DNA from: an uncultured Lachnospiraceae bacterium
Lineage (GTDB): Bacteria > Bacillota > Clostridia > Lachnospirales > Lachnospiraceae
Length of the DNA stretch: 64,000 bases
Assembly (NCBI GenBank): GCA_900316855.1
Contig: ONEK01000002.1
Span: 45,788-109,787 of the forward strand
Direction of reading: 5' to 3'
A model generated the notes under the pieces. That model searched no databases and had not been told where the DNA came from. It saw only the letters and a program-made list of their open reading frames with translations. The translations under genes were made by a program, and so were the position numbers. Below are positions 1-64,000 of the stretch, one piece after another (within the stretch, counting starts at the first letter, position 1; each line of letters opens with the position of its first letter).

Positions 1-1200
1 CTGCAGCCGGCGGGAGACCGCGCGGTTGCGGTGAGCGGCCTGGCAGGAGAGCAGGCACGGACGAATCACACCGCGCTGCTTGCAGCGATCCGGGGCATGA
101 AGAGCACGGAGGAGCTTTCCACCTCAGGTCTTCTTGGGAAAGACTGGCCGGGATGTTATCTTAACGCGAATCTGGATTCAGCATATGGACTGAATGAATT
201 CATGCTGACCAGCCAGTCGCTTGCGCTGGAAACCCAGCAGGCTCTCGTCCGCTCCCTTTTCCTCATCATGCTGTTGATGCTGGTCCTGACGAGCTTTCTG
301 GCGGCCATACTTTCCAGCCGGATCGCACGTCCGCTCGAGCAGATGCGCGACACCATTGTCCGGATCAAGGGAGGTGAAACGGCGCTCAGGGTCAGTCCGG
401 CCGGCTGGAGTGAGGAGCTGGAGCTTCTGGGCACGGAGTTCAATGACATGCTTGACCGGATCCAGAACATGATCAAACAGGAGTATGAGGCGCGGCTCCT
501 GGTGGAGCGGACGGAATACAAGGCACTGCAGGCGCAGATCAATCCCCATTTCCTGTACAATACGCTGGACACCATGGCAGGTATCGCAAACGCGCAGGAC
601 TGTGTTCTCGTGAGCGGGCTGTGTCAGTCGCTGTCCGCTATTTTCCGGTACAGCCTTGATATCTCGGATGATCTGTCCACGATGCAGAAGGAGATGGCGC
701 ATGTGCGCAACTATCTGTACGTTATGGATGTACGAAACGGGAACTCTGTCCGCTACGAATTCGAAATTGCGCCGGACACCCTGCAGGATGCCGTGCCCAG
801 AATTACGATACAGCCGATTGTGGAAAACGCTCTCTCCCATGGTCTGCGCAGCAGCAGGCGCAAAGACAAATGCCTGCGGATTTCTGCCGTGCACGGGACC
901 AATCCCCTGGTCCGGGAAACGGGAGGAACCGGCCCCTGTCCGCCGGCAGAAAACTGCCTTATTATTACTGTTGAGGACAACGGAATCGGCATGGATGCGC
1001 GCTCCCTCAATGAGGAGCTTGCGCGTGCCGACCTGCACAGGGTCGAAATTGGACGATCCATAGGCGTGCTCAACGTGAATGCCAGAATCCGGCAGGCGTT
1101 CGGGCCCTGTTACGGAATCCGTATTGACAGCGTGGAGGGAGAAGGCACGAGGGTATACATTGTCATGCCGGGCAGAAAGGGGGAGCCGTCCACAGAATGA
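1..1200 (+). CDS. YesM/LytS-type sensor histidine kinase (HAMP + His_kinase + HATPase_c), 5'-truncated by the window edge
   Basis: Frame is open from base 1; TM helix, then HAMP (RPLEQM...ELELLGTEFNDML), H-box LQAQINPHFLYNTL, QPIVENALSHG, VEDNGIGM, SIGVLNVNARI. Confidence 0.93.
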   Translation: MQPAGDRAVAVSGLAGEQARTNHTALLAAIRGMKSTEELSTSGLLGKDWPGCYLNANLDSAYGLNEFMLTSQSLALETQQALVRSLFLIMLLMLVLTSFLAAILSSRIARPLEQMRDTIVRIKGGETALRVSPAGWSEELELLGTEFNDMLDRIQNMIKQEYEARLLVERTEYKALQAQINPHFLYNTLDTMAGIANAQDCVLVSGLCQSLSAIFRYSLDISDDLSTMQKEMAHVRNYLYVMDVRNGNSVRYEFEIAPDTLQDAVPRITIQPIVENALSHGLRSSRRKDKCLRISAVHGTNPLVRETGGTGPCPPAENCLIITVEDNGIGMDARSLNEELARADLHRVEIGRSIGVLNVNARIRQAFGPCYGIRIDSVEGEGTRVYIVMPGRKGEPSTE

Positions 1201-2756
1201 GTAACCGATACAGAGTGCTGGCAGCGGACGATGAATACTGGAGCCGCGAAAATATCCGTAAGCTGATTCCCTGGGAGCAGTATTCCATTGACTTCCTGGA
1301 GCCTGCCTGTGACGGGGAGGAGGTTCTGGAACGGATTCCCGCAGATCACCCGGATATTGTTCTGACGGATATCAATATGCCGTTTGTCAGCGGGCTGGAC
1401 CTGCTGCGTCAGATTCACGACCGGTATCCGGAGATTATTACGGTTGCAATCAGCGGCTATGACGATTTTCAGAAGGTGAAAGGTGTCTTCGTGACAGGCG
1501 GCATCGATTATCTCCTGAAGCCGGTCAGCCGGGAGCAGATGGTTGAGACCATCACGAAGGCCATCGGACTCCTGGAAGAGCGCAACAGCCGCAGGCAGCA
1601 GGACATTCGTATGTCATCGTTTATTGAGGACAGCGAGTATTCCTCGCTCCTGAACGGCAAACTTTACCATCCCGGGAGTCAGGCACATGTCCCCAGCACC
1701 GCCGTATTTTCGGAGGTTTCGACGATCCTCGTTAACATCCATGACCTGCGGAGTCTTGCGCAGCAGTTCGGACATGATATACTCCGGATGTCCTATGAGA
1801 TCAAGATACAGCTGCGCAGAGCCGTCCGGGAACCCAGGGCTGTTGTCTTCAACTATTCCGATAAGGCGAATGAGTTTATCATCTTCGCAACCATGGAGGA
1901 CGAAAAACACCTGCTTGATGCGGCAGATCGGATAGCCGACGCGGAAAACCGGCTTTCACCACTGACAGTAGTTGTTCATCCCGAGGCTTCGTCCCTGGAT
2001 GATATCGGAAAGGTCTACCGCGAGATGATTTCCACGCTGGTTCTCAGACCGTTCTGCCGTGACAATGAAATTCTGGTCTGCGGGCATGCGGATCGCGATA
2101 ACGTGCCGCAGGAACCGCAGAGGTTCGAGCAGGAGCTGACGCGCGCGCTGGAAAAGGCAGACGCCGCGGAGGCAAAGAAGCTCATTTTTGACCGGACCGG
2201 CTTCGGCAGATGTATGGAGGATCACTGGAGCCTGTTTGCAGTTACACAGTTCACATCCAGGGTCTGCGGAATCCTCGGGAAGTTCTGCCGGACCGATGAG
2301 TGGGATGAGACGAATGACGAGATCAGCTACGGTATCAGCAGCATAGACGCGGGGAAGGTGCATGACCCCATTGAAAACCTGGTGGATTCGATCTGCGGAC
2401 AGGAAAACCAGGAGCCGGCATTTAACGGGGGCACCATCACGGAGGAGGTAGGACGCGTAAGGGATTACCTGTCCGCCAATTATCCGGAGCACATCACACT
2501 CTCGGAACTCGCGGACCGCTACCATGTCGATCCCAGCTATCTCTCCCGCATCTTCTCACAGACGTTCGGGGAGACCATTACCGCCTATCTGACGAGAATG
2601 CGGGTTGAGGCGTCCATTGCCCTGATGAAGGATTCCTCCCGGAAACTCGAGGCAATCTCATTCGCGGTAGGATATGATGATTATAATTATTTCAGCCGGG
2701 TATTCCGCAAATCTACGGGAGTCAGTCCCAGCGAATACCGGCGCAGACAGTTATAA
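1197..2756 (+). CDS. YesN-type response regulator (receiver + C-terminal AraC HTH)
   Basis: ADDE, LTDINMP (phospho-Asp), DYLLKP; C-terminal LSELADRYHVDPSYLSRIF...VGYDDYNYFSRVFRKSTGVSPSEYR; ATGA overlap with the kinase. Confidence 0.95.
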   Translation: MSNRYRVLAADDEYWSRENIRKLIPWEQYSIDFLEPACDGEEVLERIPADHPDIVLTDINMPFVSGLDLLRQIHDRYPEIITVAISGYDDFQKVKGVFVTGGIDYLLKPVSREQMVETITKAIGLLEERNSRRQQDIRMSSFIEDSEYSSLLNGKLYHPGSQAHVPSTAVFSEVSTILVNIHDLRSLAQQFGHDILRMSYEIKIQLRRAVREPRAVVFNYSDKANEFIIFATMEDEKHLLDAADRIADAENRLSPLTVVVHPEASSLDDIGKVYREMISTLVLRPFCRDNEILVCGHADRDNVPQEPQRFEQELTRALEKADAAEAKKLIFDRTGFGRCMEDHWSLFAVTQFTSRVCGILGKFCRTDEWDETNDEISYGISSIDAGKVHDPIENLVDSICGQENQEPAFNGGTITEEVGRVRDYLSANYPEHITLSELADRYHVDPSYLSRIFSQTFGETITAYLTRMRVEASIALMKDSSRKLEAISFAVGYDDYNYFSRVFRKSTGVSPSEYRRRQL

Positions 2757-2772
2757 ACAACAGGAGGATATT

Positions 2773-3192
2773 ATGCGTATTGAGAGAAAAGGAGCGGTCC
2801 TGGCAGCCCTGGTCCTTACATTGTGCCTTTGTCTCATGACGGGCTGCGGCAGGAAGGATCAGGACGGCGTCGTCAATGTTTTCGATTATGTGGATGTCAC
2901 CTATGATGGCAGCAACGGCTCCGGGAAGGCTGCGGTGAACATTGATTATGACGGTCTGGAGACCGAGATGGTCGGAGGGAAGGACAAGGTTGAGGATCTG
3001 GAGCTGGATGAGCTGACAAAATATATCAACTGTGTGGCTTCCCTCTCGTTCCACGCAGACCCGCTCGACGGTCTGTCCAACGGAGACACGGTTAAGGTGA
3101 CGGTATCATATGATAAGGACGCCGCAGGTGCAGCGGGTGTCACATTTGACACAGAGAGCGAGCGAGAATACAAGGTATCCGGCCTGAAGTAG
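2773..3192 (+). CDS. Lipoprotein of unknown function
   Basis: RBS AGGAGG at 2762-2767 then ATG 2773; basic N-terminus, hydrophobic stretch, lipobox LMTG-C; beta-rich acidic mature part. Confidence 0.8.
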   Translation: MRIERKGAVLAALVLTLCLCLMTGCGRKDQDGVVNVFDYVDVTYDGSNGSGKAAVNIDYDGLETEMVGGKDKVEDLELDELTKYINCVASLSFHADPLDGLSNGDTVKVTVSYDKDAAGAAGVTFDTESEREYKVSGLK

Positions 3193-3210
3193 GACAGACT
3201 GCGAACAACA

Positions 3211-3272
3211 AAAATGTCCTAGAGATTTTTTCAAAAGTGTCCTAACAGGGGAGCCGCGGTTTCCCGCATAAT
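3211..3272 (+). promoter_or_regulatory. Probable activator-dependent promoter with direct repeats (AAAR-TGTCCTA x2)
   Basis: TGTCCTA at 3215 and 3238 (23 bp apart), imperfect palindrome 3248-3265, -10-like CATAAT at 3267-3272, no consensus -35. Confidence 0.45.
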
Positions 3273-3357
3273 GTTCATAACGCAAAGGAGCGGACGCGGA
3301 TGGCGTGTTCCGCAAAGCTACGGTTAATCCGTTCATCATTAGGAGGGTTATGAAATT

Positions 3358-4551
3358 ATGGGACAGAGAATGAAAAAGGTCATTGCTCTGCTGACAGCCG
3401 GTGTAATGTCGGTTGGAATGCTGGCAGGCTGCGGATCTTCCGCACCCGCATCCAGTGACAGCGCAGCAACCACAGCAGCTTCCGAAGCAGGTTCCGCTGC
3501 GGCACCCGGCGACATCACGATCGGTGTTTCCATCTGGAGTTCCACGGATGTACTGGGATCCCAGTGCAAGAAGATCGTTGACAAGGCGGCCAATGCCCTT
3601 GGCGTCAAGACGACATGGGTTGACCAGGGACACGTTTCCGAGCAGGTTACTGCTTCTGTTGAGCAGCTCTGCGCAGCTGGCGTGCAGGGTATCATCATCT
3701 GCAACTCCGCAGATTCCGAGATGACATCTGCAATTCAGACCTGCGATGCCAATAAGGTTTATCTTGCACAGTTCTTCCGTATCATTTCCAAGGAAAACAG
3801 CCCCGAGGTTTATCAGGCTGCCTGTGATTCCCAGTACTATGTAGGCGCTGTTCACGAGGATGAGGTTACGAACGGCTACACGCTTGTAAATCTCCTGCTC
3901 GATCACGGCGACAGGAACATCGGCCTTGAAGCATGGACGGTCGGCGATGCTACATTCCAGCTCAGATGGCAGGGCTATCAGCAGGCCATCGAGGAGTGGA
4001 ACAAGGCTAACCCGAGTGATCAGGCCACGCTTTCCGAGCCGGTTTACGCCAACACTTCCTCCGAGGAAGGTGCGGCAGCAGCAATGTCGCTTTACAACTC
4101 CATCCCCGGAATGGATGCCCTGATTGTTGCAGGCGGCGGCGGAGATCCGCTGGTTGGCTCCATCGGTGCTTTCGCAAATGCCGGACTCACCGGTAAGATC
4201 GATGTTGTTTCGACTGACTTCCTGGATGACCTGGCAGATCAGTTAAAGAGCGGCGGCATGTTCGCTGAGTCCGGCGGACATTTCTGCGATCCTCTGTTTG
4301 CATTCCTGATGGTTTACAACGCTGTCCAGGGCAAATATGTCAAGGATGCAGGTACGTTCGGATTTGAGATCATGTTCCCTTACCTGTATGTATCCTCTCC
4401 GGATGACTACGCTAATTACGAGAAGTATTTCGTAGATGCGGATCCCTACACGGACGAGGAGATCGTCGAGATGGCCGGCTACAGCTTCGATGATCTGAAC
4501 AAGGCTGCTACGAGCCTGTCCATCGACGATGTAATTTCCCGCCACAGCTGA
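3358..4551 (+). CDS. Sugar ABC transporter substrate-binding lipoprotein (CUT2, periplasmic binding protein type 1)
   Basis: Lipobox LAG-C, Ala/Ser linker, type-1 fold motifs (ITIGVSIW, GVQGIIIC); first gene of an ABC operon. Confidence 0.88.
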   Translation: MGQRMKKVIALLTAGVMSVGMLAGCGSSAPASSDSAATTAASEAGSAAAPGDITIGVSIWSSTDVLGSQCKKIVDKAANALGVKTTWVDQGHVSEQVTASVEQLCAAGVQGIIICNSADSEMTSAIQTCDANKVYLAQFFRIISKENSPEVYQAACDSQYYVGAVHEDEVTNGYTLVNLLLDHGDRNIGLEAWTVGDATFQLRWQGYQQAIEEWNKANPSDQATLSEPVYANTSSEEGAAAAMSLYNSIPGMDALIVAGGGGDPLVGSIGAFANAGLTGKIDVVSTDFLDDLADQLKSGGMFAESGGHFCDPLFAFLMVYNAVQGKYVKDAGTFGFEIMFPYLYVSSPDDYANYEKYFVDADPYTDEEIVEMAGYSFDDLNKAATSLSIDDVISRHS

Positions 4552-4601
4552 TTTCGGCCTGCATCTTTCAGACGGATATGTTCTAAAGTAGATCTGGATC
4601 T

Positions 4602-4643
4602 GTGCCGTATTTCCTGCCATCCAGGAGATACGGCACTTCTTTT
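4602..4643 (+). terminator. Intra-operonic stem-loop with U-tract after the binding-protein gene
   Basis: GTGCCGTATTTCCTG / CAGGAGATACGGCAC (15 bp, one G-U pair) followed by TTCTTTT. Confidence 0.7.
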
Positions 4644-4747
4644 ATCACTTTTCGTGACATTCCCCACGCTGGTGCCAGTTTTCAGCTTTTCCTTATTATT
4701 CCATTCCGGTAAGAACAATCAGTTATTCATTTCATTGGAGAATCATT

Positions 4748-5695
4748 ATGAGCGGATTAAAAAAATTCAAACAGAGTCAGTGGTATGGTGTTGTGATTCT
4801 GCTGCTCCTGGTCGTTCTGTTCTGGGCGGTGTTCAAGATTCTGGCTCCCCAGACATTCGGCGACCTGAACAGGATGAGTACCTATCTGAAGTCCGCACTG
4901 ATCTATGCGGTCGGCGGATGCGGCCTGTATTTTATCTGCGTCATGGGCCCCTTCGATTTCAGTATCGGTGCCAACATTGTATTATCCTCCGTTCTGGCGG
5001 TTACCATGAGCCAGCACTTCGGCTATGTCGGGCTGGTCGTTGCCCCGATCCTCTCGGGAACGCTTGTCGGCCTCATCAACGGGATTGTCTATATCAAGCT
5101 TCACATTTCTTCCCTGATCGTAACGTCCGGTCTGGCGCTGATTTATGAGGCGCTGTCCGTGTTCGCCACGAATGGCAAGGAAGCCATCCTCTCGATGGAT
5201 TACCGCGCGTTCGGCGATTATCCGGCCAATCTGATCCTTGCGCTCATCGCGTACCTGATCTGCGCCTTTATTCTTAAATATACGAAAATCGGAACCTACA
5301 CCTATGCAATCGGCAGCAATGAGGTCGTTGCGAAAAACATGGGTGTCAATGTCAATAAATATAAAATCGTTGCCTTCACTCTGTGCGGATTCTTTGTAGG
5401 TCTCCAGAGTATTCTGACGATCAGCTACGGGACGTCCATGACCTCCGCATCCAACATGTCCTCCATGAGCCGGAACTTCACCCCTCTTATGGGAACATTC
5501 TTCGGTCTTGCATTCAAAAATTACGGTCATCCGGTTCTGGCGATTGTCATAGGCGAATTTATCATCCAGCTGATGTTTAACGGGTTCGTTGCGCTCGGCG
5601 CCCCGACAACCGTTCAGAACATTGTCACGGGAATCGCGCTCCTGGCCATCGTAACGCTTACGACTAAGCCGGTGAAGGGCGCAGTAGTGAAGTGA
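4748..5695 (+). CDS. Sugar ABC transporter permease (RbsC/BPD_transp_2)
   Basis: Multiple TM helices; GPFDFSIGA; YAIGSNEVVAKNMGVNV loop. Confidence 0.92.
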   Translation: MSGLKKFKQSQWYGVVILLLLVVLFWAVFKILAPQTFGDLNRMSTYLKSALIYAVGGCGLYFICVMGPFDFSIGANIVLSSVLAVTMSQHFGYVGLVVAPILSGTLVGLINGIVYIKLHISSLIVTSGLALIYEALSVFATNGKEAILSMDYRAFGDYPANLILALIAYLICAFILKYTKIGTYTYAIGSNEVVAKNMGVNVNKYKIVAFTLCGFFVGLQSILTISYGTSMTSASNMSSMSRNFTPLMGTFFGLAFKNYGHPVLAIVIGEFIIQLMFNGFVALGAPTTVQNIVTGIALLAIVTLTTKPVKGAVVK

Positions 5696-5708
5696 GAGAG
5701 GAGAGATC

Positions 5709-7205
5709 ATGAGCGAAGTTCTGTTACATGCGGAAGGAATCGATAAAAACTTCGGCATTACCCATGCCATCGATCATATTACCCTCGACTTCTACAAGGG
5801 CGAAATTCATGCATTGATCGGCGAAAACGGGTCCGGCAAATCTACCTTCACGTCCTGCCTGACCGGGATTTACCAGAAGGATTCCGGAACATTTACCCTC
5901 AATGGCAGACAGATCAACGCACACAATCAGGTGGACGGCAATTATCAGGGCGTTGCGATTGTTGTTCAGGAGCTGGGAACTCTGTCCGGACTGACGGTGG
6001 CGGAAAATATCTTCCTCGGCAAGGAAGATGAGTTTACAAAGCATGGCGTCAAAAATTCCCGTGCAATGAACGCAAAAGCCCAGGAGCTGCTGAACTCCTA
6101 TGGGTTTGACTATATCAAGGCAACCGATCCCATTGACAAATACAATTTCGAGGACCGCAAGCTGATTGAGATTGTGAAGGCGACCCATTTCAAGCCGCAG
6201 GTGCTGGTAGTGGATGAAACGACCACCGCACTGGGCGAGAAGGGACGTAAGGAACTGTTCAGGGTTATGCATTCCATCCGGGATGACGGCAGATGCGTCA
6301 TCTTCATTTCCCATGACCTTGAGGAAGTACTGGAACAGGCGGACAACATCTCGGTTCTGCGCGACGGTGAACTGATCGATACCGTTGCGTCGAAGGATGT
6401 CACAGCCGACGACCTGAAGAAGCTGATGGTCGGGCGTGAAATGAACGGCAAATACTACCGCACGGATTACGGTGAGAGCGTACCGGACGAGGTTGTCCTG
6501 AAGGGCGAGAATCTTTCCGTTCCCGGGGAATTTGAAGGGCTGAACATCGAGCTGCACAAGGGTGAAATCCTGGGCATCGGCGGCCTGTCGGAATGCGGAA
6601 TGCATGAGGTCGGCAAGGCCCTGTTCGGTGCGTCCTTCGACCGGAAGGGAACGGTGACGCTCGAGGACGGAACGCAGATCAATGACATCACCACTGCGAT
6701 CAGCCACAGCATCGCCTATGCGTCGAAGGACCGTGACAACGAGTCACTGGTGCTCAATGATACCATCGAGGACAATATCTGTCTGCCTTCGCTGGAGGAT
6801 CTGAAGAAAAACCATATCCTGCACGCAAAGGACATGCGCTCCTTTGCGACAAAATATGCGGAGCAGATGTCGACGAAGATGGAGGGCGTCACACAGTTCG
6901 TTTCCGCCCTGTCCGGCGGCAACAAGCAGAAGGTTGTTCTCGCCCGCTGGATCGGCAAGGATTCGGATATTGTCATTCTGGACTCCCCTACCAGAGGCAT
7001 TGATGTCAAGGTCAAGGCGGATATCTACCAGATGATGGATGATATGCGCAGAAGCGGCAAATCGATTCTGATGATTTCCGAGGAGATTGCGGAGCTGATG
7101 GGAATGGCGGACCGCATCCTCATTATGAAAGACGGCAGGGTAAACGGCGAATTCCGGAGGAATCCGGACATTAAGGATACCGACCTGATTGCCCGCATGG
7201 TATAG
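5709..7205 (+). CDS. Sugar ABC transporter ATP-binding protein (RbsA/MglA-type, two ABC domains)
   Basis: Walker A GENGSGKS, VVDETT, LSGGNKQKV, ILDSPTRGIDV. Confidence 0.95.
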   Translation: MSEVLLHAEGIDKNFGITHAIDHITLDFYKGEIHALIGENGSGKSTFTSCLTGIYQKDSGTFTLNGRQINAHNQVDGNYQGVAIVVQELGTLSGLTVAENIFLGKEDEFTKHGVKNSRAMNAKAQELLNSYGFDYIKATDPIDKYNFEDRKLIEIVKATHFKPQVLVVDETTTALGEKGRKELFRVMHSIRDDGRCVIFISHDLEEVLEQADNISVLRDGELIDTVASKDVTADDLKKLMVGREMNGKYYRTDYGESVPDEVVLKGENLSVPGEFEGLNIELHKGEILGIGGLSECGMHEVGKALFGASFDRKGTVTLEDGTQINDITTAISHSIAYASKDRDNESLVLNDTIEDNICLPSLEDLKKNHILHAKDMRSFATKYAEQMSTKMEGVTQFVSALSGGNKQKVVLARWIGKDSDIVILDSPTRGIDVKVKADIYQMMDDMRRSGKSILMISEEIAELMGMADRILIMKDGRVNGEFRRNPDIKDTDLIARMV

Positions 7206-7217
7206 GGAGGCAGCGAG

Positions 7218-8174
7218 ATGGCAGAGAAAAAGAAAGAAACAAATATTCCGATTTACCAGAAACCCTGGTTCACCACCGCGATGCCGATCATTGCGTTCGT
7301 ATTTATCTGTGTGCTGTTCGCGATCCTGACACAGGGAAGATTGTTTGCGGGAGGCAATATCAAGCTGCTCCTGTCCCAGTCGTACATGCTGCTGATCGCG
7401 TCGACCGGTGTGTTTATGGTGATGAGCATGGGCGGGCTGGATTTCTCGCAGGGATCCATGCTGGGAGTCTGCTCGGTCGTGATCTGCTTCCTGTCGAAGT
7501 ACAACATCGTACTGGCCGTCCTGGGCGGTGTTGCAGCAGGAGGCTGCATCGGTTTTCTGAACGGCTGGTTCAATGTAAAGCGCAAGATCACGTCGTTCAT
7601 TGTAACCATCTGCATGATGTATCTGTTCCGCGGGGTCGTTGCCTATGCGACAACAAAGTCTCCGGTTTACGGTGCGGCAGATATTACGAAGTACAATAAC
7701 ATTCAGTTTACGCTGACCTACACCGTGATCATCCTGCTGGTGGCGTTCCTGATCTTCCAGTATACCGGGCTTGGAAGCAGACTTAAGGCAATCGGTGCGG
7801 GCGAGACGGCGGCGCGGTACGCGGGTATCCGCGTCGACAGAACGAAAATTCTTGTCTATGTTGCAGCGGGCTGCATCACAGGCCTGGCAGCGTTCATCAA
7901 CTCTGTCAAGGTAGGATCTGTAACTTCTACAGCGGGCAATCAGCTCGAGACTCAGATCATGATTGCCCTGGTGCTGGGCGGTATGCCGGTAAACGGCGGC
8001 GCAAAGGTAAGGTTCTACAATATCATCCTCGGTGTCATGACGTATAAGATTCTCACTGCGGGACTGGTTATGCTGGGCATCTCCACACAGATGCAGCAGC
8101 TTCTCCTCGGAATCATCTTCCTGGTAGAGGTGGCGATCTTCTCCGACCGTAAGACCGGCATGATTGTGAAATAG
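7218..8174 (+). CDS. Sugar ABC transporter permease
   Basis: GGLDFSQGS; KAIGAGETAARYAGIRV; multiple TM helices; RBS GGAGG upstream. Confidence 0.92.
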   Translation: MAEKKKETNIPIYQKPWFTTAMPIIAFVFICVLFAILTQGRLFAGGNIKLLLSQSYMLLIASTGVFMVMSMGGLDFSQGSMLGVCSVVICFLSKYNIVLAVLGGVAAGGCIGFLNGWFNVKRKITSFIVTICMMYLFRGVVAYATTKSPVYGAADITKYNNIQFTLTYTVIILLVAFLIFQYTGLGSRLKAIGAGETAARYAGIRVDRTKILVYVAAGCITGLAAFINSVKVGSVTSTAGNQLETQIMIALVLGGMPVNGGAKVRFYNIILGVMTYKILTAGLVMLGISTQMQQLLLGIIFLVEVAIFSDRKTGMIVK

Positions 8175-8211
8175 GCTGTTCAGGATTCTCTTACCGGAGT
8201 CTGGCAACATC

Positions 8212-8253
8212 GGAACGGACCACAGGGACACAAAACTCCCCGTGGTCCGTTTC
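8212..8253 (+). terminator. Stem-loop at the end of the first ABC operon
   Basis: GGAACGGACCACAGGG / CCCCGTGGTCCGTTTC, 16-bp stem with one mismatch; weak U-tract. Confidence 0.5.
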
Positions 8254-8258
8254 ACCAT

Positions 8259-8287
8259 TTGACACCCCATCTGGCTTTGCCTATGAT
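8259..8287 (+). promoter_or_regulatory. Near-consensus sigma-A promoter
   Basis: TTGACA (8259-8264), 17-bp spacer, TATGAT (8282-8287). Confidence 0.5.
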
Positions 8288-9728
8288 AAGATTTTCCCTT
8301 CGTAAAAAACTGACGACTCTTGTCCTCCTTGCGATCATCCCGCTTTTGGCGATCTCGTTTTATCTGATTTTAGCGCTGAAAAGCTACAGCAATTTCTACA
8401 ATGCGATTGTCCGCAACATGACGGTCGCCAATGGCTACAACCTGAACTTCAAGAATGAAATCGACGAGGCCCTGTACAGACAGGTTTCCGCAGGTGAGCC
8501 TTTTCCGGAATCCGCCGTGCCGGATCCCTATTCGGAAATTGCGGCCCTGCGGTCCGACTTCGCAAGGCTCGAGACCATTACAACGGATGAGAATTCGCGA
8601 AGCTGGCTTGAAACGCTTCTCCGGAATATCGACACCCTTGAGGACCGTGTGGATGACATCCAGCAGAATCTGCTGGAGGGCGGTCACTACACGGACAATA
8701 TCGATATGCTGGAGAACAATATCTATATCCTCACGGAGCTTATCCAGGATGACATCCAGTACTACATCTACTATCAGACGGAGTCTATCGAAAATCTCCA
8801 GACAGCACTGAACAGGAGCCTGCGTACCTTTGTCCTTGCCATGTCGGTGGTACTGGTCCTGGCTGTTGCCCTGCTGGTTACCGTTGAAACGCGGATTCTG
8901 CGCTCCGTTACGTCCTCCGTCGAGGACGTGGACCAGACGGCGCGAAGAATCGCTACCGGTGATTTTTCAGCCAGAAGCAATGTCCAAAGCCATGATGAGC
9001 TGGCAGTACTGGGGCGGAATATCAATGATATGGCCGGAAGCCTTCAGGAAATGGTCGACAGGATCCGTGATGACGAGAAGAGGATGCGCCATGCGGAACT
9101 GAGGCTGCTGCAGGAACAGATCAACCCGCACTTTCTGTACAACACTCTCGATACCATTGTCTGGCTGATCGAGGGAGGCAAGTCCGAAGAAGCCGAGGAC
9201 ATGGTTCTGTCCCTGTCCAATTTCTTCCGGCTCGTGCTGTCCCACGGGAAGGAAATCATCACAATCCGCGAGGAGGAGCAGCATATCCGCAGTTACCTCG
9301 AAATCCAGCAGGTGCGGTACCGGGACATTCTGTCCTATGAAATCAATATCGACCCTTCCATTCATCACTACTGCATTCAGAAGCTCACGCTCCAGCCGAT
9401 TGTTGAGAATGCGCTGTATCATGGAATCAAGGAAAAACGGGACAGGGGAACCATCCGGATTACCGGTACAAGGGAACAGGACAACATCCGGCTTGTGGTG
9501 GAGGATGACGGAGCCGGTATGGAGGAGGAAGAAGTCGACCGGCTGCGGGAGGAGATTCAGAAGCCCTGTAAGGAAACCGGTGCAGGGTTCGGACTTGCCA
9601 ATGTCAATGAACGGATCCGAATGAGGTTCGGTCCTCAGTACGGACTTAAGATCGAATCCCGCAAAGGCGCCGGTACTGTCATTACCATTCTCATTCCGGC
9701 ACAGGAGCCGGTGCAGGAAGAAGCGTAA
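8283..9728 (+). CDS. YesM/LytS-type sensor histidine kinase (2 TM, extracellular sensor, HAMP)
   Basis: TM1 near the N-terminus, TM2 at FVLAMSVVLVLAVALLV, HAMP, LQEQINPHFLYNTL, QPIVENALYHG, GFGLANVNERI; start uncertain (see finding). Confidence 0.92.
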   Translation: MIRFSLRKKLTTLVLLAIIPLLAISFYLILALKSYSNFYNAIVRNMTVANGYNLNFKNEIDEALYRQVSAGEPFPESAVPDPYSEIAALRSDFARLETITTDENSRSWLETLLRNIDTLEDRVDDIQQNLLEGGHYTDNIDMLENNIYILTELIQDDIQYYIYYQTESIENLQTALNRSLRTFVLAMSVVLVLAVALLVTVETRILRSVTSSVEDVDQTARRIATGDFSARSNVQSHDELAVLGRNINDMAGSLQEMVDRIRDDEKRMRHAELRLLQEQINPHFLYNTLDTIVWLIEGGKSEEAEDMVLSLSNFFRLVLSHGKEIITIREEEQHIRSYLEIQQVRYRDILSYEINIDPSIHHYCIQKLTLQPIVENALYHGIKEKRDRGTIRITGTREQDNIRLVVEDDGAGMEEEEVDRLREEIQKPCKETGAGFGLANVNERIRMRFGPQYGLKIESRKGAGTVITILIPAQEPVQEEA

Positions 9729-9773
9729 ATGAATGCACATGGAAACGGTTGTTATCAGGAGAAACTCAAACCT

Positions 9774-10826
9774 ATGAAAGCAGGGAAAAGGAAAGTAAAA
9801 CGGGAAAGCAGCCGCGTGTCTGCCCTGCTGCTGTGTCTTGCGCTGCTGACCGGATGCAGTCCGTTTTCCGGTGTTACAGTACCGACCACACAGACCGCGG
9901 AGGATACACTCCCGCCTGAGGAGGACATCCGCAACCTGATCAGTGTCGGGTTCTCGCAGCTCGGAGCGGAATCCGCGTGGAGAATAGCCAATACGGAATC
10001 GATCCGCGGCGCGCTGACGAAGGAGGACGGGTTCTATCTGCTCTCCGATAATGCCAGACAGAAGAAGGAGAATCAGATCAAGGCGATCCGCAGTTATATT
10101 TCCCAGCGGGTAGATTACATTGTGTTTGCCCCCGTGACGGAGGAGGGCTGGGAGACGGTGCTTCAGGAGGCGCAGATTGCGGGCATTCCCGTTATTGCAA
10201 TCGACCGCAGCATTGAATTATCCAGCCGACACCTTCTGACATCCTGGATCGGTGAGGATATGAGGCAGGAAGGGGAGAAGGCAGGACTCTGGCTTGAGGA
10301 CTATCTAAAGGAGTGCGGCAGGCAGGATGACCCGATCAATATTGTTGTGCTGCAGGGGACACAGGGCTCTTCCGCACAGCTCGGACGGACGATCGGCTTT
10401 GATTCCATTGCGGACAGACATGACAACTGGAACATCCTGGAACAGCGGGACGCGGATTTTACTACAGCCAAGGGCGGGGAAGTAATGGAGACCTTTCTGA
10501 AGAAGTATCACGACATCGACGTCGTGGTATCCCAGAATGATGACATGACGGCAGGCGCCCTCGAGGCAATGGACAGGGCAGGCATCACAACCGGAGAGGG
10601 CGGCGTGACCGTGCTGTCATTTGACAGCACCCGGGCGGGTCTTCAGCTTCTGAAGGACGGCAGAATCAATGTGGATATTGAGTGTAATCCGTTGTCAGGA
10701 CCGCTTCTTGCAGATGTCATCCACCGCATTGAGAACGGGGAGGAAATCGAGGAGCGGTATTATATGACGGAGAACGTGTTCACGGCAGATAATGTGGACC
10801 GGTACATTGGCCACCGCGCTTATTGA
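9774..10826 (+). CDS. YtfQ-like solute-binding lipoprotein between kinase and regulator (probable sensor accessory protein)
   Basis: Lipobox LTG-C; VGFSQLGAESAWRIANT, GTQGSSAQLGRT, SQNDDM, ECNPLSGP; no adjacent permease. Confidence 0.88.
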   Translation: MKAGKRKVKRESSRVSALLLCLALLTGCSPFSGVTVPTTQTAEDTLPPEEDIRNLISVGFSQLGAESAWRIANTESIRGALTKEDGFYLLSDNARQKKENQIKAIRSYISQRVDYIVFAPVTEEGWETVLQEAQIAGIPVIAIDRSIELSSRHLLTSWIGEDMRQEGEKAGLWLEDYLKECGRQDDPINIVVLQGTQGSSAQLGRTIGFDSIADRHDNWNILEQRDADFTTAKGGEVMETFLKKYHDIDVVVSQNDDMTAGALEAMDRAGITTGEGGVTVLSFDSTRAGLQLLKDGRINVDIECNPLSGPLLADVIHRIENGEEIEERYYMTENVFTADNVDRYIGHRAY

Positions 10827-10840
10827 AACGAGGAAACGTG

Positions 10841-12442
10841 ATGCTGAAGGTTTTTCTGGTGGAAGATGAAAGTGTTGTCCGGGAAGGACTCAGGGACAAC
10901 ATTCCCTGGCAGGATTATGGCTTTACCTTTGCCGGAGAGGCAGGGGACGGGGAAATGGCCCTTCCCCTCATCCGGAAGACACAGCCGGATGTGCTGATCA
11001 CGGACATCCGGATGCCGTTCATGGACGGACTCTCGCTGTGCCATATCGTGCGGCAGGAATTTCCCAACATAAAGATCATCATCATGAGCGGCTTCGATGA
11101 TTTCGAATACGCGAAAAGAGCTGTAAATGAGGGCGTGGATCAGTATCTGTCCAAGCCGGTCACACGGCGCATGATGAAACAGGCGCTCGAGGATATCCGG
11201 GAAAAAATCGATTCCGAACGCGAACAGCTGGGGTATGCCTCCCGTTATCAGCTTGAGAGCAGGGAATATGAACAGCTGCAGAGAAGGAACTTTCTGGAAA
11301 ATGTCTTCGGAGGACGCCTCTGCGTCGAAGAAATTTACGAAGGCGCGGGCAGGCTGAATCTTCAGATTGACGCCTCATGCTTCAACCTGATCCTGTATTC
11401 TGTCGGAGGAACGCCAGACGAGGAGAAGGAAGGAGGACCGGCTGACCAGATAGAAGAAACACTCGCTGCGTATTTTCTCCGCTTTCCGCAGTATATTCTC
11501 TCGCGGTGGAGCCTGAATACTTTCTGTGTGATTGTCAAGGGAGAACGGGAGGAAGTCGGGGAGTATACACGCAGGGGACTTCAGGAGATCACCAGGGTTT
11601 GCGGCGGGGAAGAGAGCCGGGAAGTATGGTACGCGGCAGCGGGGAAGCCGGTCGAACGGTTCTCCGCACTGCGTGACTGCTACAACGAAGTGAATCATGC
11701 CTTTGCCTGCCGTTTCTGGATACCGAAACAGCATATCCTGACAAGCGAAACGGCGGCCCACTACCGGGAGGAAACGGATGAGGGAAGTCTGGAGTCGCTG
11801 GATGTTTCCCAGGTGGATCCCGTGATTATCAGCAGCTTTCTGGAAAACGGACAGAAGGACGAGACGGAGGAATTTACGACGGGCTATCTCTCCACGCTGC
11901 AGGATGTCCTGAAATCCAAGATGTTCCGCGGCTACCTGATGCTCAGCATACGGTTCAATGTCATCTCCTTTGTGAAGAAGTTCGGAGTTTCGCAGGAGGA
12001 GTTTCTGCGTTCCCTTCCGGGAGAGATCCGTGATTTTGACATTAACACAGGGGAAATGTACAGCTACGTGGAACGGCTGCTGTTAGCCGCGCTGGACATC
12101 CGGGACAAGGCGAGCAATGACCGCAGCAGCAGGCTTCTGAAGGATGCACTCAGCTACATCAACCAGCATTACACAGACGAGCAGCTGTCACTGAACACGG
12201 TCGCGGAAGCGGTCGGCGTCTCCGGAAGCTATTTTTCCGCCTCGTTCTCACGGGAAATGAATATGACGTTTGTGGAATATATCACACGCAAGCGGATGGA
12301 CCGGGCCAAAGAGCTGCTGCAGACAAGAGGAATGCACACGCAGGAGGTCGCAGCAGCGGTAGGTTATAAGGATCCGCACTATTTCTCCTTTGTATTCAAG
12401 AAAACACAGGGCATCAGTCCCAAGGAATACAGGAATTCATGA
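10841..12442 (+). CDS. YesN-type response regulator (receiver + AraC HTH)
   Basis: MLKVFLVEDE, ITDIRMP, YLSKP; LSLNTVAEAVGVSGSYFS...VGYKDPHYFSFVFKK. Confidence 0.95.
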   Translation: MLKVFLVEDESVVREGLRDNIPWQDYGFTFAGEAGDGEMALPLIRKTQPDVLITDIRMPFMDGLSLCHIVRQEFPNIKIIIMSGFDDFEYAKRAVNEGVDQYLSKPVTRRMMKQALEDIREKIDSEREQLGYASRYQLESREYEQLQRRNFLENVFGGRLCVEEIYEGAGRLNLQIDASCFNLILYSVGGTPDEEKEGGPADQIEETLAAYFLRFPQYILSRWSLNTFCVIVKGEREEVGEYTRRGLQEITRVCGGEESREVWYAAAGKPVERFSALRDCYNEVNHAFACRFWIPKQHILTSETAAHYREETDEGSLESLDVSQVDPVIISSFLENGQKDETEEFTTGYLSTLQDVLKSKMFRGYLMLSIRFNVISFVKKFGVSQEEFLRSLPGEIRDFDINTGEMYSYVERLLLAALDIRDKASNDRSSRLLKDALSYINQHYTDEQLSLNTVAEAVGVSGSYFSASFSREMNMTFVEYITRKRMDRAKELLQTRGMHTQEVAAAVGYKDPHYFSFVFKKTQGISPKEYRNS

Positions 12443-12450
12443 ATGACGGG

Positions 12451-13530
12451 TCATCGTTCCGCACTCACACTGGTTCCGGGACAGATATGCCAGGGCAGGA
12501 CAATGTCCGTCTGCTGTTCTCCCCTTAACCGGGACAGCAGGAGCGAAGCAGCCGACCTTGCCGGCTCGCCCTGCTGATGCCCCATGGATACCAGGATGTT
12601 TGGGCCTATCGTTCGGAGATAGCTGGCGTCAAACGACACCACGCTGAGATCACCGGGAACCTCCACGCCGCGCCGCGTCAGTTCCCTGATGAGCGGACAG
12701 GCCAGTTCATCGTTGTAACACAGAACCGCGGTACAGGCCGAAATCACGTCCGTGACAAAGTGATCGAGGATGGCGGACCCGCCGGAGTGTATCAGGTCCG
12801 CCATATCCTCAGCGTCCGACAGCAGGACATGGGAACGCGGAAAGGGGAGACCGTGATCGCGGAGCGCGCAGAGGTAGCCCAGATATCTGCCCCTGGACTG
12901 GAATTGATCGGATCGGAAAACCCCGGCTATCCGGGTGTGCCCCATCCGGATCAGCAGGGAAGCTGCGTCATAGCCGCCCTGATAATCGTTGTCCATCACG
13001 CAGGGTACGTCCGGCAGGTTCTGATATCGTCCGCAGAGCATGACCAGACAGCACCCTGCGTGCAGCAGCTTTTGGTAGAGGTCGGCGTTGGGATTGCTGT
13101 AATCACTGATGCATTCCACAATCATTCCGCGGGGCGCGGGGCCTGCCAGGATCTCGTTCAGAGCTCTGCGTTCCATGTTGAAATCACCGTGAATTTCAAA
13201 CAGTGAAACAGAATATCCCGTATTCCGGAATTCCCGGCGGATATTGCTGACCATGTCCGGATAGATATAATCCGTGGTTGAATTCAGCAGAATCACAACC
13301 CTGTTCCTGTCTTTTCCGGGCATCAGTCCGGTGAGCCTGCTTCCGCTCCCCCTGCGTGTGGCAATCAGCCCCTCCTCCCGCAGCATTTTCAGCGCCATGC
13401 GGACCGTCTGTCTGCTGCAGCCGTATTGTTCACAGAGCTGCTGCTCTGTCCGGAGGGTACGCCTGCCCTCCGCCAGCGCCGACCCGATTTCGTTTTCCAG
13501 CTCCGAAGCCAGTTCCTCATACTTATACAT
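12451..13530 (-). CDS. araR: AraR-type transcriptional repressor (GntR wHTH + LacI-type sugar-binding domain)
   Basis: RTEQQLCEQYGCSRQTVRMALKMLREEGLI...RGSGS HTH; DNDYQGGYDAA, TAVLCYNDELA, DLSVVSFD; divergent from a YtfQ-type transporter. Confidence 0.78.
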   Translation of the reverse strand: MYKYEELASELENEIGSALAEGRRTLRTEQQLCEQYGCSRQTVRMALKMLREEGLIATRRGSGSRLTGLMPGKDRNRVVILLNSTTDYIYPDMVSNIRREFRNTGYSVSLFEIHGDFNMERRALNEILAGPAPRGMIVECISDYSNPNADLYQKLLHAGCCLVMLCGRYQNLPDVPCVMDNDYQGGYDAASLLIRMGHTRIAGVFRSDQFQSRGRYLGYLCALRDHGLPFPRSHVLLSDAEDMADLIHSGGSAILDHFVTDVISACTAVLCYNDELACPLIRELTRRGVEVPGDLSVVSFDASYLRTIGPNILVSMGHQQGEPARSAASLLLSRLRGEQQTDIVLPWHICPGTSVSAER

Positions 13531-13840
13531 TTCGCTGTTTTCCTGTCCGTGACTGTCCGTTCCCCGGAGCGGTTGTGCCCGTACCGGTACGGGAAAGATC
13601 TTTCTGTTTCATGGGAAGCTTGCGCAGGACCCTTGTCAAAATTTTTACCTTCCGGAAGACACGGCAAAAATTTTCCACTTCCCGAAAGCCTCCTGTGACA
13701 ATTTGACCATGCCTTTCCTGCGCGGCGGGAGAGGCGGCATCGAAAAAAATCAAACGTAATCCCAAAAATAATAACAAAAGGTGAAGACAAAATGAACCAA
13801 ATGTGAATATTTGTATTTAAATAATATCATATATCGAGAA

Positions 13841-13856
13841 ATATGTATGTATAAAT
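13841..13856. promoter_or_regulatory. AraR-like operator
   Basis: ATATGTATGTATAAAT matches the B. subtilis AraR consensus ATTTGTACGTACAAAT at 13/16 positions; lies between araR and the transporter. Confidence 0.55.
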
Positions 13857-13995
13857 GGACGAAAACAGTGCATTATGATCAACCGGAGATTGTAGAAAGG
13901 GCAGAATTTTGTAAAATTATACCTGTCCGCGGGAAAACCGCGGAAGTCCGTTCCGAACGGCAGATTCGGAATGTATCGTCAACCATAAGGAGGGT

Positions 13996-15138
13996 ATGAT
14001 GAAAAAGAAATTAGCTTCGCTTTTAGTAGCAACGATGTCCGTTGGCCTTCTGGCAGGCTGCGGCGGATCATCTGATACGGCAGCCACCCAGGCTCCTGCA
14101 GCAGCTTCCACGGAAGCCCCCGCGGCAGAATCCGCTGAGGCGGCAACCGAAGCCCTGACTGAGGCGGCAGAAGAAGCTGCTGCTTCCGGGGATGTGATCA
14201 CGGTAGGCTTTGCACAGGTCGGTCATGAATCCGACTGGCGCACCGCCTCCACAAATTCCGTACAGGCTGCCCTGTCTGCCGAGAACGGGATTGATCTTCA
14301 GTTCGTTGACTGCGACAACGATTCTGCTGCACAGCTCGACGCGGTTCGCAACTTCATCCAGCAGGGAGTTGATTATATCGTAATCGACCCGATCGTCTCC
14401 ACCGGCTGGGACACAGTTCTGACAGAGGCAGATGACGCAGGCATCCCTGTTATCGTCATTGACCGTACGATTGATGACTCCGACAAGTATGTTTCATGGG
14501 TAGGCTCCGAGTTCACAAACGAGGGCCTTGCAGCAGGTGAGTGGCTGAAGGAATATGCGGCTGATAAGGGAATTTCCGAAATCAATGTTCTTGTAATCTC
14601 CGGCACTACCGGTTCCTCTGCGCAGCTCGGCCGTACGAAGGGCTTCGACCAGTATGTTGAGTCCGAGGGCTGGAACAAGCTCGACGAGCAGACCGGTGAT
14701 TTCACACAGGACGGCGGCCAGCAGGTTATGGAGTCCTATCTGAAGTCCTATGCGGGACAGTTCAATGTTGTTGTCTGCCAGAATGATAATGAGGCATTCG
14801 GTGCAATCGACGCTATGGATGCTGCGGGTGTTTCCTACGGTGTCGGCGGTGATGTGATCCTCATTTCCTTTGATGCCTGCAAGGCCGGCCTTCAGGACGT
14901 TCTGGACGGAAAGATCAACGCAGACTTCCAGTGCAATCCCCTGCAGGGACCTGACTGCCTGAATATCATCCAGAAGCTGCAGGCAGGCGAGGACGTTCCG
15001 AAGCAGACATTCATGGCTGAGCCCTGGTATGTATCCGAGGACAACCTCACATCCATTACCTACACAAACAATGCAGGTGAGGAAGTTACCGAGGATCTCG
15101 TACATGTAGATCAGTCTGTTGTCGATGCGGCATATTGA
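13996..15138 (+). CDS. ytfQ: YtfQ-like (galactofuranose/arabinose) ABC substrate-binding lipoprotein
   Basis: Lipobox LAG-C; VGFAQVGHESDWRTA, GTTGSSAQLGRT, CQNDNEAFGA, QCNPLQGP. Confidence 0.85.
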   Translation: MMKKKLASLLVATMSVGLLAGCGGSSDTAATQAPAAASTEAPAAESAEAATEALTEAAEEAAASGDVITVGFAQVGHESDWRTASTNSVQAALSAENGIDLQFVDCDNDSAAQLDAVRNFIQQGVDYIVIDPIVSTGWDTVLTEADDAGIPVIVIDRTIDDSDKYVSWVGSEFTNEGLAAGEWLKEYAADKGISEINVLVISGTTGSSAQLGRTKGFDQYVESEGWNKLDEQTGDFTQDGGQQVMESYLKSYAGQFNVVVCQNDNEAFGAIDAMDAAGVSYGVGGDVILISFDACKAGLQDVLDGKINADFQCNPLQGPDCLNIIQKLQAGEDVPKQTFMAEPWYVSEDNLTSITYTNNAGEEVTEDLVHVDQSVVDAAY

Positions 15139-15160
15139 TTGATTCAAGAGTCTTCAATGG

Positions 15161-15192
15161 GGTGGCTCCTTCACAGGGGAGCCACCTTTTTT
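15161..15192 (+). terminator. Intra-operonic stem-loop with U-tract after ytfQ
   Basis: GGTGGCTCC / GGAGCCACC stem followed by TTTTTT; flanked by AGTCTTCA...TGAAGACT. Confidence 0.72.
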
Positions 15193-15297
15193 CATGAAGA
15201 CTGCCGTAAGGCAGAAATATTACATGCCCCGGACAGGCCCTTCGGATCCTGCACAGATGAGGAGCCTGACCATACAAGAAAGTTGAGGGAAGAGACG

Positions 15298-16824
15298 ATG
15301 GATAACAACGTATTGATCGAAATGCGTGACATCACCAAGACATTCCCGGGCGTAGTAGCGCTGGATCATGCACAGCTGACACTTCACAAGGGTGAAATCC
15401 ATGCACTCATGGGAGAGAACGGTGCCGGCAAATCGACCATTATCAAATGTCTGACCGGTGTTTATGAGCGCGATTCCGGAGAGGTCCGCATGGACGGTGT
15501 GGAAGGGAATATCTACAACCACTCGACCATGGACGCGCAGAAGATCGGCATCGCGACCGTGTACCAGGAAGTGAATCTGTGTCCGAACCTGTCCGTTGCC
15601 GAGAATCTGTTCATCGGAAGGGCTCCGGCGACGAAGATCGGAACCGTCGACTGGAAAACCATGAATCAGAAGGCGAGGGAAATCATGAACAGCCTTCAGA
15701 TTGATGTGGATGTGACGGCGACTCTGGAAAATTACTCACTGGCGATCCAGCAGATGGTTGCCATCGCCCGGGCGGTAGACATGAACTGCCGTGTGCTGAT
15801 TCTGGATGAGCCTACTTCCTCGCTGGACGACAAGGAAGTGGAGAAGCTGTTCAGGCTGATGAGGCAGCTCAGGGAGAAAGGCGTCGGAATCCTGTTTGTC
15901 ACACATTTCCTGGAACAGGTTTATGCCGTATGCGACAGGATTACCGTCATGAGAAACGGTAAATTCGTCGGAGACTATACCGTCAGCGAGCTGCCGAGGG
16001 TCAAGCTGGTTGCGGCGATGCTGGGCAAGGACTTCGATGACCTTGCTTCCATTAAATCCGAGGGCGGCAGTGCAAAATCCACGGATGTGATGCTGAAGGC
16101 GGAAGGCCTTTCCCACAAGGGAACCATCAAACCGTTTAATTTCGTCATTCACAGGGGCGAAGTGGTCGGTCTTACCGGTCTTCTGGGTTCGGGCCGCTCC
16201 GAGACCGTCCGCTGCCTGTATGGTGCGGACCGTGCACAGACAGGCACAGAGGAGTTCAAGGGACAGAAGATCAATATCAAGGCACCGATTGACGCAATCC
16301 GCATGGGCATGGGATATCTTCCCGATGACCGGAAGGCGGAGGGCTGTATTGCCGATCTTTCCGTCCGCGAGAATATCATCCTGGCGCTGCAGGCGAAAAA
16401 GGGAATGTTCCATACGATTTCGAAAGCGAAGCAGAATGAAATCGCACAGAAATATATTGAGGAGCTGTCCATCAAGACGCCCTCCCCGGAGACCCCGATT
16501 TCCCAGCTTTCGGGCGGCAATCAGCAGAAGGTGATCCTGGCGAGATGGCTTGCGACGGATCCTGAATTTCTGATTCTGGATGAGCCTACCCGTGGAATCG
16601 ACATCGGGACGAAGACGGAATTCCAGAAGAAGGTGCTGGAACTGGCAGACGAGGGAATGAGCGTTGTTTTCATCTCCTCAGAGATTGATGAGATGCTTCG
16701 TACCTGCTCCAGGCTTTATGTCATGCGCGACGGACAGCAGGTGGGAGAGGTTACATCCGAAGACGGACCGATCACGCAGGAGGACGTCATGAACGCGATT
16801 GCGGGAGGCGCGAAACAGGCATGA
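15298..16824 (+). CDS. ytfR: Sugar ABC transporter ATP-binding protein (YtfR-like)
   Basis: ATG 15298 (ORF track over-extends); GENGAGKS, ILDEPTSSL, LSGGNQQKV, LDEPTRGIDIG. Confidence 0.9.
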   Translation: MDNNVLIEMRDITKTFPGVVALDHAQLTLHKGEIHALMGENGAGKSTIIKCLTGVYERDSGEVRMDGVEGNIYNHSTMDAQKIGIATVYQEVNLCPNLSVAENLFIGRAPATKIGTVDWKTMNQKAREIMNSLQIDVDVTATLENYSLAIQQMVAIARAVDMNCRVLILDEPTSSLDDKEVEKLFRLMRQLREKGVGILFVTHFLEQVYAVCDRITVMRNGKFVGDYTVSELPRVKLVAAMLGKDFDDLASIKSEGGSAKSTDVMLKAEGLSHKGTIKPFNFVIHRGEVVGLTGLLGSGRSETVRCLYGADRAQTGTEEFKGQKINIKAPIDAIRMGMGYLPDDRKAEGCIADLSVRENIILALQAKKGMFHTISKAKQNEIAQKYIEELSIKTPSPETPISQLSGGNQQKVILARWLATDPEFLILDEPTRGIDIGTKTEFQKKVLELADEGMSVVFISSEIDEMLRTCSRLYVMRDGQQVGEVTSEDGPITQEDVMNAIAGGAKQA

Positions 16825-17873
16825 ATACAATAAAACAGCTGACGAAAAAACCGCTCTTCCTTCCGGTTTTTTCCCTGATCATTGTTCTGATGATCAATCT
16901 TTTCAAGGACCCTGCCTTTTTTGCCGTCGGCATTCAGAACGGCGTTCTGTACGGAAGACTGATAGACATCCTGAACCGCGGCTCCGAAATAGCGATCCTT
17001 GCGGTGGGACAGACGCTGGTTGTCGCGGTATCTGCCGGAACAGATATTTCGGTAGGTTCCGTCATGTCCCTGACTGCCTGCGGCACCTGCATGATGCTGG
17101 CGGGCTACGGGGTTAATTCCACAACCGAGCTCGCGGTTCCCATGGCGGTCGGAATCCTGTTCGGGCTGTTCCTGTCGGCTCTGTGCGGCGCAATGAACGG
17201 CTTCCTCGTTGCCAGACTGAACATCCAGCCCATGGTAGCGACCCTGATCCTGTTCACGGGTGCGCGCGCGATCGGACTCCTTCTGTGCAACAACCAGATC
17301 ACTTATATCCGTTATACGCCGTATAAGTATTTTGGCAATTTTATCCCGGGGTGCCCTGTTCCCACGGCTATTTTCATCGCTGCAGGCGTTGTGCTGGCTG
17401 TGTCCCTGTTCCTGAAGAAGACTTCGCTGGGGCTTTATATCCAGTCGGTCGGCATCAACTCGAAGGCGGCAAGAATATCCGGTATCAATTCCGCAACCAT
17501 CTGCTTTGTCTGCTATCTGATCTGCGGCATTACTGCCGGCATTGCCGGCATTGTGGCGAGCTCACGGATCTATTCGGCCGATTCCAACAATATCGGCCTG
17601 AACTATGAAATGGATGCCATCCTGGCGGTCGCACTCGGAGGCAACAGCCTTGGCGGCGGCAAGTTCAATATGGCGGGCTCCATTATCGGTGCCTATACCA
17701 TTCAGGCCATTACGACAACACTCCTTGCTATGGGTGTGTCGACGGATCAGGCCCCGGTGGTCAAGGCCATCATCGTCATTGCCATTGTTGTGGTACAGGC
17801 TCCCGCCTTCCGTGCCTGGATGGCAACGAGAGCCGCAAGGAAGGCAGCGGCAGCGAAGGAGGCAGCACAATGA
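16821..17873 (+). CDS. ytfT: Sugar ABC permease (YtfT-like)
   Basis: GTDISVGS, IQPMVATLILF, GLNYEMDAILAVALGG; ATGA overlap. Confidence 0.85.
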   Translation: MNTIKQLTKKPLFLPVFSLIIVLMINLFKDPAFFAVGIQNGVLYGRLIDILNRGSEIAILAVGQTLVVAVSAGTDISVGSVMSLTACGTCMMLAGYGVNSTTELAVPMAVGILFGLFLSALCGAMNGFLVARLNIQPMVATLILFTGARAIGLLLCNNQITYIRYTPYKYFGNFIPGCPVPTAIFIAAGVVLAVSLFLKKTSLGLYIQSVGINSKAARISGINSATICFVCYLICGITAGIAGIVASSRIYSADSNNIGLNYEMDAILAVALGGNSLGGGKFNMAGSIIGAYTIQAITTTLLAMGVSTDQAPVVKAIIVIAIVVVQAPAFRAWMATRAARKAAAAKEAAQ

Positions 17874-18901
17874 AGAAAACCGGACGCAAGATTAACGGCA
17901 ACACCCTGCTGCTGTACATCACTATTGCTCTGTTTATCGTGATGTATGCAATCGGCTGCATCATATACAGGGATAAGGGCTTTACCCACCTGCAGGTTTT
18001 CCTGAACCTGTTTATTACCAACGCGGGTCTGATCTGTGTGGCCTGCGGCATGACGTGCGTTATGCTGACGGGAGGCATTGATATTTCCGTAGGCTCCCTC
18101 ATTGCCATGGACTGCATGCTTCTTGCATGGGGCATGGGAATCAAGGGCTACGGATGCATTCCGATGGTCATCGCCGTCCTTCTGATCGGACTGGTATTCG
18201 GCTGTGTACAGGGATTTCTCGTGGGCTATCTCGATATCCAGCCGTTTATTGTAACCATGGCGGGACTGTTCTTCGGGCGCGGTATGACTGCCGTCATCTG
18301 TACGGATCAGATCTCCATTACCGAAGATATGAACAAAATGTTTTACAGCTGGGCGAATGCGAAAATCAACCTGCCCGCATTCCTGGGGTATGCCAACAAG
18401 AACGGCAAGATTATCGTGCCGTTTATCCGGCCGACTGTCATCATAGCGCTGCTGGTGGTTGTGGTCATATTCCTTGTCCTGAAATATACCCGGTTCGGCC
18501 GTGCGCTGTACGCTGTGGGAGGCAACGCAACGAGCGCCGCCATGATGGGCCTGAATGTGAAGAAGGTCAAAATGGAGGCCTATATCCTTTCCTCGTTCCT
18601 GTGTTCCATCGGCGCGATCTGCTACTGCCTGAATACCATGTCGGGATCCGTGCAGCAGGCAAGAGGATTTGAAATGGACGCCATTGCATCGTCCGTCATC
18701 GGCGGCACGCTGCTGACCGGAGGAGTGGGAAATGTAATCGGCTCCCTGTTCGGATGTCTGATTAACGGCACGATTACACAGCTCGTGACAACGAACGGCA
18801 AGCTTCTCTCCTCCTGGAGCAATATCATGACAGCTGCCCTTCTGATGGTATTCATCGTGATTCAGAGCCTGTTCGCTTACTTCAAGGACCGGAACCGGTA
18901 A
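17870..18901 (+). CDS. yjfF: Sugar ABC permease (YjfF-like)
   Basis: GGIDISVGS, IQPFIVTMAGLFFGRG, GFEMDAIASSVIGGTLLTGG; ATGA overlap. Confidence 0.85.
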   Translation: MKKTGRKINGNTLLLYITIALFIVMYAIGCIIYRDKGFTHLQVFLNLFITNAGLICVACGMTCVMLTGGIDISVGSLIAMDCMLLAWGMGIKGYGCIPMVIAVLLIGLVFGCVQGFLVGYLDIQPFIVTMAGLFFGRGMTAVICTDQISITEDMNKMFYSWANAKINLPAFLGYANKNGKIIVPFIRPTVIIALLVVVVIFLVLKYTRFGRALYAVGGNATSAAMMGLNVKKVKMEAYILSSFLCSIGAICYCLNTMSGSVQQARGFEMDAIASSVIGGTLLTGGVGNVIGSLFGCLINGTITQLVTTNGKLLSSWSNIMTAALLMVFIVIQSLFAYFKDRNR

Positions 18902-18960
18902 GTCAGCAAAACCAAACGGACGGATGCCGGAAAGCTTATTGACATCCCTGCAAGGAAGGC

Positions 18961-19000
18961 AAAAGGAAAGGAACTCCCTGAGCGGAGTTCCTTTCCTTTT
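18961..19000. terminator. Bidirectional intrinsic terminator
   Basis: Perfect 17-bp inverted repeat AAAAGGAAAGGAACTCC-CTGAGC-GGAGTTCCTTTCCTTTT between convergent yjfF and murG. Confidence 0.85.
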
Positions 19001-19079
19001 GGACGTGATATCTGCTGAAGCTTTTCCCCTGACTCCTTCTTTGTGAGCGCAGAAAGGAAGGACTGGCACTGATGCTGGG

Positions 19080-20150
19080 CTACGCGCGCGCGGACGCCTG
19101 CGCCAGGATCAGATCCATGATGCGGGCAGCGGAGTCGGTCTGGCTCGAGGTCAGCATTTTATCAATGTACTGCCGGCGGTGCTCATACAGCTCGCGGATT
19201 TTTGGAAGGATGCAGTCCGGAAGATCGTCATCCTGTACGACTATGCTGTAGCCCTGTGCCTCAAATGACGCGGCGTTCAGCTTCTGGTCACCTCTGCCGG
19301 TCGGCAGCGGAACAAGGAGATTGGGCTTGTTCAGGGCCAGCAGCTCGCAGATTACATTGGCGCCTGCACGGGAGATCACGACATCCGCGGCGGCGTAGAG
19401 ATCCTTCAGATCTTCTTTGACATATTCAAACTGTTTATAGCCGGGAATGGTCAGCATGAGGTTGTCCATCTTCCCCCTGCCGCAGATATGGACGACCTGA
19501 AACATCTCCAGGAGAGCCTTCAGGTTGTCCCGGATGGTTTTATTGACACTCGAAGCCCCCAGGGACCCCCCGATGACCATCAGCACAGGCTTTTCCGGTG
19601 TGAAGCCGCACAGTTTCAGCCCGCGGTCCCTGTCTCCCTGAAACAGTTCATCGCGGATCGGTGTCCCTGTCAGGACTGCCTTTTCGGGAGGAAGGCTTTT
19701 CATGGTTTCCGGAAAATTGCAGCATATTTTCCGGGCAAACGGCGCACACAGTTTGTTTGCCAGCCCCGGCGTCATGTCGGACTCATGGATAATACACGGA
19801 ATGCGGAGCGAGGACGCGGCATGTACGACGGGAACGCCAACATAGCCGCCTTTTGAGAATACCACGTCAGGCTTATAGTCCTTCATGAAATGATGGGCTT
19901 CCTGATAGCCCCTGATGACGCGGAAAGGATCGGTGAAATTCTTGGGATCAAAATAACGCCGGAGCTTGCCTGTTTCGATGGCGACATACGGAATGTCGAA
20001 ATCCCCGATCAGTTTCCGTTCGATTCCGTTCATGGAACCGATATAGGTGATATCGAAATCTGCTTTTCTCAGGTATGGGATAAGGGCGAGGTTCGGGGTC
20101 ACATGTCCGGCAGTACCGCCGCCGGTAAGGATGATTTTTCTGGAAGCCAT
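19080..20150 (-). CDS. murG: Undecaprenyl-PP-MurNAc-pentapeptide GlcNAc transferase
   Basis: IILTGGGTAGHV, FSKGGYVGVP, IHESD, GGSLGA, SRAGAN; start set at MASRKII. Confidence 0.95.
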   Translation of the reverse strand: MASRKIILTGGGTAGHVTPNLALIPYLRKADFDITYIGSMNGIERKLIGDFDIPYVAIETGKLRRYFDPKNFTDPFRVIRGYQEAHHFMKDYKPDVVFSKGGYVGVPVVHAASSLRIPCIIHESDMTPGLANKLCAPFARKICCNFPETMKSLPPEKAVLTGTPIRDELFQGDRDRGLKLCGFTPEKPVLMVIGGSLGASSVNKTIRDNLKALLEMFQVVHICGRGKMDNLMLTIPGYKQFEYVKEDLKDLYAAADVVISRAGANVICELLALNKPNLLVPLPTGRGDQKLNAASFEAQGYSIVVQDDDLPDCILPKIRELYEHRRQYIDKMLTSSQTDSAARIMDLILAQASARA

Positions 20151-20366
20151 AGCTTTCCCGCTTTCTGATGAATTCAGGACCGCAGTCCATGTTCGCTTCA
20201 TTATAACGCAGGATCTGCCGTCAGCGTTAGCCACTGTTCAAGGATTGAGGCATCTGCCGGATAACTTCCCGCAGGAGTATACTTATCCCGGCTCATTTTG
20301 CGCTCGGGATGTCATATTATATCAGAAGGCGATCATGACACTTCAGTCAGGAAAGGCGGATTAAGG

Positions 20367-21248
20367 ATGGAATTTGTCAGGAAAAGCGCGCCGGGAGCAG
20401 AAGTACTGCAGGAGACGGACTGCATGAACGGGGACCGCAGCGTGCTGCCGCTCCTGCAGTTTCCGAAGCTGGCACAGCTCACCGGAATCAGGCATGGTTT
20501 TACAACGCGTATGGGCGGCGTCAGCGGCGGAGATCTCGGTGCCCTGAACCTTTCGTTTTCGAGAGGAGATGATCCGGCCAATGTCAGGGAAAATTTCCGG
20601 CGTGTGGCGGAGGTATTCGGGATAACGTGCGGACATTTTGTGCTTACGAGGCAGGTTCACGGGACAAATGTAGTCCGCGCTAAGAGGTCCGATGCCGGCG
20701 CGGGAGTGACCGGTCCCCTTCCCTGGGAGTCTGCGGATGGCCTCATTACCAATGTACCGGGACTTCTGCTTGGCTGCTTTGCGGCTGACTGTGTTCCGAT
20801 CCTGTTTGCGGATCCCGTGCACCGGGCGGTCGGGGCCAGTCATTCAGGATGGCGCGGCACCGTAAAACGAATGGGGGCTGTAACACTGCAGCGGATGAAG
20901 GAGGAATTCGGCACGAACCCTGCCGATGTTTTCTGCGGCATCGGACCGTCCATCTGCCGGGATCACTATGAAGTCAGTGACGATGTCGCGGACGCATTCC
21001 GGACAGAATTTCCGCTGCAGCAGGAAGCGATCGTGCAGGATCTGCACAATGGCCATGCCCTGCTGGACCTGTGGGAGGCATGCCGCGTCACACTGGTGGA
21101 GGCAGGAGTCAGGCCGGAAAATATCGAGGTCACGGATATCTGCACTGCCTGCAATCCGGACAGACTGTTCTCGCACCGGGCATCCCATGGCCGCCGCGGG
21201 AATATCGGAGGTTTCATCATGCTGACGGAAGATCTGAAGTTTGAATGA
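20367..21248 (+). CDS. pgeF: PgeF/YfiH-family protein (purine nucleoside phosphorylase / peptidoglycan editing factor)
   Basis: HGFTTRMGGVS, RQVHG, ADGLIT, ADCVPIL, HSGWRG, CT.C...FSHR. Confidence 0.93.
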   Translation: MEFVRKSAPGAEVLQETDCMNGDRSVLPLLQFPKLAQLTGIRHGFTTRMGGVSGGDLGALNLSFSRGDDPANVRENFRRVAEVFGITCGHFVLTRQVHGTNVVRAKRSDAGAGVTGPLPWESADGLITNVPGLLLGCFAADCVPILFADPVHRAVGASHSGWRGTVKRMGAVTLQRMKEEFGTNPADVFCGIGPSICRDHYEVSDDVADAFRTEFPLQQEAIVQDLHNGHALLDLWEACRVTLVEAGVRPENIEVTDICTACNPDRLFSHRASHGRRGNIGGFIMLTEDLKFE

Positions 21249-21404
21249 TCCGCCGATGCGGATCATTCGAAAACCCGGTCGGTGCCTGCGGCATCCGACC
21301 TGTGATCATACACGGGAAACCGCATTCGCGGATTTCCCGTGATGGATGCCTGCTGGCGCAGGCATGAGAAGAAAGTTAGAAAGTTTCGCTGATGCGAAAC
21401 TTTC
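21243..21404. repeat. Array of five tandem, non-identical hairpins (REP-like element or structured RNA)
   Basis: Stems at 21243-21268, 21277-21300, 21311-21341, 21346-21365 and 21379-21404; four close with GC-N4-GC. Confidence 0.7.
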
Positions 21405-21575
21405 ATAACGCGGTCGGTGCTTTCGGCTATCCCTGCAGGATAATATCCGGTAAAAACAGTGTTTTTTTTCGGGAAGAGTCCGATAATGTAAACACAGGGA
21501 AACAGCAGATATTATTCCGGGGTCTTTTTTCGGAAGACTCTCTTCAGACAGATCCGCTACAGGAGACAGCAGCTA

Positions 21576-22250
21576 ATGAGAATGTTCAATGAATCAATAC
21601 GGAGCAAAGGACGGAGCAAGGTTTTCTGCGGGAGGACAGTGTCTGCAGCAATGTCGCTGATCATTCCGGTGATGCTGACGCTTTGGCTCCTGCCACGGGA
21701 GGCATGGGCTGCAGCGGCGGAAGGGAGCAGCTTTCGGAACATCAGGGTTCTGAATGCCTCCCCGGAGAAGGAACAGGAGATCCGTGCGAAACTGTCTCTG
21801 CTCCCGGATGGAGTATGCAGTGCGTTTGCAGCCGACGGCTGGTTCATTGAGGTTTCAGATGAGCGGAGCATGTGCTCCCGGATGGGAGTTTCTTACGACG
21901 CAGGACGTGATCTTACAGGCCTGACCAGCAGCCGGAAGTATATCCTGCTGGACGGGGAAAAGGACGATGCAGCATACGCCTGCCTTCACGAGATGGGTCA
22001 TTTTGCTGACATCTATGCCGAAGAGATGACCGGAATACGGCCGTCGCGGACAGCAGAGTTTGCGGCGCTGTATCAGGCGGAGGCTCCGTTCCTTGCAGCG
22101 GACGAGGGTTATGGAGCGTTCAGCGCAGGGGAATATTATGCGGAGCTTTTCAAATGCTGGTTTGAAAATCCGCAGGCTCTCGAGGCAGTCCCTGCCAGCA
22201 GGGATTATATCGCCGCTCAGGCTGCGGAGTTTGCAGATCTGAACCCATGA
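21576..22250 (+). CDS. Secreted zinc metallopeptidase, ATLF / Pro-Pro endopeptidase-like
   Basis: Signal peptide ending AWA-A; LHEMGH (HEXXH); downstream GY...GEYYAELF supplies Tyr and a third Glu ligand. Confidence 0.72.
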   Translation: MRMFNESIRSKGRSKVFCGRTVSAAMSLIIPVMLTLWLLPREAWAAAAEGSSFRNIRVLNASPEKEQEIRAKLSLLPDGVCSAFAADGWFIEVSDERSMCSRMGVSYDAGRDLTGLTSSRKYILLDGEKDDAAYACLHEMGHFADIYAEEMTGIRPSRTAEFAALYQAEAPFLAADEGYGAFSAGEYYAELFKCWFENPQALEAVPASRDYIAAQAAEFADLNP

Positions 22251-22288
22251 AAAAGCCCCGCTTCTGTCAGCGGGGCTTTTTCATGGGT
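22243..22288. terminator. Bidirectional intrinsic terminator
   Basis: Perfect 20-bp inverted repeat ACCCATGAAAAAGCCCCGCT-TCTGTC-AGCGGGGCTTTTTCATGGGT between convergent genes. Confidence 0.88.
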
Positions 22289-22293
22289 CCGGT

Positions 22294-23682
22294 TCAGTAT
22301 TCCTGTTCCAGATAATCTTTCAGCTTCTTAGCACGGGAAGGGTGACGGAGCTTGCGCAGCGCCTTGGCTTCAATCTGCCGGATGCGCTCTCTTGTCACAC
22401 CGAAATCCCTTCCGACCTCTTCCAGGGTGCGCGGACGGCCGTCTGACAGACCGAAGCGGAGTGTCAGCACGTCACGTTCCCTTTCGGTGAGCGACATCAT
22501 CGCTTCGCGCAGCTGATCCCTGAGGCCGGAAAATGTTGCGGCATCCGCAGGGCCGACGGAAGTGGTATCGCTGATAAAATCTCCCAGCTCGCTGTCCTCT
22601 TCATCCCCGATTTTGGAATCCAGGGAAGCGGGAGTGGCAGCGACCTGCTGAATCTCCGTAACCTTATCTTCGGTGATTCCCATGCGTTCCGCAATTTCTG
22701 CCGTCGTAGGCTCCCTTCCGAGTTCCGTCGTGAGATTGCGTGTAATTTTAATGAATTTATTGATCGTCTCCACCATGTGCACGGGAATACGGATGGTTCG
22801 CGCCTGATCCGCGATGGCACGGGTGATAGCCTGCCGGATCCACCACGTTGCGTAGGTGGAGAATTTGAATCCCTTGCGGAAATCAAATTTATCAACGGCC
22901 TTCATGAGGCCCAGATTCCCCTCCTGGATCAGATCGAGGAAACTCATGCCTCGACCGACATATTTCTTCGCGATGGAAACAACAAGGCGCAGGTTGGATT
23001 CGGAGAGGGTGTTCTTGGCATCCCTGCCGTCTGCGGCAAGCTCCTCGAGCTCATCGGCGCTTTTTCCGATGAAAACCTCTTCCTTTTCTTCCCTGTATTC
23101 CGACAGCTCCAGGTCTTCCAGCGAATGAACCAGTGCTTCCTCCGTTACAGGCAGAATATTCTCTGCCAGCAGATTCTCGGCAATCTGACCGTTTTCAATC
23201 CGTGTTGCGAGGCGGATTTCTTCGTCGGCATTGAGCAGTCCGATCCTTCCGATCTCCCTAAGATACATGCGGATGGAATCCTCGGTGCCCGCATATTCCG
23301 TACCATCCTGGCTGCTCTCGTTTTTCTCGCCGGCTTCAATCTCCCTCAGTTCATCACTGGGAGCATCCTCGTCCTCTTCGGATGAGTCATCCTCCTCATA
23401 GACGGAAACCGCGTCTGAGTCATCCTCATTGTCCATGTCGAGGATATCGATCCCCTTACCTTCGAGATAGGAGGATGCCTGGTCGCTCTGCTCGTCGCTC
23501 AGCTCAAATGAAGCCAGTGCTTCATTCAGCTCCTGGCGGGAAAGCGTTCCGTGGTTTTTGCGTCCACGCTCCGCAAGCCCTTCCAGGACCCGGAGGAACT
23601 CCTCACTTCCGGGAGTGCTCCCTGCAGCTGCGGCTGCAGCCTCGGTATTCTGTTTCTTGGTGGGATTTTTTTTCTTAGCCAT
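22294..23682 (-). CDS. rpoD: RNA polymerase sigma-70 factor, RpoD/SigA-type
   Basis: Region 1.2 [11 protein letters not shown], 2.1-2.4 [12 protein letters not shown]...[10 protein letters not shown]...[20 protein letters not shown], 4.2 [27 protein letters not shown]. Confidence 0.95.
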
Positions 23683-23745
23683 GTATTACCTTATTTGCCC
23701 TTCATGCAGGATGAATCAACAATGAAGACCTGCGTCAAATTCAAC

Positions 23746-23754
23746 ATTCTAACA
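23746..23754 (-). promoter_or_regulatory. Extended -10 promoter element for rpoD
   Basis: TGT-TAGAAT on the minus strand about 65 nt upstream of the start; weak -35. Confidence 0.4.
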
Positions 23755-23832
23755 CGATTTTCCGAAATAGGAACACCGGAGCAAAAATAAATTTTCTCCG
23801 GGATTCATTCCGCGGCAGGCAGGATTACAGGC

Positions 23833-24168
23833 TCAGCGTTCGAATCTGAAATAAACCAGAATCGCTTCGTTATCCCGATGCACCCAGACGGCGGTATCCT
23901 CTCCGTCCTCTCCCGTGAGCGGCGCGATTGCATATCTGCCATACTCGTGTCCCTTTGAGGACGCCTTTCCATAGGAAGCGGCATCCCCGAAATCTTCGTT
24001 CTGGAAATGAATGACGGCATCAATGACATGCTGGATATCCTCTTCCCCAAGAAACAGTTCACGTATTCCGCGGGAGAGGTAAACCGGTTCCCCGTTTACA
24101 TTCCCGTAAAGGGCAGTTCCGTAGCCTTTCTTCAGTACAATGGATTTCAGCTCGTTAAGTTCTTTCAT
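23833..24168 (-). CDS. Hypothetical protein, possibly a distant relative of small plasmid/ICE-associated 'DWGD' proteins
   Basis: RBS GGAGG; normal composition; HFQNEDFGD and VWVHRDNEAILVYF motifs. Confidence 0.75.
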   Translation of the reverse strand: MKELNELKSIVLKKGYGTALYGNVNGEPVYLSRGIRELFLGEEDIQHVIDAVIHFQNEDFGDAASYGKASSKGHEYGRYAIAPLTGEDGEDTAVWVHRDNEAILVYFRFER

Positions 24169-24322
24169 GGAAACCTCCCTGACCGGAAACAGTCCGGTCC
24201 TTCAACCCCAGTATAGACCAAAATGGACCGGAAATACCTGCCGGTCCGGGCAAAGCAGGGACGATACGAATCCCGATGCATGTTTATCACGTCTAAGCCA
24301 GACGGGGATCAGAGCACCCGGA

Positions 24323-24862
24323 TTATACAAAAAGGAGTAAGCCGCATGCCACGCCGGCAAGATACCCGGCCGCCACATCCGAAGGATAATGGATTCCGCC
24401 AAGAACCCGGACCAGCGCAGAGCATGCTGACAGGGTGAGGAGCAGAGCCCCTGCCCGGAAATCAAGAAGGAGAGCCGCCATGGAGATGATCACCGAACTG
24501 AACACATGGCGGCTTGGCATGGAGCAGCCGCTCCTGTCGCGGACAAGGAGCGGGCGGATTCCGGCACCGCCGGGCAGCGGATCGTAAGGGCGTGGGCGGT
24601 TTATCCTCCTGCGGATAAAAGAGAGCAGGACAAAAGATCCTGCGGGAATCAGCAGAATCTTCAGAAGGACAGCATCCCGAAAGGGATCACCGCCCGACTG
24701 CAGAACGGAATGCAGCCGCAGGATCAGAAGGAGAGGATATGCCGCGTACATGATCCCGGTCAGCAGCAGATTGAAAACTTTCAGCAGTATAACAGGACCG
24801 CTTCCCCTGCGAAGCGGTCCTGACAGTTTCTGATAAAATTGAGCGTACTTTTCGGTACTCAT
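24323..24862 (-). CDS. PAP2-family membrane phosphatase
   Basis: RRINRPRP, SMPSRH, RVLGGIHYPSDV (three PAP2 motifs); TM helices. Confidence 0.9.
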   Translation of the reverse strand: MSTEKYAQFYQKLSGPLRRGSGPVILLKVFNLLLTGIMYAAYPLLLILRLHSVLQSGGDPFRDAVLLKILLIPAGSFVLLSFIRRRINRPRPYDPLPGGAGIRPLLVRDRSGCSMPSRHVFSSVIISMAALLLDFRAGALLLTLSACSALVRVLGGIHYPSDVAAGYLAGVACGLLLFV

Positions 24863-24903
24863 GGGAAGAAGACCCGGGCGTCATCCGTATGTATGACGGG
24901 AAA

Positions 24904-26100
24904 TCATGCGTTGGCCACGGCGTCCGCGAAGGCGTCAAGCTTTTCCGAGTCGGAAGCGTGCAAAGCGCTCCTGAAGGACAGGACCTCATCTACAATCGTT
25001 ACGTTTTTGAGTGTCTCAAGCCTCGCACGCATCAGCTTCGCTGCTGCCGGAGCCCAGGTGCCGTTCTCCGCAAGGGCGAAGGTACGGTTCTGTACGGACA
25101 GGGCCTGCAGATCGCTGAGGAAGTGCTCAACCGGGGGATAAATCCCGCCGTTGTAGGTTGGGCAGAACAGAACAATCTTACCACAGCGCCATACCTCTTC
25201 GATGAGCCAGGATACGTCGGTCTTGGAAGCATCAAAGACGCGCACTGTCTTTCCGGTCTTTGCGCGGAGAGCATAGGCAAAGGAATTCGCCGCCTCTGCG
25301 GTATGGCCATAGAGGGAGCCGTACACAACGAGTGTGTCGTCTGTTTCAGGAGTGTAGCTGCTCCATTTCTGGTATTTTCCGATGAAAATGGACAGATCCT
25401 TTCTCCACACGGGACCGTGCAGCGGCAGGATCCGCTGAATTGCGAGCCCGGAAGCCTTTTTAAGGACGCTGGTTACCTGCATGCCATACTTTCCGACGAT
25501 GTTGGCGTAATATCTCCGGGCTTCGTCCAGGAACCGGCGGTCAAAATCATAATCGTCTGCGAAAATGCTGTCGTCCAGTGACCCGAATGTCCCGAAGGCA
25601 TCGGCGGAAAACAGCGAGCCGGTGGCATCATCGAATGCCATGAGGACCTCCGGCCAATGAACCATGGGTGCGGCAATAAAATGAAAGGTATGTTTCCCGG
25701 TTTCGAGTGTGTCCCCTTCCTTCACAATCCGGAAACCGGCGCTTCCCAGTTCCGGGAAGAACTGCCGGATCATATTGGATGCCTGCATGCTGCAGACGAT
25801 CACGGCTGAGGGGTACAGCTGATGAACGACGGACAGCAGGGCGCAGTGATCCGGCTCCATATGGAGGACAACGATGTAATCCGGCATCTTCTCCCCGAGG
25901 GCGGCGTTCAGATTTTCAAGATACTGATCCGCGACGGAGACATCCGCAGTATCGAAAAGGACGGTTTTGTCGTCCTTAACAACATAGCTGTTATAGGAAA
26001 CTCCGTGCTCAAGCGGAAACAGATTTTCAAACCTGGCAAGCCTTCTGTCGCTGCCACCGATCCATGTGATGTCTTCCGCGGCTTCCTGAATATTAATCAT
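24904..26100 (-). CDS. fprA: Flavodiiron protein (FprA; metallo-beta-lactamase + flavodoxin domains)
   Basis: HGVSYNSY, HMEPDH, PMVHWPE, FSADAFG, PLHGP, VYGSLYGHT; RBS GGAGG 7 nt before ATG 26100. Confidence 0.93.
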   Translation of the reverse strand: MINIQEAAEDITWIGGSDRRLARFENLFPLEHGVSYNSYVVKDDKTVLFDTADVSVADQYLENLNAALGEKMPDYIVVLHMEPDHCALLSVVHQLYPSAVIVCSMQASNMIRQFFPELGSAGFRIVKEGDTLETGKHTFHFIAAPMVHWPEVLMAFDDATGSLFSADAFGTFGSLDDSIFADDYDFDRRFLDEARRYYANIVGKYGMQVTSVLKKASGLAIQRILPLHGPVWRKDLSIFIGKYQKWSSYTPETDDTLVVYGSLYGHTAEAANSFAYALRAKTGKTVRVFDASKTDVSWLIEEVWRCGKIVLFCPTYNGGIYPPVEHFLSDLQALSVQNRTFALAENGTWAPAAAKLMRARLETLKNVTIVDEVLSFRSALHASDSEKLDAFADAVANA

Positions 26101-26208
26101 TCGCATACCTCCCTGGCCGGATTCCGGATCCGGTGAAATCCTGATTCATAAACGTGTATCAGCCGCAGTGCTGCGGCCACCACAGTATACCATGCTGTCA
26201 GGCCGGCA

Positions 26209-26217
26209 TGCTATAAT
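26209..26217 (+). promoter_or_regulatory. Extended -10 promoter for pyk
   Basis: TGC-TATAAT about 95 nt upstream of the pyk start. Confidence 0.55.
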
Positions 26218-26311
26218 GTCGAAAGCAGTACAGGCAGCAGGTACAGTTCCTGCTCTGCCGGTTTCAGAGGCGAATGCACTGCGCAGAAAGCGAAAGGGAA
26301 TACGGAACAAC

Positions 26312-27730
26312 ATGAGAAAGACCAAAATTATCTGCACGCTGGGTCCGTCCAGTGATTCAAAGGAAATGATCGGCCGGCTGATTGATGCCGGAATGGATGT
26401 GGCAAGGTTTAACTTTTCCCACGGAACCCATGAAGAACAGAAGGAGAAGTTTGAACGTCTGAAAAAGGCAAGGATTGAACGCAACCTGCCGATAGCCGCC
26501 CTGCTGGATACGAAGGGACCCGAGATCCGTCTCCGCGATTTCAGGGATGGAAAGGTACAGCTGGAAGCCGGCCGGAAATTTACCATTACGACAGAGGAAA
26601 TCCTCGGGGATGCCGACAGGGCCTCGGTCACATACCGGAATCTGCCTCACGATGTAAATGCCGGTGACAGGATCCTTATCGATGACGGACTGATCGGCCT
26701 TCGCGTGGATGCGGTCAACGGCAGCGAAATTGAATGCACTGTGGAAAACGGCGGACCGGTTTCGAATCATAAGGGAGTGAATGTACCTGGGGCTGACCTT
26801 ACCATGCCCTTTATCAGCGAGCAGGACCGCAGTGACCTGATCTTCGGCTGTGAGAACGGCTTCGATTACATTGCCGCCTCGTTTACGCGCACTGCGGATG
26901 ATATCCGTGAGATCCGCTATATTCTGGACAATAACGGCGGCAGCAAGATCAAAATTATTGCCAAGATTGAGTCCGTGCAGGGGATCCGTAATATTGATGC
27001 CATCCTGGAGGAGGCGGACGGTGTCATGGTGGCACGCGGAGACATGGGAGTGGAAATTCCGCTGGAGGATGTTCCGGTCATTCAGAAACGTATCATCAAG
27101 AAGGCGGAGCATATGGGTAAGATCTGTGTCACAGCGACGCAGATGCTTGATTCCATGATTCACAATCCAAGACCTACCCGGGCAGAGTCCACGGATGTAG
27201 CGAATGCGATTTATGACGGAACAACCGCTATCATGCTCTCCGGGGAAACAGCAAACGGCAGATATCCGGTGGAAGCGGTTTCCACCATGGCGCGCATAGC
27301 GGAGCGAACCGAGTCTGATATTGATTATTCCGGCAGAATGCTGCGCAGAGAGCTGACGGATACGGATGACGTCACGACAGCGATCTCTCACGCTACGTGC
27401 ACGGTTGCGGATGACGTCCACGCTGACGCGATCATTACGGTTACAATTTCCGGCCGCACAGCGGACAGGGTTGCGGACCACAAACCCTCGTGCCAGGTCA
27501 TAGCCTGCACGACCAATAAGCAGACGGCATGTCAGATGAATCTTCTGTTTGGTGTGGTTCCCCTGATTATTGAGGAAGAGGCTTCTGCCGATCTCCTGTT
27601 TGAAGCGGCTGTGAACAAGGCAAAGATGGCGGGACTTGTGAAAAGCGGTGACCGCGTTGTACTGACTGCGGGAGTTCCGCTCGGCGTCTCGGGCAATACG
27701 AACATGATCCGTGTCATTGAAGTCTGGTAA
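26312..27730 (+). CDS. pyk: Pyruvate kinase
   Basis: MRKTKIICTLGP, RFNFSHG, LDTKGPEIR, KIE, MVARGDMGVE, ATQMLDSM, IMLSGETA. Confidence 0.98.
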   Translation: MRKTKIICTLGPSSDSKEMIGRLIDAGMDVARFNFSHGTHEEQKEKFERLKKARIERNLPIAALLDTKGPEIRLRDFRDGKVQLEAGRKFTITTEEILGDADRASVTYRNLPHDVNAGDRILIDDGLIGLRVDAVNGSEIECTVENGGPVSNHKGVNVPGADLTMPFISEQDRSDLIFGCENGFDYIAASFTRTADDIREIRYILDNNGGSKIKIIAKIESVQGIRNIDAILEEADGVMVARGDMGVEIPLEDVPVIQKRIIKKAEHMGKICVTATQMLDSMIHNPRPTRAESTDVANAIYDGTTAIMLSGETANGRYPVEAVSTMARIAERTESDIDYSGRMLRRELTDTDDVTTAISHATCTVADDVHADAIITVTISGRTADRVADHKPSCQVIACTTNKQTACQMNLLFGVVPLIIEEEASADLLFEAAVNKAKMAGLVKSGDRVVLTAGVPLGVSGNTNMIRVIEVW

Positions 27731-27735
27731 ATTTT

Positions 27736-28323
27736 ATGCATCATATTTTTGTCATCATGGGAAAAAGTGCTACCGGAAAGGACACGATTTACCGAAGACT
27801 GCTGGAGGAAGAATCCCTTTCCCTTTCCAGGGTGGTCCCGTATACTACAAGGCCCGTCCGGGACGGAGAACAAAACGGCAGGGAGTATTTTTTTACGGAT
27901 GGAGAAGGCTACGAGTCTGCCTGCCGGGAAGGAAGGGTGATTGAATCGAGGGCCTACGATACGGTTTACGGCAGATGGTACTACTTTACCCTGGACGATG
28001 GTCAGATTGACCTTACAGAACGGGACAGCCTTGTGATAGGCACTCTGGTTTCCTTCCGTTCCTTTGTGACTTATTTCGGACGTGCAAACGTTATCCCTAT
28101 TTATATCGAAGTGGAAGACGGGGAACGGCTGTCCAGGGCACTGCAGAGGGAGCGCAGACAGGATCACCCCGGATATGCTGAAATGTGCCGCAGATTCCTG
28201 GCAGACAGCGCGGACTTTTCCGAAGAGAACCTGCGGAAGGCAGGGATCACGGGTGGATTCCGGAATGATGATATTGACTGCTGCGTCGCCCGGATATGCC
28301 AATATATCAGGGAGGCAGGCTGA
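27736..28323 (+). CDS. Guanylate-kinase-like nucleoside monophosphate kinase (substrate uncertain)
   Basis: P-loop GKSATGKDT; YTTRPVRDGEQNGREYFF signature; several base-recognition positions differ from canonical Gmk. Confidence 0.85.
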   Translation: MHHIFVIMGKSATGKDTIYRRLLEEESLSLSRVVPYTTRPVRDGEQNGREYFFTDGEGYESACREGRVIESRAYDTVYGRWYYFTLDDGQIDLTERDSLVIGTLVSFRSFVTYFGRANVIPIYIEVEDGERLSRALQRERRQDHPGYAEMCRRFLADSADFSEENLRKAGITGGFRNDDIDCCVARICQYIREAG

Positions 28324-28326
28324 ATC

Positions 28327-29367
28327 ATGTCTGTGTTTTCCGGGACTCCCGGGCAGCAGGAGGCAGCGGAGCACCTGCAGAATGCTCTCAGGACGGGACA
28401 TATTTCGCATGCGTACATATTGTGCGGGGAGAAGGGCTCCGGCAGAATGGAACTGGCAAGGGACTTTGCGCAGACGCTTCTGTGCGAGAACCGCGTGGAG
28501 CGGAACGGGGTCCTGCTGCCCTGCGGGAAGTGTCATTCCTGCCTGCAGGCTCAGACATTCAACCACCCGGATCTCATTCCCGTTGTGCATCAGAAGAAAA
28601 ATGACGCGGACAGGGGAGCTCTGAGTGTCGATGAAATCCGTGCTCTCAGGTCGGATGTTTCGATCCTTCCGTATTCCGGAGAATATAAAATCTATATCCT
28701 GAAGGATGCGGAGTCCATGACGGTACAGGCACAGAATGCGCTTCTCAAGGTCCTGGAGGAACCTCCTTCCTACGCCATCCTGTTCCTTCTGGCGGACGGA
28801 ATCTCGGGCTTTCTCCCGACCGTTCTCTCGCGGTGCATTACTTTAAGGCTTCATCCTGCGGACCGGAATGTGCTGGCAGACTATCTTGTCAGGGTGAAAG
28901 GAATAGGAGAACGGGCAGCCCTGCAGCTGGCGGGTCTCTCCCACGGGAATCCCGGCAGGGCAGCAGAGCTGTGCAGCGGGGAAGGGACGGGCGAAATTCT
29001 CAGGGAGACGATTGCGTTCCTGAAAAATCTTCCCGCTTCCACCAGCGTCGAAATCAGTTCCTTTGCGGGGCATGTTTCGGATAAAAAGGAAAACCATACT
29101 GAGGATGTACTGGACTTTGCCGGCAGCTGGTATCGGGACATCCTGGTCATGAAAAGGACGCAGGACCCCGAACGCTTGATTTTTACGGAAGAATTACAGT
29201 ATATTAGCAGTACTGCACAGACGCAGACGCTGCAGGCACTTGCGGCGGTTCTGGACGCGCTGGACACGGCAGCGTTGAGAAGAAGTGCAGGCGGGAATGA
29301 TATGCAGATCCTGGAGATGTGTTTCCTGTCCATACGGACGGCGCTGACCTCCGGGTACAATAGATAG
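28327..29367 (+). CDS. holB: DNA polymerase III delta-prime subunit
   Basis: SHAYILCG, Zn motif C...PCGKCHSC, HPD, AQNALLKVLEEPP, TVLSRC. Confidence 0.95.
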   Translation: MSVFSGTPGQQEAAEHLQNALRTGHISHAYILCGEKGSGRMELARDFAQTLLCENRVERNGVLLPCGKCHSCLQAQTFNHPDLIPVVHQKKNDADRGALSVDEIRALRSDVSILPYSGEYKIYILKDAESMTVQAQNALLKVLEEPPSYAILFLLADGISGFLPTVLSRCITLRLHPADRNVLADYLVRVKGIGERAALQLAGLSHGNPGRAAELCSGEGTGEILRETIAFLKNLPASTSVEISSFAGHVSDKKENHTEDVLDFAGSWYRDILVMKRTQDPERLIFTEELQYISSTAQTQTLQALAAVLDALDTAALRRSAGGNDMQILEMCFLSIRTALTSGYNR

Positions 29368-29380
29368 ATAAGGTCAGAAC

Positions 29381-30664
29381 ATGACAGATCAGAACGTAGA
29401 AACAACACTGCAGGAGGAAGAATCCCTGCAGGAGGAAGAGCCCCTGCGGCAGGAAGAATCTCTGCAGGAGGAAGAATCTTTGCAGGAGACAGAACCCGGG
29501 AAAGATGAATCTGCGGCAGCGGGAGCTGTTTCGGATCCGGAAGAGCCTGCTCCCGCGGCAAAAACGGTTTTTCTTGCAGGTGTACGATTCCGCAGGGGAG
29601 GGAAAACCTATTATTTCACCCCCGGAGCGTTTAAGGTGCGCAGAGGCAGTCATGTGATCGTGGAAACCGCACGCGGGATCGAATACGGCACGATCGTATG
29701 CGATCCGATCGAGCTGCCGCAGAAACGCTACAAATCTCCGGTCCGCAGGGTGCTCCGGCTGGCTGCACAGGCAGATGACCAGAGGCAGGAAGAAAACCGC
29801 AGGAAGGAACAGGAAGCCTTTTCGGCATGTCAGCAGAAAATCCGTCAGCATCAGCTGGAGATGAAACTGATCGATGCGGAGTATACGTTTGACGGCAGCA
29901 AGATCATATTCTATTTTACAGCGGACGGACGTGTGGACTTCCGGGATCTTGTCAAGGATCTTGCTTCGATGCTCCATACAAGGATTGAACTGCGTCAGGT
30001 CGGCGTAAGGGATGAGACCAGGATTCTGGGAGGCTGCGGGATCTGCGGCAGACCGCTGTGCTGCCATACCTATCTTACCGATTTTATTCCGGTATCCATC
30101 AAGATGGCAAAGGAGCAGAATCTGTCGCTGAACCCGGCCAAGATTTCCGGCGCCTGCGGCAGACTGATGTGCTGCCTGAAAAATGAAGAGGAAACGTACG
30201 AGGAGCTGAACAAGACGCTTCCGCATGTCGGGGACGAGGTCGAAGGGAACGACGGTCTTCACGGCGAAGTGGAAAGTGTCAGTGTGCTGCGCCAGCGCGT
30301 CAGGATTCTTGTGGAGGTCAATGACGAGAAGGAGCTCCACGAATACGAAGCCGCGGATGTTACCATCCTGCGCCGCAGAAAGCGCGGACAGGCAAGGCCG
30401 AAATTTAACCGCAATGAACTGGATCGAAAACCCTCCTCCGGCGGCAGAAGGCCGGAAAGAGCCGTCCGGAATGAGAATGCTGTCCCGGAGGGGAAGCAGC
30501 AGGATTCCGGGAAAAACGGGAGGCAGGACCGCAGGGGCGCCGCGGAGGCTTCCCGGCAGGGAACACCGGAGCAGGACAGGACAGGAAAACGAAGATCGCC
30601 AAGGCACAGGAACCGCGGCGGCAGACAGGGCGGAGCTACCGGGACAAATGGTACAGCTTCATGA
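29381..30664 (+). CDS. yaaT: PSP1-domain protein YaaT/RicT with acidic N-terminal and basic C-terminal extensions
   Basis: FTADGRVDFRDLVKDLA, RIELRQVGVRDE, GGCGICGRPLCC, KISGACGRLMCCL. Confidence 0.93.
   Translation: MTDQNVETTLQEEESLQEEEPLRQEESLQEEESLQETEPGKDESAAAGAVSDPEEPAPAAKTVFLAGVRFRRGGKTYYFTPGAFKVRRGSHVIVETARGIEYGTIVCDPIELPQKRYKSPVRRVLRLAAQADDQRQEENRRKEQEAFSACQQKIRQHQLEMKLIDAEYTFDGSKIIFYFTADGRVDFRDLVKDLASMLHTRIELRQVGVRDETRILGGCGICGRPLCCHTYLTDFIPVSIKMAKEQNLSLNPAKISGACGRLMCCLKNEEETYEELNKTLPHVGDEVEGNDGLHGEVESVSVLRQRVRILVEVNDEKELHEYEAADVTILRRRKRGQARPKFNRNELDRKPSSGGRRPERAVRNENAVPEGKQQDSGKNGRQDRRGAAEASRQGTPEQDRTGKRRSPRHRNRGGRQGGATGTNGTAS
29408..29497 (+). repeat. 18-bp tandem repeat x5 (encodes LQEEES-type units)
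   Basis: ctgcaggaggaagaatcc / ctgcaggaggaagagccc / ctgcggcaggaagaatct / ctgcaggaggaagaatct / ttgcaggagacagaaccc. Confidence 0.9.
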
Positions 30665-31382
30665 CGGTGAGAGGGTGGACGATCTGATGAGAAGCCACCT
30701 GAAGATCATTCAGGACCCCGGGAAGTTCTGCTTCGGAATGGATGCCGTGCTGCTGTCCGGATTTGCTTCTGCCCCTGCAGGTGCGCGTGTGCTGGACCTG
30801 GGAACGGGTACGGGAATTCTGCCGATCCTGATGAGTGCGAAGACCTGCGCGGGGCACTTTGAGGCGCTGGAGATTCAGCCCCGGGTTGCGGACATGGCAG
30901 CGAGAAGCGTCGCTATGAACCATCTCGAGGACCGGATTCATATTGTAACAGGGGATATCAGGGAAGCAGACACATTTTTTGCGGCTGCTTCTTTTGATGT
31001 GGTTACCTGCAATCCTCCTTATATGAAGGCGGATGCCGGTCTGCACAATCCGGATGATGCCATGATGATCGCAAGGCATGAAATCCTGTGCAGCTTTGAG
31101 GATGTCGCGGAAGCGGCACAGAAGCTGCTGCGCCCCGGCGGCCATTTTTATCTGGTGCACCGTCCGTTCCGCCTGGTGGAGCTGTTCGAAACGCTCGCGC
31201 AGCATCAACTGGAGCCCAAAAGGATGCAGCTGGTTTATCCTTTTGCCGACCGGGAACCCAACATGGTGCTGGTCGACTGCGTCCGCGGAGCCAGACGAAG
31301 ACTCCGGATTGAAAAGCCCATCATCGTGTACAGGGCACCGGGGGAATACTCGGAGGAACTGCTCACCATTTACGGCTATTAA
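30648..31382 (+). CDS. yabB: tRNA1(Val) A37 N6-methyltransferase-like (YabB/TrmN6)
   Basis: FCFGMDAVLL, VLDLGTGTG, CNPPY, ARHE, LVHRP; start MVQLHDGERVDDL overlaps the yaaT end. Confidence 0.88.
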   Translation: MVQLHDGERVDDLMRSHLKIIQDPGKFCFGMDAVLLSGFASAPAGARVLDLGTGTGILPILMSAKTCAGHFEALEIQPRVADMAARSVAMNHLEDRIHIVTGDIREADTFFAAASFDVVTCNPPYMKADAGLHNPDDAMMIARHEILCSFEDVAEAAQKLLRPGGHFYLVHRPFRLVELFETLAQHQLEPKRMQLVYPFADREPNMVLVDCVRGARRRLRIEKPIIVYRAPGEYSEELLTIYGY

Positions 31383-31407
31383 CCATGCCTGCTACAGGAG
31401 AAATGCG

Positions 31408-32253
31408 ATGGCGGGAACGCTGTATTTATGTGCGACACCGATCGGAAATCTGGAAGATATGACGTTCCGTGTGCTCGAGTGTCTGAAAAACGCTGACCTG
31501 ATTGCGGCGGAGGACACCCGGAATACCATGCACCTCCTGAATCATTTCAACATCCGCAGGCCGCTCACCAGCTATCATGAGCACAACAAATATGATAAAG
31601 CGGAGGAACTGATTGCCCGGCACCTTCTGAAGGGCGAAAACGTTGCGCTTGTGACAGACGCCGGTACCCCGGCCATCTCGGATCCGGGGGAAGTCCTTGC
31701 GAGGCGCTGCATGGAGGAGGGAATCCGTGTGACGTCCCTTCCGGGTGCCTGCGCTCTCATCACAGCTCTGTCCATGTCCGGCATGCCATCCAGGAGATTC
31801 TGCTTTGAGGGCTTCCTGCCGCCTGATCACAGGGAGAGGGAGCACATCCTGGAACAGCTGAAGACAGAGGAAAGAACCACTATTGTGTATGAAGCTCCTC
31901 ACCATCTGAAAGCGACCCTGCGGGAACTGTATGAGAGTCTCGGGGACAGGAAGCTTGTGCTGTGCCGGGAGCTTACGAAACGCTATGAGGAGGCGGTCCC
32001 TTCCACACTGGGGGAAGCCTCTGACTTTTATGAAACAAATGAGCCGCGCGGCGAGTATGTTCTTATCCTTGCCGGTGCAGACCCCGCCCTGCTGGAGCAG
32101 GAAAAGCACAGACAGTGGAGCGGACTTTCCCCACAGGAGCATATGGACCGGTACCTGAAAACCGGCATGGACCGGAAGGAGGCCATGAAGCAGGTGGCAA
32201 AGGACCGGGGCGTTTCCAAGCGGGATATTTACCGCATGCTTCTGGGATCATAA
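31408..32253 (+). CDS. rsmI: 16S rRNA C1402 2'-O-methyltransferase
   Basis: LYLCATPIGNLEDMT, AEDTR, DAGTPAISDPG, YEAPH, RELTKRYEE, RGEYVL. Confidence 0.96.
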   Translation: MAGTLYLCATPIGNLEDMTFRVLECLKNADLIAAEDTRNTMHLLNHFNIRRPLTSYHEHNKYDKAEELIARHLLKGENVALVTDAGTPAISDPGEVLARRCMEEGIRVTSLPGACALITALSMSGMPSRRFCFEGFLPPDHREREHILEQLKTEERTTIVYEAPHHLKATLRELYESLGDRKLVLCRELTKRYEEAVPSTLGEASDFYETNEPRGEYVLILAGADPALLEQEKHRQWSGLSPQEHMDRYLKTGMDRKEAMKQVAKDRGVSKRDIYRMLLGS

Positions 32254-32305
32254 TTTATGCAAATTTAATTGCGGCTGAAATGGATTTATGGTATACCAAT
32301 TACTG

Positions 32306-32323
32306 GTGTTAAAAAAGTAACAA
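32306..32323. promoter_or_regulatory. Rex-like operator upstream of pckA
   Basis: GTGTTAA-AAAA-GTAACAA vs the clostridial consensus TTGTTAA-N4-TTAACAA (12/14); just downstream of an extended -10 TGG-TATACC. Confidence 0.6.
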
Positions 32324-32366
32324 ACTTTTTCAAATAGATGGATTCAGAAAGAGGAGGAATTACGCA

Positions 32367-33977
32367 ATGGCAAATGTTGATCTTACCCAGTATGGGATCA
32401 CCGGGACCTCTGAGATCGTTTACAACCCTTCCTACGAGCAGCTGTTCGAGGAAGAGACCAAGCCCGGTCTCGAGGGCTATGAGGTAGGTCATGTCAGCGA
32501 GCTCGGTGCAGTTGATGTATTTACAGGCATCTATACCGGCCGTTCACCCAAGGACAAGTTCATCGTCATGGATGAGAACTCCAAAGACACCGTATGGTGG
32601 ACCAGCGAGGAGTATCCGAATGATAACCATCCCGCTTCCGCGGAGGCATGGGCTGCTGTAAAGGATATCGCCAGGAAGGAGCTCTCCAATAAGAAGCTGT
32701 ATGTGGTAGATGGCTTCTGCGGCGCCAACAAGGATACCCGCATGGCTGTCCGCTTCATCATGGAAGTCGCATGGCAGGCTCACTTCGTGCGCAATATGTT
32801 TATCCGCCCGACAGAGGAAGAGCAGGCAAACTTCAAGCCTGACTTCATCGTTTACAATGCTTCCAAGGCTAAGGTTGAGAACTGGAAGGAACTGGGTCTT
32901 CATTCCGAGACAGCCGTTGTATTCAACATCACCAGCCATGAGCAGGTCATCATCAACACCTGGTACGGCGGTGAGATGAAGAAGGGCATGTTCTCCATGA
33001 TGAACTATTACCTTCCCCTGAAGGGCATTGCTTCCATGCACTGCTCTGCGAACACAGACCTCAATGGTGAGCATACTGCGATCTTCTTCGGCCTGTCCGG
33101 AACCGGCAAGACCACCCTTTCCACAGATCCCAAGAGACTCCTCATCGGCGATGATGAGCACGGCTGGGATGACAACGGCGTATTCAACCTCGAAGGTGGC
33201 TGCTACGCAAAGGTCATCAACCTCGACAAGGACGCAGAGCCGGATATTTACGGAGCCATTAAGAGAGACGCTCTCCTTGAGAACGTAACGGTTGACGACG
33301 CAAACGGCGGAAAACTTGACTTCACGGACAAGTCTGTCACTGAGAACACCCGTGTATCTTATCCGATCTATCATATTGAGAAGATCGTTAAGCCGATTTC
33401 CCATGGTCCTGCTGCCGACAATGTAATTTTCCTGTCTGCAGATGCCTTCGGTGTTCTGCCTCCGGTATCCATCCTTACACCCGAGCAGACCAAGTACTAT
33501 TTCCTGTCCGGATTCACGGCAAAGCTTGCCGGAACCGAGCGCGGCATTACTGAGCCCACACCTACGTTCTCCGCATGCTTTGGTCAGGCGTTCCTCGAAC
33601 TGCATCCCACCAAGTACGCAGAGGAGCTGGTCAAGAAGATGAACAAGTCCGGCGCCAAGGCTTATCTTGTAAACACCGGCTGGAACGGAACCGGCAAGAG
33701 AATCTCCATCAAGGATACGCGCGGAATCATCACTGCCATCCAGAATGGCGATGTTGCCAAGGCTCCTACCAAGAAGATTCCTTATTTTGACTTTGAGGTT
33801 CCGACTGAGCTTCCCGGAGTTGATCCTGCCATCCTGGATCCCCGCGATACCTACAAGGATGCTGCGGAGTGGGATGCGAAGGCAAAGGATCTCGCAGCAA
33901 GGTTCCAGAAGAACTTCAAGAAGTACGAAGGAAACGCAGCAGGCAAGGCACTCGTTGCCGCAGGCCCTCAGCTGTAA
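32367..33977 (+). CDS. pckA: Phosphoenolpyruvate carboxykinase (ATP)
   Basis: [55 protein letters not shown]. Confidence 0.98.
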
Positions 33978-34001
33978 TAGATTCCTGTACCGGCAATCCG
34001 C

Positions 34002-34040
34002 AAGGACAGGCACGAAAACCCGTGCCTGTCCTTCTTTTAT
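34002..34040 (+). terminator. Intrinsic terminator of pckA
   Basis: AAGGACAGGCACG-AAAACC-CGTGCCTGTCCTT followed by CTTTTAT. Confidence 0.85.
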
Positions 34041-34081
34041 GCTATGATTAGACTTGCCGGGCCGCGGTATAGGGTGGAGAC

Positions 34082-35140
34082 ATGGCAACCTACGTCATCA
34101 GTGATATTCATGGTGCGTTTGATGAGTTCAACGCACTGCTGGACAAAATACATCTGCGCTTTGACGGACAGGATCAGCTGTACCTTCTGGGCGATTATGG
34201 AGACTGGAATCCGAAATCCATGGACGCGATTCAGTTCGTGAGAGAACTGGACGAGTCCTATAATTTCGTACATTGTGCCATGGGAAATCATGAGCAGCTG
34301 TTTCTCCAGACGGTGGACTCGGGGTTTGACGGGAAGGTTCTCAACGAGCCTGCCGTCAACTGGATATATAACAACCGCGGTCTCGTCACCTGGAACGCTT
34401 ACCGTTCCATGCCGCCGGGAGAACGGAAGACCCTGATTCACTGGATGAGGAACCTGCGCTACAGCTTTGATGTGACGGTAAACGGTGTGCACTACATGCT
34501 GGCGCATGCCTATCCCTATTATTATGATGTCCAGACAGACGCCCGGAACACAGCGGCCAGACAGAATGAAGCAATCTGGAGGCGCCTCATGATCCGGGAA
34601 AACCCGTTCAGCGGGTATACCGGAAGCAGGCACTACGATATGCTGATCTGCGGGCATACCATTTCGGATGTCTACTATCAGGAACTGAGATACGAGAAGG
34701 ACTGGCCGTATCGCAAGCCGGGTCAGACCGTACGCAACCGGATTTTTCACGGGGAGAAGTTTATAGATATTGACTGCGGCGCCAAGTGCATGGAAATGCA
34801 GCCGGACGCAGGTGATGTACTTCAGATTGCCACGATGCGTGCACAGCTGGCCTGCCTCAGGCTGGACGACCTGATGGGAGTATATGTTCACCGGCCTTCA
34901 GTTGCCATGCCGGAGCTGACGGTTCCGGAATTTTCCATGCCGCAGCTTGACATTCCCGCCAAAGCCGTTCCTGCCGTGAGTGCGGGCCAGCTGACGGTTC
35001 CGGAATTTTCCATGCCGCAGCTCAGTATTCCCGGCATCCGTGCTCCGCAGTTTCATGTTCCGGACCTGCAGGGATTCAAGGTCCCCGAGTTCCTGCCGCA
35101 TATTTCTGAACGGGATAGCAGCGGTGAAATGAATGTCTGA
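34082..35140 (+). CDS. Calcineurin-like (PPP/PphA-type) metallophosphoesterase with a proline-periodic C-terminal tail
   Basis: SDIHG, LGDYGD, GNHE, LAHA, CGHT, IDIDCG; tail of P-x-hydrophobic-x-hydrophobic pentapeptides. Confidence 0.88.
   Translation: MATYVISDIHGAFDEFNALLDKIHLRFDGQDQLYLLGDYGDWNPKSMDAIQFVRELDESYNFVHCAMGNHEQLFLQTVDSGFDGKVLNEPAVNWIYNNRGLVTWNAYRSMPPGERKTLIHWMRNLRYSFDVTVNGVHYMLAHAYPYYYDVQTDARNTAARQNEAIWRRLMIRENPFSGYTGSRHYDMLICGHTISDVYYQELRYEKDWPYRKPGQTVRNRIFHGEKFIDIDCGAKCMEMQPDAGDVLQIATMRAQLACLRLDDLMGVYVHRPSVAMPELTVPEFSMPQLDIPAKAVPAVSAGQLTVPEFSMPQLSIPGIRAPQFHVPDLQGFKVPEFLPHISERDSSGEMNV
34914..35022 (+). repeat. Exact 34-bp direct repeat, 75 bp apart, within the phosphatase tail
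   Basis: agctgacggttccggaattttccatgccgcagct at 34914-34947 and 34989-35022. Confidence 0.9.
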
Positions 35141-35570
35141 ATTCTGTCTGTTTCTGATCCTGGCCGCGGCTGCCGCAGCTTCTGTTTTCCTCCTTCTGGC
35201 TCTGCACTTCAAAAGACTTCGGACCCCGCTTTCCATGGATGAGATGGAGGGACACGAGTTCGAGTATTACTGTGCGGATCTCCTGTCCATGAACGGATTC
35301 CGTAATGTGGAAGTGACGAGGGGATCCGGGGATTTTGGCGCGGATATCCTGGCGGAAAAGGACGGCGTCACCTATGCCATCCAGTGCAAATGCTATGACG
35401 GACCTGTCGGGGTAGCTGCAGTACAGGAAGTCTATGCGGCGAAAGACTTCTATGACCGGATGGTCGGCGCGGTGATGACGAACCGTACGTTTACCGCACC
35501 CGCTGTCACGATGGCCCGGAAGCTCGGAATCCTGCTGTGGGACCGCGGGCTATTGAAAAATCTTGCCTAA
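35133..35570 (+). CDS. Membrane-anchored Mrr_cat (PD-(D/E)xK) restriction-endonuclease-like protein
   Basis: N-terminal TM helix; GHEFE, GDFGADI, IQCK, AVQEV, VMTN.TFT; overlaps the phosphatase stop by 8 nt. Confidence 0.85.
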   Translation: MSEFCLFLILAAAAAASVFLLLALHFKRLRTPLSMDEMEGHEFEYYCADLLSMNGFRNVEVTRGSGDFGADILAEKDGVTYAIQCKCYDGPVGVAAVQEVYAAKDFYDRMVGAVMTNRTFTAPAVTMARKLGILLWDRGLLKNLA

Positions 35571-35716
35571 AGAATTCGAACGTTCCCGAAGGCCGCCGCG
35601 GTGCAGTGCCCTCCTTTTTCTGTTAGAATGATTTCGTTGCGTGGTGTCTGATGCCGGGACGTAACCGTCTGCCGTTTCAGGCACTTCAGTACACAAAACA
35701 GGAGGGCAGCAATACT

Positions 35717-37321
35717 ATGTCAGATCAGGAAAGGATTAAGGATCAGATCCTTGGAGGAGAGGCGGTTGTCGGCATTGAGTTCGGCTCCACCCGCATCAAG
35801 GCGGAACTGATCACAACCGACAACGTTCCCGCGGCAGAGGGTTCCTGGGAATGGGAGAACCGTCTGGACAACGGGATCTGGACCTATTCACTGGACGATA
35901 TCTGGAAGGGACTGCAGGGCTGTTACGCAGATCTTGCGAAAAACGTTGAGGGCCGGTACGGAGTTAAGATTCACAAACTTGCCGCCATCGGAATCAGCGC
36001 CATGATGCACGGCTATCTTGCGTTTGATTCCAGAGATCAGCTGCTTGTACCGTTCCGGACCTGGCGCAATACAATCACGGAGGAGGCGGCATCCAGGCTG
36101 ACGGAGCTGTTCCATTACAATATTCCCCAGAGATGGTCCATTGCGCACCTTTATCAGGCTATCCTCAACAAGGAGCCGCACGTCAGGGACATTTCGTTTG
36201 TCGCAACGCTGGCAGCTTATGTACACTGGCAGCTGACCGGCAAAAAGGTGATCGGCGTCGGAGACGGCTCCGGAATGTTCCCGATCGATATGCAGACCGG
36301 TGACTTTGATGCCGGCATGATCCGGAAATTCAACGAACTGACAGCGGGCGAGAACCTTGGCTGGAAGCTGCCGGATATTTTCCCCCGCAACCTGAAAGCG
36401 GGAGAAGATGCCGGGACGCTGACGGAGCGCGGAGCGAAGCTGCTGGATGTATCCGGGAATCTTGAGGCGGGCATCCCGATGTGCCCTCCGGAGGGAGATG
36501 CAGGAACCGGAATGGTGGCAACCAATTCGGTTGCCAAGAGAACCGGTAACACCTCGGCAGGTACGTCGTGCTTTGGCATGATTGTGCTGGAGAAGCCTCT
36601 GAAGAACGTCTACCCGGAGATCGATCTTGTGACCACTCCTGTCGGGGATCTGGTTGCCATGGCTCATGTCAACAACTGCACATCCGATCTCAACGCCTGG
36701 GTGAACATTTTTTATGAGTTCTGCGGCGCCATGGGTATTTCCGCGGACAGGGGACAGCTCTTCGGCATTCTGTACCGCAAGGCACTTGAGGGGGACAAAG
36801 ACTGCGGAGGACTCCTGGACTACAACTATTTTTCGGGTGAGCCCATCAGTAAGGTGAACGAGGGCCGGCCGCTGTTCGTCCGTACACCGGATGCGAAGTT
36901 CAATCTTGCCAATTTCATGAGGGTACATCTGTATGCTTCCCTGTCCGTCCTGAAGGTCGGCATGGACCTGCTCCTGAAGAACGAGGGAGTGAAGGTTGAC
37001 AATATGATGGGACATGGCGGTCTGTTCAAGACGAAGGGTGTTGGACAGAGTATTCTCGCTGCAGCGCTCAACACACCGGTCACCTGCATGACAACCGCAG
37101 GCGAGGGCGGCGCATGGGGCATTGCCCTGCTGGCAGCTTATATGGTCAGGGGCGGCGGCCTTTCTCTTGCCGAGTGGCTGAACCGGGAGGTCTTTGCAGG
37201 CGCTCAGGGTGAGACGATTGCGCCGGACCCTGCTGACGTGAAGGGTTTTGATGAGTATATTGCCCGCTACACAAGGGGACTCCCGATCGAGGAGGCTGCC
37301 ATTGCGGGGCTGAAGGAATAA
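35717..37321 (+). CDS. araK: FGGY sugar kinase, probable L-ribulokinase (clostridial AraK-type)
   Basis: [54 protein letters not shown]; directly upstream of araD. Confidence 0.8.
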
Positions 37322-37344
37322 TACGGCGGACGAGGTGAACATTT

Positions 37345-38046
37345 ATGCTGGAAGAACTGAAACAGAAGGTCTATGAGGCCAATATGATGCTGCCGCGGTA
37401 TCAGCTGGTGACATTTACATGGGGGAATGTATCCGGAGTCTGCCGGGAAAAGGGCGTTTTCGTGATCAAGCCCAGCGGTGTTCCCTATGAGGAGCTGCGC
37501 CCGCAGGATATGGTGGTGGTTGATTTTGACGGGAACAAGGTCGAGGGGGAAATGAATCCTTCCTCCGATACGCCAACACATGCTTACCTGTATAAGCACT
37601 GGGAAAGGATCGGCGGAGTGGTGCATACCCACTCTTCCTATGCAACCAGCTGGGCACAGTCCGGGCGCAGCATCCCGTGCTACGGGACAACGCACGCGGA
37701 TTACTATTACGGTGAGATTCCCTGCCTGCGTACATTGACGAAAGCGGAGATCGATGATGCATATGAGAAGAATACAGGAGTACTGATCGTGGATTCCTTC
37801 GGACAGATGAAGAAGGATTACACGGCAGTGCCTGCCTGCCTGTGCAAAAACCACGGACCCTTTGCATGGGGGAAGGATCCCGTGGACGCGGTTCACAGTG
37901 CCGTCGTACTCGAAGAAGTTGCGAAGATGGCATACCGGACGGAGCTGATCAATCCGAAGGTGGCACCGGCGCCGCAGGAGCTTCAGGATAAACACTATTA
38001 CAGGAAACATGGCGCGAATGCCTATTACGGGCAGGCCAGAAAATAA
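37345..38046 (+). CDS. araD: L-ribulose-5-phosphate 4-epimerase
   Basis: TFTWGNVS, IKPSGV, PSSDTPTH, VHTHS, GTTHADY, NHGPF, HYYRKHGANAYYGQ. Confidence 0.95.
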   Translation: MLEELKQKVYEANMMLPRYQLVTFTWGNVSGVCREKGVFVIKPSGVPYEELRPQDMVVVDFDGNKVEGEMNPSSDTPTHAYLYKHWERIGGVVHTHSSYATSWAQSGRSIPCYGTTHADYYYGEIPCLRTLTKAEIDDAYEKNTGVLIVDSFGQMKKDYTAVPACLCKNHGPFAWGKDPVDAVHSAVVLEEVAKMAYRTELINPKVAPAPQELQDKHYYRKHGANAYYGQARK

Positions 38047-38067
38047 CTCAATGACAGGAGGCACAAA

Positions 38068-38910
38068 TTGGACAATCTGGAACTGAAACGAAAAGCCAAC
38101 GCGGTCCGCAAGGGCATTGTAACCGCAGTCTATTCCGCACAGGCGGGTCATCCCGGCGGATCCCTGTCCGCAGCGGATATCTATACCTATCTCTTTTTTG
38201 AGGAGATGCATACGGGACCTGACAGGATCGGTGATCCGGACAGGGACCGCTTTGTACTGTCCAAGGGTCATACCTGCCCCGGACTTTATTCCGTGATGGC
38301 CGAGAAGGGCTATTTTCCGGCTGAGGAGCTGAAGACGTTCCGGCATCTCGGGGCACGTCTGCAGGGACATCCGTGCATGCAGTACCTTCCCGGACTTGAT
38401 ATGTCCTCCGGTTCCCTGGGACAGGGGATTTCCGCAGCGTGCGGCATGGCGCTTTCCGCCAAAATCGATCACAGGGATTTCCGTGTCTATACCCTGCTGG
38501 GAGATGGTGAGCTTGAGGAGGGCCAGGTCTGGGAAGCTGCGATGTTTGCGGGTGCCAAGAAGCTGGACAACCTCGTGGTAATTGTCGACAACAACAACCT
38601 TCAGATCGACGGCGATATCACACAGGTTAATAATCCCTACCCGATTGATAAGAAATTCGAGGCATTCAATTTCCATGTGATTAATGTGGCAGACGGCCAT
38701 GACTTTGATCAGCTGCGTGCTGCGTTCCGGGAGGCAAAGCAGACGAAGGGAATGCCCACGGCGATTCTCTGCAAAACCATAAAGGGCAAGGGGGTTTCCT
38801 ATATGGAGAATCAGGCCGGCTGGCATGGCAAGGCTCCGAATGACGAGCAGTACAGGACCGCCATGGAGGATCTGGACAGAATTGACGCAGAACTGGGAGG
38901 TGCTAACTGA
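38068..38910 (+). CDS. tkt: Transketolase, N-terminal (TPP-binding) subunit
   Basis: GHPGGSLS, DRFVLSKGH, LQGHP, GSLGQG, GDGELEEG...DNN; TTG start after GGAGG. Confidence 0.94.
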   Translation: MDNLELKRKANAVRKGIVTAVYSAQAGHPGGSLSAADIYTYLFFEEMHTGPDRIGDPDRDRFVLSKGHTCPGLYSVMAEKGYFPAEELKTFRHLGARLQGHPCMQYLPGLDMSSGSLGQGISAACGMALSAKIDHRDFRVYTLLGDGELEEGQVWEAAMFAGAKKLDNLVVIVDNNNLQIDGDITQVNNPYPIDKKFEAFNFHVINVADGHDFDQLRAAFREAKQTKGMPTAILCKTIKGKGVSYMENQAGWHGKAPNDEQYRTAMEDLDRIDAELGGAN

Positions 38911-39851
38911 TGGCAGATGTTAAGAAGATTGCAACCCGCGAGAGCTACGGCCACGCCCTGGAGGAGCTCGGAGCGGTGAAACCTGAGATCGTGGTTCTGG
39001 ACGCGGATCTGAAGGCATCCACCAGGACCTCTTATTTCGCGGCAAAATATCCGGACCGGTTTTTCGACTGCGGCATCGCGGAGTCAGACATGATGGGAAT
39101 TGCCGCAGGACTGGCTACAACCGGAAAGATCCCCTTTGCTTCCACATTCGCCATGTTCGCGGCAGGGCGTGCCTATGAACAGGTGCGCAATTCCATTGGC
39201 TATCCGCACCTGAATGTCAAGATCGGCGCAACCCATGCCGGGATCACTGTAGGGGAAGATGGTGCGTCCCATCAGTGCAATGAGGACATTGCCCTGATGC
39301 GTACTATTCCGGGCATGGTGGTGATGTCTCCCTCAGATGACATCGAGGCAAGGAAATGTGTAAAAGCTGCCGCGGAATATGTCGGTCCTGTCTATATGAG
39401 ATTCGGCCGTTACGCGGTCCCCGTTTTCAACGATCCTGATATGAAGTTTGAGATCGGGAAGGGACAGCTGGTTCGTGAAGGCAGGGACGTGACGATCATT
39501 GCGACCGGAATCGAAGTTGCATCTGCCCTCGATGCGGCAGCAGAGCTCGCCGGACAGGGGATCGAGGCGGAGGTCATCAACATCTGCACGATCAAGCCGA
39601 TCGACCGCGAGATCATCACAGCCTCGGCCCGCAAGACAGGCAGGGTTGTCACGGCGGAGGAGCATACGGTGATCGGCGGTCTCGGAGGTGCTGTTGCCGA
39701 GGTCCTTGGTGAGGAGCAGCCCACGAGAATGCTGCGGATCGGAATCAACGACCGGTTCGGCGAATCCGGCAAGGCAGGGGAACTGGTTGCCAAATATGGC
39801 CTTGACGGAGCGGGAATTGCCGCAAAGGTTTCCGCTTTTGTAAAAGGCTGA
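38910..39851 (+). CDS. tkt: Transketolase, C-terminal subunit
   Basis: LDADL, CGIAE, THAGITVGEDGASHQ, TAEEH, GGLGGAV. Confidence 0.94.
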   Translation: MADVKKIATRESYGHALEELGAVKPEIVVLDADLKASTRTSYFAAKYPDRFFDCGIAESDMMGIAAGLATTGKIPFASTFAMFAAGRAYEQVRNSIGYPHLNVKIGATHAGITVGEDGASHQCNEDIALMRTIPGMVVMSPSDDIEARKCVKAAAEYVGPVYMRFGRYAVPVFNDPDMKFEIGKGQLVREGRDVTIIATGIEVASALDAAAELAGQGIEAEVINICTIKPIDREIITASARKTGRVVTAEEHTVIGGLGGAVAEVLGEEQPTRMLRIGINDRFGESGKAGELVAKYGLDGAGIAAKVSAFVKG

Positions 39852-39880
39852 TATAATATATACCGCTTTGAAGAGTTGCG

Positions 39881-39915
39881 GGTCCGGCCGTGTTTCATGG
39901 CCGGACCTGTTTTTT
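39881..39915 (+). terminator. Intrinsic terminator after the ara/tkt operon
   Basis: GGTCCGGCC / GGCCGGACC stem then TGTTTTTT. Confidence 0.75.
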
Positions 39916-39926
39916 GCAGGTGCGAA

Positions 39927-40079
39927 AATCGAGTAGGGGATGAAATCCCCCTACTCGATTGAAGGCGACGAGCCACGAAGCCGCCTCTGCATGCTCGCAT
40001 GCAGAGACGGCTCTGTGGTGACCGCTCATCATCGAGAGTCTGAAAGACTCGAGATGACAGCGACTCCGGCCTGCCTTCA
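39927..40079. other. Unassigned multi-stem structured non-coding element upstream of rpe
   Basis: Hairpin 39927-39960; GAAGGC (39961-66) / GCCTTC (40073-78) encloses hairpins 39972-40019 and 40023-40062. Confidence 0.55.
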
Positions 40080-40105
40080 TACAGTCGGGACGCTGAGGAG
40101 ACCAG

Positions 40106-40798
40106 ATGATCAAGTTATCGCCGTCGATACTGGCCGCAGATTTTGGGAGGCTGGAAGAACAGATTGCCCTGACCCGGAAGGGCGGAGCCCCGTATATCCA
40201 TCTGGATGTGATGGACGGAAATTTTGTTCCGCAGATCAGCTTCGGCATGCCGCTGATCCGATCCCTGCGGCAGGAATCCGGTCAGTATTTTGACGTACAC
40301 CTGATGATCCGGGACCCGGAGCGCTATATTAAGCAGTTTGCCGACTGCGGTGCGGACGGAATTACATTTCACCTCGAGTCAGCGCCGGATGTCGGGGCTG
40401 TCATTGCCGCCATTCGGGAACAGGGACGGAAGGTCGGGCTTGCAATCAAGCCGGCTACTCCGGTCAAGGAGGTTGTGCCTTACCTGGAACGGATTGACAT
40501 GCTGCTCGTTATGACGGTCGAGCCCGGATTCGGCGGACAGAAATATATCGAGACTTCCACGCGAAAAATCCGCGAGGCGAGAATGCTGTTTCATCAGCTC
40601 GACATGGATACGGATATCGAGGTTGACGGCGGCATCACAAAGGATAACGTGGATGTGGTGCTGGATGCGGGTGCGAATGTCATTGTTGCGGGTTCCGCAG
40701 TCTACCACGGAGACGTGGAGGAGAATACGCGCTATTTCATGGATCATTTCCGTCAGCGGCCGGAAGGCTGCCTTGAATGGGATCCGGCGCGCATATAA
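40106..40798 (+). CDS. rpe: Ribulose-phosphate 3-epimerase
   Basis: SPSILAADF, HLDVMDGNFVP, DVHLMI, MTVEPGFGGQ, EVDGG, VAGSAVY. Confidence 0.97.
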   Translation: MIKLSPSILAADFGRLEEQIALTRKGGAPYIHLDVMDGNFVPQISFGMPLIRSLRQESGQYFDVHLMIRDPERYIKQFADCGADGITFHLESAPDVGAVIAAIREQGRKVGLAIKPATPVKEVVPYLERIDMLLVMTVEPGFGGQKYIETSTRKIREARMLFHQLDMDTDIEVDGGITKDNVDVVLDAGANVIVAGSAVYHGDVEENTRYFMDHFRQRPEGCLEWDPARI

Positions 40799-40843
40799 AC
40801 AGGAAATCTGCATAAGCAGGCATACAGAGGAAAGTGTGAGAAA

Positions 40844-41731
40844 TTGGTTCAGTTTACGAGTCAGAAGATGGACAGGAACGCACCCTGCTGGTGCGGCAGC
40901 GGGAAAAAGTACAAGAACTGTCATATGGCTTTCGATGAGAAAATCCGGGAATATGAGCTGAAGGGTGCACTGGTTCCGGACCGGAATCTGCTGAAAACCA
41001 GCAAAGACGTTGAGGGCATCAAAGCCAGCGCGAAAATCAATATTGCGGTTCTGGACGAGATTGCCGAAAAGATTCATGAAGGAATGTCAACGCAGGAGAT
41101 TGACGACATCGTCTACAATACAACCGTGAAGATGGGCGGGATTCCGGCGGATCTTCATTATGAGGGATACCCCAAAAGCGTCTGCACGTCGGTCAACGAT
41201 CAGGTCTGCCATGGAATTCCGTCGCCGGACGTCATCCTGCAGGACGGCGATATTGTCAATGTGGACTGCTCCACAATCCTGAACGGATATTTCTCGGATT
41301 CATCCCGTATGTTCTGCATCGGCGAGGTCGATCCTGCCTGGCGCAGACTGGTGGATGTGACAAAGGAATGCGTTGAGATCGGGGTGAAGGCCGTAAAGCC
41401 ATGGACATTTATGGGAGACATGGGGAATGCGGTTCACCAGCACGCACTGGATAATGGCTACACGGTTGTCAAGGAGATCGGGGGCCATGGCTGCGGGCTG
41501 GAATTCCATGAGGATCCCTTTGTCAGCTATGTTTCGAAACCGGGGACCGAGATGCTGATGGTTCCCGGCATGTGCTTTACGATCGAGCCCATGGTCAACA
41601 TGGGTACGGATGAAATTTATGAGGATGATTCCAATGGCTGGAGCATCTACACGGCGGACGGCAAGCCTTCCGCGCAGTGGGAGGTGCAGGTCCTTGTGAC
41701 GGAAACCGGGTGCGAAGTCCTCACTTATTAA
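40844..41731 (+). CDS. map: Methionine aminopeptidase type I with N-terminal SEC-C Zn motif
   Basis: RNAPCWCGSGKKYKNCH; SVNDQVCHGIP, NVDC, SDSSRM, GHG.G..FHE, FTIEPM. Confidence 0.95.
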   Translation: MVQFTSQKMDRNAPCWCGSGKKYKNCHMAFDEKIREYELKGALVPDRNLLKTSKDVEGIKASAKINIAVLDEIAEKIHEGMSTQEIDDIVYNTTVKMGGIPADLHYEGYPKSVCTSVNDQVCHGIPSPDVILQDGDIVNVDCSTILNGYFSDSSRMFCIGEVDPAWRRLVDVTKECVEIGVKAVKPWTFMGDMGNAVHQHALDNGYTVVKEIGGHGCGLEFHEDPFVSYVSKPGTEMLMVPGMCFTIEPMVNMGTDEIYEDDSNGWSIYTADGKPSAQWEVQVLVTETGCEVLTY

Positions 41732-41768
41732 GTGAACGGGCGGATGGAAAAGGAGAAATACGAAGACT

Positions 41769-43796
41769 ATGAAGAACAAGGGAAAATACTATATCACAAC
41801 CGCCATTGCCTACACATCCGGCAAGCCGCATATCGGAAACACCTATGAGATTATCATGGCAGACGCCATCGCGCGGTGGAAACGCGCAGACGGCTATGAT
41901 GTCCATTTTCAGACGGGCTCGGATGAGCATGGTCAGAAAATTGAGAAACGGGCAGCCCAGGCGCACATGACCCCCAAGGCCTTCGTTGACAGGACGGCAG
42001 GGGAGATCAAACGGATCTGGGATGACATGAATGTGTCCTATGACCGGTTTATCCGAACGACAGATGAAGATCACGAGAAACAGGTACAGAAAATTTTTCG
42101 CAAACTGTATGACCAGGGAGATATTTACCTTGGCTCCTACAATGGACTGTACTGCACCGAATGCGAGGCATTTTACACGAATTCACAGGTGGGACCGGAC
42201 GGAAAATGCCCTGTCTGCGGCAGCCCGGTACATGAGGAGAAGGAAGATGCGTACTTCTTCCGGATGAGCAAATACGCGGACAAACTGATTGATTATATCA
42301 ACAGCCATCCGCACTTTATCGAACCGGAATCCAGGAAGAACGAGATGATGAACAACTTCCTGCTTCCGGGCCTGCAGGATCTGTGTGTCTCACGCACCTC
42401 ATTCAAATGGGGAATACCGGTGGACTTTGATCCGAAACATGTTGTTTATGTATGGCTGGACGCTCTTTCCAATTACATCACCGGCATTGGTTATGATGCG
42501 GATGGAAACAGCTCCGGGCTTTATAAGAAATACTGGCCTGCGGACCTGCATCTGATCGGCAAGGATATCATCCGGTTCCATACCATCTATTGGCCGATTT
42601 TCCTCATGGCACTCGGTGAGCCTCTTCCGGAACAGGTCTTCGGGCACCCCTGGCTCCTGCAGGGCGGGGAGAAGATGAGCAAGTCCAAAGGGAATGTCAT
42701 CTACGCGGATGATCTCGCGGACCTGTTCGGCGTGGATGCCGTACGTTATTTCGTTCTCCACGATATGCCCTATGATCAGGACGGTGTCATCACGTGGGAG
42801 CTTGTGATTGAGAGGATTAATTCGGATCTTGCCAATACACTGGGCAATCTTGTGAAGCGCACGATCTCCATGTCCAATAAGTATTTCGGGGGAACGGTGG
42901 AGAACAGGAATGTGCACGAGGCTGTCGATGACGACGTCATCGGTGTCTGCACCGGTGCCTACCGGAAAGTGGAGCAGGATATGGACACCCTGCACATTGC
43001 GGACTGCCTGAAGGATATATTCACGGTTTTCAAGCGTCTCAACAAATACATTGATGAAACAGAGCCCTGGACTCTTGCAAAGGATGAGAACAGGAAAGAC
43101 CGGCTCGCAACAGTTCTTTATAACCTGACCGAGGGCATCAGCATCGGCACGACACTGCTTGCACCGTTCCTTCCCGAAACGGCGGAACGGATTTTCCGTC
43201 AGCTGAACACGGAAAAGCGCGGCTTTGATACACTGGATCAGTTCGGCCTCTATCCTTCCGGAAACAGGGTGACGGAAGATCCGGAAATCCTGTTTGCAAG
43301 ACTCGACGGGGCAGAGGTTATGAAGAAGGTGGACATGATCGTCGAGAAACAGAAGGCGGAGGCTGCTGCGGCAGCAGCCCGGGGTGAAACCGGTGACGCC
43401 AAAAAGGAAGGCGCGGCTGTCCCTGCGGCTGACGGAGGGACGAAGGAGGACACCACAGGACACAAGGCCCCCGTGACGATTGATGAGTTTTCGAAGCTGG
43501 AGTTCAGAGTCGGTGAGATTCTGGAATGTGCACCGGTTCCGAAGTCGAAGAAGCTCCTCTGCTCCAAGGTAAAAGTAGGCAGCGAGGTAAAGCAGATCGT
43601 TTCCGGCATTCACAAATATTATGAGCCGGAGCAGCTCAAGGGCAGGAAGGTCATGGTTGTGTGCAACCTGAAGCCTGTCAGGCTGGCGGGTGTTCTGTCA
43701 GAAGGGATGCTGCTGTGTGCGGAGGATGCGGAAGGCAGCCTGTCGCTCATGACGCCGGACCGTGCGGAGATTGAGAGCGGTTCGGAGATCTGCTGA
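41769..43796 (+). CDS. metG: Methionyl-tRNA synthetase with C-terminal tRNA-binding domain
   Basis: YYITTAIAY, HIGN (HIGH-like), YVWLDAL, KMSKS, C-terminal OB fold. Confidence 0.97.
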   Translation: MKNKGKYYITTAIAYTSGKPHIGNTYEIIMADAIARWKRADGYDVHFQTGSDEHGQKIEKRAAQAHMTPKAFVDRTAGEIKRIWDDMNVSYDRFIRTTDEDHEKQVQKIFRKLYDQGDIYLGSYNGLYCTECEAFYTNSQVGPDGKCPVCGSPVHEEKEDAYFFRMSKYADKLIDYINSHPHFIEPESRKNEMMNNFLLPGLQDLCVSRTSFKWGIPVDFDPKHVVYVWLDALSNYITGIGYDADGNSSGLYKKYWPADLHLIGKDIIRFHTIYWPIFLMALGEPLPEQVFGHPWLLQGGEKMSKSKGNVIYADDLADLFGVDAVRYFVLHDMPYDQDGVITWELVIERINSDLANTLGNLVKRTISMSNKYFGGTVENRNVHEAVDDDVIGVCTGAYRKVEQDMDTLHIADCLKDIFTVFKRLNKYIDETEPWTLAKDENRKDRLATVLYNLTEGISIGTTLLAPFLPETAERIFRQLNTEKRGFDTLDQFGLYPSGNRVTEDPEILFARLDGAEVMKKVDMIVEKQKAEAAAAAARGETGDAKKEGAAVPAADGGTKEDTTGHKAPVTIDEFSKLEFRVGEILECAPVPKSKKLLCSKVKVGSEVKQIVSGIHKYYEPEQLKGRKVMVVCNLKPVRLAGVLSEGMLLCAEDAEGSLSLMTPDRAEIESGSEIC

Positions 43797-44314
43797 TGCG
43801 CCGCTGTCTGTGTGCGGTATTGCTGTTCTTTGCCCTGATCGGCTTCCTGATACAGGAGCCCCTCTGTGCGCATGCATCGCCTTCGGGCGATTCCGGTACA
43901 GCATGGGAGTCTGTTCCTGAGGCATCGGGCAGCTCAGCTTTGGATAGTGCGGCTGCGGACAAAGTCTCCCCGGATCGTGCGGCAAGCCAGAAACAGAAGC
44001 TGCTGGAAGCGATGAACACGCTGCGCAGCTGGGGACTTTCCCCGATAGGGATCATTCATGATCTGAGAAATCAATCATCCGGAACCCCGGCGGATAATGA
44101 TCAGGAATTTTCCGGTGCCGGCCAAAAGCTCCGGCAATCCGCGGAGGAAATCGGGGACTCTGCACTGCAGAAGGCACAGGACGTCGGAGGGGAAGCGGTT
44201 GATTCCGCGTCCCGGACGATCCGGAAAGAGGCAGAATCCGTGCTGTCGAAGCTGTGGGACAATCTTGCAGATGCTGTCCGGCGGACGCTGGACAGCGCCT
44301 TTTCCAGGGTGTAG
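43796..44314 (+). CDS. Hypothetical exported protein
   Basis: Signal peptide (MRR + hydrophobic core + AHA-S); starts in the metG stop codon; helical, charged mature part. Confidence 0.65.
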   Translation: MRRCLCAVLLFFALIGFLIQEPLCAHASPSGDSGTAWESVPEASGSSALDSAAADKVSPDRAASQKQKLLEAMNTLRSWGLSPIGIIHDLRNQSSGTPADNDQEFSGAGQKLRQSAEEIGDSALQKAQDVGGEAVDSASRTIRKEAESVLSKLWDNLADAVRRTLDSAFSRV

Positions 44315-44322
44315 GAGAACGT

Positions 44323-45027
44323 ATGAAGAAGTTTTTTGATCCGGATAATCCTGTCATGCGGGCGCTGGCAGCGCTGGGCGATCTTCTGTGGCTGAACATT
44401 CTTACGATGGTCTGCAGCATTCCTGTCTTTACGATCGGTGCCTCGCTGTCCGCCATGCACTATGTCCTGCTGAAAAGTGCCCGTGGTGAGGAAGGATATG
44501 TCACAAAATCGTTTTTTCATGCGTTTCGGGATAACTTCAGACAGGCGACCATACTGTGGCTGATCTGGCTGGCTGTTTTTGCTGTGATCGGTACCGATCT
44601 GTGGCTTCTGAGGAACAACCCGGATCTTTTCCCGAAGTTCTTCCATTATATTGTTTATGCGGCTTTTGTTTTTCTGTTCATGATTTTTCTGTGGGTGTTC
44701 CCGCTGCAGATGCATTTTGACAACACGATCCGCATGACTCTGAAAAACGCTGCGCTTCTGGCGGTCGCGAACGTACCAAGGACGCTGCTGATGACGTCGG
44801 TGTGGGTCATACCGGCGGCCATCCTGTTCTATGTGGTTCCCGCCTATCCGGTTGTACTCATGTTCGGGCTCACGGGACCGGGCTTTGTAAATGCCAAAAT
44901 GGTAAGTCCTGTATTCGCCCGCTTTGAGCCGAAGCAGGAAGAGACACAGGACCGGTCTCTTCAGGACGATGATCCTGAGCTGCAGGAAGCCATCCGCGAG
45001 CTGCAGGAGGCAAGGGACAGGAAATAG
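44323..45027 (+). CDS. DUF624/YesL-family membrane protein
   Basis: FDPDNPVMRAL..LGDLLWLNIL..CSIPVFTIGAS..AM, FF.AFRDNFRQAT; multiple TM helices. Confidence 0.88.
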   Translation: MKKFFDPDNPVMRALAALGDLLWLNILTMVCSIPVFTIGASLSAMHYVLLKSARGEEGYVTKSFFHAFRDNFRQATILWLIWLAVFAVIGTDLWLLRNNPDLFPKFFHYIVYAAFVFLFMIFLWVFPLQMHFDNTIRMTLKNAALLAVANVPRTLLMTSVWVIPAAILFYVVPAYPVVLMFGLTGPGFVNAKMVSPVFARFEPKQEETQDRSLQDDDPELQEAIRELQEARDRK

Positions 45028-45259
45028 GTATTTCCGGCGGGAATTCTGATCCGGATCCCATGCAAAGTGCCCTAGAAAATCCGGTTTTTGTATGTACTTT
45101 TAACAAACTGCTTTTTTATTTTTCCTGTTTTTCTGCGATTTGACTTATATCCCCGTAAAATCTTTGTGTAATTAGGTGATAGTCTGGCTAAGGGAAAAAC
45201 CCTATACTGGCTTTGTTGTGAAAGAGCGGGAGCAATCCCGGTTGAGATGGAGGTAAACA

Positions 45260-46363
45260 ATGGCAAGTCTTTCTCTGGAGCATGTTTATAAAAAGTATCC
45301 GAACGGATTTGAAGCAGTAAAGGATTTCAATCTGGATATTGCAGATAAGGAATTCATCATTTTCGTAGGACCTTCCGGATGCGGAAAATCTACCACACTT
45401 CGTATGATCGCCGGACTTGAGGATATCAGCCAGGGTACCCTGAAGATCGATGGCAAGGTCATGAACGATGTAGAGCCCAAGGACCGTGATATCGCGATGG
45501 TATTCCAGAACTACGCTCTGTATCCTCATATGACTGTATATGACAACATGGCATTCGGCCTGAAGCTTCGTAAGGTTCCGAAGGATGAAATCGACAAGAT
45601 GGTTCGCAATGCAGCCAAGATCCTGGATCTGACACAGCTTCTGGACCGCAAGCCGAAGGCTCTCTCCGGCGGACAGAGACAGCGTGTTGCCATGGGCCGT
45701 GCAATTGTACGTAACCCCAAGGTCTTCCTCATGGATGAGCCCCTGTCCAACCTGGATGCAAAGCTCCGTGTACAGATGAGATCAGAGATTGCCAAGCTGC
45801 ATCAGAGACTTGGCACCACGATCATCTATGTAACACATGACCAGACGGAGGCTATGACACTCGGTACGAGAATCGTAGTCATGAAGGATGGTGTCATCCA
45901 GCAGGTCGACACTCCCCAGCATCTGTATGATGATCCCTGCAACCTCTTCGTAGCAGGCTTCATGGGTTCTCCGCAGATGAACTTCATCGACGCGGTTGTA
46001 AAGGTAACCGGAGACCAGGTTGCCCTTCAGGTTGCCGGTGAGGACATTGTTCTGCCTGCTTCCAAGGCTGCAGCTGTAAAGCCCTACGATGGCAAGACCG
46101 TTGTCATGGGTATCCGCCCCGAAAATCTTTCCGATCACGAGGATGATCTGAAGGCAGCCAAGGCTACGCTTACATCCAAGGTAAATGTTCGTGAGCTCCT
46201 CGGTGCCGAGGTCTTCCTGTATTTCGATATTGCCGATACGCCTATGATTGCCCGCGTAGATCCCAGAACCTCTGCGCAGGTTGGCGATCAGGTCAAGTTC
46301 GCGGTAGATGTTGAGAAGATCCACGTCTTCGACAAGGAGACCGAGAAGGTCATCACCAACTGA
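45260..46363 (+). CDS. msmK: Shared CUT1 sugar ABC ATPase (MsmK/MalK/UgpC-type)
   Basis: GPSGCGKST, VFQNYALYPHM, LSGGQRQRVAMGR, MDEPLSNLD, YVTHDQ; no cognate permease adjacent. Confidence 0.93.
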   Translation: MASLSLEHVYKKYPNGFEAVKDFNLDIADKEFIIFVGPSGCGKSTTLRMIAGLEDISQGTLKIDGKVMNDVEPKDRDIAMVFQNYALYPHMTVYDNMAFGLKLRKVPKDEIDKMVRNAAKILDLTQLLDRKPKALSGGQRQRVAMGRAIVRNPKVFLMDEPLSNLDAKLRVQMRSEIAKLHQRLGTTIIYVTHDQTEAMTLGTRIVVMKDGVIQQVDTPQHLYDDPCNLFVAGFMGSPQMNFIDAVVKVTGDQVALQVAGEDIVLPASKAAAVKPYDGKTVVMGIRPENLSDHEDDLKAAKATLTSKVNVRELLGAEVFLYFDIADTPMIARVDPRTSAQVGDQVKFAVDVEKIHVFDKETEKVITN

Positions 46364-46400
46364 TTACCGCGAGGGAATGCATCTTATCCCGGAGATTTTT

Positions 46401-46428
46401 CCCGCATGCTTCGGCATGCGGGTTTTTT
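46401..46428 (+). terminator. Intrinsic terminator of msmK
   Basis: CCCGCATGC-TTCG-GCATGCGGG then TTTTTT. Confidence 0.88.
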
Positions 46429-46551
46429 ATTGGAAAAAATGTTGCTATTGCTGAAATGAGGACTTAAAATGTTAGGAAAAGACAGCAATATTAACAGTTT
46501 TGACTCATTTTTTACGTTTACATGCCTGCTTTTTGCGGCGGAAGGAGAGCT

Positions 46552-47640
46552 ATGGTATCTGCACAGATCGTGAAAACCTGCCTGGAGGAACTGACCTCCA
46601 TTTCCAAGGTGGAGTTCTGCGTCCAGGATCCTTCCGGGGCTCTGTTTTCCATGACCGGCGGCGCTGAAATGACACAGAATGACGTTGTTGCCAGTTTTGC
46701 GTCCTCTTCCGTCGATTCCCAGATCATGGGAAATAAATATCTTCTCAAGATTCAGGAGGAAGATGAGACGGTTTATATCCTGACTGCAATCGGCACCGGG
46801 GATTATACCCTCATGATAGCCAAGATTGCCGTCAGCGAGCTTCGCAACCTGATGACTGCCTATCGGGAGAAATATGACCGCAACAATTTCTTCCAGAATC
46901 TGCTTCTGGATAATCTGCTTCTTGTTGATATTCATAACCGCGCCAGAAAGCTTCACATTAATTTTGCCGTTCCGCGTGCGATTATTCTGGCGGAAATTGA
47001 GTCGGAGTCGGATGCCAGTGCCAGTGACCTTCTGGCAAGTATTTTCACAACCCACAATGGAGACTATCTCACGGAGGTAGATGAGAACAGTGTCATAATC
47101 ATCAAGGCGGTAGAGAACGAGAATGCCTATGATCAGGTTCAGGAGTCTGCCCAGATTGCCGCAGATATGCTGAATACGGAAGCCATGCTGAAGGTTCGCG
47201 TTGCATACGGCACCATTGTTTCCGACCTGAAAAATATCTCCAAATCCTACAAGGAAGCACGCATGGCGATGGATGTGGGGAAGATCTTCTATGCCGAAAG
47301 ACGGGTAATTTCCTACAACGAGCTTGGAATCGGCAGATTGATCTATCAGCTTCCCTCCAACCTCTGCAATGTTTTCATCCAAGAGGTTTTCGGTGAGAAT
47401 ATTCCCTACGATCTTGACAATGAGACCCTGTCGACGATCAATACCTTCTTTGAAAATAATCTGAACGTTTCCGAGACGAGCCGCAAGCTGTTCATTCACA
47501 GGAACACGCTGGTCTATCGGATTGAGAAGCTTCAGAAATCAACGGGGCTCGACATCCGGGTATTCGACGATGCCCTGAAATTCAAGATTGCGCTGATGGT
47601 AATGAACTACCTGAAATATCTGGAGAACAAGGACTACTGA
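46552..47640 (+). CDS. PucR/CdaR-family transcriptional regulator
   Basis: C-terminal FFENNLNVSETSRKLFIHRNTLVYRIEKLQKSTGLD HTH; RBS AAGGAG before ATG 46552. Confidence 0.9.
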   Translation: MVSAQIVKTCLEELTSISKVEFCVQDPSGALFSMTGGAEMTQNDVVASFASSSVDSQIMGNKYLLKIQEEDETVYILTAIGTGDYTLMIAKIAVSELRNLMTAYREKYDRNNFFQNLLLDNLLLVDIHNRARKLHINFAVPRAIILAEIESESDASASDLLASIFTTHNGDYLTEVDENSVIIIKAVENENAYDQVQESAQIAADMLNTEAMLKVRVAYGTIVSDLKNISKSYKEARMAMDVGKIFYAERRVISYNELGIGRLIYQLPSNLCNVFIQEVFGENIPYDLDNETLSTINTFFENNLNVSETSRKLFIHRNTLVYRIEKLQKSTGLDIRVFDDALKFKIALMVMNYLKYLENKDY

Positions 47641-48588
47641 TTACAGGATTCCGGTGCCGTCAAAGGCAGGGATAAAGCTTTTCGAAACTGTGCCTCCCTC
47701 CTGGAGGAAACCGTTTTCAACACCAAGGGATAGGGCGAAGTCCACGACTTCGTCATATTCCTTTTTTGTTACTGTGCGCTGCAGCAGCGGGTCCTGATCT
47801 TTTGTCTGCGGCATCGGTGTGTACTGATTCATGATGCTGACAAAGATCCGGTCATGATAGGTTTCATACAGGTACCGCAGTATTTTTCTGGAATCCTCCG
47901 TGTGCCCGGGCATGACCATGTGCCGGACAATGACCCCGCGGACCATCAGCGGATCATCCCTGTCATTTTTCTCATCCAGGGAGTGCGACCCGTCGGCAAA
48001 GCAGGGTTCCGGACATTGCCGGACCATTTCGCGGATTGCAGATGAGGCATATTCAAAATAGTCTGCGGCACCGCAGTATCTGCGGGAAAGATCCGGGGAA
48101 AAAAACTTCAGATCCGGAAGATAAATGTCAATGAGCCCGTCCAGACAGCGGATTGCCTCGGCCTTCTCATACGAGGAAGTGTTGTAGACAACGGGAATTT
48201 GTAAGCCCCTGGCCTTTGCAGTTTCGAGGGCGGGAATCAGAAGGGGAAGAAAGTGGGAACCCGTCACAAGGTTGATGTTACCGGCACCCTCCTCCATCAG
48301 ACGCAGGAAAATATCCGCAAGCCGGTCCGGTGTGATCTCAACGCCGTGATTGCCGTCCTCGCCCAGTGATATATCATAATTCTGACAGAATACACAGCCG
48401 AGATTACAGCCTGTGAAAAACACCGCACCGGAGCCTTTTGTACCGCTGATGCAGGGTTCCTCATAATAGAGCTTTGCAGCCCTTGCGGCGTGCAGGGAAG
48501 CACCTTCCCGGCAGAACCCCGTTTTCCCGTGCGCGCGGTCTGCATGACATTCACGGGGGCACAGGGTGCAATCCGAAAGATCAAACAT
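47641..48588 (-). CDS. PflX-like radical SAM protein
   Basis: CTLCPRECH, FFTGCNLGCVFCQN (CxxxCxxC), NINLVT, YLPDLK, VRHMVMPG, MNQYTP; start set at ATG 48588 because the ORF-track extension runs into the SRP RNA. Confidence 0.88.
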   Translation of the reverse strand: MFDLSDCTLCPRECHADRAHGKTGFCREGASLHAARAAKLYYEEPCISGTKGSGAVFFTGCNLGCVFCQNYDISLGEDGNHGVEITPDRLADIFLRLMEEGAGNINLVTGSHFLPLLIPALETAKARGLQIPVVYNTSSYEKAEAIRCLDGLIDIYLPDLKFFSPDLSRRYCGAADYFEYASSAIREMVRQCPEPCFADGSHSLDEKNDRDDPLMVRGVIVRHMVMPGHTEDSRKILRYLYETYHDRIFVSIMNQYTPMPQTKDQDPLLQRTVTKKEYDEVVDFALSLGVENGFLQEGGTVSKSFIPAFDGTGIL

Positions 48589-48803
48589 AAAAAACCTCTT
48601 TACCAGGATGGGACCCGGGCGCACTGCCGGACTGCCCGCTTTGCCAGGCACCCCTGCGGCACATGAAAGGATCTGCTTAGTGCTGCTTCGTTCCCGATCT
48701 GACACGGTTCGCAGGATTCATTGCGCAGGACCCGAACATCAGCAAGGACGGACCCGGACGGCTGCCCGGGCCCCATTCTGCCAAAGAGGTCTAGACTGTA
48801 ACG
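48589..48803 (-). ncRNA. ffs: Signal recognition particle RNA (ffs/scr)
   Basis: Minus strand has GTTCGGGTCCTGCGCAATG...GAACCGTGTCAGATCGGGAACGAAGCAGCACTAAG...TCATGTGCCGCAGGGGTGCCTGG, matching the B. subtilis scRNA S-domain; long closing helix; own promoter; downstream of tadA. Confidence 0.93.
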
Positions 48804-48808
48804 GCATC

Positions 48809-48837
48809 AGTGTAACTGAAACGTCCGCTTTTTGCAA
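48809..48837 (-). promoter_or_regulatory. Sigma-A promoter of ffs
   Basis: TTGCAA (48837-48832), 17-bp spacer, TACACT (48814-48809). Confidence 0.75.
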
Positions 48838-48866
48838 GGTTGCGGGTCGGGGAGCGTCGGCATGGA

Positions 48867-49367
48867 TTAAGACGGATTCTGCCGGCGCAGTCTGCGGAAG
48901 AACTCTTTCAGCAGGGCACTGCATTCGTCCTGCAGTACGCCTGCCGTGATTTCCGACTGATGCATGAGCGCTTCATTGGAAACGATATTCAGAACGGTCC
49001 CTGCACAGCCGGACTTGTCGGAGGGTGCCCCGATCACGACGCGGTCGATGCGGGCCTGCTCGATGGCACCGGCGCACATGGGGCAGGGCTCGAGTGTGCA
49101 GTACAGTGTACAGCCTTCCAGTCTCCAGTCTCCCACTTTCCTGCTGGCGCGGCGGATAGCGGTCATCTCAGCATGGGACAGGGTGGAATGATCTGTGTTG
49201 CGCCGGTTGTATCCCCTGCCGATGACTGCCCCGTCAAAGACGATGACACAGCCGATCGGGACTTCTCCCAGGGCCATGGCCTTTCTTGCCTGTGTCAGTG
49301 CGGCTTTCATGTATTTTTCATCCTCAGACAGGTATTTTCTGCCGGCGGGCTGCATGGAATTTAGCAT
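48867..49367 (-). CDS. tadA: tRNA-specific adenosine-34 deaminase
   Basis: GEVPIGCV, HAE, TLEPCPMCAGA. Confidence 0.95.
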   Translation of the reverse strand: MLNSMQPAGRKYLSEDEKYMKAALTQARKAMALGEVPIGCVIVFDGAVIGRGYNRRNTDHSTLSHAEMTAIRRASRKVGDWRLEGCTLYCTLEPCPMCAGAIEQARIDRVVIGAPSDKSGCAGTVLNIVSNEALMHQSEITAGVLQDECSALLKEFFRRLRRQNPS

Positions 49368-49385
49368 TTTTTCAGAATTGAGTAC

Positions 49386-49446
49386 TTGCTTTGAAGCAGA
49401 TGCCGATTATAATGGTCTCATAAACCATAATATTCCAGTAGGAATA
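49386..49446 (+). promoter_or_regulatory. Promoter of the Rrf2-suf operon with a probable Rrf2 operator
   Basis: TTGCTT-16-TATAAT (49386-49413), then palindrome TATTCC-AGTA-GGAATA (49431-49446). Confidence 0.55.
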
Positions 49447-49582
49447 CAGTTATTCAAATCCTCGACGCTCCGGTTTTCCTTTTACGGAAAGGAACGAATG
49501 CCGTTCGCGGCGGGATTCCTGCACAGTATAGCGAAGGGAGGAACGGGATGCAACACCTCTCTGCGCGGGTTTGGAGGCAGTC

Positions 49583-50020
49583 ATGAAAATTTCAACCAAA
49601 GGTCGTTACGCGCTGCGCCTGATGCTGGATCTGGCACTGCATGATACCGGGGAGTTCATTTCCCTCAAAGATATTTCCCAAAGACAGGGAATTACTGTAA
49701 AATATCTGGAGCAGATTGTGACCGTTCTGTCCAAGGCCGGCTTTGTCCGTTCCCAGCGCGGCAACAACGGGGGTTATCGTCTTTCGCGTACGCCGGACCA
49801 GTACACAACGGGGGATATTCTGCGCGTGATGGAGGGCTCCCTGCAGCCGATCGCGTGCCTGGATGACGACGTCAATGTCTGCCCCATGAGCGGACAGTGC
49901 ACGGTTCTGCCATTCTGGAAGAATCTTTCGAAGGTAATCAATGATTACGTGGATTCCGTAACGCTGCAGGACCTCAAGGATCAGGCGCTTCAGATGTCTG
50001 CAAATGACTTCGTGATATAG
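49583..50020 (+). CDS. Rrf2-family regulator (IscR/CymR-like)
   Basis: MKISTKGRYALR, ISQRQGITVKYLEQI, SQRGNNGGY, three Cys (C92, C99, C105). Confidence 0.92.
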   Translation: MKISTKGRYALRLMLDLALHDTGEFISLKDISQRQGITVKYLEQIVTVLSKAGFVRSQRGNNGGYRLSRTPDQYTTGDILRVMEGSLQPIACLDDDVNVCPMSGQCTVLPFWKNLSKVINDYVDSVTLQDLKDQALQMSANDFVI

Positions 50021-50031
50021 AAAGGATCAAT

Positions 50032-50784
50032 ATGTCAACATTATTAGAGGTACAGAATCTCTCGGCTGCCATTGAGGAAGGTGAGCTGCTGCATCATATC
50101 AGCCTGAAGATCAATCCCGGGGAAACGCATGTCCTGATGGGTCCGAATGGTGCCGGAAAGTCCACGTTTGGTTATACGCTGATGGGCAGCCCGAATTATA
50201 AGGTCACAGGAGGAAGAATTCTGTTCGAGGGAGAGGATATCACCCATCTGCCTGCGGACCGGCGGGCATCCAGGGGAATGTTTCTGTCCTTCCAGAATCC
50301 GCTGGAGGTACCGGGACTTTCACTGGAGGAATTCCTGCGCAATGCCATCCGTCAGCAGACCGGAAAGCCGTTGAAAATTTTCCAGTTCAAGAAGCAGCTT
50401 GAGTCCACTATGCAGCTGCTGCAGATGGACGAGTCCTATGCGGATCGTGATCTGAATGTCGGCTTTTCCGGAGGTGAGAAGAAGAAGGCGGAAATCCTGC
50501 AGCTTCTGATGCTGAATCCGAAGCTGGCCATTCTCGATGAAACAGACTCCGGACTTGATGTCGATGCGGTCCGGACAGTATCCCGGGGCGTGGAGGAATA
50601 CCAGAAACAGCGAAACGGCGCTCTCCTTGTCATCACGCACTCCACACGGATTCTCGAGTCCCTGAAGGTGGATTATACGCATATCCTCGTAAAGGGCAGG
50701 CTGATCGTCACCGGCGGGCCGGAACTGGTGGAAGAGATCAACGAGCATGGATTTGAAAAATACATCGAAGCCGGGCAGCAGTAA
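50032..50784 (+). CDS. sufC: Fe-S cluster assembly ATPase SufC
   Basis: GPNGAGKST, FLSFQNP, GFSGGEKKK, ILDETDSGLD, ITH. Confidence 0.96.
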   Translation: MSTLLEVQNLSAAIEEGELLHHISLKINPGETHVLMGPNGAGKSTFGYTLMGSPNYKVTGGRILFEGEDITHLPADRRASRGMFLSFQNPLEVPGLSLEEFLRNAIRQQTGKPLKIFQFKKQLESTMQLLQMDESYADRDLNVGFSGGEKKKAEILQLLMLNPKLAILDETDSGLDVDAVRTVSRGVEEYQKQRNGALLVITHSTRILESLKVDYTHILVKGRLIVTGGPELVEEINEHGFEKYIEAGQQ

Positions 50785-50813
50785 ATTCTGCCGCGGATGT
50801 AAAAGAGGTTATT

Positions 50814-52214
50814 ATGGCAAAACAGAAAATACAGGATGTCGACAGAAGCCTGTATGATTTCAGGGACGATGAATCCCGGGGCTTTTACCGGATGGAGGAG
50901 GGCCTGACGGAGGAAATCGTCCTGCAGATTTCCAGGGAGAAGAAGGATCCGGACTGGATGCGGGATTTCCGTCTGAAGTGCCTGGATCTGTATAACCGCA
51001 TGGAGGTCCCTGACTGGGGGCCTTCTATTGACGGTCTTGATATGGACCGCATCACGAATTACGTCCGGTCACGTTCCGAAATGAAGGGCGACTGGAACGA
51101 AGTCCCGGATGAGATCAAGAATACCTTTGAGAAGCTGGGCATTCCGCAGGCGGAGAGGGAATCCCTCGCGGGCGTGGGGGCCCAGTATGATTCCGAGCTG
51201 GTCTATCACAATCTTCAGAAGGAGGTGGCGGACCAGGGCGTTATCTACATCGGGTTTGAGGAAGCGGTCACAGGCAGATATTCCGATATGGTGAAGGAAT
51301 ATTTCATGAAGCTTGTTCCTCCGACCGATCATAAATTTGCTGCGCTGCACGGTGCGGTCTGGAGCGGAGGCTCCTTTGTCTATGTCCCGAAGGGAGTACA
51401 TGTGGCAATTCCGCTTCAGTCCTATTTTCGTCTGAATGCCCGCGGCGCAGGCCAGTTTGAGCACACACTGATTATTGTGGACGAAGGCGCGGATGTACAT
51501 TTTATCGAGGGCTGCTCTGCACCCAAATACAATGTCGCGAATCTGCATGCCGGCTGTGTTGAGCTGTATGTGAAGAGAAATGCCCGACTCCGCTATTCCA
51601 CGATCGAGAACTGGTCCAAAAACATGTACAACCTCAACACCAAGCGCGCCCTGGTGGAAGAAGGCGGTACCATGGAATGGGTTTCCGGAAGCTTCGGCTC
51701 CCATGTGTCTTACCTGTACCCTACAACCATTCTGAAGGGCGATCATTCCCACTGCGAATTTACGGGAATTACGTTTGCGGGGAAAGGACAGAACCTGGAC
51801 ACCGGCGCCAAGATGATTCATATCGGCAGGGACACCTCTTCCTATATCAATACGAAGAGTATCAGCAAGGATGGAGGCATTTCCACGTACCGTTCCAGTG
51901 TGGAAATCCGTTCTACCGCCAGGCGCGCAAAGGCGTCGGTCGACTGTGCTTCGCTCATGCTGGATGACATTTCCCGATCGGACACCATTCCCGCCATGGA
52001 TGTGAGGACACCGGATGCGGATGTCGGACATGAAGCGAAGATCGGACGCATATCCGATGAAGCTGTCTTCTATCTGATGAGCCGGGGTATCACGGAGGCG
52101 GATGCACGTGCGATGATCGTTTCCGGGTTTGCGGATCCGGTTTCCAAGGAACTGCCTCTGGAATATGCCGCCGAGATGAATAACCTCATCAAACTGGAAA
52201 TGGAGGGAATGTGA
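50814..52214 (+). CDS. sufB: Fe-S cluster assembly protein SufB
   Basis: AQYDSE, AVWSGGSF, GQFEHTLI, EGCSAP, HEAKIG, FYLMSRG. Confidence 0.96.
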   Translation: MAKQKIQDVDRSLYDFRDDESRGFYRMEEGLTEEIVLQISREKKDPDWMRDFRLKCLDLYNRMEVPDWGPSIDGLDMDRITNYVRSRSEMKGDWNEVPDEIKNTFEKLGIPQAERESLAGVGAQYDSELVYHNLQKEVADQGVIYIGFEEAVTGRYSDMVKEYFMKLVPPTDHKFAALHGAVWSGGSFVYVPKGVHVAIPLQSYFRLNARGAGQFEHTLIIVDEGADVHFIEGCSAPKYNVANLHAGCVELYVKRNARLRYSTIENWSKNMYNLNTKRALVEEGGTMEWVSGSFGSHVSYLYPTTILKGDHSHCEFTGITFAGKGQNLDTGAKMIHIGRDTSSYINTKSISKDGGISTYRSSVEIRSTARRAKASVDCASLMLDDISRSDTIPAMDVRTPDADVGHEAKIGRISDEAVFYLMSRGITEADARAMIVSGFADPVSKELPLEYAAEMNNLIKLEMEGM

Positions 52215-53356
52215 TGGGTGCAATGAAAATCGGTCAGATTCCTTCCCTGACGTGGAACAAACTGGATATTAATTTTGCTTCCGTGGACAATCCGGAGAAG
52301 ATCAACACGCAGATGGAAACCCGGATCGAATCCCTTCCGGAGGGTGTGACTTTTCAAAACCTATCGGTGGGCGAAGCAGACCGCTGGATCCAGGAGCATG
52401 CGCCTGCACAGCCGGCAGAGAATGTGATTGCCGGCAAGCGCCCCATTTATCATCCGCAGAAGTTTGCAACCGGCCTCGGTGCGGAATTCGAGGATTACCT
52501 CAAGCTCGCAAAGGGCGGCACCACATTGATCGAGACCGCGGAAAATGTTAAGACAGATGCGCCGGTTACGATTGATTTCGACTACCAGTCGGGAAACCGT
52601 GTATTTACACGGCAGATCATTCATGTATCCCGTAACAGCTCGCTGACTCTGATTCTGGTTTTCCGCTCCGCGAAAGATGCGGCAGGCATGGCGGGAATTC
52701 AGACCAGGGTGGTGCTGGACGAGGGAGCGGATCTTGCGCTTGCGGGAGTGCAGCTTCTGGGAAATGGCTTTGTACATTATGATGATCTCGGCGCGGCGCT
52801 GAAGGCAGATGCCGGAATGAAGCTCATTCAGCTGGAGCTGGGTGCGGGGAAAACGTATACGGGAGTTCACGGCGAGCTGTCGGGGGACCGGTCCGTCTGG
52901 GACAGCAGGACCGGCTATCTGGGGCAGGATGCACAGGTCGTTGATCTGTCAGCGAACCTGGTACAGCGCGGCCGCAAAACCCGCTGTGAGATGAAGTTTA
53001 ACGGTGTGCTCGACGGCGCTGCCACAAAGAGGCTTTCCGATACCATCGACTTCCGCAGGGGTTCGAGGGGCTCCTATGGACATGAATCCGAGGACGTGCT
53101 TCTTCTCGGGGACGATGCGGTCAATAAGTCTCTTCCGGTTATTCTGTGTGAGGAAGAGGATATGGAGGGATCTCACGGGGCATCCATCGGCAGACTTGAT
53201 GATGATATGCTGTTTTATATGGCGTCCCGCGGAATCGATGAGAAACAGGCGCAGCAGATCATGGTACGTGCAAGACTGTCCGCTGTTGCGAAGGATCTTC
53301 CGGATGAAAATCTGAAAAATGAAATTCATGATTTTATCGAGGAGGCTTTCAGGTAA
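52214..53356 (+). CDS. sufD: Fe-S cluster assembly protein SufD
   Basis: SufBD beta-helix; SLPVILCEEEDMEGSHGASIG, FYMASRG; lies between sufB and sufS. Confidence 0.9.
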   Translation: MGAMKIGQIPSLTWNKLDINFASVDNPEKINTQMETRIESLPEGVTFQNLSVGEADRWIQEHAPAQPAENVIAGKRPIYHPQKFATGLGAEFEDYLKLAKGGTTLIETAENVKTDAPVTIDFDYQSGNRVFTRQIIHVSRNSSLTLILVFRSAKDAAGMAGIQTRVVLDEGADLALAGVQLLGNGFVHYDDLGAALKADAGMKLIQLELGAGKTYTGVHGELSGDRSVWDSRTGYLGQDAQVVDLSANLVQRGRKTRCEMKFNGVLDGAATKRLSDTIDFRRGSRGSYGHESEDVLLLGDDAVNKSLPVILCEEEDMEGSHGASIGRLDDDMLFYMASRGIDEKQAQQIMVRARLSAVAKDLPDENLKNEIHDFIEEAFR

Positions 53357-54594
53357 TGACGAACGAATTTCGTAAGGACTTCCCGATATTTTCCGGAGAC
53401 GGGAATCGGGTAATCTACTTTGATAATGCAGCCACAACACAGCGCCCGCGCCAGGTGATGGAGGCCATGCGTGATTTCAATGACACCTGTAATGCCAATC
53501 CGCTTCGCGGGCTGTACGGATGGTCCATACAGGCAACCGATGCATATGAGCAGGCGAGACATAAGGCAGCACAGCTGGTTCATGCGGGCTCCGACAGCGA
53601 GATTATTTTCACCAGGAACACGACAGAGTCCCTGAATCTTGCCGCGTACAGCTATGGGCTGACGCATGTGAAGGAGGGCGATGAAATCGTCCTGTCGGTC
53701 ACGGAGCATCATTCCAATATTCTGCCATGGCAGATGGTGGCGAAACAGACCGGCGCAAAGCTGGTTTACCTGGAGCCGCAGCCGGACGGAACTCTGACAG
53801 AGGAGGAGATCCGCTCGAAGATCACGGATCGTGCCGCTATCGTCACGATCGGCCATGTATCAAATGTACTTGGTACGACAAATCCCGTGAAAAGGATTGC
53901 GGAAACCGCGCATGCACACGGCGCAGTCTGCATTGTGGACGGTGCCCAGTCAACCCCTCATATTCCGGTAAATGTGCAGGAGATCGGATGCGATTTCTTC
54001 GCTTTTTCAGGACATAAATTGTGCGGGCCGATGGGTATCGGTGTCCTGTATGGACGCGCAGAGCTGCTGGACGCGATGCCTCCGTTCCTGACCGGCGGAG
54101 AGATGATCGAATATGTCGACAGGGACAGCGCTACCTATGCGGAGGTGCCGGCCAAATTCGAGGCCGGGACCGTGAACGCCATGGGGGCAGTCGGACTGGG
54201 GGCCGCTATCGACTATATTAATCAGGTAGGCTTTGAGCGGATTGTCGGGCATGAGAAACAACTTACATCCCGCCTGCTGTCGGGTCTGGAGCGCATTCCG
54301 GAGGTGACGGTATACGGATCGAAGGACCCCGCAGACCACTGCGGCATCGTATCCTTCAATGTGAAGGACTGCCACCCGCATGATGTGGCCTCAGTCCTGG
54401 ATACTGAGAAGATCTGCATCCGTGCAGGACACCACTGTGCGCAGCCGTTGATGGACTACCTGATGCAGAAGTGTGATATGCCCATTCGCGCGACCTGCCG
54501 TGCAAGCCTCTATTTTTATAACACGGAAGAGGAAGTGGACAGGTTTGTGGAAGCTGTTTCCCACGTGAGGGAATGGCTGGGTTATAATAAGTAA
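53356..54594 (+). CDS. sufS: Cysteine desulfurase SufS
   Basis: YFDNAATTQ, EHHSN, DGAQS, FSGHK (PLP Lys), RAGHHCAQP. Confidence 0.96.
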   Translation: MTNEFRKDFPIFSGDGNRVIYFDNAATTQRPRQVMEAMRDFNDTCNANPLRGLYGWSIQATDAYEQARHKAAQLVHAGSDSEIIFTRNTTESLNLAAYSYGLTHVKEGDEIVLSVTEHHSNILPWQMVAKQTGAKLVYLEPQPDGTLTEEEIRSKITDRAAIVTIGHVSNVLGTTNPVKRIAETAHAHGAVCIVDGAQSTPHIPVNVQEIGCDFFAFSGHKLCGPMGIGVLYGRAELLDAMPPFLTGGEMIEYVDRDSATYAEVPAKFEAGTVNAMGAVGLGAAIDYINQVGFERIVGHEKQLTSRLLSGLERIPEVTVYGSKDPADHCGIVSFNVKDCHPHDVASVLDTEKICIRAGHHCAQPLMDYLMQKCDMPIRATCRASLYFYNTEEEVDRFVEAVSHVREWLGYNK

Positions 54595-54608
54595 AGCTTT
54601 GTGAATGG

Positions 54609-54645
54609 ACTCCCCGCCAGGTGCCATAGCAGGCGGGGAGTTTCT
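54609..54645 (+). terminator. Stem-loop between sufS and sufU
   Basis: ACTCCCCGCC / GGCGGGGAGT 10-bp stem, short U-tract. Confidence 0.5.
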
Positions 54646-54689
54646 GTGCCTGCGGGCACCATTCCGGATCTTGTTTTCAGGAGGCTCAG

Positions 54690-55190
54690 ATGGATATCAA
54701 ATCGTTGTATCGCGAAATCGTGAATGAACATAACCTGCATCCTTCCCACAAGAAGGATCTGCAGAACCCCACCATGGTCCTCAGAGGAATCAATCCCAGC
54801 TGCGGCGACGACATCAGCCTGCAGCTGGTGATGAAGGACGGGGTGATTGAGGACGCGGCCTTCAATGGCTCCGGCTGCGCCGTATCCCAGGCATCCGCGG
54901 ACATGATGTGTGATCTGTGCATCGGCAGAAAGGCATCCGAGGCGGAACATCTTTCCGAACTGTTCATGCGGATGATCCGGCAGAATGATCTTACACAGCA
55001 GGAAAAGGAAGAGCTGGACGAGGCGGCTTCCCTCGAGGATGTAGCCCATATGCCGGCCCGTGTCAAGTGCGCAACACTCGGCTGGCGCACCATGAAGCAG
55101 ATCATTGACGACCTTAACAGGAACGGGCTGCCGGACGGAACAGCTGCTGCTTCCGGAGCCGATGCCTGCGGGGCGTGTCAGGTGAAGTGA
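54690..55190 (+). CDS. sufU: SufU/NifU-type scaffold or sulfurtransferase
   Basis: GINPSCGD, GCAVSQASA, RVKCATLGW. Confidence 0.93.
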   Translation: MDIKSLYREIVNEHNLHPSHKKDLQNPTMVLRGINPSCGDDISLQLVMKDGVIEDAAFNGSGCAVSQASADMMCDLCIGRKASEAEHLSELFMRMIRQNDLTQQEKEELDEAASLEDVAHMPARVKCATLGWRTMKQIIDDLNRNGLPDGTAAASGADACGACQVK

Positions 55191-55194
55191 ACCT

Positions 55195-55785
55195 ATGGCA
55201 GACAGCAACGCGACGAAAAATGCCCTTGCGGCATCCATGAAGAAGCTGATGATCCGGAGGCCGTTTGAGAAGATCAGTGTCTCCGATATCTGCAATGACT
55301 GCGGTATCAACCGCAAGAGCTTCTATTATCATTTCCGGGACAAGTATGACCTTGTGAACTGGATCTTCTATACGGGCTTTGTCGGGGAAGTGGATCTTTT
55401 TTCCTATAAGACAGGCTGGGATCTGGTCGAGGATATCTGCACTTATTTTTACAGGGAAAAGGAATTCTACCGGGCAGCGCTTCGGATCGAGGGGCAGAAT
55501 TCCTTCAGGGATTATCTTATTGAGGTGGCAACGCCGGTTGTGGAATTTTTCCTGAAGGATGTGATTCCGGAGAATGAAAGCGACTCGGTGTTTGCAACCT
55601 TTATCACAGACGGGTTTCTGACCGCTCTGATCCGCTGGCTGTCCGGAGGGTATCATCAGGAGATGGATGCCTCACAGTTTGTCGCTAAAATGAAGCAGAT
55701 CATCGTGACACTGGGTGACAACCTGCATCAGGAGGCATGGCGGAACACACAGAGTGAGAAGAGACGTCCGGAGGGATCAATTTGA
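55195..55785 (+). CDS. TetR-family regulator (DhaS-like, TetR_C_8 type)
   Basis: PFEKISVSDICNDCGINRKSFYYHFRDKYDLVNWIF. Confidence 0.92.
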   Translation: MADSNATKNALAASMKKLMIRRPFEKISVSDICNDCGINRKSFYYHFRDKYDLVNWIFYTGFVGEVDLFSYKTGWDLVEDICTYFYREKEFYRAALRIEGQNSFRDYLIEVATPVVEFFLKDVIPENESDSVFATFITDGFLTALIRWLSGGYHQEMDASQFVAKMKQIIVTLGDNLHQEAWRNTQSEKRRPEGSI

Positions 55786-56807
55786 ATACATATCTGATGA
55801 AAAAGGCCATGATCGAGACTGCGGTCACACGGGGAATCCATGAGATGGAGGAGGATCCCGAGCGGTCTGTGCGCAGGCTGATTGATCTGGGAAGGCAGTT
55901 CTCCAAGAACCGCTTTCAGGACCAGATTTTCTCTGTCATGCAGAAGAGCCTCACCAATGAGAACAGTGCATATTACGACATGGTCCATAACCTGATGAAG
56001 AATTCAGACCATGCGGCGATGAAGGAGTTTGGCGTCAATTTCGGATATATGGGCTGGACGTATGGAGCCGCACGGATCCGTGAAACCGAGAAGAAGGAGG
56101 GCGTCTGCATCCCCTGGTGCATCATGCTGCGCTATGACCCTGCGGGGAGGAACGGATATTCCATGGAACAGCTGGCTCATTTATTTGAACAGGGTCAGGA
56201 CCTGGGAATTTATGTCTATTTCATTCGTGAACGGGGAACAGGGGACTCCTATGAACTGCTGGAGCTGCTGGAACGCTACAAGGACTGCGCCTTTGTCTGG
56301 GTCAAGGAAGACGGACGTCTTACAGCGGCGCAGATTCAGGTGCTTCGGGCGTGCCGCAACACCCTTGTAATGCTGCCGGCAGACACGGAGAATACGGAAC
56401 CGCTGCTGACGGCGGCGCTCCTGAGGGAGCAGAAAATCCTGTTTGCGATGTATGCGTCCTATGATCTCGATCCGGATGAGGAAAGACGGCGTAAAATCGT
56501 GGAAAATGTGCTGACCTCGGAGTCATCGCTGTTCTTCCTGGTTGCACAGGATGGGGCGAAGGCCAATCTGCGGCAGCTTGCTTATGATTCGAGGCTCCGG
56601 CAGAATTATCCGTTTGTGGAAGTGGACTATTACGGGGATGCAGAGGCTATCGGCAAAATTGTGGCGGAGCATCAGAGCCTCCTCGAAATTGACAGTGACG
56701 GAACGATTCTTCGTCCTGCGTGCGGTGGTACGGGATTTGATTTCGGAATACCCCTGATGGAGGAACTCCGGAACATAATGCCGGCATGGAAGGCTGCAGG
56801 CAGGTAA
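55782..56807 (+). CDS. Degenerate radical-SAM/SPASM homologue lacking the CxxxCxxC motif
   Basis: TTG start overlapping the TetR stop (TTGA); co-linear resemblance, from recall, to clostridial radical SAM proteins (DPE..., IPW.I.., QG.DLG.Y.Y, DCAF). Confidence 0.65.
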   Translation: MNTYLMKKAMIETAVTRGIHEMEEDPERSVRRLIDLGRQFSKNRFQDQIFSVMQKSLTNENSAYYDMVHNLMKNSDHAAMKEFGVNFGYMGWTYGAARIRETEKKEGVCIPWCIMLRYDPAGRNGYSMEQLAHLFEQGQDLGIYVYFIRERGTGDSYELLELLERYKDCAFVWVKEDGRLTAAQIQVLRACRNTLVMLPADTENTEPLLTAALLREQKILFAMYASYDLDPDEERRRKIVENVLTSESSLFFLVAQDGAKANLRQLAYDSRLRQNYPFVEVDYYGDAEAIGKIVAEHQSLLEIDSDGTILRPACGGTGFDFGIPLMEELRNIMPAWKAAGR

Positions 56808-56846
56808 CAGAATCAGCAGGGGCATCAGCCCGCAGGAGGTGGAAAT

Positions 56847-58493
56847 ATGCTCATGGATGGGAAGATCGCAGCAGGCAGGGACAATCAGGGAAACCCGGTC
56901 GTACTGCTTCCGCAGATGGCTAACCGGCATGGACTGATCGCAGGTGCGACGGGAACCGGAAAGACGGTCACCCTGAAGGTGCTCGCGGAATCCTTCAGCG
57001 ACCTCGGTGTACCGGTTTTTGTTTCAGATGTGAAGGGGGACCTCGCGGGGCTTGCGTGCCCCGGTGCAGACACGGCGGACCTGCGGGAGCGCGTGCATAG
57101 GTTCGGCCTGCAGGAACCCGGGTTTACCCTGCGCGGATATCCCGTGACTTTCTGGGACCTGTATGGTGAAAACGGGATCCCTCTGCGCACGACAATATCC
57201 GAGATGGGACCTCTCCTGCTTGCCAGGATTCTGGGCCTGAATGACCTGCAGTCTGATCTTCTGTCCATCGCATTCCGCATTGCGGATGAACAGCAGCTTC
57301 TGCTCGTAGATACGAAGGATCTGAAGGCTCTCCTGAATTATATTGATGAACACAGGAAGGATTTCCAGGAGGAGTACGGGAGAATTTCCTCTGCCTCTCT
57401 TGCAGTTATTGTCCGCGCTGTGGTAGCCCTGGAAGGGGAGGGAGCGGATCAGTTCTTCGGGGAAACGGCCCTGAATATCAACGACTGGTTTACCACAGCA
57501 AGGGACGGCCGGGGGATGATTCATATCCTGGATGCGCAGTCTCTTGTAAATAACGGAAAGCTGTATTCCACTTTCCTGCTCTGGTTTCTGTCGGAACTGT
57601 TTGAGACACTTCCGGAGGTCGGCGATCCGGACCGGCCGAGAATGGTTTTTTTCTTTGATGAGGCGCACCTTTTGTTCCGGGATGCCTCCAGAGCATTGCT
57701 TGAAAAGATCGAACAGGTTGTGAAGCTCATCCGGTCCAAAGGTGTCGGAATCTGGTTCTGTACGCAGAATCCTTCCGATATCCCAGGAGGAGTGCTGGCG
57801 CAGCTTGGCAACAAGGTGGAACATGCGCTTCATGCCTATACACCGTCTGAACAGAAGGCAATTAAGGCGGCGGCGGATTCGTTCCGTCCAAATCCGGAAT
57901 TTGACACGGCAGAGGCTCTGCAGGCGCTGGGTGTCGGTGAGGCCATTATATCCTTCCTGGATGAGAAAGGTGTGCCTGATGCGGCGAGGAAGGTCTGCAT
58001 TTATCCGCCGGAGAGCAGGATGGGGGCAGTCAGCAGCGAAGAGAGGGCCGGTCTGATCTCAGGCAGCGCGTTGTCTGCCAAGTACTCTGTCAGCATCGAT
58101 CCGGATTCAGCCTATGAATTCCTGAAACGCAAGGTATCAGAGGAGGCAGCCCTGCAGCAGCAGGAACTGGAGCGGCAGCAGGCGGCTGTCCAGCAGCAGA
58201 AGGAAGATAAGGAGCGCGAGAAGGAAGCCCGCAGAGAAGAGGCGGCAAGGCAGAAGCAGGAAGAAAAGGAGAGGCTTGCCCGGGAAAAGGAAGAAAAGAA
58301 GAAAGCGGATTCCCAGAAAAAGGCAGTGCAGAAAGCCGCAAAATCCGTCGGAAACAGCGTTGCGGGAACCGTAGGCAGAGAGGTCGGCAAATCCGTGGGT
58401 GGTTCCCTGCTTGGCAAGTTCGGAAGAACGCTGGGCGGCAATGTCGGTGCCAGCCTTGGAAGAGGACTCATGTCCACCCTGTTTCACCGGTAA
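56847..58493 (+). CDS. DUF853/YjgR HerA-FtsK-like ATPase
   Basis: NRHGLIAGATGTGKT (Walker A), FFFDEAHLLF (Walker B), RSKGVG..F.TQNP.D. Confidence 0.92.
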   Translation: MLMDGKIAAGRDNQGNPVVLLPQMANRHGLIAGATGTGKTVTLKVLAESFSDLGVPVFVSDVKGDLAGLACPGADTADLRERVHRFGLQEPGFTLRGYPVTFWDLYGENGIPLRTTISEMGPLLLARILGLNDLQSDLLSIAFRIADEQQLLLVDTKDLKALLNYIDEHRKDFQEEYGRISSASLAVIVRAVVALEGEGADQFFGETALNINDWFTTARDGRGMIHILDAQSLVNNGKLYSTFLLWFLSELFETLPEVGDPDRPRMVFFFDEAHLLFRDASRALLEKIEQVVKLIRSKGVGIWFCTQNPSDIPGGVLAQLGNKVEHALHAYTPSEQKAIKAAADSFRPNPEFDTAEALQALGVGEAIISFLDEKGVPDAARKVCIYPPESRMGAVSSEERAGLISGSALSAKYSVSIDPDSAYEFLKRKVSEEAALQQQELERQQAAVQQQKEDKEREKEARREEAARQKQEEKERLAREKEEKKKADSQKKAVQKAAKSVGNSVAGTVGREVGKSVGGSLLGKFGRTLGGNVGASLGRGLMSTLFHR

Positions 58494-58555
58494 TGCCGGA
58501 CAAAACGAAAACACCGTCCCCAAGGCCATATGCCTCAAAAACAGTGCTTCCTTCG

Positions 58556-58628
58556 TGCGCCTTCAGGGACTCGAACCCTGGACACCCTGATTAAGAGTCA
58601 GGTGCTCTACCAACTGAGCTAAAAGCGC
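58556..58628 (-). tRNA. tRNA-Lys (anticodon CTT), CCA not encoded
   Basis: GCGCTTT acceptor, D-arm GCTC/GAGC, anticodon arm CCTGA-CTCTTAA-TCAGG, T-loop TTCGAGT; 73 nt. Confidence 0.97.
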
Positions 58629-58668
58629 ATATTATGAACTTATTGCCGTTTCTCGCGACGCAAGTGTT

Positions 58669-58697
58669 ATTATATGATACGGCCTTTTGAATTGCAA
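58669..58697 (-). promoter_or_regulatory. Strong sigma-A promoter of tRNA-Lys
   Basis: TTGCAA-17-TATAAT on the minus strand with an A/T-rich UP element upstream. Confidence 0.8.
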
Positions 58698-58738
58698 TAA
58701 CTTTTTTTATATTTTTTATCTGCGCGCGGAGGGAAGAC

Positions 58739-59506
58739 ATGATCTTTGATACACATGCACACTACGAGGATTCTGCCTTTGACGCTGACAGGGATGAGCT
58801 GATCTCAGGCCTTGCAGATGCAGGAATCTGCAAGGTCATGGATGTGGCTTCCACCCTGGAAAGTATTGATCAGGTACTTGCAGTAGCACACCGGTATCCG
58901 GGCTTTTACGCGGCACTTGGCATACACCCTCAGGAATGTGCGCCCATGACGATGCAACACCTCGAAGAAATCCGCGGGAAACTGCGGGACCCGAAAGTCC
59001 TTGCGGTGGGGGAAATCGGCCTGGATTATCATTGGGACACACCCGGGCGTGATCTGCAGAAGCTGTGGTTCCGGCGTCAGGCTATCCTGGCGATGGAAGA
59101 AAACAAGCCGATCATTGTTCACTCCAGGGATGCGGCACAGGATACATATGAAATCCTCAGCCGGATGCATGCGGAACAGACGGGAGGTGTGATACACTGC
59201 TTCAGTTACAGTGTGGAGATGGCTGAGAAATTTCTGGACCTCGGTTTTTTCATAGGGATCGGCGGTGTCGTCACTTTCAAAAATGCCAGAAAGTGCCGGG
59301 AAGTTGTGGAAGCCATCCCTCTGACGTCGATCGTACTTGAGACAGACTGTCCCTATATGGCTCCGGTTCCGCACCGGGGAGAACGCAATTGTTCACTCTA
59401 CCTGCCGCTTGTTGCGGAGGCCATTGCCGAATTGAAGCATGTCACACCGGAAGAGGTCTGCGAACAGACCCGGGAAAATGCAGAAAGGTTGTACCGAATT
59501 TCATGA
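58739..59506 (+). CDS. tatD: TatD-family nuclease
   Basis: DTHAH, GIHP, AVGEIGLDY, VHSRDA, HCFS, LETDCPY. Confidence 0.95.
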   Translation: MIFDTHAHYEDSAFDADRDELISGLADAGICKVMDVASTLESIDQVLAVAHRYPGFYAALGIHPQECAPMTMQHLEEIRGKLRDPKVLAVGEIGLDYHWDTPGRDLQKLWFRRQAILAMEENKPIIVHSRDAAQDTYEILSRMHAEQTGGVIHCFSYSVEMAEKFLDLGFFIGIGGVVTFKNARKCREVVEAIPLTSIVLETDCPYMAPVPHRGERNCSLYLPLVAEAIAELKHVTPEEVCEQTRENAERLYRIS

Positions 59507-60372
59507 GCGCATTACTGACGGCACCGTACGAAACCCGGAGAATACTGGACAAATATGGCATTCATGCCAAGAAAAAATACGGCCAGAATTTCCTGATTGA
59601 CGCCGGGATCGTGGAGGGAATTATCCGTTCTGCCGCAATCACAAAGCAGGACTGCGTGCTCGAAATAGGCCCGGGTATCGGCACCATGACGCAGGTTCTG
59701 TCCCTGGAGGCAGGCCATGTGGTTGCCGTGGAGATCGATGAAGGACTGAGACCTGTCCTTGCGGAAACCCTGGATGCCTGCACAAACGTTACCGTCCTGT
59801 TTCAGGATATCCTGAAGACAGACATTGCGGCGATCTCACGGAATTACAATCAGGGCAGAAAACTTAAATGCGTAGCTAATCTTCCCTATTACATCACTAC
59901 ACCGATTCTGCTGCAGCTTCTGCGGGAAAATTCCTGTTTTGACAGCATCACGGTCATGGTGCAGAAAGAGGTCGCCCAGCGGATCCTTGCCACCTGCAGG
60001 GACGCGGAATACGGTGCGCTGTCCCTGGCAGTACAGTATTATGCGAGGCCGGAAGTGGCGATGGCGGTTCCGCCGTCTTCCTTTATTCCGCGGCCCGGCG
60101 TGGACTCTGCCGTCCTGAATCTGAACGCCTTTGAGGCTCCTCCGGTCGAAGCAGATGCGGACTATCTGTTCGCAATCGTACGCGCTGCGTTCAATCAGCG
60201 CCGCAAAACCCTTGCAAATGCCCTGTCTCATGGCCTTTCCTACCAAGGCTACAGCCCGGACAGGGATGCAGTTGTCCGGGCACTCCGCGAAATGGACCTG
60301 CCAGCAGACATTCGCGGGGAGCGTCTCTCACTGGAAGATTTCGCACGTCTGACTCACATTCTTCACGCCTGA
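59503..60372 (+). CDS. rsmA: 16S rRNA A1518/A1519 dimethyltransferase
   Basis: KKYGQNFL, VLEIGPGIG, VANLPYYIT, VMVQKEVA, FNQRRKTL; ATGA overlap with tatD. Confidence 0.96.
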   Translation: MSALLTAPYETRRILDKYGIHAKKKYGQNFLIDAGIVEGIIRSAAITKQDCVLEIGPGIGTMTQVLSLEAGHVVAVEIDEGLRPVLAETLDACTNVTVLFQDILKTDIAAISRNYNQGRKLKCVANLPYYITTPILLQLLRENSCFDSITVMVQKEVAQRILATCRDAEYGALSLAVQYYARPEVAMAVPPSSFIPRPGVDSAVLNLNAFEAPPVEADADYLFAIVRAAFNQRRKTLANALSHGLSYQGYSPDRDAVVRALREMDLPADIRGERLSLEDFARLTHILHA

Positions 60373-60376
60373 TTAC

Positions 60377-60418
60377 AATCCGGCGAAACGGCTATTTTAC
60401 GGGCTTTTTCGCCGGATT
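60377..60418 (+). terminator. Stem-loop after rsmA
   Basis: AATCCGGCGAAA / TTTCGCCGGATT 12-bp inverted repeat. Confidence 0.55.
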
Positions 60419-60426
60419 TCGTCATT

Positions 60427-60455
60427 TTGACATCAAAAAGTGCGTATGCTACACT
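60427..60455 (+). promoter_or_regulatory. Sigma-A promoter with extended -10
   Basis: TTGACA-17-(TGC)TACACT. Confidence 0.75.
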
Positions 60456-60561
60456 CTAATTTGAATTATTATCGGGGATCGTGTGCGCCCGCAGATATGA
60501 ATTACGGAAAATCCGCATCGGCGGCATTTTTGATGCTTTCCGTCATAAGAGGAATCGGGAG

Positions 60562-63500
60562 TTGGACAAGTACGAGTATAAGATCAGTCTCAATGAAATC
60601 AATCGTCTGATTTCTGAGCATCGTTTTCAGGAAGCTGCTCAGATTGCTGACACAATTGACTGGAACAGGGTTAAAACAGTCACGACTTTATGCAAAATCA
60701 GTGACGTTTATAAGGCCAACCGGGAATTTACCAAGAGCCGGAAGGTTCTGCTTCTCGCACTTAAGCGCAGCCCCGGCACTCCGGAAATCATCTATAACCT
60801 GTGTGAGCTCACTATTTACCTGTACGGGCAGAACGGAATGCAGAGTGATCTGGCTTCCGCCCTTCAGCTGCTGCAGGAATATCAGGCAGCAAGGCCCGGG
60901 GATCCCAGAAGGCTCATACTTCAATATAAGATGTACAAGGTTTCTCCCGTGTCGGATGAGGAGAAAATATCTATACTTGAACAATTAAAGAAGGAACAGC
61001 ATTCCGCCCGCTGGGGCTATGAACTGGCTGTCCTGTATCAGAAAGCAGGTGAGGACGGGAAAGCCAGGGAGGAATGCCGCAGTATCACATCCTCGTTTCA
61101 GGGAAAGTATGCGGATCGTGCGGCTGATTTGTATGCCGAACTTCTGAAGAAGGACGAAGTTCCGCTGAAGGATCCGGAGACAGAAGGGGAAGAGGAAGCT
61201 GCTGCGCCCCAGGAAACGGAAGCCGGGAAAACGGAACCGGATACGGTGGAATTGCCGGAGGAGAAAACGGTGCCGGCTTCCCGGGAAGAAACCGGCAGGG
61301 AGCCCGCCGGACATTCCGGAGAGGACCAGGCTGCCAAAGAGGCCGCAGCCCGGATTGAACGGGAGCTGACGAAAGAGGAAGGCGAGGAAGACGGCAGTAC
61401 GGAGAATCATCCCATGACGGTGGGAGAAGCCATGGAAGCCGCCGCCCGCAGGGACGCGGAGAGTGAAACGCACAGGGAAGGGGAAGACGCATCCGGCTAT
61501 GAAGCGAATGTAGCTGCTGGTATGGAGGATCTCTTTACCGCGGAGGAAGAACACCCGAAAGCCGCGCTTTCCGAAGAGACACCCTCTCCGGAAGCGGATG
61601 AAGCAACCGGCCAGATGTCCATCAATCAGGTGATGGATGAGTGGGAGCGGATCCGCAGGGGGATCCGTACGGCCAATGACGAGAAGCGTGCCCAGCGGAT
61701 CATGGAAGACACAGGAGCCCTGCTTCACGATTTCGACGTCACTGCACAGCACGGCCTGCTGGAAGATATCGAAAAAGGTACAGAGAGGCACAGGAGAAGA
61801 GTCCGTTCCGGTTACCGGGAGGACCTGCCGGATGGACGGCCTGCCCGGAGAAGCCCCTCCGACGCACAGCCGCGCTACCATGATTCATACTATACACAGT
61901 CTGACAGAGGTCTCGATCCGGAGGATCACTCTGATCAGGGTGAGGCATATGACCCGGAAGAGAGAACCTATCCGGAGCAGGATTCCTACCCGGAGGAAGG
62001 AGTGTATCAGGATTCCTATCCGGAGGAGGGAACGGATCCGCAGGGGTCTGATTATCCGGCTGAGGCAGCGGGCAGTGAAGGCAGGTATGATTCGCCGGAC
62101 ACTGACCGGCAGGTATCCCATGAGACCCTGTGGTCCGAGACAGCTGCGGTGGATCTGCCTTCGGTGGAAGATATTTCTTCCGGGGAAGCTATTGCTGCAG
62201 GGCAGGTTTCCGCAGAAGCTCCTGCAGAGGAGGCCGTCACGGATTATGGGGCAGGGACTGCGCCCGAGCCGGAACCTGCGGCAGCGGATACGGATGCAGA
62301 TGTTGTGCGCACGGAAGACCCTTCTGCTGAAAAGGAGCAGGAGACAGAGGAAGAGACTGCTGTCAATGTAGATGTCCGCTATCAGCCTTCCGGGCAGAAG
62401 ACAGAAGATCCGATGGAAACCATTGCCACCCGCAAGTGGAACCCGGACGAAATCCGGAAAGCTCTGGAGGAGCAGGAAGCCCGCGCAAGGTCAGAAGCAC
62501 TTGCCGAGGTGCGTGGAACTGACCGGCAGCAGGAAAAATCCGGCAAGGAGCAGTCCGGAAAACCGGACCTGATCGCGGAGGAAGAATCCGCTGCTCCGGT
62601 TCCTGTGGAAGAGGGGACACCCGCCGGGGAAGCATCTGAGGGGGAAGAAGGACCTGCTGAGGAGATTCCTGCAGCAGAAGAGTCATCTGCCGCAGAGGAA
62701 TCTGTGGAAGCGGAGGAACTGTCCGAATCCGGCAAGGAGACGGATACAGCTCCGGCAGCAGATGACAGGGAACCGGAAGAGGGCATCCCGGAACCGGAGG
62801 CAATACAGCAGTCAGATATAGCTGAGAACGGCACAGGGACAGACGGGCAGACAGCCCCGGCAGACGAGCCGGCTCCCGCTGCCGTGATCCGCACAGTACA
62901 CAGCAGCAAAGGTGTACCCTCCCGGCTTCCCGGGGATGCCGTCATCCGGACAGAAACCGGCAGGACCCTGACCCTGGAGGAAGCGCGGCTGTTCGGCCCG
63001 ATCCTTCGCGTGGAGCAGAACCATCGCCAGATTCTTGCCGCCCTGGATCAGATTTCTCTTGCGTCTTATACAGGGAACCTGATCATCTGCGGCGGCGAAG
63101 CTACTGCGCTGAAAACCGCACAGGGCATACTGGAGATTACCCGCAAGAGTGACTCCAACTTTACCGGCAGGATTGTGAAGGCTACCGGCTCTGCGCTTAA
63201 CCGGCTCAGCACGGACAAGTTCGCGAAAACCATCGAAAAAATCGAAAACGGCGCCCTGATTGTAAGCCGCGCCGCAGAAATGGACGAAGAGACTGTGACA
63301 AACCTTCATCGCCAGCTTGAGGGCAGGGAGCATGGGCTCATTGTCATCCTCATGGACGTGAAAAAGATGCTGGCGCCGTTCCTGAAACGGTTTCAGGACA
63401 AGCTGGGCAGCTTTACCGCAAGGATCGAAATCCATCCGCTCAACGACAGGGCGCTGGTATCCTACGGAAAGGATTACGCAAAGAGCCAGGACTATTCACT

Positions 63501-63717
63501 GGATGAATTTGCCGAAATGGCCCTGCATTCGCGGATTTCGTCCATGCAGACTTCCAAGCATCATGTGACTCTGAAGGAAGTTCGGGATATCGTGGATGAG
63601 GCGATCAGTTATGCTTCCAGGAAAAATCTTGCAGCATTGTTCGCAATCCTTTCGAGAAAAAGATATGATGCGGATGACCGCATCATCATCCGGGAGAAGG
63701 ATTTCACGCACTATTGA
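60562..63717 (+). CDS. Large hypothetical protein: TPR-like N-terminus, long acidic disordered linker, degenerate AAA+ (SpoVK/CbbX-like) C-terminus
   Basis: TTG start (DKYEYK) downstream of the promoter; helical-repeat N-terminus; Glu/Pro/Ala-rich centre; GNLIICGGEATALKTA in the Walker A position. Confidence 0.75.
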   Translation: MDKYEYKISLNEINRLISEHRFQEAAQIADTIDWNRVKTVTTLCKISDVYKANREFTKSRKVLLLALKRSPGTPEIIYNLCELTIYLYGQNGMQSDLASALQLLQEYQAARPGDPRRLILQYKMYKVSPVSDEEKISILEQLKKEQHSARWGYELAVLYQKAGEDGKAREECRSITSSFQGKYADRAADLYAELLKKDEVPLKDPETEGEEEAAAPQETEAGKTEPDTVELPEEKTVPASREETGREPAGHSGEDQAAKEAAARIERELTKEEGEEDGSTENHPMTVGEAMEAAARRDAESETHREGEDASGYEANVAAGMEDLFTAEEEHPKAALSEETPSPEADEATGQMSINQVMDEWERIRRGIRTANDEKRAQRIMEDTGALLHDFDVTAQHGLLEDIEKGTERHRRRVRSGYREDLPDGRPARRSPSDAQPRYHDSYYTQSDRGLDPEDHSDQGEAYDPEERTYPEQDSYPEEGVYQDSYPEEGTDPQGSDYPAEAAGSEGRYDSPDTDRQVSHETLWSETAAVDLPSVEDISSGEAIAAGQVSAEAPAEEAVTDYGAGTAPEPEPAAADTDADVVRTEDPSAEKEQETEEETAVNVDVRYQPSGQKTEDPMETIATRKWNPDEIRKALEEQEARARSEALAEVRGTDRQQEKSGKEQSGKPDLIAEEESAAPVPVEEGTPAGEASEGEEGPAEEIPAAEESSAAEESVEAEELSESGKETDTAPAADDREPEEGIPEPEAIQQSDIAENGTGTDGQTAPADEPAPAAVIRTVHSSKGVPSRLPGDAVIRTETGRTLTLEEARLFGPILRVEQNHRQILAALDQISLASYTGNLIICGGEATALKTAQGILEITRKSDSNFTGRIVKATGSALNRLSTDKFAKTIEKIENGALIVSRAAEMDEETVTNLHRQLEGREHGLIVILMDVKKMLAPFLKRFQDKLGSFTARIEIHPLNDRALVSYGKDYAKSQDYSLDEFAEMALHSRISSMQTSKHHVTLKEVRDIVDEAISYASRKNLAALFAILSRKRYDADDRIIIREKDFTHY

Positions 63718-63783
63718 CGGGTAACGCACTGCTGCCCTGCAGGAGGACAGCAGACATAATAATCTTAAAGAAGGTGGAGTGGT

Positions 63784-64000
63784 ATGGCAGCAGGAAAATC
63801 GGGAGCATCCGGCGCAGTCGGGGCTGCGTCAGGAAAAGGGAAAAAACAGACAAAGCGGGCTGCGTCATCCGGACAGGGGAAGGAGAGGGTTTTCATTTCT
63901 TCCGATGACTGTTACCTTTTCGGACAGGGGACCCATTATGATATTTATAAGAAGCTGGGCGCACATCCTTCCATAGAGAACGGGACGGAAGGCGTCTATT
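63784..64000 (+). CDS. glgB: 1,4-alpha-glucan branching enzyme, N-terminal fragment (not in the ORF track; runs off the window)
   Basis: RBS AAGGTGGAG; open frame MAAGKS...DDCYLFGQGTHYDIYKKLGAHP...EGVY. Confidence 0.85.
   Translation, partial: MAAGKSGASGAVGAASGKGKKQTKRAASSGQGKERVFISSDDCYLFGQGTHYDIYKKLGAHPSIENGTEGVY

Follow-up and report, generated by a model that had tools for sequence, protein, structure and literature searches.

Genes and promoters at the ffs locus

The window (the whole stretch of 64,000 nucleotides that was analysed) carries on its minus strand tadA, encoding tRNA adenosine-34 deaminase (48867–49367; NCBIfam NF008113, 159.7 bits against a cut-off of 150, and a Pfam match), then ffs, encoding the SRP RNA (48589–48802), and then a gene for a radical SAM protein of 315 aa (rSAM; 47641–48588), and these three form one compact unit. 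The order tadA then SRP RNA gene is the same as that at the Bacillus subtilis scr locus, which we take to be the Firmicute order, and no terminator-like site was found from the tadA stop to ffs. On the plus strand a convergent gene for a PucR/CdaR-type regulator (46522–47640; PF13556 and PF17853), a neighbour also present in relatives, ends with a stop codon abutting that of rSAM. The initial annotation had contrasted the locus with model organisms in which dnaX follows the SRP RNA gene, and dnaX does indeed lie elsewhere here, on contig C7.

The SRP RNA matched Rfam family RF01854 in cmscan with 116.6 bits (gathering score 60, E = 4.6e-18), a score above the family threshold that places it among the bacterial SRP RNAs of Rfam clan CL00003. 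The core GUCAGAUCGGGAACGAAGCAGCACUAAGC was aligned to RF01854 with high posterior probability, and the conserved domain IV core GTCAGATCGGGAACGAAGCAGCACTAAGC (48675–48703, minus strand), placed by the cmscan alignment, is nearly invariant in a separate alignment of nine SRP RNAs. The gene is single copy in the genome. Its product is of the Alu-less form with an elongated helix 5, about 214 nt long including a tail of six U residues (U6), and has a fold energy of −103.2 kcal/mol (z = −4.9). In the cmscan alignment the Alu domain (helices 2–4) of the large, Bacillus-type SRP RNA is not formed, helix 4 being deleted and helix 3 mispaired. The full-length Rfam alignment (48833–48589), with the Alu domain that it implies, was rejected because relatives in the genus mostly match the helix-5/domain-IV part alone (RF01854 model positions about 59–249) and because the extra 5′ bases are promoter, coinciding with a TTGCAA-17-TACACT motif placed by homology. 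Helices were found from promoter-defined start sites, as untranscribed promoter bases gave spurious pairings. The 5′ limit of 48803 first given for the RNA agrees with the promoter-inferred start at about 48802 better than does the 48833 forced by Rfam.

This promoter, P1 (48809–48837, minus strand), has its −35 element TTGCAA at 48837–48832 and, after a 17-nt spacer, its −10 element TACACT at 48814–48809. It takes the position of the near-consensus TTGACA-17-TATA[CG]T promoters that stand upstream of ffs in nearly all loci of the relatives (mean score 10.8), and is the weakest of the set with matches at 8 of 12 positions.

The rSAM protein belongs to the radical SAM superfamily (PF04055, 47 bits against a cut-off of 29.5), with C61, C65 and C68 of the CxxxCxxC cluster motif invariant. 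It combines a fold like that of the PFL activases with an extra N-terminal four-Cys motif, CxxCPRxC...C. The AlphaFold model (pLDDT 89) matched radical SAM folds, the top PDB match being the pyruvate formate-lyase activating enzyme, PFL-AE (3C8F), where a TM-score of 0.76 on the target goes with 14% identity, a likeness at the level of the fold only; in the PFL-AE equivalog family TIGR02493 the protein scored 23.4 bits against a cut-off of 231.75. A sequence search of solved structures gave no match and a literature search for ‘PflX’ together with ‘radical SAM’ found nothing; ‘PflX-like’ would seem a fair nickname. A tie to the neighbouring pair of a cluster-less radical SAM paralogue and a TetR gene was considered and rejected, as the proteins are unrelated (BLASTP E = 2.6).

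The junction between ffs and rSAM

Across the junction the minus strand reads ...CATCCTGGTAAAGAGGTTTTTT-ATG, with GAGG at 48598–48595 (as part of AAAGAGG at 48601–48595), the U-run at 48594–48589 and the ATG at 48588–48586, so that the start codon of rSAM begins with the base right after U6 and the spacing is zero. The initial annotation had claimed that the ribosome-binding site (RBS) and spacer are part of the non-coding RNA, and this was borne out: GAGG and U6 are the 3′ strand and the tail of the helix that closes the SRP RNA. The strands of this terminal helix, placed by minimum-energy folds, duplex energies and covariation, lie at 48764–48792 (5′ strand) and 48592–48620 (3′ strand, containing the Shine–Dalgarno (SD) sequence). 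As first reported, the 5′ partner AGACCTCTTTGGCAGAATG at 48792–48774 makes standard pairs at 17 of 19 positions, the mismatches being G48781·G48603 and A48777·C48607. In the minimum-energy fold the 11 terminal pairs are contiguous (48792–48782 with 48592–48602), and it is this part of the 5′ strand, AGACCUCUUUG, that pairs with the RBS; the 11 bp have a duplex energy of −11.8 kcal/mol, and the terminal segment of 29 nt one of −49.5 kcal/mol. The helix covaries among relatives: RNAalifold on nine Alu-less SRP RNAs gave compensatory changes in 29 of 56 pairs, the terminal helix included. The anti-SD was judged by empirical RBSs within the window, among them that of SufB, which is of the same style (aaaagaggttattATG); the 16S 3′-end pattern, sought as confirmation of the anti-SD, was not found in the assembly.

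The U6 run (48589–48594) is both a terminator-like tail to the SRP RNA and the spacer from SD to ATG. A stem directly followed by U6 is present, and the same layout occurs in most relatives. The stem of this putative terminator closes a 200-nt structure, unlike the classical short hairpin, and a standard scan gave no call. As read from the sequence, the rSAM gene is left no room for a promoter or a free-standing RBS of its own.

We regard the start codon as secure because nine residues from C7 to C26 (C7, C10, P11, R12, C14, R18, G21, G24 and C26) do not vary among 26 homologues; N-termini of homologues align from FDLSxC, and there is no in-frame start between M1 and C7. An in-frame GTG upstream, at 48705 (354-aa ORF), was rejected as it lies inside the SRP core and has no SD, and as the homologues begin near FDLSxC. 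The initial annotation had also raised the prospect of a downstream start, which was checked and not found to hold. It is very unlikely that the start is wrong in this direction or that the zero spacing is a misassembly. A 260-aa product (P0003) does exist in the protein database and an independent contig (L114) diverges within the gene; P0003 is, however, encoded by a gene that is truncated where its contig ends, 80 nt upstream of the GTG, which led us to reject the start taken from it, and any downstream start would remove the invariant C7–C26 motif. As to the assembly, the contig that holds the window is 170 kb long and the genome is 99.9% complete; the 53 foreign bases of L114 are absent from this genome.

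Comparison with relatives puts the junction in context. Of the 17 loci of the genus, 15 have the rSAM gene directly 3′ of ffs, as have 44 of the 80 closest genome matches; when the family was sampled evenly at one genome per genus, 66 genomes bore the gene and 6 of them, the window's included, had this order, so that the order was found in 5 of 65 other genera, and the rSAM gene is missing from 55 of the family's 121 genera. In most loci a U-run of 3–7 directly follows the terminal helix, and rSAM mostly lies 7–60 nt past it with an RBS of its own. Where the SRP RNA is shortened (L029 and L111–L113) a separate hairpin and U7 stand at the same place, which argues that a terminator ahead of rSAM is maintained. 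The distance from U-run to start is graded in the relatives (0, 7, 13 and at least 17 nt), and zero spacing with full overlap occurs in this genome only; metagenome scans and a genome scan for the junction in other strains found none. Conservation of the overlap, which the initial annotation had proposed as a check, thus proved to be of two parts: the packing of ffs against rSAM is conserved in relatives whereas the zero-spacing overlap is not. The arrangement is not an isolated oddity, and we consider it confirmed that the overlap is real and marks the far end, reached in one genome alone, of a packing that the relatives share. The sister lineage NK3A20 (L031) is a cultured, named isolate rather than a metagenome bin.

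Supply and translation of the rSAM message

Neither the 7–40 nt spacers of the relatives nor the segment from SRP core to start codon in the window and its short-spacer relatives held a promoter scoring better than shuffled sequence (7.46 against 7.64 for the latter), which is why we rejected a promoter in the latter segment. The relatives, with their promoterless spacers, suggest that read-through of the ffs terminator is what normally supplies the gene with RNA, much as was first proposed. The explanation that we tentatively favour, as the most likely one for this locus, is that rSAM is transcribed by such read-through and that its translation is clamped. As sequence and comparison indicate, the SRP RNA is made from P1 and ends where its covarying terminal helix is followed by U6, and helix and U6 together may act as a leaky intrinsic terminator; rSAM would receive RNA only when polymerase reads through, as the relatives appear to work, and in the read-through RNA the helix would clamp the RBS and keep translation very low. 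The low level is predicted from the cost of opening the RBS: opening positions −14 to +6 is computed to cost 17.1 kcal/mol in RNA from the P1 start and 5.8 kcal/mol once the 5′ strand is missing from the mRNA. In both minimum-energy and centroid folds the SD is paired, the penalty depends on the 5′ strand, and the opening cost in the window is the highest among 56 loci. NK3A20, with its ATG 7 nt past the U-run, is intermediate (11.1 against 3.7 kcal/mol).

A penalty of 11 kcal/mol would nearly silence rSAM at equilibrium, yet its reading frame is intact and its terminal branch not unusually long, so that there must be some way of escape. A rise in translation would require that the 5′ strand pairs late, is displaced or is cut off, for example by RNase III or RNase Y, the genes for both of which are in the genome; in B. 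subtilis RNase III and RNase J1 cleave the precursor of the SRP RNA in its terminal stem (PMC1935012). In prefix folds the 5′ strand lies in a non-native 5′ hairpin at most transcript lengths from 80 to 180 nt, which is similar to a refolding described for the SRP RNA of E. coli (bioRxiv 10.1101/379222). The net effect would be to turn a very strong housekeeping promoter into a mere trickle of enzyme. Against read-through with a clamp count, besides the size of the penalty, the occurrence of the overlap in a single genome and the non-classical, long-range terminator helix. In an extension of the same scheme that we think improbable, the folding of the SRP RNA would be a gate on the same transcript, with enzyme output reporting SRP RNA folding or assembly: only those nascent RNAs whose terminal helix is still open at U6, perhaps because the 5′ strand has not yet left its transient hairpin or because SRP assembly lags, would evade termination and briefly expose the RBS. 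A related possibility is that 3′-end processing of the SRP RNA makes a translatable 5′ end, of which the U-run-abutting ATG in 9 of 55 loci may be a trace.

The main rival, which we hold to be rather unlikely, is that the productive rSAM mRNA starts from a weak extended −10 promoter inside ffs while P1 serves the SRP RNA. The initial annotation had foreseen an internal promoter giving an mRNA without the 5′ helix strand, and what can be added is a concrete candidate, P2 (48775–48802, minus strand; GTTACA-16-TGgCAGAAT), with −35 GTTACA at 48802–48797, a 16-nt spacer, TG at 48783–48782, −10 CAGAAT at 48780–48775 and a predicted start at about 48771–48765. As P2 RNA would lack the 5′ strand, U6 would have no closed helix before it, and little termination and an open RBS are predicted; the computed opening cost falls from 17.1 to 3.7–4.2 kcal/mol. 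This would be a simpler route than escape from a clamp, and to that extent it counts against the explanation we prefer. P2 scores 9 and P1 8.5, and they are the sole two candidates of at least 7.5 in the 295 nt from the tadA stop to the rSAM start, although shuffles of this region score at least 9 in 8% of cases, and a standard promoter scan did not call P2. The mismatch A48777·C48607 sits at position 4 of its −10 element, where A is the consensus base, and CAGAAT lies in a lengthening of the helix specific to the window (RNA of 201 against 192 nt), but the hexamers match at 8 of 12 positions only, with C rather than T at −12, and the −35 element overlaps the P1 start site, so that the two promoters would interfere. 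Among 54 loci a P2-like site of at least 8.5 in the transcribed 5′ part of ffs was found in the window only and, weakly, in L035; it is absent from NK3A20, where occlusion is partial, and from L021, where an in-frame abutting ATG is possible.

It is also conceivable, if decidedly less probable, that the junction is a neutral or harmful compaction, in which a recent deletion of the spacer has left the gene nearly silent and heading for loss and the complementarity merely reflects selection to keep the terminal helix and terminator of the SRP RNA. The occurrence in one genome, the very strong predicted clamp and the absence of rSAM in so many genera, by which it must be dispensable in many lineages, would all suit this, yet the reading frame is intact with every invariant residue of the family kept, and the terminal branch of rSAM is of ordinary length (0.24). 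The RBS, moreover, resembles that of SufB in having a canonical GAGG and a spacer of 6 nt, and the match of 11 contiguous pairs between 5′ strand and RBS indicates co-adaptation after the fusion and not a very recent accident. More doubtful still is a leaderless route, with translation of an mRNA whose 5′ end is A48588 itself, made either when the SRP precursor is cut at the end of U6 or by initiation from TGgTAAAGA (48604–48596). An ATG abuts the U-run in the 9 of 55 ffs-to-rSAM loci and in none of 17 control SRP RNAs, but this trait is scattered on the tree (8 changes) and in most of the loci opens just a short upstream reading frame; TGgTAAAGA does lie 8 nt upstream of the ATG, but without the near-invariant T at −7 it can be only a minor rival as an extended −10 element. 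A cleaved end carries a 5′ monophosphate, which is a poor substrate for the leaderless model in Firmicutes and also speaks against this route.

Known systems and significance

Occlusion of an RBS by a distant segment has parallels in the E. coli adhE mRNA, in which it is reportedly relieved by RNase III, and in the hok mRNA, which is subject to fold-back inhibition. In both the initiation region is paired with a 5′ segment far away, and the RNA must be cleaved or must refold before it is translated, but the occluding sequences are dedicated leader or mRNA sequences and not a functional helix of an essential non-coding RNA. In the E. coli ssrS–ygfA unit a conserved pair is made up of an abundant housekeeping non-coding RNA and the gene of an enzyme with no apparent relation to it, and the mRNA relies on transcription through the RNA gene (PMC2848244). 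There the RNA (6S) and the protein are different ones. To our knowledge the ygfA RBS is not part of the closing helix of 6S RNA. At the scr locus of B. subtilis the 5′ and 3′ ends of the SRP RNA likewise form a long terminal stem, and sequence beyond the stem must be separated, which is there done by RNase III, RNase J1 and RNase PH (PMC1935012); that RNA has an Alu domain and a separate 3′ terminator hairpin (nt 327–354 of the 354-nt precursor) with dnaX downstream, whereas the RNA here lacks an Alu domain, its terminal helix runs straight into the U-run, and the next gene encodes a radical SAM enzyme with its RBS inside the helix. In the Borrelia burgdorferi srp–dnaX–ebfC locus signals of the downstream gene also overlap the 3′ part of srp, but these consist of a promoter situated inside srp close to its end, with a 5′ UTR of 179 nt after it (bioRxiv 10.1101/2022.10.17.512582), and not, as here, the RBS itself at zero spacing.

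Where genes and RNAs may not overlap, as some gene callers and RNA annotators require, either the start codon or the 3′ end of the RNA will be misplaced at such a junction. Essential structured RNAs are usually treated as isolated genes, and here one stretch of 13 bases appears to do triple duty as structural helix of the SRP RNA, transcription terminator and RBS. With its graded relatives, including Lachnospiraceae bacterium NK3A20, the locus offers a natural test bed for how long-range helices end transcription and block ribosomes. If the clamp works as predicted, the locus shows how one of a cell's strongest promoters can be tapped for no more than a small and strictly limited supply of mRNA.

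Organization of the locus and fold of the SRP RNA

The SRP RNA gene (ffs) is read from the minus strand, directly 5' of a radical SAM gene (here rSAM; PF04055) of 315 codons (ATG at 48588, stop at 47641, minus strand), and matches Rfam RF01854 at 116.6 bits (E = 4.6e-18). Upstream on the same strand lies tadA (49367–48867; above the NCBIfam NF008113 cut-off), and about 30 nt past its end comes a promoter-like sequence, P1 (TTGCAA 48837–48832, 17-nt spacer, TACACT 48814–48809). Almost all of about 50 relatives carry TTGACA-17-TATA[CG]T at ffs, and P1 (48809–48837; 8/12 positions) is the weakest match among them. No terminator was found between tadA and ffs, so SRP RNA synthesis may be augmented by read-through from tadA. 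On the upstream side of tadA, an Rrf2 regulator gene together with sufC-sufB (49571–52214) diverges from it, and an Fe-S enzyme gene thus adjoins genes for Fe-S cluster assembly; the Rrf2 gene is the divergent neighbour in the relative L111 too. On the other side rSAM converges with a PucR-type regulator gene (46522–47640), the two stop codons being adjacent (47640/47641) with no intergenic space, and the sole terminator-like hairpin for the plus-strand PucR-type gene lies inside the 3' end of rSAM (47734–47754). In Bacillus dnaX follows the SRP RNA gene; here it is on a different contig of the genome.

Both minimum-energy and centroid folds of 48803–48589 give one long rod (−103.2 kcal/mol, z = −4.9), whose final 11 pairs join 48792–48782 (AGACCUCUUUG) to 48602–48592 (UAAAGAGGUUU). 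The duplex energy is −11.8 kcal/mol for this 11-bp end and −49.5 kcal/mol for the 29-nt terminal segment, and the terminal helix survives extension of the folded RNA by 49 nt of coding sequence. The initial annotation had read the junction as CATCCTGGTAAAGAGGTTTTTT-ATG, with 17 of 19 helix positions paired; both the wording and the count held on re-reading. RNAalifold applied to nine Alu-less SRP RNAs of relatives found compensatory changes in 29 of 56 pairs, the terminal helix included, which marks the helix as a structure under selection rather than a coincidental match.

An Rfam alignment extending to 48833 was rejected, as it is reached only with helix 4 deleted and helix 3 mispaired. Same-genus matches are mostly limited to RF01854 model positions of about 59–249; the full model is covered, at 150–209 bits, in the order's other families and in most other genera of the family. 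Read from the sequence, the extra 5' bases taken in by Rfam are the ffs promoter: the consensus form occurs at the same place in relatives, 0–13 nt ahead of the terminal helix in most loci. The genus matches and the promoter position therefore indicate an Alu-less, long-helix-5 SRP RNA about 214 nt long whose 5' end lies near 48802 (start sites were placed from promoter position only), in agreement with the 5' limit of 48803 proposed earlier. In one incomplete genome (G128, completeness 61%) two SRP RNAs were matched, one of the full large type and one Alu-less and adjoining rSAM, which suggests a mixed bin.

Start codon and identity of the radical SAM protein

The N-termini of homologues align from an FDLSxC motif, and in 26 homologues (60–73% identity) C7, C10, P11, R12, C14, R18, G21, G24 and C26 are invariant, as is the radical SAM triad C61, C65 and C68. 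There is no start codon between M1 and C7, which, with the invariance of C7–C26, argues against the downstream start that the initial annotation had named as one way for its reading to fail. The sole alternative start, an in-frame GTG, sits within the SRP core and was rejected; a 260-aa database entry was set aside as evidence of a later start because a contig end truncates its gene. For this genome, GAGG followed by a 6-nt spacer is an ordinary ribosome-binding site (compare SufB, aaaagaggttattATG). The structure model (pLDDT 89) is closest to the E. coli PFL-activating enzyme (3C8F, TM-score 0.76 on target); the sequence falls far under the equivalog cut-off for PFL-activating enzymes. As a nickname, 'PflX-like' is fair. 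A contig from another metagenome assembly (L114) matches the window at 100% identity between 48450 and 46441 and opens with 53 unrelated bases (L114:1–53), so that it breaks in rSAM codon 46–47; a search of this genome for the 53 bases found none, and the break reflects a chimeric contig end or else a structural variant.

The ffs-rSAM junction in relatives

Of the 17 loci of the genus, 15 have rSAM directly 3' of ffs; the arrangement recurs in 44 of the 80 closest genome hits (mostly labelled Lachnospiraceae). When the family was sampled evenly, at one genome per genus, rSAM was present in 66/121 genomes and stood behind ffs in only six of these 66, the window's included, which makes the linkage a trait of a single subclade. 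Most loci of the subclade have the terminal helix, then a U-run of 3–7, then rSAM. In the window nothing separates the U-run from the start codon (distance 0). The gap measures 7 nt in Lachnospiraceae bacterium NK3A20 (L031) and 6 nt in L102, where a separate terminator hairpin comes first; most remaining loci have 13, 17, 17, 21, 24, 25 and up to 60 nt. The sister group formed by L029, L111, L112 and L113 has an SRP RNA of about 152 nt with no U-run after the terminal helix; here a separate GC-rich hairpin between SRP RNA and rSAM, with U7, replaces the terminator 18–26 nt 5' of the start codon, so that a terminator ahead of rSAM is kept where the SRP RNA is shortened. The enzyme tree places the window as sister (SH-aLRT 90) to a group with NK3A20 and the L029/L111–L113 loci, so that two branches of this sub-lineage show tight or zero spacing. 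No second copy of the zero-spacing junction was found in the collections searched. Of the overlap that was to be looked for in relatives, then, the close packing of ffs and rSAM is common in the subclade, but among the loci compared zero spacing with overlap of the Shine–Dalgarno sequence was seen in the window alone, with L021 as a possible second case.

An ATG abutting the U-run occurs in 9 of 55 ffs-to-rSAM loci (L012, L018, L019, L021, L038, L039, L040, L063 and the window, 48586–48594) and in none of 17 control SRP RNAs without a linked rSAM, and is scattered over the enzyme tree (8 changes). In L012, L018 and L038 it begins a frame of 6–9 codons that stops no more than about 11 nt from the real start; the ATG of L021 shares the rSAM frame. 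Two public bins labelled Acutalibacteraceae and Succinivibrio (L034 and L036) encode at this locus rSAM proteins identical to those of L022 and L015, from genomes of Lachnospiraceae genera, and are, judging by this identity, probably contaminated or mislabelled.

Opening the region from −14 to +6 around the start codon costs 17.1 kcal/mol in the P1 transcript and 5.8 kcal/mol in an mRNA without the 5' strand of the helix (48792–48764). A cruder calculation over 56 loci puts the window highest (16.1), most loci lying at 3.5–10. NK3A20 is intermediate (11.1 versus 3.7 kcal/mol without the 5' strand), and L021, of the same genus and with its in-frame ATG right after U6 (12.3 versus 6.6), may be a second case of the arrangement.

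Possible routes to rSAM expression

Promoter scores for the stretch from SRP core to start codon are no better than in shuffled sequence (mean 7.46 versus 7.64), against an average of 10.8 for the ffs promoters; on the simplest reading, rSAM would be expressed by read-through from the very strong ffs promoter. For the window we tentatively favour, at a little under even chances, such read-through into a message whose ribosome-binding site is clamped by the terminal helix. All readings of function given here are deductions that draw on sequence, on folding energies and on comparison.

An internal promoter yielding an mRNA that lacks the 5' helix strand was the other outcome that the initial annotation had named as contrary to its reading, and a candidate exists: P2 (minus strand; GTTACA 48802–48797, 16-nt spacer, TG 48783–48782, CAGAAT 48780–48775; score 9) is, with P1 (8.5), the only promoter-like site scoring at least 7.5 in the interval from tadA stop to rSAM start. 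Among 54 loci such a site in the transcribed 5' part of ffs is found in the window only, and weakly in L035, and one of the two mismatches in the helix (A48777·C48607) has the A that improves the match of the P2 −10 element. Transcripts from P2, free of the clamp, would need 3.7–4.2 kcal/mol to open the ribosome-binding site, and U6 would no longer be preceded by a closed helix; in Borrelia a dnaX promoter does lie just inside srp (bioRxiv 10.1101/2022.10.17.512582). P2 is, however, a weak site that overlaps the P1 start, and shuffled sequences score at least 9 in 8% of cases; an unclamped rSAM mRNA made from it seems unlikely, if still the strongest of the rivals. That rSAM is nearly silent after a neutral deletion is improbable, a leaderless route to its translation decidedly more so, and an artefact or wrong start codon the least credible of all.

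adhE and hok are familiar examples of a ribosome-binding site that a distant 5' segment masks and that RNase III or refolding releases. No described case of an SRP RNA closing helix and U-tail serving as the next gene's ribosome-binding site was found in the literature on SRP RNA read-through. Joint transcription of a housekeeping RNA and an enzyme gene, as predicted for the window, is known from ssrS-ygfA (PMC2848244). RNase III and RNase J1 act on the terminal stem of the B. subtilis SRP RNA precursor, flanking sequence being taken off it (PMC1935012); RNase III and RNase Y are encoded in the present genome. On the favoured reading of read-through into a clamped message, the helix and U6 would stop most ffs transcripts, thereby setting the 3' end of the SRP RNA, and the fraction reading through would be the rSAM message. 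In prefix folds the 5' strand is held in a non-native 5' hairpin at most transcript lengths of 80–180 nt, a picture reminiscent of the rearrangement that the SRP RNA of E. coli is reported to undergo during transcription (bioRxiv 10.1101/379222). Slow closure of the helix would favour read-through and give a brief slot for ribosome loading, and little rSAM protein would be made unless the 5' strand were missing or late.

Follow-up and report, generated by a model that had tools for sequence, protein, structure and literature searches.

The genome of an uncultured Lachnospiraceae bacterium encodes a 341-residue protein that is, by its sequence, a non-catalytic paralogue of radical SAM/SPASM enzymes of ~450-470 residues, which form a large and highly conserved clostridial family. 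Its gene, termed pseudo-rSAM here, is obligately paired in a two-gene module with that of a DhaS-like TetR_C_8 regulator from a single orthologous group. In Lactococcus lactis, the TetR-family activator DhaS works with the co-activator DhaQ, an inactive paralogue of DhaK (PMC7590123, PMC4325133). We give a probability of about 0.4 to the reading that the present pair is a comparable module, so that the TetR regulator and the inactive paralogue would jointly control the genes of the parent enzyme. The pair lies at the end of a suf operon in the window, meaning the whole 64,000-nucleotide stretch that was analysed (Table 1).

Table 1. The gene pair and its surroundings in window coordinates (feature, positions, strand, remarks)
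Rrf2 regulator, sufC, sufB, sufD, sufS and sufU, in this order	49571..55190	+	ORFs; NifU_N for sufU
TetR-family regulator gene, DhaS-like subfamily	55195..55785	+	196 aa; TetR_N + TetR_C_8
Shine-Dalgarno sequence GGAGGG for the 341-aa ORF	55769..55774	+	read from the sequence; lies inside the TetR gene (3' end), 7 nt ahead of the start codon TTG (55782)
pseudo-rSAM gene (cluster-less, SPASM-less radical SAM paralogue)	55782..56807	+	341 aa; TTG start
N-terminal all-helical domain, residues 1-106	55782..56099	+	DSSP of the predicted model; common to active parent enzymes
Remnant radical SAM beta/alpha barrel, residues 107-341	56100..56807	+	stops at the hairpin preceding the parent's SPASM domain
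Site of the missing parent [4Fe-4S] loop (C-N-x-x-C-x-G-C-W-A-x-x-Y-G)	56139..56159	+	16-residue gap; BLASTP and hhalign
HerA_C (formerly DUF853) P-loop ATPase gene	56847..58493	+	Pfam HerA_C, 5.1e-204

The TetR gene starts 4 nt after the end of sufU, and its last four bases (TTGA, 55782-55785) are shared with the start of the pseudo-rSAM frame; this overlap had been noted in the first-pass annotation and is confirmed by the ORF coordinates, as is the placement of the pair after sufU and before a DUF853 ATPase gene on the same strand. The TTG start of pseudo-rSAM is supported by ATG-starting homologues that have the same N-terminus, MNTYLMKK. The gap to the HerA_C gene is 39 nt. No terminator-like sites were found on the + strand between sufU, TetR, pseudo-rSAM and HerA, and the ORFs of the locus include no dha kinase genes near TetR.

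An end-to-end relation of the 341-residue protein to clostridial radical SAM/SPASM proteins of ~450 residues had been proposed from pairs of similar motifs and is borne out by several methods. BLASTP aligned residues 6-309 with a 450-residue Radical_SAM+SPASM protein (E = 7e-19), and hhalign aligned residues 5-332 with a 450-residue radical SAM/SPASM enzyme at 99.5% probability (E = 1e-22), the alignment ending at about residue 371 of the active enzyme. The motifs proposed for the parent family proved to be near the true ones (VPWAILM, QGKELGIHMYI, HQDCQF, IDFQND and HINAKG). The AF2 model (pLDDT 90, pTM 0.90) opens with helices at residues 3-24, 26-40, 45-57, 63-74 and 77-106 according to DSSP, and from residue 113 to 294 strands and helices alternate. 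Together with hhalign and Foldseek, the model points to a partial (beta/alpha)6 TIM-barrel fold homologous to the radical SAM superfamily. The best structural matches were SuiB, SkfB, BioB, TigE and PqqE; for SuiB, SkfB and PqqE, E-values ranged from 2.5e-08 to 2.5e-04 and TM-scores on the query from 0.44 to 0.51, at 11-15% sequence identity, and generic TIM-barrel enzymes were also matched (E ~1e-4). Pfam and NCBIfam scans returned chance-level matches only, including no match to the PF04055 HMM; at E ≤ 1, NCBIfam yielded nothing beyond two chance matches, TIGR04347 (cut-off 525 bits) not being among them. A profile search of PDB sequences with the protein gave nothing significant.

The first-pass annotation had also described the absence of CxxxCxxC, GGEP and SPASM cysteines and a clean loss of the cluster-binding loop. 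Both descriptions held: in the BLASTP and hhalign alignments to the intact enzyme, the gap coincides exactly with the cluster loop, and the remaining catalytic motifs are gone too. CxxxCxxC was likewise found in 0/220 pseudo-rSAM relatives checked. In a joint alignment of 63 pseudo members and 23 active enzymes, comparing the three Cys, TGGEP, TNxTL, SxEG, NDxxRRGxG, MPVG and the SPASM Cys, every catalytic motif invariant in the active enzymes was substituted or deleted in the pseudo members. The three invariant Cys fall on gap or non-Cys columns; TGGEP, invariant in the 23 intact paralogues, lies opposite variable residues (RERG-TG); and TNxTL, SxEG and NDxxRRGxG are each substituted or deleted. 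Several active-site loops of the parent are deleted from the 341-residue protein, as is SPASM (PF13186), which accounts for ~110 C-terminal residues, and the parent's C-terminal Cys have no counterpart. Neither the CxxxCxxC (or a variant of it) nor the SAM-binding motifs (GGE and others) that characterize a radical SAM (PF04055) protein are found in it. The combined loss of the [4Fe-4S] loop, SAM-binding motifs, active-site loops and SPASM domain should leave the protein incapable of radical chemistry. Of the residues whose conservation is confined to the pseudo family, most (P26, R28, R31, Y64, Y65, G84 and Y89) lie in the N-terminal helical domain and not in the former active site, in keeping with binding rather than with a new catalytic activity. 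The barrel residues N193, Y227, R271 and D286 are common to the pseudo and active families.

An ORF without its catalytic motifs and C-terminal domain, matched by no Pfam or NCBIfam model, might be read as a decaying radical SAM remnant or as a mis-called frame. This reading is given very little probability, since selection and distribution both refute it. Far from being confined to one strain, the gene belongs to a family that forms 73 clusters when grouped at 90% identity, with 827 representatives of ~340 residues at the 50% level, and stop-free, full-length orthologues are present in dozens of genomes. Cultured carriers include Lachnospiraceae bacterium NK3A20 (L047) and Lachnoclostridium sp. 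Marseille-P6806 (L041). dN/dS does not approach 1, as simple decay would have it; values of 0.011-0.092 were obtained for pairs with dS of 0.12-0.70, comparable to those of sufS and tatD. The fold is also predicted with confidence, and real decay looks different, as in a fragmented copy in one relative (G170). The pseudo-rSAM gene is thus still functional and under strong purifying selection. No fusion proteins were seen in the family, the longest member having 402 residues.

The regulator matches TetR_N (5.9e-09, 36 bits against a cut-off of 24) and TetR_C_8 (8.6e-14, 51.9 bits against a cut-off of 26.1) in Pfam. Against the NCBIfam DhaS model TIGR02366 it scores 118.2 bits (E = 3.9e-34), under the equivalog cut-off of 129, and on these scores it is a close DhaS relative and not a DhaS equivalog. 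Among 201 genus representatives, 14 carried the pseudo-rSAM gene, and in 13 of these a DhaS-like TetR gene was adjacent, so the linkage to TetR on which the first-pass annotation had staked its proposal is conserved. Orthologues of this TetR (E ≤ 1e-39) were found in exactly those 13 TetR-adjacent genomes and in 0/187 others. In one genome, the TetR and pseudo-rSAM genes have both decayed, side by side. A mirror-tree comparison of the two proteins gave no excess co-evolution over phylogeny (partial r = 0.08).

Most relatives have the two genes in convergent orientation, and the overlapping operon of the window is a derived, lineage-specific inversion. The first-pass annotation thus overstated the translational coupling to TetR, which belongs to this lineage-specific arrangement. 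Much the same applies to the SUF context. Syntenic loci of relatives show SufBD, Aminotran_5, ABC_tran and Rrf2 domains, and the neighbourhood exists as claimed, but members at 27-35% identity without nearby suf genes retain TetR, so the association is clade synteny. The HerA gene is syntenic in many relatives, its orientation to pseudo-rSAM varies, and it is absent from distant members; it probably lies outside the module. In distant lineages (L001, L053, L057, G047, G029 and G176), pseudo-rSAM divergently adjoins an intact paralogue. Genes that converge, as these usually do, do not form an operon, which speaks against a DhaQ/DhaS-like reading.

In gut and rumen Clostridia, the parent family (PF04055 + PF13186) comprises at least 8000 sequence clusters, and its annotation goes no further than 'radical SAM protein' or 'MoaA/NifB/PqqE/SkfB family'. 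Attempts to name the intact enzymes gave weak NCBIfam matches all far under cut-off (NirJ2, AhbD, MftC and others, among them the pseudo-SAM/SPASM model TIGR04347), SkfB as the only PDB match (3.8e-09), and generic names only in a large homology search. A 51-residue ORF behind the intact enzyme of L001 was considered as a RiPP precursor; it is Lys/Glu-rich, has no Cys and no family match, and the assignment is unsupported. The genome of the window encodes two intact paralogues on other contigs, neither with a TetR gene next to it. Across the genus representatives, an intact enzyme was present in 10/14 genomes with the pseudo gene vs 47/187 without it (odds ratio 7.4, p = 7e-4). The four module-bearing genera that have no intact paralogue (G074, G110, G037 and G111) are represented by genomes that are all 96-99% complete, and the module therefore cannot exist solely to regulate the parent enzyme.

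A 22-bp palindrome, GGACA-N12-TGTCC, is enriched upstream of pseudo genes. The 300-bp regions preceding 42 non-redundant pseudo genes contained 7 perfect copies and 12 with at most one mismatch, compared with control rates of 0.3% and 2.3% per 300 bp, respectively. In the genome of the window, which has 56% GC, a looser search with a variable spacer gave too many matches (107 found vs ~40 expected), so fixed N12 spacing and a non-coding filter were needed. The palindrome also occurs upstream of the TetR gene in L063 and L068, and often lies in the divergent promoter region shared by pseudo-rSAM and an intact paralogue. In module-bearing genomes it was found upstream of 6/7 unlinked intact paralogues, comprising 2/2 in the genome of the window (C21:3471-3492, perfect; C20:76805-76826, one mismatch), 2/2 in G042, 1/1 in G003 and 1/2 in G113, whereas in genomes without the module it preceded 0/16 intact genes. 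Of the sites with at most one mismatch in the genome of the window, 12/225 are non-coding, two of them before the intact paralogues, and the remaining non-coding sites form no coherent regulon besides these two genes. In G000, G042 and G113, the candidate operator stands before intact genes and not before the pseudo gene, which argues that pseudo-rSAM is linked to TetR in some way other than as its target. In the suf-linked clade nearest the window, the right half of the palindrome is degenerate (GGACA-N12-TTGTTG, two mismatches). Co-occurrence with the module is what suggests that the palindrome may be the operator of the DhaS-like TetR. The degenerate palindrome of the suf clade was counted against a DhaQ/DhaS-like reading, together with the mirror-tree result, the 4/14 carriers without an intact paralogue and the lack of fusions.

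Under the DhaQ/DhaS-like reading, TetR would bind the 22-bp palindrome, copies of which precede the pseudo-rSAM gene, in some cases the TetR gene, and the intact parent-enzyme genes as candidate operators. Pseudo-rSAM would act as a protein partner that modulates TetR, and may sense the enzyme substrate or a related signal through its retained binding domain. In the genome of the window, the inversion would have brought pseudo-rSAM to the end of the suf operon, immediately after TetR, such that the two are presumably co-transcribed and translationally coupled, and candidate operators precede both intact paralogues, which lie on other contigs. The first-pass annotation had envisaged the protein as a sensor or anti-repressor for TetR, or as a partner of an active enzyme, and the palindrome shared between the module and the intact genes lends support to such roles. 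More tentatively still, the radical-SAM-derived pseudoenzyme could be a sensory subunit of TetR, whose N-terminal helical domain would bind the substrate or product of the parent enzyme and signal to TetR on GGACA-N12-TGTCC operators.

It is also conceivable, if rather unlikely, that the intact enzyme has in this protein a non-catalytic partner, decoy or chaperone, which would bind the same substrate or the enzyme itself, while TetR is a small-molecule-responsive regulator of both that makes no protein contact. The divergent adjacency to an intact paralogue in the distant lineages, the palindromes within the shared divergent promoter regions, the enrichment of the intact enzyme among carriers, and the substrate-side N-terminal domain with N193, Y227, R271 and D286 common to the active family are all in keeping with such a role. 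The carriers that lack any intact paralogue are not, and the linkage to TetR (13/14, with exclusive co-occurrence) is far tighter than that to the enzyme. The three genomes with an operator at intact genes and not at the pseudo gene also sit poorly with it, as does the observation that the most conserved pseudo residues differ from the active family at the same positions of the N-terminal domain.

We regard as less plausible again a barrel that has gained a function unrelated to the parent, such as small-molecule binding or conversion, with neither radical chemistry nor SAM, and that is governed by a local TetR as in common TetR-target pairs. Strong purifying selection, persistence of the family in genomes without the parent enzyme, the palindrome upstream of the pseudo gene in many genomes and the Foldseek matches to generic TIM-barrel enzymes would all accord with this. 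However, pseudo-only residues form no cluster in the barrel, where conservation is common to the parent and looks structural, and the active-site loops have been deleted rather than remodelled. Such a function would also leave unexplained why operators occur at intact paralogues only in module-bearing genomes.

Radical SAM proteins constitute one of the largest enzyme superfamilies, and their non-catalytic descendants are barely documented, with few curated annotation models. Pseudo-rSAM is a well-populated pseudoenzyme family under selection that has no Pfam or NCBIfam model; it merits one of its own, by which labelling as 'hypothetical' or as an active radical SAM enzyme could be avoided. 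Searches of a paper library on radical SAM pseudoenzymes, pseudo-rSAM and a link to TetR returned nothing relevant. The strict pairing with one TetR orthogroup and the palindrome shared with intact parent genes point toward one specific function. If the DhaQ/DhaS-like reading is correct, a radical SAM scaffold would for the first time be seen in a regulatory role, and the module would offer a regulatory entry point to the function and substrate of the parent enzyme.

Compared with the parent radical SAM/SPASM enzymes, the 341-residue protein is homologous from end to end, including the family-specific N-terminal helical domain, and is predicted to have the same barrel fold, but it has no cluster Cys, GGEP, SPASM domain or Pfam match. 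TIGR04347 likewise covers curated radical SAM homologues without the canonical cluster motif; the present protein does not match that model, which, judged by the family name, retains SPASM. Nor does it match TIGR04150, the pseudo-rSAM of the GG-Bacteroidales system, and we know of no TetR pairing described for proteins of either family. The solved RiPP-type maturases SuiB, SkfB and PqqE are likewise built in three parts, with a recognition domain at the N-terminus, a barrel and an extension at the C-terminus; the present protein differs in having no clusters and no SPASM domain, and its N-terminal domain is predicted to be all-helical, whereas SuiB has a winged-helix RRE. Control of TetR-family proteins by a protein partner is known from AmtR-GlnK and SlmA-FtsZ; there the partners have unrelated folds and are no paralogues of an enzyme. 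The likeness to DhaQ-DhaS lies in a TetR_N + TetR_C_8 regulator for which DhaS is the closest-scoring named NCBIfam family, in a catalytically inactive enzyme paralogue encoded beside it, and in candidate operators before intact-enzyme genes to which TetR may bind. The systems differ in that the partner here derives from a radical SAM/SPASM enzyme and not from a DhaK kinase subunit, that TetR falls below the equivalog cut-off, and that the genes are usually convergent and not in an operon. Should the likeness prove functional, DhaS would no longer be the only TetR known to have an enzyme paralogue as its co-regulator, the present one being the second, and the DhaQ/DhaS principle of a dead paralogue serving TetR as protein ligand would be generalised.

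The 341-aa protein encoded directly downstream of the TetR gene (pseudo-rSAM, or the short form) lacks both the Fe-S cluster loop and the SPASM domain of the radical SAM/SPASM enzyme of which it is a paralogue, and it is under selection. It matched no Pfam or NCBIfam model, including curated pseudo-SAM models such as TIGR04347, whose name appears among weak matches of the intact paralogues. At a compared locus, L001, a relative of 31% identity adjoins the gene for a 450-aa Radical_SAM+SPASM enzyme, which the window protein matched by BLASTP at E = 7e-19. An hhalign comparison of the family profile with this enzyme gave a probability of 99.5% (E = 1e-22), aligning pseudo-rSAM residues 5 to 332 with enzyme residues 4 to 371 and leaving a 16-residue gap exactly at the CNLHCIGC cluster loop. 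In a joint alignment of 63 family members and 23 intact enzymes, each invariant motif of the intact family (the three cluster cysteines, TGGEP, TNxTL, SxEG, NDxxRRGxG, MPVG and the SPASM cysteines) proved to be either replaced or missing in the short one, and CxxxCxxC was absent from all 220 short-family members. The end-to-end alignment and clean loop deletion that the first-pass annotation had proposed are therefore confirmed. AlphaFold2, run on an alignment of 26 family members, gave a confident model (pLDDT 90, pTM 0.90) with five helices at the N-terminus and, after them, strands alternating with helices, the closest PDB structures being SuiB, SkfB, biotin synthase, TigE, PqqE and EpeE. 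Conserved barrel positions (P111, W112, G142, F171, N193, Y227, R271, D286 and G307) are shared with the intact enzymes, and those conserved in the short family only (P26, R28, R31, Y64, Y65, G84 and Y89) lie in the N-terminal helical domain. At L001, a 51-aa Lys/Glu-rich ORF with no Cys and no family match shares 16 nt with the intact gene at the latter's 3' end.

The family comprises 73 clusters at 90% identity and, at 50% identity, 827 representatives with E <= 1e-3, of which 220 reach E <= 1e-30; across the 220 members whose sequences were compared the median length is 342 aa, and source databases name members only 'hypothetical protein'. Orthologue pairs (dS 0.12-0.70) gave dN/dS values of 0.011-0.092, similar to the ratios for sufS (0.02-0.05) and tatD (0.06-0.10) in these loci and not near 1, the value that would have marked simple decay. 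With this family size and these ratios, a decaying gene is excluded as an explanation, and we give it next to no probability. Pseudo-rSAM nevertheless changes faster than the proteins encoded beside it, with a mean pairwise distance of 0.71 (TetR, 0.40; SufU and SufS, 0.26-0.30).

Coordinates of the gene pair, the intact paralogues and further features (C16, C20, C21 and C38 denote contigs of the window's own genome, and the features listed on them lie outside the window)
Feature	Location	Strand	Description
TetR gene	window 55195-55785	+	196 aa; TetR_N and TetR_C_8 domains
pseudo-rSAM ORF	window 55782-56807	+	341 aa; TTG start
Acidic ORF	window 60481-63717	+	1078 aa; very long low-complexity middle rich in E, A, P, D
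Intact paralogue 1	C20:76950-78287		
Intact paralogue 2	C21:3720-5015		
51-aa ORF	L001 4323-4478	-	Lys/Glu-rich
25-bp palindromes	C16:74199-74223, C16:74232-74256		33 bp apart
One-mismatch palindrome	C38:8595-8616		between divergent genes

In the window, the TetR gene starts 4 nt after sufU and shares TTGA with the start of the pseudo-rSAM ORF; its product reaches 118 bits against TIGR02366, the DhaS model, short of the cut-off of 129. A Shine-Dalgarno sequence (GGAGGG) lies 7 nt ahead of the TTG, which is the right start because ATG-starting homologues share the N-terminus MNTYLMKK. The gene for a HerA_C (formerly DUF853) ATPase begins 39 nt downstream. Since no promoter-like or plus-strand terminator-like site was found between sufU, TetR, pseudo-rSAM and herA, the Rrf2-sufCBDSU-tetR-orf-herA stretch looks like one transcription unit.

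In a comparison of 39 loci, taken from species-representative genomes that are mainly rumen and gut Lachnospiraceae, the commonest order was KsgA< TatD< HerA< pseudo> TetR< SufU< SufS<, with pseudo-rSAM usually opposite all neighbours and convergent with TetR, their 3' ends often overlapping. The same-strand order TetR>pseudo> was confined to the window, L016, L018 and L019, so the 4-nt overlap in the window is a derived product of local inversions; L007, L014 and L022 show a third order, TetR> <HerA pseudo>. When window 55195-58493 was compared with L003, L007, L014, L016, L019 and L022, the segment that holds pseudo-rSAM and HerA, flanked by the suf-TetR block and tatD-ksgA, showed at least three orientations (TetR> pseudo> HerA>; TetR> <HerA pseudo>; TetR> <pseudo HerA>); local inversion has recurred at this site. 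At L005 and L053, from unrelated lineages, pseudo-rSAM or an intact paralogue sits beside the rpsF-ssb-rpsR ribosomal protein genes.

Distant members (26-39% identity) keep the convergent TetR with no suf genes nearby, and at L001, L053, L057, G047, G029 and G176 they stand in divergent orientation beside a gene for an intact radical SAM/SPASM enzyme. Thus, of the first-pass placement of the pair beside SUF, the TetR linkage stood and the SUF association proved to be clade synteny. A search of 201 genus representatives of the bacterial family with both proteins found the short form in 14, with TetR adjacent in 13; TetR orthologues (E <= 1e-39) were present in all 13 of these and in 0/187 other genomes. 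Pseudo-rSAM is strictly coupled to one DhaS-like TetR orthogroup, and the two form an obligate module. The genus representative G170 carries adjacent fragments of both genes (L116; G170:C31, about 23269-24699), TetR being broken across three frames, which looks like joint decay of the pair. At three suf-linked loci (L020, L021 and L024), the adjacent TetR is far more diverged: it matches the L001 TetR best, at 35-37%, in place of a 62-72% match to the window TetR, and pseudo-rSAM itself is still 61-63% identical; the regulator may have been replaced.

A 22-bp palindrome, GGACA-N12-TGTCC, is common to regions upstream of short-form genes. Within 300 bp of 42 non-redundant genes it was perfect in 7, within one mismatch in 12 and within two in 26, as compared to 0.3%, 2.3% and 16% of random 300-bp windows from the same loci. 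It also precedes the TetR gene at L063 and L068. In the suf-linked clade closest to the window, its right half has degenerated to TTGTTG. The window's genome has no copy near the pair; a perfect copy lies ∼160 bp ahead of the start of the intact C21 paralogue and a one-mismatch copy ∼110 bp ahead of the one on C20, and neither paralogue has a TetR beside it. Genome-wide there are 13 perfect and 225 one-mismatch-or-better copies, 12 of the latter in plausibly non-coding DNA, including both paralogue sites. In three other module genera the palindrome precedes unlinked intact genes (G042 2/2, G003 1/1, G113 1/2), as compared to 0/16 in genomes lacking the pair. It is thus common to the pair and intact paralogue genes, only in pair-carrying genomes. 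In G000, G042 and G113 it lies ahead of intact genes but not of the short-form gene, so the latter is tied to TetR as more than a target. Elsewhere in the window's genome, C16 carries two near-identical 25-bp palindromes, GGACAAAAATAT(T/G)GAATAATTGTCC, which share the half-sites of the N12 element but have a 15-bp spacer. The C38 copy, between genes for another TetR-like protein (231 aa) and a large, transporter-like membrane protein, could be coincidental, or could serve a different TetR as a related operator.

We tentatively propose, with a probability of about 0.4, that the palindrome is the TetR operator and that pseudo-rSAM works together with TetR; its likeliest role would be that of a protein ligand or sensor for the regulator. 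Against this model, the pair is usually convergent rather than operonic, neither fusion proteins in the family nor a mirror-tree signal were found, and four high-quality carriers in the 201-genome scan lack the intact enzyme. The intact enzyme is present in 10/14 carriers and 47/187 non-carriers (odds ratio 7.4, p = 7e-4); pseudo-rSAM could instead be its non-catalytic partner or decoy, with TetR a conventional regulator, which we consider less likely. The parent family exceeds or equals 8000 clusters at E <= 1e-40 under generic names, and no characterised close relative was found in family-model, PDB and homology searches. Less probable still is that the barrel has acquired a new, non-radical function.

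The proposed role of pseudo-rSAM as a protein partner of TetR draws on analogy with DhaS, whose co-activator, DhaQ, is an inactive DhaK paralogue (PMC7590123, PMC4325133). The papers searched described neither a pseudoenzyme derived from radical SAM enzymes nor a pairing of this kind with TetR. Pseudo-rSAM is a new pseudoenzyme family, and its pairing with TetR would follow the logic of DhaQ/DhaS on a different, radical SAM-derived scaffold.
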